The notes under the pieces were generated by a model. It made no database searches and was not told the DNA's origin. It was given only the letters and a program-made list of their open reading frames with translations. Of a stretch of 31,154 nt of DNA, positions 1 to 31,154 are shown one piece after another. Where the stretch lies: the NCBI GenBank assembly GCA_046759365.1, contig JBHICB010000001.1, forward strand, positions 1-31,154, read 5' to 3'. Position 1 is the stretch's first letter. Each line of letters begins with the position of its first letter. The translations under genes and the position numbers were made by a program. This DNA is from Candidatus Hydrothermarchaeales archaeon (GTDB lineage Archaea > Hydrothermarchaeota > Hydrothermarchaeia > Hydrothermarchaeales > SZUA-236).

Positions 1-2
1 AG

Positions 3-644
3 GATCTCTTCACAGATGTCCTTCGCCACGACCTATTGAACTCTGTTAGTGTAATCCACTCAAGCGTGGACCTCTTAGAGGATGTCGTTGAGGACCAAGA
101 GATAATAGATGTTATTGAAAACCAAACAAATAAACTCGAGGACACAATAGAAAAGGCTTCGACACTGGCCCACGTGGAATCCTTCGAGAAACTTGACCTT
201 GTGGGCTCTGATCTCTCAGAGTATGTGAAAGATGCCATGGAGGAGATGAAAACTTTGGCTCAGAAAAAAGGAATAGTGCTTAAAGGAGAATTTGAAGGAA
301 GATACCCCGTCAAATGTAACCCCATATTCAAAGAGGTACCCATAAACCTCATCTCTAACGCCATAAAATACGGCCCCACCGATTCTAAGATTTCTATTGG
401 CATAGAAGACGATGGGGATGGATGGAGGATAATGGTCAAAGACAACGGCCAAGGGATTCCAGACGAGTATAAAAAGGACATATTCCATAGATTCATAAGG
501 AAAGAGAAGGGCGGAACTAAGGGTACAGGTCTCGGCCTTGCCATCGTGCAGGGAATCGTGGCCTTGCACAAGGGAAGTGTTTGGGTAGAGGATAACAAGC
601 CTAGAGGTAGCATTTTTTATGTGAAGGTGCCAAAGGAGCAATAA
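3..644 (+). CDS. Sensor histidine kinase, C-terminal part (HisKA + HATPase_c), truncated by the left window edge
   Basis: Frame is open from nt 3 (DLFTDVLRHDLLN, H-box). N-box NLISNAIKY, G1 DNGQGIP and G2 GTGLGLAIV are present. Confidence 0.93.
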   Translation, partial: DLFTDVLRHDLLNSVSVIHSSVDLLEDVVEDQEIIDVIENQTNKLEDTIEKASTLAHVESFEKLDLVGSDLSEYVKDAMEEMKTLAQKKGIVLKGEFEGRYPVKCNPIFKEVPINLISNAIKYGPTDSKISIGIEDDGDGWRIMVKDNGQGIPDEYKKDIFHRFIRKEKGGTKGTGLGLAIVQGIVALHKGSVWVEDNKPRGSIFYVKVPKEQ

Positions 645-1092
645 ATGGCAAAGATTTTGGCCGTGGATGATGAGCCCAACATAATCAAGATTGTCAAAAA
701 GACCCTTGAGATGGAAGGGCATGAAGTTATGGTGCAGAAAGCGGTGTTGAATGTCTGAAAACCATAGACAATGTAAAGCCTGATTTAGATAAAAAGCCAA
801 GGGTTATAAAAGGTATATAAGGGCTGCGAAAAAGAGTGGGAACTTCCAGTTCATCAATGTAATAAAAGACATCAATAAATCCCTGGGGACATACTATGGG
901 AAAACCCAGACTGAGGACATTATATTGACATCCCTGGGTGATTACGTAAAATCGGAAAAACCCATGGATAAAAGGGGTCTTAAAAGGCTTGTTAGCGAGA
1001 TCGTTTTTGTCCATTTGGTAAGTACGATGAAGATGGAAAAAGCGATAAAATGGGCAGACGATATAATTGAAGAGCATGACTTGAATGATTGA
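645..1092 (+). pseudogene. Degraded response regulator (receiver N-terminus plus an unknown C-terminal domain)
   Basis: ATG directly follows the kinase stop: MAKILAVDDEPNIIKIVKKTLEMEGHEV. After a frameshift at ~730 it reads GAESGVECLKTIDNVKPDL. A third frame, 793-1092, gives a 99-codon open tail with no start codon. The second half of the receiver is missing. Confidence 0.8.
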
Positions 1093-1100
1093 AAATTTTG

Positions 1101-2771
1101 TTATTTCAATGCCTGTGTCTCATAAAGTTTGGAAACGCTTTCGATGGTGTCAGCCTCGTCAGGACTTTTGTCATCCCTTAACCTGATAACCCTGGGAAAC
1201 CTTAGAGCATATCCAGACTCGTATTTCGATGACTTCTGAATCTCCTGATATGCAATTTCCACAACCATTTCTGGTTTTATTGTAACTTCACTCCCGGATT
1301 CGTACTCAATCAAGGGCTTTAAAAGCTTGGTAAATTCGTCCAGCTGCTCTTCTGTAACTCCTGTGCCGACCCTGCCCAGGGGTTTAAACTCTCCTGTAGT
1401 CTCATCCCTACAAGACAGAAGATACGAACTTAGCCATCCAACCCGCTTTCCGGTACCCCACAAGGCACCGGTTATGACAAGGTCCAAGGTCTCCATCACC
1501 GGCTTGATCTTATACATGTGGCCCACCCTAGCAGCAGGTATATAGGTGGCATCCAGATTTTTTATCATAACCCCTTCATGTCCCATCTCCAATGACTTCT
1601 GGTAGAACTTTTCAATTTTGCCCGTATCCGTGGAAACCAACTGCTTTGCCAGCTCAAATTTATCAGGTATGGGTTTTACTGTTTCTTCCAACTTTATCCG
1701 CCTCTCCTCAAAACTTAAGTCGATGGTAGTCTTACCATCAAGAAAAAGGATATCAAAGAGGTATACGACAAAAGGAATTTTTTCAGCCGACTTTTTCACA
1801 TCATATTTTCTCCTGAACCTTCTTAGGATATCCTGGAAAGGCCTCGGCTTGTTTGTTTTTGGATCTATGGCAACAGCCTCGCCATCCAGGATAACATCCT
1901 CTGCCTTGACGGCCTCAAGGGTATATTTTACTATATCAGGCAGTGGTTTTGTTACATCCTCAAGTCTGCGGGAGAATATTTGAACATCCTTTCCATGTTT
2001 GTGGATCTGGACTCTGGCTCCATCGTATTTTATTTCAACTCCTGCCCTTCCTGCATCCTCTAAGCCTTCTTCCAAGGAAGGGGTAATCTGTGCCAGCATG
2101 GGCTTTAAAGGAACTCCTACTTTCATGGAAAGGCCTTCAAGGCCCTTCTCGCCATTCTCTGCTGCAGTTATAGCTACTTTGCCAAAGTCGTTGGTAAGCA
2201 TAAAGGCTCTTTCAACGGTTTTTACAGGACAATCGAACGCCTTTGCAATAGCGTCTCTTACAAGGCCCTCAGCCACACCCACCCGAAGCTCTCCGAGGAT
2301 GGTCCTTGTGATGTACTTTGACTCCTGGGGAGAAGCGTTTGACAAAAGATCGGCTATAAGCTTTATCTTTTTGTCCTGTGACCTGCTCCCGGATATGGTT
2401 GAAATCTTCTCGAAGGTCTGGTAGACATCTTTAATGGATAATTTTCTATAACTTAAAGATGTCTGGATCTTTTTTTCAAATATTCTCTCAGTGGCAAGGC
2501 CTACGTCCCCCTCTTCCCTTAGCATGTTTTCTATCTCTTTTTTATTCTTTCCACTTACAAACGAAATAGAGTCGTATAAAAGGCTGGGCCCTATCCCCAG
2601 CTCTAGCGGGCTCCATTCCGGAAATACCTCACCCATCACAAGGAGGGGGACAATGGATAAAAGATCGCGTGGGATCCTTCCTAAAAAATTGGATATTATC
2701 TCTGCCTTCTCAAGCTTGCTTGTGGTAGCTTCAAGCTCTTCATAGACCTTTGTCAATTCACTGTAGTCCAT
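1101..2771 (-). CDS. lig: ATP-dependent DNA ligase
   Basis: 556 aa. Motif I EIKYDGARVQIH, ILDGE, GHEGVMIK, C-terminal OB fold with ALRFPR. Confidence 0.97.
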   Translation of the reverse strand: MDYSELTKVYEELEATTSKLEKAEIISNFLGRIPRDLLSIVPLLVMGEVFPEWSPLELGIGPSLLYDSISFVSGKNKKEIENMLREEGDVGLATERIFEKKIQTSLSYRKLSIKDVYQTFEKISTISGSRSQDKKIKLIADLLSNASPQESKYITRTILGELRVGVAEGLVRDAIAKAFDCPVKTVERAFMLTNDFGKVAITAAENGEKGLEGLSMKVGVPLKPMLAQITPSLEEGLEDAGRAGVEIKYDGARVQIHKHGKDVQIFSRRLEDVTKPLPDIVKYTLEAVKAEDVILDGEAVAIDPKTNKPRPFQDILRRFRRKYDVKKSAEKIPFVVYLFDILFLDGKTTIDLSFEERRIKLEETVKPIPDKFELAKQLVSTDTGKIEKFYQKSLEMGHEGVMIKNLDATYIPAARVGHMYKIKPVMETLDLVITGALWGTGKRVGWLSSYLLSCRDETTGEFKPLGRVGTGVTEEQLDEFTKLLKPLIEYESGSEVTIKPEMVVEIAYQEIQKSSKYESGYALRFPRVIRLRDDKSPDEADTIESVSKLYETQALK

Positions 2772-2850
2772 CTTAAACGTTTTAGATGTCTATGTTTTTT
2801 GACTTAAACTTTGCCCGAAGAATCGGTGAAAAAAATGAATTTGATGAGAT

Positions 2851-2864
2851 GGAAACTTTATAAA
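2851..2864 (+). promoter_or_regulatory. BRE/TATA of the toxin-antitoxin locus
   Basis: GGAAAC-TTTATAAA ends 24 nt before ATG 2888, typical of an archaeal leaderless transcript. Confidence 0.6.
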
Positions 2865-2887
2865 TGTTAATTTGCAGATAATATGGT

Positions 2888-3079
2888 ATGAATGGCGTAG
2901 AGGCGGAACTTCGGGAAATAAAAAACACACTTAAACACCTGAATGAGAGATTGAATGAGTTAGTGAGCGAGAGGGAATCAATTGCTATAACAGGCTTAAG
3001 TGAAAAATCTTTATCAAAATTTCTTTCTGGAGAGCCCGAGTTATATACACCTCGCGATTTGAAGGTAAGATATAAATGA
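2888..3079 (+). CDS. Putative antitoxin (small coiled-coil protein) of a PemK/MazF pair
   Basis: 63 aa ending EPELYTPRDLKVRYK. ATGA overlap with the downstream MazF-like frame. Confidence 0.7.
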   Translation: MNGVEAELREIKNTLKHLNERLNELVSERESIAITGLSEKSLSKFLSGEPELYTPRDLKVRYK

Positions 3080-3403
3080 AAGGGAAAATCGTTCTCCTCC
3101 CTTTTCCTTTCACAGACTTATCCGCCTCAAAGTATTCCGGCGCTCGTACTTTACGAAGATACGAGGGACGTGATCGTTGCTTTTATATCTTCGAGAATAC
3201 CCTCGACACTTGGAGAGACGGATGTACTTATAGGAGAGGACCATAGAGAATTCAAAAAAACTGGACTAAAAACTTCGTCAATTATAAAATTAAACAAAAT
3301 AGCAACAATACTGAAAGACTTAGTAATTGGGGAACTAGGAGAAGTCGGCCCATCTTTAAAAGAAGAGACAAACAACAAACTAAAAAGAATTCTTAGTTTA
3401 TGA
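3076..3403 (+). pseudogene. PemK/MazF-family toxin, frameshifted at 3133-3136
   Basis: MKGKIVLLPFPFTDLSASK, then 4 nt (TATT), then another frame PALVLYEDTRDVIVAFISS...TGLKTSSIIKLNKIATI. The ORF track shows only the 77-aa tail. Confidence 0.85.
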
Positions 3404-3606
3404 TCTTAAAGTTGAATAAGCTCCTTTTCTCAAAGCAAATAGACAAGTAGATCTTGTTGTCTCTTTAATGAGAGATAACGACCCATTACAATGTTAAAGA
3501 GGGTTGTTATGTTTTTCCAATAGTAGCCCTGGATGCTTGTTTATTAACTGGCGTCTGTAGGCTTTTTTGGAAATTTTAAAGCTGGGTAAAATTGGGATCA
3601 TGGGCA

Positions 3607-4788
3607 CTAAAGCCCTGCATCTTTTCTTAAGACATCTGCCATATCCGTTTTTTCCCAAGTAAAGTCAGGATCATCTCGGCCAAAATGGCCGTGGGCAGCC
3701 GTTTTCCTGTAGATGGGACGCTTAAGATTGAGGTGGTTTATTATGGCCCTCGGTCTTAAATCGAAGTGTTTTTTTATAAGCTCGATAATATCCTCCTCAG
3801 GTATCTTCGCAGTCCCCATGGTACTAAGATTTACAGAGATAGGCTCAGGTACGCCGATAGCATACGACAGCTGCAACTCACACCTGTCAGCCAAACCGGC
3901 GGCAACGACGTTTTTTGCAACATACCGCGCCATGTAAGAAGCAGACCTGTCCACCTTCGAAGGATCCTTACCAGAGAAAGCCCCACCGCCGTGGCTACCG
4001 CGCCCACCATAGGTGTCCACGATAATCTTCCTGCCAGTAAGCCCGGTATCACCATGGGGTCCGCCAACAACAAACCGCCCAGTCTCATTCACAAAGTATT
4101 TCGTGTTGTCATCAAGAAGCTCCGACGGTATAACGGCCTTAATCACGTGCTCTAAGACCTTCTTTTTTACATCCTCATTGGAAAGGCTGCCGTCATTCTG
4201 GGCAGCAACAATAACGGCCTCTACTCTTTTTGCCTCCATACCATGATATTCAACTGTCACCTGTGACTTTCCATCAGGTCTTAAAAATGGCAGAATGCCG
4301 TCCCTCATGCATTCAGATAGGCGCATAGTTAACTTGTGGGCAAGCGAGATCGGAAGTGGCATGAACTCGGGGGTTTCATTGGTTGCGTATCCAAACATCA
4401 ACCCTTGATCTCCAGCACCCTGCTCATGCTCATCAGTTTGATTGACACCCTGAGCGATGTCAGGAGACTGTTTATCTAGAGCTACTATGACTGCACACGA
4501 GTCGGCGTCAAACCCCCTCTCTGAATTTGTATAACCTATATCCCTTACTGTGTCCCTCACAATCTTTGGAACATCCAACTGAGCCTTTGTCGTTACCTCA
4601 CCGGCAACAAACACTACCCCAGTTGTAAGCAGGGTCTCGCAGGCCACCCTGCTATCTGGATCCTCTGCCAAGGCTGCATCCAGTACAGCATCCGATATCT
4701 GATCCGCAATCTTGTCAGGATGCCCCTCTGATACCGATTCGGAAGTGAAGAAAAAAACCCTGTCCTCCGAATAACCTGTAGTGTCCAT
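3607..4788 (-). CDS. metK: S-adenosylmethionine synthetase, bacterial/eukaryotic type
   Basis: [22 protein letters not shown] and [16 protein letters not shown] motifs. Start set at ATG 4788 behind a GGTGA RBS. Confidence 0.96.
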
Positions 4789-4914
4789 ATTTTCACCGAG
4801 CAAGGATATTTTTGATTTTATTTAATGTTTTCGTCATTGTTGCTTTGTCACATAATCCGTCCGAAACAAGTTTTACTTTAGATCTGTACGCTGCCTTAAT
4901 ACCATCTGCTAATT

Positions 4915-5085
4915 TCAATAGGCCTTTCTTAATATCAGGTCACCCCTCCGGACAGAAACAGTTGTTCCCGAGAGGACCTCTATCTCGTCCCCTTCTTCCC
5001 AGGTTGTAAATCTTATAAGGTCCTCTGGAATCTCTATGAAATATACGCCGGCGAAGGTTTTTTTAAGCTTCATCTTATATGGCAT
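4915..5085 (-). CDS. Small AbrB/MazE/SpoVT-like (swapped-hairpin) protein, 56 aa, absent from the ORF track
   Basis: Manual translation MPYKMKLKKTFAGVYFIEIPEDLIRFTTWEEGDEIEVLSGTTVSVRRGDLILRKAY. The pattern IxIPxxLxxxxxWxxGDxIxV...LILRK is typical of AbrB-like folds. Confidence 0.7.
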   Translation of the reverse strand: MPYKMKLKKTFAGVYFIEIPEDLIRFTTWEEGDEIEVLSGTTVSVRRGDLILRKAY

Positions 5086-5124
5086 ATCATTGTATGGACA
5101 TAATAAAGTTTGGTTCCTTTATTG

Positions 5125-5937
5125 TCAAAATCTCTTCGCTACAAAATCCACTAAATTCTTAAATATAGAGAAACCATCCCCTATTTCTCCAAGTCCCGTC
5201 CTGGTCCAGTCCGGATAGGTTATCCTCTGGAATGCCCTTTCTGGATGGGGCATAAGACCAAAGACTGTTCCAGACGGATTGCATATGCCTGCGATGTCGG
5301 CAAAAGAACCATTTGGGTTTTCGGGGTAAGAACCAAAAGCTAAGCTTCCCTCTCCCTTGGCGTATTTGTAAACGATCTGATCATTCTTTTCAAGTTCGTT
5401 TAAAAGTCGCTCTTCCTCTTCAGGCGGCAGGATGAACTTCCCTTCCCCGTGGGCTACCGGCATTCTAACAAGTTCATTGCCGTTAGCAGTAAAAACACAC
5501 CTGCTTTCATTTACTTTTTTAAGATATACCCATCGATCCTCAAACTTTGAAGAAGTGTTTGTTCCGAGTGCGGCATTAAGGATCGTACCACGGTCTTTAA
5601 ATCCAGGTAATAGGCCGGATTCTACCAATACCTGAAAGCCGTTGCATATACCCAATATTGGCTTACTCTCCTCTGCAAATTCTGTCAACAAATCGCCGAA
5701 TTTACACTGCAAGGTCTTTCCCAAGATAGCCCCAGACCTTATGTGATCTCCAAAAGAAAACCCCCCAGGGATGACAAGCCCGTGGTATGACGCCAAATCT
5801 TTTTCTCCTTTGAGGAGCTGGTTTATGTGGACAATCTCTGCTTTTGTACCGAAGTACTCCAAAGCATAATGTGTTTCTATATCACAATTGGTGCCAGGCG
5901 CTCTTATCAAACAAAAAATTATATCCTCAATCTCCAT
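5125..5937 (-). CDS. purQ: FGAM synthase glutaminase subunit
   Basis: PGTNCD, PGGFSFGD, GICNGFQ (catalytic Cys), AHGEG, MPHPER. Confidence 0.96.
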   Translation of the reverse strand: MEIEDIIFCLIRAPGTNCDIETHYALEYFGTKAEIVHINQLLKGEKDLASYHGLVIPGGFSFGDHIRSGAILGKTLQCKFGDLLTEFAEESKPILGICNGFQVLVESGLLPGFKDRGTILNAALGTNTSSKFEDRWVYLKKVNESRCVFTANGNELVRMPVAHGEGKFILPPEEEERLLNELEKNDQIVYKYAKGEGSLAFGSYPENPNGSFADIAGICNPSGTVFGLMPHPERAFQRITYPDWTRTGLGEIGDGFSIFKNLVDFVAKRF

Positions 5938-5941
5938 GCCA

Positions 5942-8275
5942 TCACTTCAACGTCCTCTGCCAATAGTCTTTTAGTGTCTTTAGATCAGAAGAAATTAATT
6001 GATTTTTGAAGCCAAAAATCCTGAGTTCCTCATCAGGTATCGTGGTGCCGATTTGAGCGAAAACCGTGCCCTTTAAAAGGTGTTCAAACCTATCCTGGTT
6101 ATCCTTATCAATCTCCACTAAAAATCTGCTGTTTGACTCAGAAAACAAAATATAATCCTCCCGCATCTTTGCATCGACCGAAACTTTACTCAGTCGAACA
6201 TCCACACCAATACCTCCAGAGAACGCCATCTCTGCCAAGGATACAGCCAAGCCCCCCTCAGAGAGGTCATGGCAAGACCTGATAAGTCCTTCATCAATCG
6301 CTTTTGTCAATGAATCCATGGTTGTTTTTGCTGTTTTCGCGTTTACCTTTGGCACGCTATTGCCCAGAAATCCATGGATCTTGTAATAATGAGAACCACC
6401 GAGCTCATCAAACGTCTTACCTATTATATATATGGGGTTATCCACCTCCTTTATATCCATTGAAACGCACTTTCTTACATCAGGTATTATGCCAAGGGCT
6501 GAGATGAGTAAGGTGGGGGTTATCGGTCCGATTGCAGACTCGTTGTATAGGCTATCTTTACCTGAAATAAACGGGGTGCCATATTCAATGGCTGTATCAT
6601 AGCAGGCCTGAGAAGCCCTGACCAGGGTGCCTAATCTGTCGGGCTTTTCCGGGTTCCCCCAGCAGAAGTTATCAAGTAACGCAATTCTTCGGCCTCCAAC
6701 CGCAACATTGTTCCTGATGGCCTCGTCGATGGCTGATGCAGCCATCCAGTATGCATCGATCTTGCCATATTCAGGATTAAGGCCGTTGGATATGACCACT
6801 CCTTTCCATGAATCAAAAAGGGGTTTTAGGACAGATGCATCTCCAGGACCGTCTTCGAGGACACCTTGCAGGGGTTTAAGGACGCTTGCCGCTCTCACTT
6901 CGTGATCGTAGGTCCTTATCACAGATTCCTTGCTCGCTACATTGGGAGAGGCCAGTATATCCAACAAAGAAGGTGTAAGATCTTTAGGCACCTTAAAGTC
7001 AGGTTCTGGGAATCGTTTCTTCTCCCAACTTGCTTTTCTAGTAATCTCTGGCACACCTTTGAACATGAACTCTATGTCAAGCTCTCCTACGACATCGTCT
7101 TTGAATACAAGTCTCAATGTTTTCTGGGGTATAAAGGCGCCGATGGGCGTTGCCTCTACATCTTCATCTTCAAAGATCTTTATTACACGTTCAAGGTTTT
7201 CTTTTGGTACAGAGATGAGCATCCTCTCCTGAGATTCTGACGTCCAGATCTCCCATTGCATCATATTTGGGTATTTTAACGGCACCCTGTCCAGGTGGAC
7301 TACTGCACCACAATCCGACCTCTCTGCCATCTCACCTACAGCTGAGGAAAGACCGCCCCCGCCTAGGTCGGTTATAGCCGAACCCAACACCAAATCTCTG
7401 ACCTTCAATATTCCACGCTTCATCCTTTCCTCCTGTATTGGATCGCCAATCTGCACCGCAGAGCCGGATGTCTCTTCTGACTCTTCATGCAGCTCGATGG
7501 ATGCAAAGGTCACACCGTGGATTCCATCTCTACCTGTCCTCCCACCCACCAGCAGGATTATATCTCCTGGCTTTGTGTTTTTGACAAATCTTTTCTTGGG
7601 AACGGTGCCGACAGTACCGCAGTAAACCAATGGATTGCCGGTGTAACTTTCATCGAAGAATATGGCACCATTGACGGTGGGAATGCCCATATTGTTTCCG
7701 TAACTTCCTATCCCTTTTACTACATAAGAGTAAATGAACCTCGGATGCTTGCTTCCTTGCGGCACTTTACTGTAAGGCATGTCTAAAGGCCCAAAACACA
7801 AAACGTTTGTATTCGCAATGGGCTCTCCCCAGACACCCAGTATGTCTCTTATCACACCCCCTACCCCTGTAGCTGCGCCCCCGAAAGGTTCAAGGGCAGA
7901 AGGGTGGTTGTGGGTCTCAACCTTGAATGCGACAGCTGTGTCGTCTTCAAAGTCCACAATGCCTGCATTGTCTTCAAAGACTGAGAAACACCAGCCAGGG
8001 TCAAGCTCTCTTGTAACCTTGGCAACAGTTGTTTTCAGCAGATTTTCTATTCTATCTTGTCCCATTATGATCTTACATTTGAAGGTCTTGTGAAAGCAGT
8101 GCTCCGACCAAGTCTGGGCAAGGGTTTCAAGCTCAATATCGGTGGGATTACGTCCGGCTTTTTTGTAATATCCCTTAATCTCCTGCATCTCCTCCAAGTT
8201 CAAGGAGAGTTGTCCCTCCCTGCTTATCTCCAAGAGAATATCGTCGCTTGCATCGAGGATCTCGATTTCGACCAT
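5942..8275 (-). CDS. purL: FGAM synthase synthetase subunit
   Basis: WSEHC, KVETHNHPS, DLGGGGL, SESQERM, SGKDSLYN, HDLSEGGL. Start set at ATG 8275 (TAATG overlap with purS). Confidence 0.96.
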   Translation of the reverse strand: MVEIEILDASDDILLEISREGQLSLNLEEMQEIKGYYKKAGRNPTDIELETLAQTWSEHCFHKTFKCKIIMGQDRIENLLKTTVAKVTRELDPGWCFSVFEDNAGIVDFEDDTAVAFKVETHNHPSALEPFGGAATGVGGVIRDILGVWGEPIANTNVLCFGPLDMPYSKVPQGSKHPRFIYSYVVKGIGSYGNNMGIPTVNGAIFFDESYTGNPLVYCGTVGTVPKKRFVKNTKPGDIILLVGGRTGRDGIHGVTFASIELHEESEETSGSAVQIGDPIQEERMKRGILKVRDLVLGSAITDLGGGGLSSAVGEMAERSDCGAVVHLDRVPLKYPNMMQWEIWTSESQERMLISVPKENLERVIKIFEDEDVEATPIGAFIPQKTLRLVFKDDVVGELDIEFMFKGVPEITRKASWEKKRFPEPDFKVPKDLTPSLLDILASPNVASKESVIRTYDHEVRAASVLKPLQGVLEDGPGDASVLKPLFDSWKGVVISNGLNPEYGKIDAYWMAASAIDEAIRNNVAVGGRRIALLDNFCWGNPEKPDRLGTLVRASQACYDTAIEYGTPFISGKDSLYNESAIGPITPTLLISALGIIPDVRKCVSMDIKEVDNPIYIIGKTFDELGGSHYYKIHGFLGNSVPKVNAKTAKTTMDSLTKAIDEGLIRSCHDLSEGGLAVSLAEMAFSGGIGVDVRLSKVSVDAKMREDYILFSESNSRFLVEIDKDNQDRFEHLLKGTVFAQIGTTIPDEELRIFGFKNQLISSDLKTLKDYWQRTLK

Positions 8276-8511
8276 TACCGGGACTCCTTGACCTCCGCTA
8301 TCGTGTAGTTCTGACTCACTGGATTTGCCAATAAACGCTTGCACATCTCTTCTATCTCGGCCTTTGAATAATCGCCTTCGATCCGATAGACCTTGGAGGC
8401 ATGGACACTTTTCACCTTTTCAAATCCCAGAGTTTTAAGGCCTTTTAGCGTTGATTCCCCTTCTGTGTCTTGAACTCCTGGCTTGTAACCGATTCTGACT
8501 TCCCACAGCAT
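8275..8511 (-). CDS. purS: FGAM synthase PurS subunit
   Basis: KPGVQDTEG...LLANPVSQNY. ATG 8511 follows a GGTGA RBS. Confidence 0.93.
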   Translation of the reverse strand: MLWEVRIGYKPGVQDTEGESTLKGLKTLGFEKVKSVHASKVYRIEGDYSKAEIEEMCKRLLANPVSQNYTIAEVKESR

Positions 8512-8562
8512 AAGTATCACCATCAATTAGAAGTCTTAAAAAAGAAAGATATAAGCCTTTGG

Positions 8563-9576
8563 TCATTTAATGTTGGCAAGTATCTTGGAATAGTAAGATT
8601 CCTCACAATTAGTGGCGTTTCTTCCAAGGTCATCAAGTGTACAGAGGATTTCTCCGCCCTTTTTAATCTTTAAAAATGTGATCTTTGAAGGATACTCGTT
8701 ATATAAGAATCTGCTCCTTTGTGTCTCAAATATCTGGCAGACGCGGGCATAAGACTTAATCCTCCAATCAATAGTCACTCCATTATCAGTTTCTCCGCAA
8801 AGCCTCCACAGGGGGTTTTCAACTCCGCCCTTCACGGCTATCGTTACATTTTTGTTGAATTTGTAAACTTCATCGTCAAATTTGAAGTTAAGACTCTTAA
8901 AGAGGGGTACCAAGGCCCGGGGCTCATAAAAATCGAGTTGTGAACCATCTTCAAAAAAAGTCCTGCCCCATCGCCATGGAATAAATGGCATGTTTATAGC
9001 TACCTTCTGGATAAAAGCTATGCCTTTGGATTCCGTGCCCTTAACCTTCCCTTTAAATGTAAAGTATGCATTATGCCTTTGAAATGGATTCATAAGATTT
9101 CCAAACTTAAGAAAATCTTCATTACGTTTTTCAGTTAAACTGACCTCGGTATCAAATTCTTTCAGTTTGAAGATATAACCCCCGGCTTTTCTTTTAAATA
9201 ACAGGGTGTCTGATACAAATCCATCGTTGTAACTCTCCAGAACATCGTTCCTGGTCTCGTGGAGTGTTTTCTCGTTTTGGTACCAATATGAGAGTCCAAC
9301 CTTGTAGTTAGGAGGATCAAAGGCAAATTCTATGGGAATCTTGTTTAACTGGTAATTCGAGATATTTTTCTGCCCTATGCCGATCATCAACTGAGTACCT
9401 GACTCAAAATCCAGAAATAGCATGTATCTGTAGATGGTCGTCCAATAACGGAGTTTGTCATCGAAATCAAAAAAGTCGTCTTCGAATGATTTTCCTGTAG
9501 TTGCATCTGCAAATCGTCTTTCAAAATCGAAGGCTGGAGGTTCGATTGGCAGCAAGGTTTTGATCCTCTCTATCAT
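8563..9576 (-). CDS. Hypothetical aromatic-rich beta protein, possibly AttH/CrtC/tocopherol-cyclase-like fold
   Basis: 337-aa ORF with its own TATA. The segment PWRWGRTFFEDGSQLDFY recalls lipocalin-like hydratase/cyclase folds (weak resemblance). Confidence 0.6.
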   Translation of the reverse strand: MIERIKTLLPIEPPAFDFERRFADATTGKSFEDDFFDFDDKLRYWTTIYRYMLFLDFESGTQLMIGIGQKNISNYQLNKIPIEFAFDPPNYKVGLSYWYQNEKTLHETRNDVLESYNDGFVSDTLLFKRKAGGYIFKLKEFDTEVSLTEKRNEDFLKFGNLMNPFQRHNAYFTFKGKVKGTESKGIAFIQKVAINMPFIPWRWGRTFFEDGSQLDFYEPRALVPLFKSLNFKFDDEVYKFNKNVTIAVKGGVENPLWRLCGETDNGVTIDWRIKSYARVCQIFETQRSRFLYNEYPSKITFLKIKKGGEILCTLDDLGRNATNCEESYYSKILANIK

Positions 9577-9599
9577 GTCAAACGAAGATAGTTTATACC

Positions 9600-9607
9600 T
9601 TTATAAA
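9600..9607 (-). promoter_or_regulatory. TATA box of the 337-aa gene
   Basis: TTTATAAA 24 nt upstream of ATG 9576. Confidence 0.55.
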
Positions 9608-9620
9608 TCTTTTTAGTATA

Positions 9621-11846
9621 TCAGAGCATTCCCCCCACCTTTGTGGCCGCAAGGGGGGCTGTCTTTTCCATTTCTCTTAATATCGAGCCTTCATATTTTT
9701 TTAAGTCCGCCAATCCCTGGTCTGCTATAGCATATACCTCGTCTTTAGGCTGGTTTGTATCTGAATTGTACCAATCCGTTGTCAATGTTATTACATAAGC
9801 AAATCTTTTTGTTCTCCATGAACGGGGATCAAGTGGATCCTCAGGGCATATAAGTCCATACTTTATACAAATAAGAAGCATTGAATCGTAATATTGGAAA
9901 GTCTCGTCGTCGTAGAAGAACGCTTCTTTGTTGACAGTCTCTGTTGTAAAGGCAGTTATTTTCGTTGGCTTCTCCACGCCAATTATATATTCGTTGACGA
10001 CCTGTTCGCCATATACCCCTAAAGAGTCATCAAACCGAAACTTACCTTCAGGAAGGGAAAAGATGATAGCTCCGCCGAATTTATCGCCTAGAAGCTTATG
10101 TGTTGGAAATTGTTTGGCGAAAGTTGCCGAGCCGTCGTGCCATACCTTTCTTCCTTTGAATGAGACCGTCTGTACTTCATAATAAGGCTTCCACCGTTCT
10201 GCGTTTAAGTGATCCAGGTCTCCTCCTTTTAACACCGCAGAGTCGTATTTTCCTATTAACACCCATGACTTTATGATCTCCTCTGGATTTTTAAACCATA
10301 CTGGGTCTTTTACAATACCCAGGCTCTGGAGGTTGTTGAATTCGTTTGCATCGATGAAATAGGGTTTGTCAGCAAAGATCCCAAACATCACCTCTGCCTC
10401 TGCATCATACCCTTTTGTAGCATCGGCTACAAAATAGTCCCAGCCTTCAGTGGCCACCAAGAGGAATCCATTCTCCTTATCTTCTATCAGGAGTTGATTT
10501 CTGCCTATCCCGTCCGGATCATCCTTCGCAGTTGAGGAGAACGCACCGGCATTTTCGCCGCTATAATCGGTATATCCGATATCAGAGCCTGTTAGGATGT
10601 CTGCACGATTCTCGACCTTGTCATTGTATACAAGTAAGTCCATCTCATTTATCTTATCAAATAACAGGTAGTAGCTGTGATCTAGATTGACCTTGATTTT
10701 GTAAAATGGATTCTCCATCTCCAGCCAGCCCTTTTGTGGGGCCTCTTCATTTATCAAAGGCTCCCATACCTTGATGTACGCCTTCACCTCTTTTCCGTTT
10801 ACATCAACTGTCTTGTCCATGAGCAGATCGTATATCAGTCCACGAGTAAGTATCTTTAGAACTATGGATCGGCTGGTGCTCTTCCCTTTGCTGTCTGTAC
10901 CTTCTAAAGTTATGGTATGATCTCCCACAGATAGGACATCGGTGCTAAAGGAGTTACCCGTCCCCAAATCACCATCTATACTCGACTGCCAATGCATAGA
11001 GGCATCGGGCAGAACCTCGTCCTCCTTATCCTCGCTCGTACCGACAAAGGTTATCGCCTGGCCGTATGATACTTCAAGGTTGTTAGGGGGTTCTTGAATC
11101 TCCACTTTTGGAGGATCATTTATCAGCCTACCTACAACAACTTCTTCAATAACGCCACCAAATGCAGCGAAAGCAATGAACGTCATGGCAGATATCACAA
11201 TAGCTACAAGTCTCCCCCTGCCACCAACCTTTTCGGCGAGGATATCGTCAAACCTGAATCTGCCCGTATATCCCTTCTTCTCTATCGCCTTTTGGATGAA
11301 GGCCATGTCATCCTTGCTTAGACGGTACTGGGTTTCCAGTTGCCCTACAACCGCCAATTTGAGCTCATCCAGGCTCTTGAATTCTTTCTCGTTCAATAGC
11401 TTATCGATGACACCTTTGACAACAAAGTCATCGACCTGCCTGCCTTCTGGTGTTATTTTGAATAGTCTCTCTTTCGTGCCAGAGACAGCTTTGGCTATCC
11501 TGGATCTTGCGGGCTCATGAAAAATAATTCCTTTTTCTGCCTTCTCCTCAGGTGGAGGGAGTTCTTCTTTTACTGGAGGAGCTGCTTCTAACGCCTCTTT
11601 TTCAATCTTTTCTACTTCAGGTATCTTCTCAGGTTCGAAAGTGGGCGCCTTTTTGGGCACTGGGGGTCTTTCGACAGCTTCCTTTACTGCAGCATATTCT
11701 CTTAAGTCTGAACCGCAGTGCATGCAGAACTTCGAGTCAAACTCTATGATATCGCCGCAATTGGAGCAGTAACCTATCTTAACTCCACAATGCCTGCAGA
11801 ATTTGGAAATATCTGATATCTGTTCCCTGCATCGAGGGCAGAACAT
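9621..11846 (-). CDS. Double zinc-ribbon single-pass membrane protein with a PKD/Ig-like domain and a large unknown C-terminal domain
   Basis: CPRC/CRHC/CSNC/CMHC at the N-terminus, a P/E/K-rich linker, and a hydrophobic helix LVAIVISAMTFIAFAAFGG (~11150-11210). Ig-like segment NDPPKVEI...WQSSIDGDLGTG...GDHTITLEGTDSKG. Confidence 0.8.
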   Translation of the reverse strand: MFCPRCREQISDISKFCRHCGVKIGYCSNCGDIIEFDSKFCMHCGSDLREYAAVKEAVERPPVPKKAPTFEPEKIPEVEKIEKEALEAAPPVKEELPPPEEKAEKGIIFHEPARSRIAKAVSGTKERLFKITPEGRQVDDFVVKGVIDKLLNEKEFKSLDELKLAVVGQLETQYRLSKDDMAFIQKAIEKKGYTGRFRFDDILAEKVGGRGRLVAIVISAMTFIAFAAFGGVIEEVVVGRLINDPPKVEIQEPPNNLEVSYGQAITFVGTSEDKEDEVLPDASMHWQSSIDGDLGTGNSFSTDVLSVGDHTITLEGTDSKGKSTSRSIVLKILTRGLIYDLLMDKTVDVNGKEVKAYIKVWEPLINEEAPQKGWLEMENPFYKIKVNLDHSYYLLFDKINEMDLLVYNDKVENRADILTGSDIGYTDYSGENAGAFSSTAKDDPDGIGRNQLLIEDKENGFLLVATEGWDYFVADATKGYDAEAEVMFGIFADKPYFIDANEFNNLQSLGIVKDPVWFKNPEEIIKSWVLIGKYDSAVLKGGDLDHLNAERWKPYYEVQTVSFKGRKVWHDGSATFAKQFPTHKLLGDKFGGAIIFSLPEGKFRFDDSLGVYGEQVVNEYIIGVEKPTKITAFTTETVNKEAFFYDDETFQYYDSMLLICIKYGLICPEDPLDPRSWRTKRFAYVITLTTDWYNSDTNQPKDEVYAIADQGLADLKKYEGSILREMEKTAPLAATKVGGML

Positions 11847-12127
11847 GAAGGCACCTCTTATCCTTTGTGATAGAGAATATTTGTCGTTGAGTTATTTAAA
11901 TATTTTTAAAAATAACAAGAAAAGGCTAATGTCCCTCCTATCTGTGACATCTTCAACAAGCAAGCTTTCGTTGATTACGTGTATGCCCTGAGAAAAGACA
12001 CTTTATCAAATTTACGTCAAAGCGGTATCATCAACTCATCCTTAATTAGATCGCTTCAAATCAAAAAAGTAAAAGCCAAAAAACTTCAGATACTTTTAAA
12101 AAGGATTACCCATAATTTGAAACAGCG

Positions 12128-12168
12128 TTTATATATAAAGCCCTTAAACCGCAGACGGAGGTTGGTGA
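12128..12168 (+). promoter_or_regulatory. tbp TATA box and RBS
   Basis: TTTATATA at 12128-12135; GGAGGT at 12157-12162 and GGTGA at 12164-12168 before ATG 12169. Confidence 0.65.
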
Positions 12169-12795
12169 ATGGCAGATCCAAAGATTAACGATCCGAATAT
12201 TAAGATTGAGAATGTTGTTGCTTCTACTGCTTTAACTAAAAAGAAAATGGACGAAAATGGCAATGTGTTAAAGGATGAAAACGGTGACCCCATCTATACA
12301 CAGGCCGAGGTCGATTTAGAAAGTGTCGCTGTCGCTTTAAGCAACGTTGAATACGAGCCCGAACAGTTCCCGGGCCTGGTATTTCACCTTGATAAACCCA
12401 AGACAGCTGCTCTAATATTCGGCTCAGGAAAGATCGTCTGCACAGGGGCAAAGAGTATCGATGAGGTCAAAGAGGCCATCAACATCACTGTTGACAAAAT
12501 CAGAAACGCTGGGACCGATATACCTGAGGATCCGGTTGTTGTGGTCCAGAACATAGTTGCAAGCGCAAACCTGCATGCAGAATTAAACCTGGACGCAATA
12601 GCAATAGGGCTTGATGGCACAGAATATGAACCGGAGCAGTTTCCCGGTCTAGTCTACAGGATGACAGACCCCAAGGTAGTTTTACTTTTGTTCGGCTCAG
12701 GAAAGATCGTCTGCACAGGGGCAAAAAAGCCATCGGACGTTGGAAGGGCAGTTGAAAACGTTTCCAAAAAGTTAGGTGAGTTGGGATTGCTTTGA
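12169..12795 (+). CDS. tbp: TATA-binding protein with a 22-aa insertion in repeat 1
   Basis: Two repeats of N(V/I)VAS...YEPEQFPGLV...FGSGKIVCTGAK. Confidence 0.98.
   Translation: MADPKINDPNIKIENVVASTALTKKKMDENGNVLKDENGDPIYTQAEVDLESVAVALSNVEYEPEQFPGLVFHLDKPKTAALIFGSGKIVCTGAKSIDEVKEAINITVDKIRNAGTDIPEDPVVVVQNIVASANLHAELNLDAIAIGLDGTEYEPEQFPGLVYRMTDPKVVLLLFGSGKIVCTGAKKPSDVGRAVENVSKKLGELGLL
12418..12725 (+). repeat. 35-bp exact direct repeat between the TBP halves (12418-12452 and 12691-12725)
   Basis: TTCGGCTCAGGAAAGATCGTCTGCACAGGGGCAAA occurs twice, 273 nt apart. Confidence 0.95.
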
Positions 12796-13505
12796 ACACA
12801 GCACTGTTCTACGAAACATTAGGCAAGATCTCATTTGCATTAATAATAGCGGTAGCATTATTGTTTTTGCTATCAACAGTTTTGGGGATTATATTGATAA
12901 AAAAGCACAAGATTATCCTACCAAGAGTCCTGCTCTTTACCATAGATACCTTTTACCTTCAGGTTAAAAGGCTCGCCAATATGTTTGGTGTGGGAGAGAA
13001 GGTAGTGGACTATATAGGCATTCAGATTAGAAACAACATATACGCCAATAGATTTGCCGACATCGACGTTAAGGACCGCATCCTCGTGGTTCCGCAGTGC
13101 TTAAGGCATTTGAAATGTCCTGCACGCCTTGATCCCAACTTGGGAGTTACATGCAAAGAGTGCGGTATGTGCGTTATTAATGACCTAAAACAAGAATCTG
13201 AGAGGCTTGGCTATAGATTCTATGTGGTCCCTGGCGGCACCTTTGTAGAACGCATAGTTAAGGCGGTAAAACCCAAGGCGGCCTTTGGTGTTGCCTGCCA
13301 CAGGGATTTAAACATGGCTATGCACGGCCTCTCTACTTGGAAATGCATTGTTCAGGGCCCGCCTTTAATAAAGGACGGATGCGTCCAGACCGAGGTCGAT
13401 CTAGAAGAACTCTTCAAGAGGATGAGGCTTGGCATTGAAGAGATTCTGCCTGAAGTGGACATCCAATGTCCAGGTGATAAGGACACCTTGAAAACCTCTT
13501 CGTAA
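12792..13505 (+). CDS. DUF116-family protein (N-terminal TM helix, Cys-rich)
   Basis: PQCLR...CPA...CKECGMC...VPGGT...GVACHRDL. TTG start overlaps the tbp stop. Confidence 0.85.
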   Translation: MNTALFYETLGKISFALIIAVALLFLLSTVLGIILIKKHKIILPRVLLFTIDTFYLQVKRLANMFGVGEKVVDYIGIQIRNNIYANRFADIDVKDRILVVPQCLRHLKCPARLDPNLGVTCKECGMCVINDLKQESERLGYRFYVVPGGTFVERIVKAVKPKAAFGVACHRDLNMAMHGLSTWKCIVQGPPLIKDGCVQTEVDLEELFKRMRLGIEEILPEVDIQCPGDKDTLKTSS

Positions 13506-13516
13506 AGGCCTTTACA

Positions 13517-14365
13517 ATGCCCCCCCAGTTTGTCGACAATCACATGCATATCGATCCAATAAATGGGGAAGGGATAAGGGCTGTAAAAAAGTTTCAAAAC
13601 TCAGGCGGCGGCTACATCTTTCTGGTCACTAAATTCACCGCCAGTTGGAATATCCTACTTAAAGATGAGGAGAGTTTTAAAAGGCTTTTTCAAAACACTA
13701 TTTTCCTGGCAGATGAAATAAACGATAAAACCGAAGTTAAGGCCTTTCCGGTAATAGGGGTGCATCCAGCAGAATTTGCACATATGTGCAAGACATTCTC
13801 CACAGATAAGGCATTGGAAATAGGCAAAAAAGCCATGGACATTGCTTGCAGATATATTAGGGAGGGCCAAGCTGTGGCTATAGGAGAAGTAGGAAGGCCC
13901 CACTACGAAGTGGAAGAAGTGGTATTAAGCGCATGCATGGAACTGCTTAGATACACATTTAAATTGACAAAAGACTTAGACTGCGCAATTCAGTTACACA
14001 CAGAGAGTTCAACGCCCGAACACTTCGAGGAATTCAACAAGCTGGCAACGACTTATGGAGTCAGACCCTCGAAGGTGGTCAAACATTATTCCCCGCCTCT
14101 TATAAAAGTCGGAGAAAAATTCGGCATTTTTCCTTCGCTTATTGCTTCTAAAGAAAATATCTCGCATGCTATAAAAGAAGGAAATCGATTCCTAATGGAG
14201 TCCGACTACATAGATGATTTAAAAAGGCCAGGAGCAGTTGTAGGCCCGAAGAGTGTTCCAAGGGTAAGCCAAAGGTTATATGAGGAAGAGATATTGACTG
14301 AAGAGGACCTATGGAAAATACACAAAGACAACGTTGAAAAAGTCTATGGCGTAAGCTTGGACTAG
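13517..14365 (+). CDS. TatD-related metal-dependent hydrolase
   Basis: DNHMH, GVHP, AIGEVGRPHY, QLHTE, VVKHY, ESDYIDD. Confidence 0.9.
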   Translation: MPPQFVDNHMHIDPINGEGIRAVKKFQNSGGGYIFLVTKFTASWNILLKDEESFKRLFQNTIFLADEINDKTEVKAFPVIGVHPAEFAHMCKTFSTDKALEIGKKAMDIACRYIREGQAVAIGEVGRPHYEVEEVVLSACMELLRYTFKLTKDLDCAIQLHTESSTPEHFEEFNKLATTYGVRPSKVVKHYSPPLIKVGEKFGIFPSLIASKENISHAIKEGNRFLMESDYIDDLKRPGAVVGPKSVPRVSQRLYEEEILTEEDLWKIHKDNVEKVYGVSLD

Positions 14366-14550
14366 TCTTTTTTATATCTGTACTTGTCACCTTCATCTAT
14401 GGCTATCTTCCCCTCATATAAGAGGCCGACAACACATTTTTCAACCAAGACTTGATCGTACCCGCAGAGATCGGCTATCTCCACAACATCCAAACTGAGG
14501 GGATGTATATTCTTGAGGATGTCTAGGACCATCTCGTCGATCTTTCTCAT
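14362..14550 (-). CDS. Small winged-helix protein
   Basis: 62 aa with a helix-turn-helix-wing pattern (LDVVEIADLCG...LLYEGKI...KYRY). GGTAGA lies upstream of the ATG. Confidence 0.6.
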   Translation of the reverse strand: MRKIDEMVLDILKNIHPLSLDVVEIADLCGYDQVLVEKCVVGLLYEGKIAIDEGDKYRYKKD

Positions 14551-14573
14551 ATCTACCAGTTTTACTCAAATGC

Positions 14574-14687
14574 TCAATGTATGGCAGCCGCTACGACTAA
14601 GGATATGCCCAGGATAACGCCAAAGAGTATGAGGGCAACCGCCATATTTCCTTTTTTAAGCTCTTCAACCTCGTCTATATCCTCTCT
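14574..14687 (-). pseudogene. 3' remnant of a DUF350-like membrane protein gene
   Basis: Reads REDIDEVEELKKGNMAVALILFGVILGISLVVAAAIH* and is preceded by in-frame stops. It matches the IDExxELxKGNxAVA plus TM-helix pattern as I recall it for DUF350. Confidence 0.6.
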
Positions 14688-15184
14688 TTACTAGAAACAA
14701 TTTTTGATATTTTCGACCCGCATATGTTGCATTCTTCATTGTCATAATCCAAACTAAATTCCTTGCCGCATGCTTTGCAGACAATCTTCCAGGTAAATAC
14801 TTCCTTTATCCCTCTTTCTAACATGGGTTGAAAGATGATACTAAGATCCCTTGACAGGTTTTGGACATCGTAATCATCAGATACGACGATTGGTTCTTCC
14901 TCCTTCTTTTTAAAATCCAAAGCCAAGGAGATGACTTTGAAATCTGTGCTTGAAACATGCATATAGTCCCCTGTCTCTTTTGATCGTGATATTACCTGCC
15001 TTAGACTTTCACTTGAAGGCTTTAAGATTTTCAGGCTATGGCCCAAGTCCAAATCCAACAACAGACGCGACCTATCATCCTTTACTTCATCGACCACTTC
15101 TTGAATGGTATAATTCTGATGTTTCGGAGATGGGCGAAATCCCCCTATTATTGCTGAGGTATCCAGAATAAAGATCTCAGACAT
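14675..15184 (-). CDS. nob1: Nob1-like PIN endonuclease with C-terminal zinc ribbon
   Basis: ILDTSAII, SSTDFKVI, SDDYDVQN, CKACG...CNICG. ATG 15184 follows a GAGGAGG RBS. Confidence 0.9.
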   Translation of the reverse strand: MSEIFILDTSAIIGGFRPSPKHQNYTIQEVVDEVKDDRSRLLLDLDLGHSLKILKPSSESLRQVISRSKETGDYMHVSSTDFKVISLALDFKKKEEEPIVVSDDYDVQNLSRDLSIIFQPMLERGIKEVFTWKIVCKACGKEFSLDYDNEECNICGSKISKIVSSKERI

Positions 15185-15207
15185 AATCTCCTCCTCTTGC
15201 CCTGGCA

Positions 15208-16026
15208 CTATCTCTCCAGCCTATCCTTTACACGGTCGTAGAAGTCTTTCTCCAGTTTTATAAATGAGGTCTTCTTTTCAGAAAGTCCAAATGTTATTAC
15301 ATCTTCAAAAGAGAGTTCTTTTCTCAACTCCCCATCTATCACCAGCATGGCCTCTTTTTTGGGCTTAACCAGCCTTACCGATACGTTAGAATTACTGGGA
15401 ACAACCATCGACCTAGCGCCCAATTTAAAAGGACAAATAGAAGTGATTATAAACGCATTTACCCTCGGGTCTACAATAGGCCCTCCAGCAGACATAGAAT
15501 AGGCGGTGGACCCCGTAGGGGTTGAGATAATTATGCCGTCAGACCTAACAACCTCTGCCACTTCATCGTCAACTTTTATCTCCAGATGAAGCATCTCAAC
15601 AGGTAGGGAAGACTTCACAACAGCCTCATTTAGGGCGTCCACTATTTTATCGCCATTAACTTTAACGCGAATTTTGGACCTTTCTTCAATGGAAAATTCG
15701 TTTTTTAATATCCTTTCCAAGGCATCCTTCCAGTCCTTATGTCCTACCTCAGTCAAGAAACCTGTAGACCCAAAATTTATACCAAAGATCGGTAGTTTTC
15801 CACCAAGCTTTGATTCTGTCCATAATATGGTTCCGTCTCCGCCAAGGACAAGGACAAAATCAGCATCTGCGTCTTTTAACTCAACCGTATTTTCAACTCC
15901 GAGTTTTGCAGCAGTTATCCTATCAAAACACACATCCCCCCCTTTTGATTTAAGAAAGTCCCTTATCTCCTTTGAGAGATTCATGGCATTTTCGTGCCCC
16001 TCTTTGGCTACGATCAAGACCCTCAT
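15208..16026 (-). CDS. nadK: NAD(+) kinase
   Basis: LGGDGTIL, LNEAVV, DGIIISTPTGSTAYSMSAGGP. Confidence 0.96.
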   Translation of the reverse strand: MRVLIVAKEGHENAMNLSKEIRDFLKSKGGDVCFDRITAAKLGVENTVELKDADADFVLVLGGDGTILWTESKLGGKLPIFGINFGSTGFLTEVGHKDWKDALERILKNEFSIEERSKIRVKVNGDKIVDALNEAVVKSSLPVEMLHLEIKVDDEVAEVVRSDGIIISTPTGSTAYSMSAGGPIVDPRVNAFIITSICPFKLGARSMVVPSNSNVSVRLVKPKKEAMLVIDGELRKELSFEDVITFGLSEKKTSFIKLEKDFYDRVKDRLER

Positions 16027-16027
16027 T

Positions 16028-16828
16028 TCAGTACCTCAATAACGATAAAACACTTTCATGAACTTTCTCATTGGCGGCCGCGATGATTTCAACTCTATCA
16101 AGGGTTTGTAAGCCATAGTTTAAAATCTTTCCTTCACTGTCCGATACTATCCCTCCTGACTCTTCGACTATTATCTTTCCGGCTGCTATATCAGTTACCT
16201 TCAAAAGATGCCGCAGGTCTATCATTCCCTCATAACCCCCGTTTGCAACATAACAAAGTTCAAGTGCCACACTACCGAGGCACCGAATCCTCTTTGTCTT
16301 TTTTATCAGAGCTTCAACAGTCCGCAATTCTCCTGGTTTTATATATAAGGAGAGAGTGGACTTCTCGATCTCTTCTGTAGTTGATACGGAGATCTCTTTT
16401 CCGTTCATCATCGCTGCTCCCCTTTTTTCGGCTTTAAAGGTGTTGCTGTTAAAAAGGTCCATGACCAGACCATATTTGATGTCTTTTAATGTTGCATCCT
16501 CCTTATACGGCGCAAAGGCGATGGAAGTATTGTAAATTGGGATATTCTTTGTCGCATTTAATGTTCCATCCACCGGATCAAGAACGCAGATATATTCAGG
16601 GTCTTCACCCAAAGATACTCTTCCTATCTCCTCACTTAAGACAACCATCGGGATTTCAGTAGATTTTAGGAATCCCAGAGCAGCTTTTTCGGCAATATCA
16701 TCAATCCTCTTTGTTGGCGTGCCGTCAGCGCCTTTATAAAGGACATCAGCTGACTCTTTATGGCCCATAAAAGGCTTAATTGAGCGTTGTATTTCCAAAG
16801 CCAGATCCTCAGAAAGTCCCAACATCAT
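16028..16828 (-). CDS. suhB: Inositol monophosphatase / FBPase / NADP-phosphatase family protein
   Basis: SEE, LDPVDGT, GSVALELCYVA, DIAAG. Start uncertain (16828 or 16825). Confidence 0.88.
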   Translation of the reverse strand: MMLGLSEDLALEIQRSIKPFMGHKESADVLYKGADGTPTKRIDDIAEKAALGFLKSTEIPMVVLSEEIGRVSLGEDPEYICVLDPVDGTLNATKNIPIYNTSIAFAPYKEDATLKDIKYGLVMDLFNSNTFKAEKRGAAMMNGKEISVSTTEEIEKSTLSLYIKPGELRTVEALIKKTKRIRCLGSVALELCYVANGGYEGMIDLRHLLKVTDIAAGKIIVEESGGIVSDSEGKILNYGLQTLDRVEIIAAANEKVHESVLSLLRY

Positions 16829-17028
16829 AATACCTTCGTGTTTTTTGATATAATAATACGAATACACTTCTGAAAAGATAACCAGAACCTAAAAATTTAT
16901 CTATGATTGCGTAGCTTCTGAATTGAATTTAAAAAAAATGTACTATGTTTAATAATAAGATTGGAAATGAAGAGCAGACAATTTATGCCAAAAAGACGAC
17001 AGTACAAGTAATATATGGAGGTATCATA

Positions 17029-17418
17029 GTGGCCACAAAGATCGCAGCAGTTAGAACATTAAAAGTAGGAAGACACATCATCATCGATGGCGAGCCTTGC
17101 AAGATCGTAAGTTACCAGACCGCAAAGACAGGAAAACACGGCTCTGCTAAAGCCCGTATTGAGGCGATGGGTATTTTGGACAATAAGAGGAGGAGCTTGG
17201 TAAAGCCAGTTGACGCAAAGATCGAGGTACCGATGATTGAAAGAAAATCCGCCCAGATAAACTACAAAACCGGCAATACCCTGGGATTAATGGACCTTGA
17301 GACCTATGAAACTTTTGATGTGTCTATACCAACTGACGTCGAAGGCGAATTTATTGAGGGTGGGGAGGTCGAGTATATTGAAGCGATGGGTAGAAAAAAG
17401 ATCGTTAGGGTGAGATAA
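17029..17418 (+). CDS. eif5a: Translation factor aIF5A
   Basis: KTGKHGSAK hypusine motif. GTG 17029 follows a GGAGGT RBS, so the ORF-track start at 16945 is too long. Confidence 0.96.
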   Translation: MATKIAAVRTLKVGRHIIIDGEPCKIVSYQTAKTGKHGSAKARIEAMGILDNKRRSLVKPVDAKIEVPMIERKSAQINYKTGNTLGLMDLETYETFDVSIPTDVEGEFIEGGEVEYIEAMGRKKIVRVR

Positions 17419-17423
17419 ATACT

Positions 17424-18275
17424 ATGTATGTAGCTCCTCTAACCTTTGCACGAAGGGAATTGGAGATAGATAAAGCAGAATATGCCATCATCGGCATACC
17501 TTATGACAGCAGCCAATCCTTCCGGGTGGGTTCAAGGCTTGCCCCAAACGCGATAAGGGAGGCTTCCAGAGAAATAGAAGATTACGACTTCGAGGATAAA
17601 AAAGACCTTATGAGATTGAGGATATGCGACCTCGGTAATGTCGATGTTTCGTACGGAAATTTTAAGGAGACTTGCTCCAGGGTTAACGATACACTAAAAG
17701 ACGTTTTATCTAAAAATGTTATTCCTGTTTCCTTAGGGGGAGAGCACACGATATCTTACTCTGTGATAAGATGTCTGCCAAAGGATATTTTTTACCTGGT
17801 CTTGGATGCACATCTAGATTTTAGGAACGAGTATCTTGGAGAAAAGTTTTCGCATGCCTGTGTTAATAGAAGAATTTTTGGACACCTAAAAGAAGATAAC
17901 GTTCTCGTGGTCGGTGTAAGGAGTGCCTCAAAAGAGGAGCTTCATGACGCAAACAAGGAGCGCCTGGATTTTATCAGCTACTTGGATTTTGAAAAGGATA
18001 AAGAGTCGGTTTATAAAAGAATTTCAGATAAAATTGAAGGCAGAAATGTCTATTTATCGCTTGATATGGACGCCCTTGATCCCAAGGAGGCACCAGGTGT
18101 CTGTAACCCTGAGCCTTCTGGTTTTGGATTTAGAGATGTTGTCCATTTATCCCGGCTTGTTAGAAATTCTAAATTAATCGGAGCAGATATAACAGAAATA
18201 ACTCCCCTTTACGACAATTATACCCCAGTCCTGGCTTCAAAAATCATATTCAAGATTCTCCAGTCGAACCACTAG
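17424..18275 (+). CDS. speB: Agmatinase (ureohydrolase family)
   Basis: GGEHTIS, DAHLD, SHAC, DMDALDP..APG. Confidence 0.92.
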   Translation: MYVAPLTFARRELEIDKAEYAIIGIPYDSSQSFRVGSRLAPNAIREASREIEDYDFEDKKDLMRLRICDLGNVDVSYGNFKETCSRVNDTLKDVLSKNVIPVSLGGEHTISYSVIRCLPKDIFYLVLDAHLDFRNEYLGEKFSHACVNRRIFGHLKEDNVLVVGVRSASKEELHDANKERLDFISYLDFEKDKESVYKRISDKIEGRNVYLSLDMDALDPKEAPGVCNPEPSGFGFRDVVHLSRLVRNSKLIGADITEITPLYDNYTPVLASKIIFKILQSNH

Positions 18276-18402
18276 ACATAAATGAACTGGACCTTGTATG
18301 ATCAAAAGGTAGATTAATTTAAAAAAGCAAAACCAAAAGCCGAGGTGAAGCCTTATTACAACAATAAAAACAATAAACGAATATTCTTCGGAGGAAAAAG
18401 AT

Positions 18403-18879
18403 TTGAAAAAAGAACCAGTAAAAGTGGGAGCGGACACTCGCCCGACTTGGGATCAATATTTTGCCAAGATAGTTGAGGACGCAGCCAGGAGATCTACATG
18501 TATCAGGAGGCAGTTCGGTGCTCTTGTCGTCAATCACAAGCATGAGATCGTCTCCACAGGATTCAACGGCGTTGTCAGAGGGGCTCCTCATTGTGTGGAC
18601 ATCGGTTGTATAAAAGATGAGATGGAGATAGAGAGCGGGATGGGACATGGGATATGCCCTGCGGTTCACGCTGAGATGAATGCATTGATACAGGCAGGTA
18701 GGCAGAGTGTGGGTTGCACTTTGTATGTCAACGGCTTCCCATGCAAGATATGTGCCCGGTTGATAGTGAACTCGGGCATTAAACGTGTTGTAATAAGTGG
18801 CGATTATTCTGATGAAGAAGGTCTTAAAATATTAGAAAACGCCAATGTCAAAGTTGCCCATTTAGAGGTAAAGGAATGA
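18403..18879 (+). CDS. dCMP deaminase (ComEB-like)
   Basis: RPTWDQYF, RSTCIRRQFGA, HAEMNAL, PCKIC. TTG start. Confidence 0.92.
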   Translation: MKKEPVKVGADTRPTWDQYFAKIVEDAARRSTCIRRQFGALVVNHKHEIVSTGFNGVVRGAPHCVDIGCIKDEMEIESGMGHGICPAVHAEMNALIQAGRQSVGCTLYVNGFPCKICARLIVNSGIKRVVISGDYSDEEGLKILENANVKVAHLEVKE

Positions 18880-19430
18880 AACTAGTGGTCGGTCTGATCG
18901 GCCGGATGGGAGCGGGAAAGGGGGTAGTTAGCGATTATATTAACGAAAAATATGGGGCTAGTCAGCACAGATTCTCCCAAGTTTTAATGGACCTGCTTGA
19001 CAGATTATACCTCCCACATGATCGGAAATTGCTTCAAGAACTCGGGGCCTGCATTAGAAATAAGTTGGGGATGGGCATTATCGTTGATGCTTTTAAAAAG
19101 GATCTGGAAAGAGATGGGTCAAAAATTATAGTCGTAGACGGTATAAGATACAAAAACGAGGTGGAGATGCTTAGAAGCTTTGAAAATAATCTCCTCCTAT
19201 CCATAGATGCACCTGTTAAATTGCGTTATGAAAGATGCAAAAATCGCGGAGAAAAAGGAGAATCCACTATAACTTACAAAGAGTTTTTAGAAGCAGAGAA
19301 TAGAGAAACCGAGCGTTACATCGACGACATCAAGGAGATGGCAGACTACGTCATAGAAAATACTGGAACTTTAGGGGAGTTATTTGAAAAGACCGATAAC
19401 ATATTAAATATTAACTCGGTCTCTCTATAA
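18876..19430 (+). CDS. P-loop nucleoside-monophosphate / dephospho-CoA-kinase-like protein
   Basis: GRMGAGKG Walker A, VVDGIR, LRYER lid. ATGA overlap with the deaminase. Confidence 0.8.
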   Translation: MKLVVGLIGRMGAGKGVVSDYINEKYGASQHRFSQVLMDLLDRLYLPHDRKLLQELGACIRNKLGMGIIVDAFKKDLERDGSKIIVVDGIRYKNEVEMLRSFENNLLLSIDAPVKLRYERCKNRGEKGESTITYKEFLEAENRETERYIDDIKEMADYVIENTGTLGELFEKTDNILNINSVSL

Positions 19431-20571
19431 GCTTCACAACAGTATTGCTCTTTTTTCCGCTCCTGAGATATTCTATCTTGACTTCGTCCCCCACATCATG
19501 CTCCAAGATAGCTTCGACAAGTTCATCCATTGACTTTATTTCCCTATCGTCAAATTTTGTTATAATGTCCCCTCCGACTACTAATGCACGGGCACCGACG
19601 ATGGTTAGATCCTCGCCACCCCTCAACCCTGCATCATCTGCCGGTCCGCCGTCGACTACGCTTGCTATGATCACTCCGTTTTCTATCGGTAAGTCCAGAG
19701 CCTCTGAAGTGCGTTCTGTTACAGTATAGCCTGTTATGCCCAACCATGGACGGATTACCCTTCCGTGTTCTATTAGTTCCTCAGCCACAACCTTTGCGTT
19801 ATTTATCGGGATAGCAAATCCGATACCGATCGAACCTTTAATCGGAGAAAATATTGCTGTGTTGATACCAATAACCTCCCCCTTCGAATTTACCAGTGGG
19901 CCTCCGCTATTTCCGGGGTTAATTGATGCGTCTGTCTGAATAATTCCCTGTATCTCAAAGTTGTTTCTTGATCTCAAGGTCCTATTCAGGGCGCTTATAA
20001 CCCCCACTGTTATAGTGTTGTCAAGGCCGAAGGGGTTTCCTATTGCTATAGCTAATTGGCCGATTCTAAGCGAATCTGAATCTCCAAGAACGGAGGGTGT
20101 TAATCTAGTATTTGGGTTTATCTTGACGACAGCAATATCCGTTGTGGGGTCTTTTCCTATAAGCTTGGCAAAAGCGACTTCACCATCGGGTAATGTCACT
20201 TCGACCTTTTCAGCATCCTCCACCACATGCGAATTTGTCAATATATAACCGTTAACATCCAGTATTATTCCGGATCCTACCCCTTCCTGTGGAATGTCCC
20301 TCATAAAAAAATCAGTAGTCAGGGTAGTGGTGGTGATATGAACCACAGACTGCCCTATTTTCTCATATACCCCTATTACTATGCTTTCTTCAGTCTTCAT
20401 GACTTCTGGGAGGGTTCCGGAAACAGAGGTGGTATATATGGGGGTAACAGTTCTTTTAGGAAATAAATCCAAGTAATAGATGCCTCCTAAGAGCACAACT
20501 CCGCAGATAAAACCTGCAATAATAGCTACGATAAAATACTTTACAAGGCTATCTCTTGAAGAATCCAACAA
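19411..20571 (-). CDS. htrA: Membrane-anchored HtrA/DegP serine protease (TM, trypsin, PDZ)
   Basis: TNSHVV, DIAVV, TDASINPGNSGGPL, RPWLGI, PDZ; N-terminal TM helix. Confidence 0.95.
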   Translation of the reverse strand: MLDSSRDSLVKYFIVAIIAGFICGVVLLGGIYYLDLFPKRTVTPIYTTSVSGTLPEVMKTEESIVIGVYEKIGQSVVHITTTTLTTDFFMRDIPQEGVGSGIILDVNGYILTNSHVVEDAEKVEVTLPDGEVAFAKLIGKDPTTDIAVVKINPNTRLTPSVLGDSDSLRIGQLAIAIGNPFGLDNTITVGVISALNRTLRSRNNFEIQGIIQTDASINPGNSGGPLVNSKGEVIGINTAIFSPIKGSIGIGFAIPINNAKVVAEELIEHGRVIRPWLGITGYTVTERTSEALDLPIENGVIIASVVDGGPADDAGLRGGEDLTIVGARALVVGGDIITKFDDREIKSMDELVEAILEHDVGDEVKIEYLRSGKKSNTVVKLIERPS

Positions 20572-20721
20572 AATTACCGCCTCCGCGGGGCTATGAGAGT
20601 TATTGGCTCTATTAGATAAAATTTTATAATCCCCTATTTTTACTTTTCTGCTCGCCTTGAAGCGAAATTATAATTTTATCAAAAGAAGGAAGATAAAAAT
20701 TGCAAACTAAACATGGGTATA

Positions 20722-20742
20722 TCCGATGTAATAATCATCGGA
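20722..20742. promoter_or_regulatory. Perfect 7-bp inverted repeat in the htrA / DUF151 divergent intergenic region
   Basis: TCCGATG-TAATAAT-CATCGGA. Confidence 0.45.
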
Positions 20743-20845
20743 GATTGTTGTTCATACGGCATTTCAGTGTATTTCCCAATACTGGAATGATTTTTATCGA
20801 ATTTTTCCCTTAACTTTATACATTTGAATAATATTATATATTTTA

Positions 20846-21403
20846 ATGTTTAAAGCTAGAAATATTGCCTTTGGAATTTTAATCGTCTTCTTTTTTACAC
20901 TTGTTTTGGTATTTTTATCCAGTAGGCCGATACCAACCAAGAAACCAATGATTTCAGATTCAACTCCTGAAGGTTACATTAAAGCCGAGGTAAAAGACCT
21001 GCAGATCTCGGCCAGTGGCGGTGTAATCTCTATAGGTGGTGATGAATCTGAAAAGGTTCTGCAAATTCATATAGGAATGGATCAGGCTCATACTTTAGTT
21101 AGGGTTATGAACAATTTATCCTCTAAGCGGCCAATGACCCATGATCTGCTTGATGAGATTCTTAAAAAATCCGGAACTGATATCGTTTATATTTCTGTGG
21201 ATAAGTTCGAAGCTGGAACTTTTTTTGCCACTATCGTTGTAAGAGACGGTGAGGTAAAGAAGTTAGATGCTCGCCCCTCTGATAGTATTATAATCGCTTT
21301 AATGAGGGGAGCCCCAATTTATGTGAAAAAAGATTTGTTGGAAGTAAGTGGCGTGGCCCCTGGGCAAAAAGAAGTTCAAAGAGAGGTGGCACGCTCGGTG
21401 TAA
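20846..21403 (+). CDS. Bifunctional nuclease (DUF151/BFN) family protein with an N-terminal TM or signal helix
   Basis: RPMTHDLL, GTFFATI, LDARPSDSIIIAL, PIYV; N-terminal IAFGILIVFFFTLVLVFL. Confidence 0.85.
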   Translation: MFKARNIAFGILIVFFFTLVLVFLSSRPIPTKKPMISDSTPEGYIKAEVKDLQISASGGVISIGGDESEKVLQIHIGMDQAHTLVRVMNNLSSKRPMTHDLLDEILKKSGTDIVYISVDKFEAGTFFATIVVRDGEVKKLDARPSDSIIIALMRGAPIYVKKDLLEVSGVAPGQKEVQREVARSV

Positions 21404-21541
21404 TATGTTTACGGCATAAGACCAATCTTTCTATCCCTATGCGTTGGAGTCACCAGAGGAATTTCTCTCTTTGTTTGAGGAATATGGAAAAGTGAAAAAA
21501 GGAAGAGATGGCATTAGATTTTTGGGAATCTGCATAAATCT

Positions 21542-22471
21542 TTAGAACACTATCTCTCCATCTGCAGCATAGATTATGCCTGCAGGGTCATAGTCTGTGA
21601 GTCTTGCCGTAATCATAATGGCGTCATTTTTATTGATATTTACGAGTTTTCCTCTTTGATCCCAATTTATCCTCGCAACGATCTCACAACCAGTGGAGTG
21701 TTCTAGCTGGAGTATATATCCCTCAGAATCCTTATTTGCGGCTACCAAAATTGCCCCTTCCCATGTAATGTATTTGTCTTTGTATGTGGAACTGAAAATG
21801 TCCTGTTTTTGAAGATCGGTATAGTTGCTGAACAATCCAAGGATCTGACACGCTTCCTCAAGACTGTTGTTTATAAAAACCTTTTCTAAAACTTGTTCTG
21901 TTGTAATGTTTTCAAGCATGGTTGTTATATTCGATTCTGTTGCATTAATTTCTTGTCTTCTGAAGTTGGATATAATGCCTGGCAGAAACACCACAGAAAG
22001 GACAGTTACAAGGAGCATGAACCCTCCAAAATCTATCATGTTTCTTGCCATTTTGTAGTCATATTTTCGAATCGCAAAATATGCAATTACTCCACCAAAA
22101 ATGTTGAAAAATAGTGGTGTAAGGTACCACCATTTTGAAGGTTTTTGTCTGCGGGCAATTCGAGGAGGTGTCTTATATGTCTCCGGCTCCTTATTAGGCC
22201 CCTTATATCTAGAAATTGTTCTCTGAGCTTTAATCTCAGATATTTTTCTTGCTATCTCCCTTTTCTTCTTTTTGAACTCTTCTTCACCAATTTCGTCCCT
22301 CTCATGGGCCTTTATTATCTCACTTAACTGCTTTTTCAATTCTTTCTGTTTCTCTCTTATGGTCTTTTTTTTGGATTTGCCGACACTTGGTTTTGTCAGC
22401 AAATTCCCACACCATACGCAGATTACGTCTCCTTCCTTGTATGCAGTTCCGCATTTCTCGCAAGTAGGCAT
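21542..22471 (-). CDS. Zinc-ribbon / SHOCT-like / TM / OB-fold-like membrane protein
   Basis: CEKC..CVWC; EIGEEEFKKKKREI; hydrophobic WWYLTPLFFNIFGGVIAYF and GFMLLVTVLSVVFLPGII. Five N-x-S/T sequons follow the last TM, then YKDKYITWEG...ITARL. Confidence 0.75.
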   Translation of the reverse strand: MPTCEKCGTAYKEGDVICVWCGNLLTKPSVGKSKKKTIREKQKELKKQLSEIIKAHERDEIGEEEFKKKKREIARKISEIKAQRTISRYKGPNKEPETYKTPPRIARRQKPSKWWYLTPLFFNIFGGVIAYFAIRKYDYKMARNMIDFGGFMLLVTVLSVVFLPGIISNFRRQEINATESNITTMLENITTEQVLEKVFINNSLEEACQILGLFSNYTDLQKQDIFSSTYKDKYITWEGAILVAANKDSEGYILQLEHSTGCEIVARINWDQRGKLVNINKNDAIMITARLTDYDPAGIIYAADGEIVF

Positions 22472-22643
22472 CGTCCCACTTTAGTCCTTTTAAATATAAA
22501 TAAAGTTGTGTCTATCTTCTTCTAATAGTGCTATAACTTTCAATTAGATCGTCTATTACATAATTTTGTTATATATAAACATCTATGAAAATGAGAATGT
22601 AGAAGAAAATGCCTTTGTATTTATTCCTATACGAATATGAGTT

Positions 22644-22667
22644 AGTAGCGGGGGGTCGATTTGAACG
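22644..22667 (-). repeat. att copy: duplicated 3' end of tRNA-iMet
   Basis: AGTAGCGGGGGGTCGATTTGAACG is identical to 24537-24560. Confidence 0.93.
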
Positions 22668-22727
22668 GCTTAAAGAGTATGGGGGGACGAATAGTGAACT
22701 TTGAAAATGTTTGCTATTTTTCTAAAT

Positions 22728-22782
22728 GTGAGCTATTTACTCACAAATAAGTTTTTATACTAAAAGTGAGCTATTTACTCAC
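22728..22782 (+). promoter_or_regulatory. Twin 17-bp pseudo-palindromic operators flanking a TATA box
   Basis: GTGAGCTATTTACTCAC at 22728-22744 and 22766-22782, with TTTTTATA at 22752-22759 between them and ATG at 22783. Confidence 0.85.
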
Positions 22783-23598
22783 ATGACACAGTGGATCCCT
22801 GAATGGCTTGCAAGAAGATACTCTGAGATGTACGTTCTGAAGAAAGAATTCGATCTACGCGAAGCAGTAGATGCATGGGGCGTAAAAGAAAGCACAACGA
22901 GGAAAATTTTAAGCGAGCTAGCTAAAAAAGGATGGATAAGAGAGATTGAAAGGGGCAAAGGTAAGAGATATATTTTAACCAGTCCTGAGGAGGCGGTCTT
23001 TAAATTTGCAACCATCTCCAAATCAAATGTACTTGATATAGCAACCAGAATCTTCCAGGAGCATAAAAATGTGCTCTTTTTCGGATCTTTGGTTACTTTG
23101 AAGTATGGACACGGCAGGCTGGAAGATTATCTTGTGGTGTTAACAAAGCCTTTTGAGCAACACCTGCTTGAGGGAAAAAAGTGGAAGGTACCGGTAGAAG
23201 TGTTGGGTCTTAGCGACACAAAGATGTTTAAAAATGCCAATCTTCTGTTGTACAAAGGTACGCGATTGAAAATAGCGTCCCTTGAGGATTCCATTGTCCT
23301 TTTTGCTTACTGCATATTCCAGAGAGGGTTGGCCCTTAGGATATCTGACTATGTAAGCTTGCTCATGGAGCCTGAGATAATAGACTGGGAATACGTTATC
23401 GAAAGGGCTAGGAAGTTCAAGGTTGAAAAGGCCCTATATCTAACTCTCAGCAGTAGCTTGGAAATAAACATTAAAAGGGAGATACTAGACAAGTTTGAAG
23501 AGATGGCCCATGGTGAACCTGAGCCTCATTTTTGGGAATCGGGGATTTCGGAAAAAGAGATAATAAACGCTTATAGGAAGGTTAGAGAATTATGGTGA
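22783..23598 (+). CDS. wHTH plus degenerate nucleotidyltransferase-like domain protein (type IV TA / AbiEi-like antitoxin candidate)
   Basis: wHTH STTRKILSELAKKGWIREIERGKGKRY. C-terminal FFGSLVTLKYGHGRLED, KIASLEDSIV and IDWEYVIERA. Confidence 0.65.
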   Translation: MTQWIPEWLARRYSEMYVLKKEFDLREAVDAWGVKESTTRKILSELAKKGWIREIERGKGKRYILTSPEEAVFKFATISKSNVLDIATRIFQEHKNVLFFGSLVTLKYGHGRLEDYLVVLTKPFEQHLLEGKKWKVPVEVLGLSDTKMFKNANLLLYKGTRLKIASLEDSIVLFAYCIFQRGLALRISDYVSLLMEPEIIDWEYVIERARKFKVEKALYLTLSSSLEINIKREILDKFEEMAHGEPEPHFWESGISEKEIINAYRKVRELW

Positions 23599-23602
23599 AG
23601 AC

Positions 23603-23662
23603 ATGATGAAAGAAAAAATTCAAAAGGCCCTAACCAGGTTAAACGATGTTCTCAAGGAGTAA
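23603..23662 (+). pseudogene. 19-codon stub of a probable partner gene
   Basis: A GGTGA RBS overlaps the upstream stop, then MMKEKIQKALTRLNDVLKE* (amphipathic helix). Multiple stops follow. Confidence 0.45.
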
Positions 23663-23702
23663 AATGAGTAGGTATGAAAACTCATATTTTCTGTTATAAT
23701 AA

Positions 23703-24089
23703 CTAATCTTTGGCTAGATCCTCTATGGCCCGTCTAATCCTTTCCAGAAGTCTATCTGCATCATGGATTATATCCTCTGCTTCTTCTTCTGTGAATTCAT
23801 ACCCTATCCCGTAGTCCGCTCGCTCCCTGCTTTCCCTTGCTGTGCTTATGATCTTGACGTAGTAATCCTCAACCACACCTTTCTTTACAAACTCCAGTCC
23901 AAACTGGGCAATTACTCCCTTGTGAGTTTTTGGAAAGATGTTTTTGGTGCTGAGCAGGGCTCTTGCAGAATAGTGCATGCTATAGTAGGCCCTGCTTATG
24001 GCGTCGCCATACTCTCCTTTTTCATAAAGGATCATTGCGGACCTCAATTTAGATTCTGCTTCCTCTAGAAGAAGATGGGCTTCATCCAA
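23703..24089 (-). CDS. HEPN domain protein (UPF0332/COG1895-like)
   Basis: AISRAYYSM, PKTHKG, RERADY. Start probably TTG 24089, overlapping the MNT stop. Confidence 0.92.
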   Translation of the reverse strand: MDEAHLLLEEAESKLRSAMILYEKGEYGDAISRAYYSMHYSARALLSTKNIFPKTHKGVIAQFGLEFVKKGVVEDYYVKIISTARESRERADYGIGYEFTEEEAEDIIHDADRLLERIRRAIEDLAKD

Positions 24090-24405
24090 TAGCCACACCC
24101 TCTCTGGTAATGTTCTGATAAAATCCTGTGTTTATTTTCTTCATGAATTCGTACTCTTCTGTTGATATCGCTTTCGGCGAGATATAAACCCCCTTATCTA
24201 GCAATATATCAACGGCTATCCCAGAGAGGTCCTTCTGCACTTTGAATCGGTCTTCCCTGGTAATAACAAGCAGATCTATGTCGCTTTCCTCATTATAATC
24301 CTCCCGGGCATGGCTACCAAATAAGATTATCTCTTCTATTTTGTCACCGTATTTTTCCTTGACATTCTTTACAAATTCTTCTGTTACTTTTTTTTGCAGA
24401 TCCAT
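24082..24405 (-). CDS. Minimal nucleotidyltransferase (MNT)
   Basis: LFGSHAREDYNEESDIDLLV (GS-x10-DxD). Start probably ATG 24405. Confidence 0.92.
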   Translation of the reverse strand: MDLQKKVTEEFVKNVKEKYGDKIEEIILFGSHAREDYNEESDIDLLVITREDRFKVQKDLSGIAVDILLDKGVYISPKAISTEEYEFMKKINTGFYQNITREGVAIG

Positions 24406-24538
24406 GAGGAATAATATGTGCTTATAGTATTTTATCCTTTCTTGCCATATCATAGGCTAATTTTCTGAATTTTGGTCCTGATAAAAAGCAGTAAAAGCCG
24501 AACAAGAATGTTTTATTTTCATTGTTCGACCTCTGAAG

Positions 24539-24614
24539 TAGCGGGGGGTCGATTTGAACGACCGATCTCCGGGTTATGAGCCCGGCGGGATTGACCTGGC
24601 TACCCCACCCCGCT
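24539..24614 (-). tRNA. tRNA-Met initiator (CAT)
   Basis: AGCGGGG...CCCCGCT-A with an A1-U72 pair and three G-C pairs next to loop CTCATAA. CCA is not encoded. Confidence 0.96.
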
Positions 24615-24670
24615 TCAATTCATATCGATTCCAATGTATGTGAAACAGTATTTAAGTCTTTTCCGGTGTA

Positions 24671-24745
24671 TGGGCCCGGAGGGATTCGAACCCTCGACCT
24701 TCCGGTTATCAGCCGAACGCGCTAACCATGCTGCGCCACGGGCCC
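24671..24745 (-). tRNA. tRNA-Ile (GAT)
   Basis: GGGCCCG...CTGATAA...GAGGGTTCGAATCCCTC-CGGGCCC-A. Confidence 0.96.
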
Positions 24746-24813
24746 AAAAGGAACAAAATTCCTTGGAAAGTTATTTATTTAAAACTTTCTTCATTTATAG
24801 AGATATCTTCTAT

Positions 24814-24890
24814 GGGCTCGTAGCTCAGTCTGGCAGAGCGCTGCCTTCGCAAGGCAGAGGCCCCGGGTTCAAATCCCGGCGAGTCCACCA
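24814..24890 (+). tRNA. tRNA-Ala (CGC)
   Basis: G3:U70 pair, CTGCC-TTCGCAA-GGCAG, encoded CCA. Confidence 0.96.
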
Positions 24891-24934
24891 AAGGGTTTAT
24901 AAGACCCCTAAAGTCAACTTTTTTCGGTGACTTT

Positions 24935-25345
24935 ATGGATAGGTCATGGATAGCCATCATATTACTTGCGGTTTTGGTAACGTCTGGGTGTACAATTGGG
25001 AGGGCAAAAAATCTCAAATTGAATGGAGAGGTTGTGCCGAGTAAAATCAGTCTAGATGAATCTCAACCAATAGTTTTGGAGGCAACGGTTGAAAATGGTG
25101 GCACTGCAACAGAGACTATAATTATTGATGTGGTTAAGACAGAAGGCGTAGATGTAAAGAGACCTGAAAGGACCCAATTTACGCTGAAACCTGGGGAGAG
25201 TAGGGTGGTTACCTTTGAGGCATCTTTAACTTCTGACGCTGTGCCGGGGGATTATATCCTTGAGGTAACTGTGCAAAGTCAAAGCGGCGAATATGTAGGG
25301 GACAGGGCCAAGCTTAGAGTGGTAAAAAGCAAAGGCTTGTTCTAG
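24935..25345 (+). CDS. Probable lipoprotein with an Ig-like domain
   Basis: Signal IAIILLAVLVTSGC (lipobox-like); Ig-like pattern ATVENGG...FTLKPGESRVVTF...PGDYILEVTV. Confidence 0.75.
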   Translation: MDRSWIAIILLAVLVTSGCTIGRAKNLKLNGEVVPSKISLDESQPIVLEATVENGGTATETIIIDVVKTEGVDVKRPERTQFTLKPGESRVVTFEASLTSDAVPGDYILEVTVQSQSGEYVGDRAKLRVVKSKGLF

Positions 25346-25376
25346 TTAATATTCTGTAAAATACTTTGCGCAAAGA

Positions 25377-25449
25377 GGGCCCGTGGTCTAGTGGTTATGA
25401 CATCGCCTTGACACGGCGAAGATCGGGTGTTCGATTCTCCCCGGGCCCA
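25377..25449 (+). tRNA. tRNA-Val (GAC)
   Basis: TCGCC-TTGACAC-GGCGA; T-stem has a T.T mismatch; no CCA. Confidence 0.93.
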
Positions 25450-25455
25450 TTTTTT
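25450..25455 (+). terminator. Oligo-T terminator after tRNA-Val(GAC)
   Basis: T6 immediately after the discriminator base. Confidence 0.5.
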
Positions 25456-25502
25456 CAATAAAATTTTTAAGTTCTCAAACATACGTGGACTTAACTTCAC
25501 GC

Positions 25503-25578
25503 GGGCCCGTAGTCTAGTGGTTATGACGTCAGTCTCACACACTGAAGATCGGGTGTTCGATTCCCCCCGGGCCCACCA
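25503..25578 (+). tRNA. tRNA-Val (CAC)
   Basis: TCAGT-CTCACAC-ACTGA; T-stem has a T.C mismatch; encoded CCA. Confidence 0.93.
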
Positions 25579-25789
25579 AAAAATTCTTTCTACCGTTTTA
25601 TACATAAAAACAGTCAACGAAGTAGGGGGAGTAAAGAATATTGAAGATATTTTGATCCCTAACAAAACATCAAATCGAGGCAATATCCCCCCGACAGACT
25701 AGGATAGAAAAAGTACAACTCAATAATTTGTGGAAATAGCGAGATACGGCCAAAAAAAATTTAAACTTTTTAACAGAAGTGGTCATGAA

Positions 25790-25901
25790 GCGGCTATAGT
25801 CTAGCGGTAGGACTCAAGCTTCCCAAGCTTTAGGACAATAGGAATAAATCTTAAAGCGGAAAAAGCTTGCTGCCCGGGTTCGAATCCCGGTAGCCGCACC
25901 A
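25790..25901 (+). tRNA. tRNA-Gly (CCC) with a 38-nt intron at position 37/38
   Basis: GCGGCTA...CAAGC-TTCCCA|intron|A-GCTTG...TAGCCGC-A-CCA. Confidence 0.95.
25826..25863 (+). other. tRNA intron with a canonical bulge-helix-bulge
   Basis: Central helix TTCC(25820-23):GGAA(25858-61), 3-nt bulges CA|A and AA|A, and a 9-bp intron stem GCTTTAGGA/TCTTAAAGC. Confidence 0.92.
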
Positions 25902-25942
25902 TTTTAACACCATTGGATTGGTTAAAAAATTCTGCTAAAAGA

Positions 25943-26023
25943 TTAACAAAAAAGGTAATAATGAATTAAAAAACGGATGTCGCCGTCATCATCAACTACC
26001 CAAATCTTGTCCCTAGTGTTCAT
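25943..26023 (-). pseudogene. Truncated receiver-domain gene (first strand and helix only)
   Basis: MNTRDKIWVVDDDGDIRFLIHYYLFC*, matching the REC N-terminus hhhVDDDxxIRxLhxxYL. Confidence 0.65.
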
Positions 26024-26150
26024 ATTTTAAAAAAAAGCATGCTTTGGAATATCAAATCTTGTTCAAAAAAAAATTGAAAAGAACATCAGTCCATGGTAGG
26101 GCCAGATTCTAGGTGAAAAAATACTTAACCTAAAAAAATAATTCGAGGCC

Positions 26151-26915
26151 ATGGCAAATCTGAAGGCATATGGCCTAAAACTTCCCCTGATAAAAAGGGG
26201 AGCTGACGTCCCTGAATTAATCCTTGAATCTCTCAAAAAAGAAGGCCTGAAATTAGACGATGATGATGTAATTGTAGTCACAGAAAAGATCGTCTCAAAG
26301 TCCGAAGGAAGAATAATTGATCTAAACACTTTGATACCGTCAAGAAAAGCCAAAAGAATAGCAAAAAAGACAGGTAAAGACCCACGATTGGTGGAGCTAA
26401 TCCTTCAAGAATCCAAAGAGATCATAAAAATAGGGGAAAACTTCATCATAACCGAGACCAAACACGGTCAGATCTGCGCTAACGCAGGAATCGATTCAAG
26501 CAATATTAAGGAAGGCAAAGTCAAAATATTGCCAGAAAACCCGGACAAAACCGCTTCAGAAATCAGGAAAATCATAAGGGAAAAAATAGGAAAAGACACA
26601 GGTGTAATAATCTCAGATTCGTTTGGCCGACCGTTTAGATACGGCTCTATCGGAGCGGCAATAGGCGCTTCAGGGATCAACGTCTTATGGGACAGAAGGG
26701 GTGAAAAAGACCTTTATGGTAAAACACTTGAGACAACGCGGGTCTCTGTGGGAGATTGCTTGGCCTCACTTGCAAACCTGGTTTCAGGCGATGCAGATGA
26801 AAAGACGCCTGTGGTTTTAATAAAAGGTGGCAATTTTAGAGGCGAGGGAAAAGCCTCTGACCTTTTAAGAGAAAAAGAGAAAGATATTTTCAGACCCTGG
26901 GGAGAATCCTTGTGA
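26151..26915 (+). CDS. cofE: Coenzyme F420-0:L-glutamate ligase
   Basis: VVTEKIVSKSEG, ICANAGIDSSN, IISDSFGRPFR, GDADEKTP. Confidence 0.94.
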   Translation: MANLKAYGLKLPLIKRGADVPELILESLKKEGLKLDDDDVIVVTEKIVSKSEGRIIDLNTLIPSRKAKRIAKKTGKDPRLVELILQESKEIIKIGENFIITETKHGQICANAGIDSSNIKEGKVKILPENPDKTASEIRKIIREKIGKDTGVIISDSFGRPFRYGSIGAAIGASGINVLWDRRGEKDLYGKTLETTRVSVGDCLASLANLVSGDADEKTPVVLIKGGNFRGEGKASDLLREKEKDIFRPWGESL

Positions 26916-27841
26916 TCACCATATTGTCAGGAGGAACTGGAACACCGAAACTTCTCCAAGGAATAAAAGAAGTAGTAAATAATGAAGATATAACCGTAAT
27001 TGTCAATACAGCCGAGGACAAATGGCTAAGCCATGGCTACTTCTCTCCAGACATCGACACAGTCCTTTATACTTTAGCAGACAAAATCGATGATTCTTAT
27101 TGGTACGGCATTAAAGGAGATACCTTCAAAACTCATGAAACCCTCAGGAAACTCGGTTATAACGAAGTGTTTAAAATCGGAGATATGGACAGGGCCGTAC
27201 ATATTCAAAGAGGCAAATTGATCAAAGATGGACTGAGTTTATCTGAAGCAATTGACATTCAAAGAAAAGCGCTAGGAGTTAAAGCCAGAGTCATGCCCAT
27301 GACAGATGCCCGAGTGGAAACTGTTGTAAAGACCCTAAAAAAAGATATGGATTTCCATGAATTCTGGGTTGCCAATAAAGGAGAGCTGGAAGTATTGGAT
27401 GTAAATTATAAGGGAATCTCAAAGGCCCTTCCTTTCAATGGCGCAATTGGCGCCATAAAAAAGGCAGATAGAATAATAATAGGTCCCAGCAATCCAATTA
27501 CAAGCATCCTGCCGATACTATCTTTGAAGGGAATGCCTCAAGAGTTAAAGAGAAAAAAGAACAGATGCATCGCCGTTTCTCCCATAATTGGGGACAGACC
27601 TTTAAGTGGACCTGCAGGAAAACTTATGACGGCCAAAGGATATGGCACAAACTCGGTCAATGTGGCCAAGATCTATAAAGGACTGATAACAAAATTTGTT
27701 ATTGACAACCTGGAAAAAGACAGTATATTAGAACAAATAAACAAATTAGAAATCGAATGTCTCAAAACAAATACAATAATGGATTCATTAGAGGATAAGA
27801 TTAAATTAGCAAAGTTTTTGATAAAATTGAATTTAAATTAA
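26912..27841 (+). CDS. cofD: 2-phospho-L-lactate transferase
   Basis: LSGGTGTPKL, VNTAED, PDIDTVLY, IGDMDRA, GPSNPITSI, VSPIIG. GTG start. Confidence 0.94.
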   Translation: MITILSGGTGTPKLLQGIKEVVNNEDITVIVNTAEDKWLSHGYFSPDIDTVLYTLADKIDDSYWYGIKGDTFKTHETLRKLGYNEVFKIGDMDRAVHIQRGKLIKDGLSLSEAIDIQRKALGVKARVMPMTDARVETVVKTLKKDMDFHEFWVANKGELEVLDVNYKGISKALPFNGAIGAIKKADRIIIGPSNPITSILPILSLKGMPQELKRKKNRCIAVSPIIGDRPLSGPAGKLMTAKGYGTNSVNVAKIYKGLITKFVIDNLEKDSILEQINKLEIECLKTNTIMDSLEDKIKLAKFLIKLNLN

Positions 27842-27903
27842 GTTCGTTTAGTTGAAAAACGTATATTATACCAACAAAGGGGTAAAATAAATCTCGTGAG
27901 TCA

Positions 27904-28818
27904 ATGAAGCTCGAAGATATAGCGACATATGCCCAGTTGGCATGTGTTCTAGAAGTTAGCTGCCCAAAGCCAGGGAACGTCAGCCGATATCACGACTTTG
28001 ACGACACAAAATATGAACATTTTCTAGTAAGCGGGATTGCCATAGGAAAAGCAGTGGAAGATGCGACTATTGGGGGGTATAGGGCAGAGAATGGAGAGAT
28101 CGGAATAAATTCTATTGGTTTAGGCTCATTGATAAAGAAAGCGGTGACAGAAAGCAGGGATATTCATTCTGGAGGAAATACTAATCTAGGGATATCGATG
28201 CTTCTAATACCATTGGCAGCGGCGGCAGGTATGACCATGGCCCAGGGCAATTACAGTAATGAGCAGATAAGAGAGAACATCGATAGAGTCGTAAAAAATA
28301 CTACTTGCTCTGATACAGTGGCTTTATACGATGCGATAAAATCTCTTAAACCCAGCTGGCTTGATAAGGTAAAATTTCTCGACATAAACAATGAGCAGTC
28401 GCTGACTACCATTGAAGAACAAAATCTGAGTTTATTTGATGTTATGAATTATTCAAAACAGGATACTATTGCTAAGGAATTGACGACCAAGTTTGAAATC
28501 TCTTTTACGGTGGGTTACCCCAGGATAGTAGAGATTTTTGATGGGACTAACGATATCAATCAAGCAATACTTACTTGTTTTATGACTATATTATCAAAAT
28601 ATGAAGATTCACTGATTGTAAAGAAAAACGGTTATAAGGTAGCCCAAGAAATATCTGCAATTGCAAGAGAAATTTTGGACAATGGATTGGATCCTACAGA
28701 AATCGAAAATTTTGATAAAAAGCTCCGTAACAATGGAAATAGACTTAATCCGGGTACAACCGCAGATTTAGTAACTTCTTCACTAATGATTTCATTTTTA
28801 AATAATTTGAAAATCTAA
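27904..28818 (+). CDS. citG: CitG-family (triphosphoribosyl-dephospho-CoA synthase-like) protein
   Basis: EVSCPKPGNV, NTNLG, NPGTTADL. Confidence 0.88.
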   Translation: MKLEDIATYAQLACVLEVSCPKPGNVSRYHDFDDTKYEHFLVSGIAIGKAVEDATIGGYRAENGEIGINSIGLGSLIKKAVTESRDIHSGGNTNLGISMLLIPLAAAAGMTMAQGNYSNEQIRENIDRVVKNTTCSDTVALYDAIKSLKPSWLDKVKFLDINNEQSLTTIEEQNLSLFDVMNYSKQDTIAKELTTKFEISFTVGYPRIVEIFDGTNDINQAILTCFMTILSKYEDSLIVKKNGYKVAQEISAIAREILDNGLDPTEIENFDKKLRNNGNRLNPGTTADLVTSSLMISFLNNLKI

Positions 28819-29031
28819 TTTTATATAATGGCTGTAGATGACTCTTTATATTATGATATTTAATAAAAAAGTATACATTTAGGCTATTAAATCAATAAAT
28901 TCGCATAATATGTTATTATATCTTGTGATATGCAACATTTTAAGAAAATAAAATATTTTTATCTTCAATCCTTACCTTAGGCTATCTTAAAAGATAAATA
29001 CAAGAGGCTAAATCTATTTGTGAGGCTAGGT

Positions 29032-29652
29032 ATGGGAATTAGAGAAGAAATGGAGAAGTTGGGGTTCAAAGAAGGAGCAATTTCTGAGTGCATTGTGACT
29101 ACATTTAATGAAGATCATACCCCCAATGCCGCTCCTATCGGGGTATTCCTAAAAGATAGAAAAGTCAATATGAAAATACATACGTTTTCAGATACTTACA
29201 GAAACCTTATTAAAAAAAAGTGTTGCATTCTAAACATCGTTTATGACCCATATTTGTTCTTAAAAACAGCCATAACAGGCCAGGGGAAAGGCAAAGAGGA
29301 GCAAGATATAGAAACAAAACAGGTATCTGAAGCAAAATATATAGAAGCTCCTTATTTATCTGATACAAACGCTTATATCGAGCTGAAATTGCTGTCTCAT
29401 GAGGAGGGGGAGACGCATGATCGTCACGGGAAAGCAAAAGTTTCTTTCATCAGTTGCGAGGTTGTATCTATAAATGTATTAAAAGAGTATCCTATGGCAA
29501 TCAATAGGGGTTTATTTGCAGCAATAGAACTTGCCATCCTATTATCAAGAGGGGAGAAGAAAGGAGCAAAACGTTATCTTCAGATAATTAAAAAAACACT
29601 GGCTAACGAAGAATACAATAGAATAGAAAAACTCCTGGAAGGCAGATTATGA
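29032..29652 (+). CDS. DUF447-family protein
   Basis: ECIVTT...PNAAPIG...SDTYRNL...INRG. Start set at ATG 29032. Confidence 0.82.
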   Translation: MGIREEMEKLGFKEGAISECIVTTFNEDHTPNAAPIGVFLKDRKVNMKIHTFSDTYRNLIKKKCCILNIVYDPYLFLKTAITGQGKGKEEQDIETKQVSEAKYIEAPYLSDTNAYIELKLLSHEEGETHDRHGKAKVSFISCEVVSINVLKEYPMAINRGLFAAIELAILLSRGEKKGAKRYLQIIKKTLANEEYNRIEKLLEGRL

Positions 29653-30341
29653 ATATCGCATGGGGCATTACAGGAGCAGGACACCTTATCAAAGAGACCT
29701 TTGATATTATGGGGGAGGCGTCTTTAGATCATAAAGTTACATCCTTTTTGTCAAAAAGTGGCGAGGAAGTGATTAAAGCTTATGGCCTGTGGGATAAACT
29801 TGAAAAGATATCCCCGGGCGGTTATTTGGAGGAGATATTCGCTCCAGAAAAGCAGGGTTCGAGCTCCCCTTCAACTGGTAGGTTTTTTTTAGGTCGATAT
29901 GATATGTTGGTAGTTTCACCTGCTACGACAAATACGGTCTCAAAGATAGTAAACGGAATATCAGATACCCTAGTAACAAACGCTGTCTCTCATGCTGCCA
30001 AAAGCATGGTTGCTGTTTATATTGTCCCAGTAGACAAGGAGGAAAAGATCACTGAAACGGCCCTGCCGCATTACATTGATAAAGAAATATGTGTGAGATG
30101 CTCACCTTGCATTGCCGCCGATAACTGTGAACAAGAAGCTATAATCAACTATTCTATAGATCTACTAAAATGCAATGCATGCGGCAGATGTATGGAATTC
30201 TGTACTTATAACTCCATCATAGGGGGGAAGAAGCTAAGGATGAAAGTAAGGAAAATAGATGCTGAAAATGTGAAAAAACTGAGGCAAATGGAGTTCATCG
30301 AGGTTTTAGACCATCCAAGAGATATATTGAGTGTATTATAA
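29649..30341 (+). CDS. dmrX: Dihydromethanopterin reductase-like flavoprotein (DmrX/AfpA family) with 4Fe-4S motifs
   Basis: MNIAWGITGAGH, PATTNTVSKI..GISDTLV, CVRCSPC...C and CNACGRCMEFC. Confidence 0.85.
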   Translation: MNIAWGITGAGHLIKETFDIMGEASLDHKVTSFLSKSGEEVIKAYGLWDKLEKISPGGYLEEIFAPEKQGSSSPSTGRFFLGRYDMLVVSPATTNTVSKIVNGISDTLVTNAVSHAAKSMVAVYIVPVDKEEKITETALPHYIDKEICVRCSPCIAADNCEQEAIINYSIDLLKCNACGRCMEFCTYNSIIGGKKLRMKVRKIDAENVKKLRQMEFIEVLDHPRDILSVL

Positions 30342-30776
30342 TCAGACCTTTGCCTTTTTATCTTCTACCAATAGATATTCTCTTTGAGCACGAGATCCTT
30401 TCCTCTCCACTACCCCTTGATTATAAAATCTTGCAAGATACGTCGATACTGAACTCAACTTTATATGCTCAGCATAAGCAGCATCGTATTCTCCTTTTAA
30501 CTGCTGGGATCTAACCCAACCCTCTGGATGTTCCCTTTTAAGTAGAATCATAAGCTTGTCTTTTTGGGATAGGCTTTCAAGGTCTAAATCAGTTATCCAT
30601 TCTGGGAGGAATTCAGGTTTAAATTGAGCCTCTGTAGTTTCAAAGGTCTCGTTTCTATAAGCATAGGATATAAATTCATCAATCCTATTCTTTGCCTCTA
30701 CAAAGCTTAGTCCTTCAAATACTATATTTGATTTAGTCTTTTCGTCTTGAACTTCCATCTTGATTTTGATGACCAT
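30342..30776 (-). CDS. Hypothetical protein with a C-terminal winged helix
   Basis: LSSVSTYLARFYNQGVVERKGSRAQREY wHTH pattern. Start at 30776 or GTG 30785. Confidence 0.7.
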   Translation of the reverse strand: MVIKIKMEVQDEKTKSNIVFEGLSFVEAKNRIDEFISYAYRNETFETTEAQFKPEFLPEWITDLDLESLSQKDKLMILLKREHPEGWVRSQQLKGEYDAAYAEHIKLSSVSTYLARFYNQGVVERKGSRAQREYLLVEDKKAKV

Positions 30777-30986
30777 GCTAATCACTTTTTCACTTGTTAT
30801 CTTATACTCATGTTAACATATTATCAAAATAACATATTCACAAATTAAAGCAAAATCTTTATTTTATTCCAGTATATAAACCTTTTTATTAGATAATTAT
30901 AGATTATTGCAATACTTCACTCAAAATAATAACATATACATTATTTTTAGTATTTTTAGCCTTAATATGCCCGATATATGGGAAGA

Positions 30987-31039
30987 TTTATATACTATGT
31001 TGTGAACAAGTTGTTCACTATTCACATATTGTTTGTGAA
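30987..31039 (+). promoter_or_regulatory. Promoter with two inverted repeats upstream of the ftsZ-like gene
   Basis: TTTATATA at 30987-30994; GTGAACAA-G-TTGTTCAC at 31002-31018; TTCACA-N7-TGTGAA at 31021-31039. Confidence 0.65.
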
Positions 31040-31055
31040 ATAGGGGGTAAAGAAA

Positions 31056-31154
31056 ATGGACTTCTTGGTCAAACAAGCAATGGAAAACAACGAAGATGAG
31101 GAGAGAAGGGAAAACAATTTCGACGATGATTTCGGCAAAGCAAAAATACTCGTC
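31056..31154 (+). CDS. ftsZ: Probable cell division protein FtsZ (FtsZ2-like), N-terminus only
   Basis: GGGGGT RBS, then MDFLVKQAMENNEDEERRENNFDDDFGKAKILV. This resembles the leader that precedes the GxGGxG motif of archaeal FtsZ2; the motif itself lies outside the window. Confidence 0.65.
   Translation, partial: MDFLVKQAMENNEDEERRENNFDDDFGKAKILV

Follow-up and report, generated by a model that had tools for sequence, protein, structure and literature searches.

Introduction

CIMEs are integrated elements that have lost the genes for integration and transfer and kept both attL and attR (PMC5704250). They are known from streptococci and other Firmicutes, often lie at the 3' ends of tRNA genes, are often arranged in tandem at the same att site and are moved only by a recombinase encoded elsewhere. 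In archaea, elements residing in tRNA genes, and the gene capture that accompanies them, have been described for the SSV-type 'suicidal' integrases (PMC7253208) and for thaumarchaeal cryptic elements, the smallest of which reported, at 2.6 kb, still encodes an integrase (PMC6563490). These archaeal elements are bounded by att repeats, and their decay leaves captured genes behind.

The pdif modules of Acinetobacter plasmids and the cassettes of integrons are small units of a promoter plus a gene, often of TA type, which carry no recombinase, are bounded by sites, form arrays and rely on an enzyme encoded elsewhere for their movement. Their sites, pdif and attC, are part of the cassette system, with XerC/D or IntI as the enzymes that recognise them.

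Here we describe an islet at the initiator tRNA gene (tRNA-iMet) of Candidatus Hydrothermarchaeales. Being att-flanked and lacking recombination and transfer genes, it falls within the definition of CIMEs (PMC5704250), and it shares with the archaeal integrated elements the location at a tRNA 3' end, the att repeats and a decay that leaves captured genes. Unlike the CIMEs described, which are bacterial and ride with conjugative elements, the islet is archaeal; units of its type are also far smaller (0.8-2 kb), carry TA genes only and show the same module with repeats of unrelated targets. SSV-type elements leave split integrase halves at their ends, whereas the islet has no such fragment and no room for one. 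In contrast to pdif and integron sites, which are the cassette system's own, the repeats of islet-type units reproduce the host target, be it a tRNA end, a gene start or a CRISPR spacer. In domain content and overlapping two-gene layout, the cargo resembles the HEPN-MNT (type VII, HepT/MntA-like) and AbiE (type IV) TA systems.

Results

An exact repeat of the tRNA-iMet 3' end bounds the islet

The host is a deep-sea vent archaeon, represented by a Candidatus Hydrothermarchaeales MAG (G000) of 1.5 Mb in 276 contigs with a completeness of 88.6%, and the stretch analysed, hereafter the window, is its entire contig C1 (31,154 nt). A hydrothermal-vent metagenome is the sole public run holding window DNA and is probably the source sample. 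Repeat search of the window gave an exact 24-nt direct repeat at 22644-22667 and 24537-24560, with a distance of 1893 bp from start to start and 1869 bp enclosed, adjoining tRNA-iMet. ARAGORN placed a tRNA-Met(CAT) at 24538-24614 on the minus strand, so that the repeat begins in the T-arm, takes in the discriminator base and extends 2 nt beyond the tRNA, precisely as the initial annotation had described it. The copy at 24537-24560 is the 3' end of the functional tRNA (attR); the copy at 22644-22667 is displaced (attL), comprises the last 22 nt of tRNA-iMet plus 2 nt and matches attR at 24 of 24 positions. An intact tRNA gene thus stands at one end of the islet and a displaced 3' fragment at the other.

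Initiator tRNAs are marked by an A1:U72 pair and by three G:C pairs closing the anticodon stem. Both hallmarks are present in the window tRNA-Met(CAT) (A1:U72, and GGG:CCC at the base of the anticodon stem), and a second tRNA-Met(CAT), beginning GGGCCC, is encoded on contig C228 of G000; judged by these features, the window gene is the initiator.

Across the whole 1.5-Mb assembly the 24-mer occurs at these two sites only, even with up to two mismatches allowed, and the chance expectation is by our arithmetic about 2e-6 exact 24-mer pairs per 31 kb. Similarity to the tRNA ends abruptly at the repeat borders, with no tRNA residue further 5', and the repeat search of the window gave no terminal inverted repeats bounding the islet. 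Independent Logan unitigs from one run span the two junctions (21000-22678 and 22745-24568); since both are crossed by separate unitigs, an assembly chimera at the repeat, a possibility raised in the initial annotation, is unlikely. attL is intact at all 24 positions though the flanking genes of G000 and of G001, a genome of the same genus, are about 76% identical and the counterpart copy in G001 has four changes, which points to recent exchange or to constraint on the site.

Gene content of the islet

Two copies, 38 nt apart, of a 29-nt unit with a palindrome (GTGAG...CTCAC) were found by repeat search at 22717-22783 (plus strand), directly upstream of the first gene; the same twin units precede the homologues of this gene at two other loci, L033 and L034, and are likely to be operators. 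The gene itself (22783-23598, plus strand) encodes a 271-aa wHTH and nucleotidyltransferase-like protein, with weak wHTH matches in Pfam and a match to NTP_transf_5 (E=2.6e-4), for which only two homologues, those of L033 and L034, were found among 5.8 billion proteins. In both of these loci an overlapping partner gene follows, which in L033 is whole and encodes a nucleotidyltransferase matching DUF6036, NTP_transf_5 and AbiEii. No pairwise similarity was observed between the 271-aa protein and the AbiEi of G001; by its domains and the partner genes in L033 and L034, it represents the regulator half, or antitoxin-like half, of a two-gene module of AbiE-like type. In the window only a stump of the partner nucleotidyltransferase gene is present (23592-23606, plus strand), in which the start, MVK, is kept and a stop follows after 4 codons, so that, unlike AbiE, the AbiE-like module here has no nucleotidyltransferase gene and does not occur with both of its genes. 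Homology to L033 and L034 stops at about 23606, at the partner stump, and this point is therefore read as a deletion or replacement junction.

The second module is a HEPN-MNT pair. A 131-aa HEPN-domain protein, the toxin-type partner of MNT (minimal nucleotidyltransferase), is encoded at 23703-24098 on the minus strand (PF05168, E=1.4e-22), and MNT at 24082-24453 on the same strand (PF01909, NTP_transf_2, E=8.7e-13), with a 17-nt overlap of the two genes (24082-24098). The MNT frame is open from 24453, and its likely start, by our reading against the homologue in another genome of the family (G003), is at 24405. MNT matches the MntA model with E=7e-8, a value below the model cut-off, and carries the GS...DxD nucleotidyltransferase motif (GSHAREDYNEESDIDLL). 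HEPN toxins are usually expected to show an Rx4-6H motif. At the expected place the window protein reads RERADY and the G003 homologue REFADY, with no obvious histidine, a feature by which the predicted toxin would differ from HepT/MntA-like systems. Judging from the known behaviour of TA modules, the intact pair probably guards the islet from loss.

The last part of the islet is the 3'-end remnant of an AbiE cassette (24450-24536, plus strand), consisting of the last AbiEii codons and the downstream arm, as evidenced by homology to the stretch before the att copy in G001. In the BLAST core, window positions 24482-24562 and L023 positions 8904-8984 are 89% identical, the alignment reaches the AbiEii stop region, and a conserved hairpin lies within the remnant at 24499-24528. 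These final ~88 nt are the leftover of a module that G001 keeps whole between its iMet repeats.

A profile search gave no PF00589 (integrase) match on the window contig, and a 433-aa integrase from an order-level relative (G026), used as tblastn query, gave none inside the islet. The non-coding gaps within the islet measure only 115, 104 and 131 nt and therefore leave no hidden integrase fragment and no room for an integrase. As far as domain content tells, the cargo is confined to TA-type genes without an integrase remnant, and the description of the islet in the initial annotation, as TA/defence-type cargo with no integrase fragment at either att, is upheld by the Pfam and PF00589 searches and by gaps that do not exceed 131 nt.

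Variable cargo at tRNA-iMet in relatives

A search of 35 genomes of the order revealed extra partial copies of the iMet 3' end in 5 of the 26 that contain a tRNA-iMet 3' sequence, namely, besides G000 and G001, in G002, G003 and G026. G001 is syntenic with the window up to the left flank gene, beyond which lie a PadR-like gene and AbiEi/AbiEii, the latter enclosed by a degenerate iMet copy on the PadR-like side and a perfect one of 27 nt on the other, and then unrelated genes; a 14-nt piece of the window-type operator is retained directly after the outer, degenerate copy. The complete tRNA-iMet of G001 lies on a different contig (C40) from the att copy (C99), adjoining a hydrogenase operon, and a weak possible remnant of an integrase N-terminus (30 aa, E=0.014) was found beside it. 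In two genomes of the same family, GNAT and MazE-like genes adjoin a partial iMet copy (G002) and an MNT-HEPN pair lies between two partial copies (G003). In G026, the gene of the 433-aa PF00589 integrase stands 40 nt from tRNA-iMet, and a 37-nt partial iMet copy lies beside genes for a Mu-type portal, a Mu F-like protein and a cement protein; with the integrase at tRNA-iMet and the Mu-type genes, this locus is therefore a provirus with its own integrase. Its repeat and that of the G003 cassette end at the same tRNA position. An empty site was not encountered, as synteny on the islet side of the tRNA is lost outside the genus and G001 has different cargo.

As these comparisons show, the tRNA-iMet site has been struck repeatedly in the family and is a hot spot with variable cargo, and the units inserted there are very small (0.8-2 kb) and contain TA genes only. 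Variation of cargo among G001, G002 and G003 is what the initial annotation had proposed to look for, while its remark that the initiator tRNA is a less usual target does not hold in this order, given the 5 of 26 genomes with extra partial copies.

An MNT-HEPN cassette within a CRISPR spacer

The two iMet fragments of G003 lie 847 nt apart (start to start) with the MNT and HEPN genes alone between them, and the whole cassette sits in a CRISPR array (37-nt repeat, eight regular copies at 8763-9312 of L026), flanked by the last regular repeat on one side and by the degenerate terminal repeat on the other. When the spacer halves are rejoined, a 40-nt spacer is obtained that copies the tRNA-iMet 3' end together with 8 nt of the flank that lies downstream in G003 itself. 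One of the iMet copies has four extra tRNA-like nt that are absent from the spacer, and the single T/C difference falls on the side where it should lie if the spacer, as pseudo-attB, recombined with a circle bearing an iMet-like attP of its own. These junctions fit site-specific recombination of a 0.83-kb unit better than duplication of the target, and provide the strongest evidence here, at sequence level, that about 35 nt of iMet sequence may suffice as a target and that the 0.83-kb unit was, or became, inserted DNA.

The same modules at other targets

The AbiE module of about 1.87 kb (67-84% DNA identity) is bracketed in different archaea by repeats of tRNA-iMet, tRNA-Ser, tRNA-Cys and a protein-coding gene, which lie 25-130 nt outside the conserved block. 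In L033, a 27-nt repeat (14 nt of tRNA and 13 nt beyond) stands three times after tRNA-Ser(TGA), and its copies bound, in tandem, an AbiE unit 75% identical to that of G001 and then the homologue of the window wHTH gene with its intact partner; no recognisable tRNA piece was found upstream of the homologue in L034. In L040, the AbiE unit lies between exact 24-nt copies of the tRNA-Cys 3' end, a 17-nt piece of the 3' arm of the cassette itself also occurs in duplicate on either side of the tRNA-Cys repeat, and short microhomologies link the 3'-arm motif to the tRNA sequence. The AbiE units of L041 and L042 are bracketed by 74-nt repeats that are 84% identical with a central identical block and by exact 62-nt repeats, respectively, both of which, in our reading, probably come from a nuclease-like gene, from the part coding for the N-terminus. 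In many archaea, close homologues of AbiEii frequently occur on very short contigs and in islands rich in TA genes; a metagenome scan with the AbiEii alignment yielded one extra locus only.

The lengths of the bracketing repeats vary (23, 24, 27, 37, 44 and 62-74 nt), and the orientation of the cargo relative to the tRNA at iMet sites is opposite to that at the tRNA-Ser and tRNA-Cys sites. A single att-plus-cargo unit offers no simple explanation for opposite orientations together with unequal repeat lengths.

Further islets are present in G000 itself. On contig C14, tRNA-Arg(CCG) is followed by PIN/RHH and MazE/ParE pairs and then by a second copy of the tRNA 3' end; on C34, two further 3' copies accompany tRNA-Glu(CTC) and bound a 787-aa membrane protein and a PIN_2 pair. 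Neither of the two islets contains an integrase. The G002 homologue of the HEPN-MNT pair is bracketed by a 44-nt non-tRNA repeat; those in G023, G006 and G013 lack both flanking repeats and a neighbouring tRNA, and the pair is therefore not always found in such islets. Three other candidates were discarded: an apparent extra tRNA-Ser copy on C78 of G000, which is a real intron-bearing tRNA, an extra tRNA-Gly match at C1:25881, which is an intron-bearing tRNA-Gly, and a 2.3-kb gap between tRNA-Ala and tRNA-Val in G003, which has no repeat and holds housekeeping-type genes. The motif TTAsCAGTAAA...GCTGAT sits near the repeat at the 3' ends of AbiE cassettes; it is absent from the other G000 islets and was rejected as a general recombination signal.

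Tyrosine recombinases and candidate helpers

Eight PF00589 matches were found in G000, all of them outside C1 and mostly on short contigs. Four short contigs (C172, C174, C207 and C133) account for seven; each has a diverged copy of one operon, whose products are a small protein and two tyrosine recombinases. The eighth is on C20; the G+C content of the tyrosine-recombinase contigs fits the genome. None of the eight resembles the G026 integrase or has a link to the iMet att. The G026-type integrase family is present in 15 of the 35 genomes of the order, in none of the six genomes of the window family (f1) and not in G000. No third att copy was found in the G000 assembly (88.6% complete), which therefore contains no attP-bearing partner, and the 22-nt att core gave no match in IMG/VR. 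Among the contigs of one public run no joint skips the islet and none returns on itself, and neither a circle nor an empty site nor a variant within the population was encountered there, an observation that says nothing on excision; loose ends at 24536 in one run belong to the tRNA-iMet flanks of other organisms.

Discussion

Combined with the comparisons between genomes, our analysis indicates that the islet is a mosaic of three pieces, as read from homology: an orphan wHTH regulator, a complete HEPN-MNT pair and an AbiE scrap. The window islet has been reshaped by internal deletions since insertion, as shown by the truncated partner gene and the AbiEii remnant. In our inference, both modules stood between iMet repeats in the ancestor of the genus, and different parts were later lost in each lineage.

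We consider the islet to be an integrase-less, att-flanked TA patchwork of CIME-like character, which was made by site-specific recombination and depends on recombinases in trans, and assign to this reading a probability of roughly 50%. Site-specific recombination at the tRNA-iMet 3' end is itself well supported for the lineage by the sequence comparisons, and the attL/attR geometry proposed in the initial annotation stands; the action of an integrase is supported indirectly, through the integrase of G026 and the spacer junctions of G003. The varied TA units at the same and other tRNA ends suggest insertion as small units by recombinases that may be encoded elsewhere. Circles with a copy of the last 24-37 nt of tRNA-iMet would have recombined with the tRNA gene by an exchange of the tyrosine-integrase type, which would have restored the tRNA and placed the displaced 3' fragment at the opposite end. 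As the islet has no recombinase, any further movement or exchange of cargo must use one in trans, for which the integrase of a provirus with the same att, or one of the paralogous tyrosine-recombinase operons of G000, would be candidates. The repeated minimal units and the perfect repeats argue for movement of the window copy, and the internal decay and the missing helper argue against it; this copy may be either a relic or a satellite moved in trans, the two options of the initial annotation.

A less likely but serious rival, in our estimation, is a dead relic, that is, a larger integrase-bearing provirus or plasmid at tRNA-iMet that eroded to its addictive TA genes, with the repeats as scars and no more movement or cargo exchange. 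The partner gene cut after 4 codons, the AbiEii reduced to a 3' scrap, the degenerate outer att copy of G001, the weak possible integrase remnant by its tRNA-iMet (30 aa, E=0.014) and the lack in G000 of a cognate integrase or third att copy would all be accounted for. However, at five different targets independent decay would have to come to a halt no more than 25-130 nt from one and the same 1.87-kb AbiE module, and inside a CRISPR spacer it would have to spare nothing but a 0.83-kb MNT-HEPN unit and its near-perfect repeats, and attL matches at 24 of 24 positions despite a flank divergence of ~24% from G001, for which a rough estimate gives P~0.05 if the repeat predates the split. 

The Hydrothermarchaeales, and perhaps other archaea, may maintain a pool of recombinase-less TA cassettes of 0.8-2 kb, which would insert as discrete units at several tRNA 3' ends, in a coding gene and in an att-mimicking CRISPR spacer, form tandem arrays and be moved in trans. 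This proposal is tentative and falls somewhat short of an even chance; the alternative to it would be a novel route of insertion that duplicates 23-74 nt of the target.

Such a route independent of an integrase, in which the duplications would arise through staggered breaks and fill-in, through microhomology-mediated end joining of a linearised circle or through a novel transposition-like enzyme preferring tRNA 3' ends, appears improbable for the islet. It would readily explain why the same module is found in both orientations with repeats of unrelated targets, why L040 shows a 17-nt duplication of a cassette arm and short microhomologies to tRNA sequence, and why no f1-family genome has a G026-type integrase. 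On the other hand, the repeat lengths are not constant, the islet has no terminal inverted repeats, the L041 copies are 84% alike with an identical central block, as expected for attP versus attB, the G003 junctions hold element-derived tRNA-like bases beyond the target, and a bona fide integrase and provirus are found on the same sequence in G026. Still far less probable is an artefact or a trivial duplication, either a mis-assembly at a short repeat, for which the fragmentation of the MAG (276 contigs) would speak, or the decayed stump of an old tRNA duplication, given that separate unitigs cross both junctions, that similarity stops sharply at the repeat ends with no residual tRNA 5' of the repeat and that the same architecture recurs in several independent assemblies.

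Little is known of how TA and defence genes pass from genome to genome, least of all in archaea. The interest of the islet lies mainly in the wider pattern of minimal TA units found through it: several comparable units bounded by target copies, one and the same unit recurring at different targets, and a unit within a CRISPR spacer whose sequence mimics the att site. If such units are only relics, TA addiction would preserve the last scraps of integrated elements at tRNA genes. If they are moved in trans, they would offer a simple, testable system for cassette-like gene flow in archaea, and a spacer against an integrating element could itself become an integration site. Should the pool of trans-moved cassettes be real, it would be an archaeal counterpart of the integron, pdif or CIME cassette systems.

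tRNA-end islets and repeat-bracketed AbiE modules

Elsewhere in the genome of the window (G000), integrase-less islets with tRNA 3'-end copies as their boundaries were found at tRNA-Arg(CCG) (L060, G000:C14 11016-12553), carrying PIN/RHH and MazE/ParE pairs, and at tRNA-Glu(CTC) (L061, G000:C34 2242-6136), where a PIN_2 pair accompanies the gene for a 787-aa membrane protein. In the same-genus relative G001, tRNA-iMet copies flank an AbiEi/AbiEii module of ~1.87 kb; this module is repeat-bracketed in other archaeal contigs as well, the repeats being derived from tRNA-Ser, within a tandem array (L033 5766-9535), from tRNA-Cys (L040 4924-6982) or from 62-74 nt of a coding gene (L041 129-2261 and L042 143-2299).

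A ~20-nt motif, TTAsCAGTAAA...GCTGAT, lies in the 3' arm of the AbiE cassettes, adjoining the bounding repeat, and its copies were located at L040 5003-5025 and 6940-6958, L033 7861-7883 and 9486-9508, and L043 1840-1920. At the tRNA-Cys site (L040), the motif flanks the tRNA-derived repeat on both sides, with 3-5 nt microhomologies between the two. The consecutive TA-type modules of L043 and L044, which come from another organism, all start with an identical 23-nt promoter-like sequence, TTTTTCAAAAAGTTCATGATATA (L043 1895-1917 and 3033-3055; L044 633-655 and 2600-2622), and form an array in which no tRNA pieces separate the units.

tRNA genes and recombinases in the window's genome and its relatives

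An intron-bearing tRNA-Gly at 25790-25901 of the window was missed by ARAGORN and was found only through the 3' end of a tRNA-Gly(TCC) (contig C26) matching at 25881; the syntenic place in G001 holds a tRNA-Gly(CCC). At the complete tRNA-iMet of G001 (L024, G001:C40 5030-10130), the gene is followed by a weak possible remnant of an integrase N-terminus (30 aa, E=0.014) and, beyond it, by a hydrogenase-type operon. Given this order, the neighbourhood is either rearranged or holds a large insert.

Four diverged copies of one operon, encoding a ~130-160-aa protein and two tyrosine recombinases of ~400 and ~320 aa, are present on G000 contigs of 2-4 kb each (C172, C174, C207 and C133; L003-L009). 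Homologous ORFs among the copies share 42-63% protein identity, and the operon resembles a mobile element that is recombinase-based and present in several copies. In the same-family relative G003, a 407-aa ORF ~1.2 kb downstream of tRNA-iMet (L025, G003:C4 1422-2645) reads, by eye, as TnpB/IS605 OrfB-like.

MNT-HEPN units in G002 and G003

In G002, another same-family relative, an MNT-HEPN homologue lies between two copies (84% identical) of a 44-nt repeat of non-tRNA origin (L064, G002:C147 921-2469).

In G003, a CRISPR array has its final spacer interrupted by a 0.83-kb MNT-HEPN unit bounded by two tRNA-iMet 3' fragments (L026, G003:C3 7845-9312). The 37-nt CRISPR repeat is found again at 13106-13292, beyond a 3.8-kb stretch of genes of ordinary appearance (9313-13105; a transporter and stress-protein-like ORFs) with the 8 nt AATCCCCT at each edge; the returning repeats represent either a second array, or the resumption of the first one after another insertion at 9313-13105. 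The interrupted spacer itself nearly reproduces the sequence of the tRNA-iMet att region, and therefore seems to have been used by the MNT-HEPN unit as an integration site.

Follow-up and report, generated by a model that had tools for sequence, protein, structure and literature searches.

Gene content of the locus

In the window (the whole stretch of DNA analysed, 31,154 nucleotides from a Candidatus Hydrothermarchaeales archaeon), a pair of 24-nt direct repeats brackets a 1.9-kb segment, here called the islet, which holds an AbiEi-like gene, the relic of a toxin gene and a HEPN-MNT gene pair, and no integrase gene. The features are as follows (coordinates in the window, strand, description; L001 and L002 are the two close homologous loci):

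22644..22667, no strand: left 24-nt direct repeat, a perfect copy of the tRNA-Met 3' end (100% identity with 24537-24560); putative attachment-site scar bounding the islet on the left
22728..22744, plus: operator site 1, GTGAG-N7-CTCAC palindrome directly 5' of the BRE/TATA region; identical in L001, one spacer change in L002
22753..22760, plus: TATA-like box TTTTTATA between the operator sites, read from the sequence; identical in L001 and L002
22766..22782, plus: operator site 2, palindrome identical to site 1, over the predicted transcription start and ending one base before the ATG at 22783; kept in L001 and L002
22783..23598, plus: AbiEi-like gene, intact, 271 codons; winged helix at residues ~1-75, catalytically degenerate nucleotidyltransferase (NTase)-fold domain at ~76-271
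23592..23606, plus: toxin-start relic; ATGGTGA spans the antitoxin stop, an overlap also seen in homologs, and the frame then reads MVKT-stop
23603..23662, plus: 19-codon ORF 3' of the breakpoint, from translation; probably fortuitous
23703..24098, minus: HEPN-domain gene, 131 aa (PF05168, E 1.4e-22), inside the islet and convergent with the AbiEi-like gene
24082..24453, minus: MNT gene, 123 aa (PF01909, E 8.7e-13; PADLOC PDC-S09, E 2.7e-25), 5' of the HEPN gene
24538..24614, minus: tRNA-Met(CAT) (ARAGORN; Rfam 59.2 bits); its 3' end plus the next base (24537-24560) is the right repeat copy

The MNT and HEPN genes overlap at 24082-24098, as in a canonical HEPN-MNT module. Synteny with a genome of the same genus ends near 22520, and the same-genus contig carries no tRNA near that end; none of the relatives showed an empty integration site. 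An Rfam scan of 22400-24900 returned the tRNAs and two sub-threshold chance matches, and nothing else. The islet is probably the remnant of a tRNA-integrated element. Between the convergent genes, a terminator-like hairpin at 23665-23695 (ATGAGT-N10-ACTCAT) has a T-rich run behind it; its arms resemble operator half-sites of distant homologs (for example, L009), probably by coincidence.

A separate locus of the same genome (L029, contig C99, 1447-2408, minus strand) encodes a 131-aa protein with an RHH-like N-terminus, overlapping a 192-aa DUF6036-like NTase whose GG..R-T-T-R-D-V-D motif is intact, and a 101-aa MNT adjoins this gene pair. The C-terminal half of the 192-aa NTase matched the profile of the window protein's family (E 2.9e-6), and the locus is a candidate for another NTase toxin-antitoxin system.

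Operator sites and promoter of the AbiEi-like gene

The 17-mer GTGAGCTATTTACTCAC, a palindrome of the form GTGAG-N7-CTCAC, was found in exactly two copies in the window, identical to each other and 38 bp apart from start to start (22728-22744 and 22766-22782), against a chance expectation of 0.06 matches with up to three mismatches allowed (window shuffles). The twin sites around the TATA box had been pointed out in a preliminary description of this DNA; they are exact, are kept in L001 and L002 and are unique in the assembly, a search of all 1.5 Mb (276 contigs) giving no GTGAG-N7-CTCAC beyond these two and no occurrence of a reversed control pattern. The repeat unit around the operators is longer than the palindrome, extending over 29 nt with 90% identity (22717-22745 versus 22755-22783). 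Because the centre of the TATA-like box lies only ~26 nt 5' of the ATG, the simplest reading is that the transcript of the AbiEi-like gene would be leaderless, starting at or near the ATG at 22783.

The layout of twin palindrome, TATA box and ATG is also present in both close homologous loci. Nucleotide identity between the window and these two loci was 88-95% for positions -60 to -1, 52-56% for positions -160 to -61 and 68-73% for the coding DNA, with synonymous sites saturated (pS 0.71-0.79) and dN/dS at roughly 0.1; these alignments indicate that constraint on the promoter is much stronger than on the surrounding DNA.

Distant homologs have palindromes of their own, with arms of 5-6 bp, between a TATA-like element and the ATG. 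These read TGAGTTAATAACTCA in L008, ATGAGTAAATAACTCAT in L009 and L010, AGTATAC-N5-ATATACT in L004-L007, and TATTACTAA..TAGTAATA in L013 and L018. The single palindromes of distant homologs are located 16-37 nt 5' of the ATG, abutting it only in L013 and L018, and two copies occur only in the clade of the window. Palindrome sequences differ from clade to clade, which would follow if each protein were specific for its own promoter. The 271-aa protein is a probable autorepressor.

The 271-aa protein is a divergent relative of AbiEi

Profile searches placed the 271-aa protein only loosely. Pfam gave weak winged-helix matches (residues 20-72) and a sub-threshold match to NTP_transf_5 (E 2.6e-4, residues 150-222), while none of the Pfam AbiEi models (PF13338, PF09407, PF11459) scored above its gathering score: AbiEi_4 reached 12.7 bits against a cut-off of 25, and AbiEi_1 and AbiEi_3 gave no match. 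PADLOC matches to AbiEi were likewise weak (E 2.6e-5), and when PDB sequences were searched with profiles built from the family alignments, the matches were to winged helices only, or there were none.

The motifs FFGS..Y..R.EDYLVV, SLEDSI and DWEY..ERA are all present and are invariant across the close clade, in which G101-S102, E114-D115 and E139 do not vary. The earlier reading of these motifs as NTase-like, with EDYL at the place of DxD, was correct: the DxD position reads D115-Y-L117, the second carboxylate being replaced by Leu117, and the intact DxD/E metal-binding pair after hG[GS] that characterises active members of the Pol-beta superfamily is absent from the C-terminal domain. On the antitoxin side this motif is degenerate family-wide, reading EDYL or EDLA or having no acidic residues; members beyond the close clade have lost the acidic positions, and most members lack the motif.

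For modelling, residues 72-271 were folded alone, with 15 family members collected, which gave a model of pLDDT 85 and pTM 0.86. A Foldseek search of the PDB with this model ranked AbiEi (6y8q) first, followed by JHP933, TM1012, ANT(2''), MenT1, 5uvd and Rv2827c. The AlphaFold DB clusters that matched were NTase-family entries (TM by query 0.5-0.67, E down to 1e-7), and one entry that shares the domain is labelled 'ArsR family regulator'. The model shows the core fold common to AbiEi and Rv2827c, and by this modelling the C-terminal domain has the NTase fold but a degenerate active site, as the preliminary description had proposed. The full-length AlphaFold model (five sequences) was poor (pLDDT 63), and its matches beyond the winged helix were left out of the evidence, save that AbiEi and Rv2827c ranked first.

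A sequence link to AbiEi came from hhalign, in which a full-length alignment of 12 family members matched four canonical archaeal AbiEi proteins with a probability of 97.8% (E 7.5e-13) over 213 columns, covering both domains. In the hhalign alignment, E114-D115-Y116 of the window protein fall opposite the T-E-Q loop that canonical AbiEi of archaea carry; from hhalign and the numbering of the model, E-D-Y would putatively occupy the place of the conserved toxin-binding loop D85-E86-I87 of S. agalactiae AbiEi, which precedes the counterpart of the DxD strand.

A small NTase gene follows the antitoxin gene in relatives

Close homologs of the protein are rare: only two were found among 5.8 billion clustered proteins, P0003 (60% identity) and P0002 (66%), and an exhaustive HMMER search of 1.84 billion representatives added only two further, distant ones. 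A profile search of genome contigs with the family alignment produced no confirmed relatives, and a tblastn search of a plasmid database gave no match to the query. The host phylum is itself small, with 38 GTDB species. Among the sequencing runs listed, the one strong match to this DNA was a DNA run from a hydrothermal-vent metagenome, perhaps the source sample, and none was an RNA run.

Each of the nine other loci checked has, directly 3' of the antitoxin gene, a gene for a small NTase (181-245 aa), either adjacent to the antitoxin gene or, in most cases, overlapping its stop. The conserved downstream partner, deleted in the window, that had been anticipated from the window alone is thus present in homologs. 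The partner NTases by locus are:

L001: 214 aa (P0004)
L002: truncated, with two consecutive in-frame stops after codon 59
L004-L007: 237-245 aa
L008: 222 aa
L009: 208 aa
L013: 183 aa
L018: 181 aa

The seven partner NTases that were aligned share G32, R43, D47, D49, E136, K142, D152 and D155 without exception and have Ser or Thr at position 45, within an intact R-x-[ST]-x-D-x-D motif. The residues reported to be phosphorylated in MenT3 (S78), MenT1 (T39) and AbiEii (T65) lie in the same arrangement. Pfam assigned DUF6036 and NTP_transf_5 to five of the seven each and AbiEii to three (best E 5e-9); the DUF6036 match of P0004 scored 24.4 bits against a cut-off of 23.6. A complex prediction for L001, pairing the C-terminal domain of P0003 with P0004, scored 0.23 against a mark of 0.32 and does not enter the evidence on either side. 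Paralogy of the antitoxin domain and the toxin was not established at the sequence level: BLASTP between the window protein and the partner toxin returned no significant match, and hhalign of antitoxin C-terminal domains against toxins gave weak matches (E 0.018, probability 2.6%; E 0.002, probability 14%).

The surroundings of some of the related loci show features of their own. L001 (4043-7445) carries tandem AbiE-type modules, a canonical AbiEi (270 aa) and AbiEii (309 aa, PF08843) being followed directly by the variant pair (6001-7445; 268 aa and a 214-aa DUF6036-like NTase). In L009 (3368-5979), two short ORFs of 142 aa and 147 aa, both matching Asn_synthase, flank the pair (300 aa and 208 aa), as would be seen if an asparagine synthase gene had been split by insertion of the module. 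In L004, the pair stands between two occurrences of the same three-ORF block (167, 29 and 94 aa; 3251-4159 and 7521-8429), which suggests that ~0.9 kb was duplicated and now flanks the module. The two stops in the partner NTase of L002 (1000-1238), the locus of the closest homolog, are located on a short Logan contig and suggest an independent pseudogenisation of the toxin; given these in-frame stops, toxin decay appears to have occurred more than once in the clade of the window.

The toxin gene of the window was removed just past its start codon

In the window, the coupled NTase toxin gene of the two-gene AbiE/MenAT layout is absent, and the ATGGTGA overlap alone remains. Homology to the partner gene of the relatives stops at ~23596-23601, inside this start/stop overlap, and DNA alignment shows a 1-nt deletion relative to L001 and L002 that yields the MVKT-stop of the relic. 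Neither blastn-short nor tblastn found toxin-like sequence after the breakpoint; tblastn with the L001 toxin gave nothing in 22600-24600. No homolog of toxin P0004 or of PF08843 was found in the assembly, which is 88.6% complete, so that a toxin in the missing part is possible. The toxin gene was removed just past its start codon in this genome.

The coupled 19-codon ORF that had been noted downstream does exist at 23603-23662, and its proposed derivation from the toxin could not be demonstrated, as it has no detectable similarity to it. Because homology ends at the overlap and no toxin-like sequence follows, the ORF is not demonstrably a fragment of the partner gene. Its reading as a frameshifted toxin N-terminus was set aside as unproven, only the MVK codons aligning and nothing beyond 23596 (blastn-short, tblastn).

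Comparison with known systems

[quoted passage not shown] More recent work found that AbiEi binds no NTPs and that AbiEi and AbiEii form a heterodimer, in which the conserved D85-E86-I87 loop of AbiEi enters the active site of the toxin and leads to its auto-phosphorylation at T65; these findings were the grounds on which AbiE was reclassified as type VII (bioRxiv 10.64898/2026.01.19.700257).

The AbiEi of S. agalactiae (PDB 6Y8Q; COG5340), whose partner AbiEii is a DUF1814 NTase, has one pair of 23-bp inverted repeats, whereas the window has two direct copies of a 17-bp palindrome, 38 bp apart, around an archaeal TATA box. The window family further differs from it in its cognate toxins, which are small (181-245 aa) and DUF6036/NTP_transf_5-like, with that of the window missing, and in having no Pfam AbiEi match at threshold. 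Rv2827c (MenA4, PDB 1ZEL) and MenA3 of M. tuberculosis, which pair with MenT4 and MenT3, respectively, are bacterial, have larger DUF1814 toxins and share ~12% identity with the window protein. MenT1 (Rv0078A, PDB 8AN4/8AN5) is a small, active NTase toxin whose antitoxin, MenA1, is small and unrelated; by contrast, the window protein has no DxD and carries a DNA-binding domain.

In canonical AbiEi-AbiEii pairs of archaea, such as L001 4043-5784 and L030, AbiEi is homologous to the window protein over both domains, and one of them is located directly 5' of the variant pair in L001. Their AbiEi carries the motifs YG.TEQVP and EKT..DCLD, and their toxin has ~260-330 aa and matches PF08843, whereas the window family keeps an NTase-like G-S..D motif and has shorter partner NTases. 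The domain order seen here, with a winged helix first and an NTase-like antitoxicity domain second, is the known AbiEi/MenA architecture, and the window family is a divergent variant and not a new kind of system; the suggestion that the locus represents an undescribed system was set aside on this ground and on the hhalign match over both domains.

Proposed mechanism and alternative explanations

Taken as a whole, the observations are best explained (with a probability of about 0.78) by a highly divergent archaeal antitoxin-repressor of the AbiEi/MenA class that was orphaned after loss of its toxin. The mechanism that we infer extends to DNA binding, repression, toxin binding, phosphorylation and the target of the toxin. 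The N-terminal winged helix would bind the two identical 17-bp palindromes, and occupancy of the sites, one 5' of the BRE/TATA region and one over the start of the probably leaderless transcript, would shut the protein's own promoter. If intact relatives work like AbiEi-AbiEii, MenA3-MenT3 and MenA1-MenT1, their C-terminal domain would dock on the translationally coupled small NTase toxin of DUF6036/AbiEii/MenT type. By the same analogy, docking would neutralise the toxin, most likely via induced auto-phosphorylation of the Ser/Thr two residues before DxD. In this genome the protein is left as an orphan antitoxin, probably autoregulated, inside a decayed, tRNA-Met-integrated islet, alongside the HEPN-MNT pair.

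That the locus is a decaying relic without current function, its antitoxin and operators simply not yet eroded after the toxin was lost, appears quite unlikely. The toxin is gone, the islet measures only 1.9 kb and has no integrase, and the consecutive in-frame stops in the L002 toxin show that such modules do decay; the ORF, however, is full-length with every clade-invariant residue intact, and both operators and the TATA box are perfect, although this does not date the loss and the orphaning may be recent. It is very unlikely that the protein is a stand-alone transcription factor whose NTase-like domain senses a nucleotide or another ligand and controls its own operon, with no toxin being neutralised. 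A winged helix joined to a ligand-type domain is a common layout of regulators, and both the invariance of G101-S102, E114-D115 and E139 in the close clade and the 'ArsR family regulator' among the AlphaFold DB clusters fit such a role. However, conservation of the acidic residues does not extend to the wider family, every homolog is coupled to an NTase that bears signatures of toxin families, no further operator copy exists in the genome, and the closest solved relatives are antitoxins, of which AbiEi showed no NTP binding (bioRxiv 10.64898/2026.01.19.700257).

The absence of NTP binding by AbiEi, reported in the same study, also argues against the notion that the C-terminal domain is a still-active nucleotidyltransferase tethered to DNA by the winged helix. 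Beck et al. speculated on NTase activity of AbiEi C-terminal domains (PMC7319586), and the window protein has the NTase fold and keeps hG[GS] and one aspartate; with Leu117 in place of the second carboxylate and the motif absent from most family members, activity is extremely unlikely. Beyond the orphaned antitoxin-repressor itself, AbiEi antitoxicity domains might have arisen from a duplicated and inactivated copy of an NTase toxin, with the clade of the window as an evolutionary intermediate, a reading prompted by the clade's retention of G-S, one catalytic Asp and the C-terminal ED/DW..ER motifs common to the toxins; or orphan copies might be kept as an autoregulated 'anti-addiction' immunity against elements that carry the cognate toxin. 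Both ideas are speculative and rather doubtful.

Significance

The window itself holds an orphan antitoxin alone, which is no working system and reveals no new mechanism. The family to which it belongs extends the AbiE/MenAT group of NTase toxin-antitoxin and abortive-infection systems to a little-studied archaeal phylum of hydrothermal vents, as a branch too divergent for the present Pfam AbiEi models in which an AbiEi-type antitoxin is paired with small DUF6036/MenT1-like NTases. More of the NTase signature is kept in this branch than in known AbiEi, which bears on the evolution of these antitoxins, and the very well-conserved layout of operators and TATA box would offer a clean case for studying how a toxin-antitoxin regulator represses a leaderless promoter in archaea.
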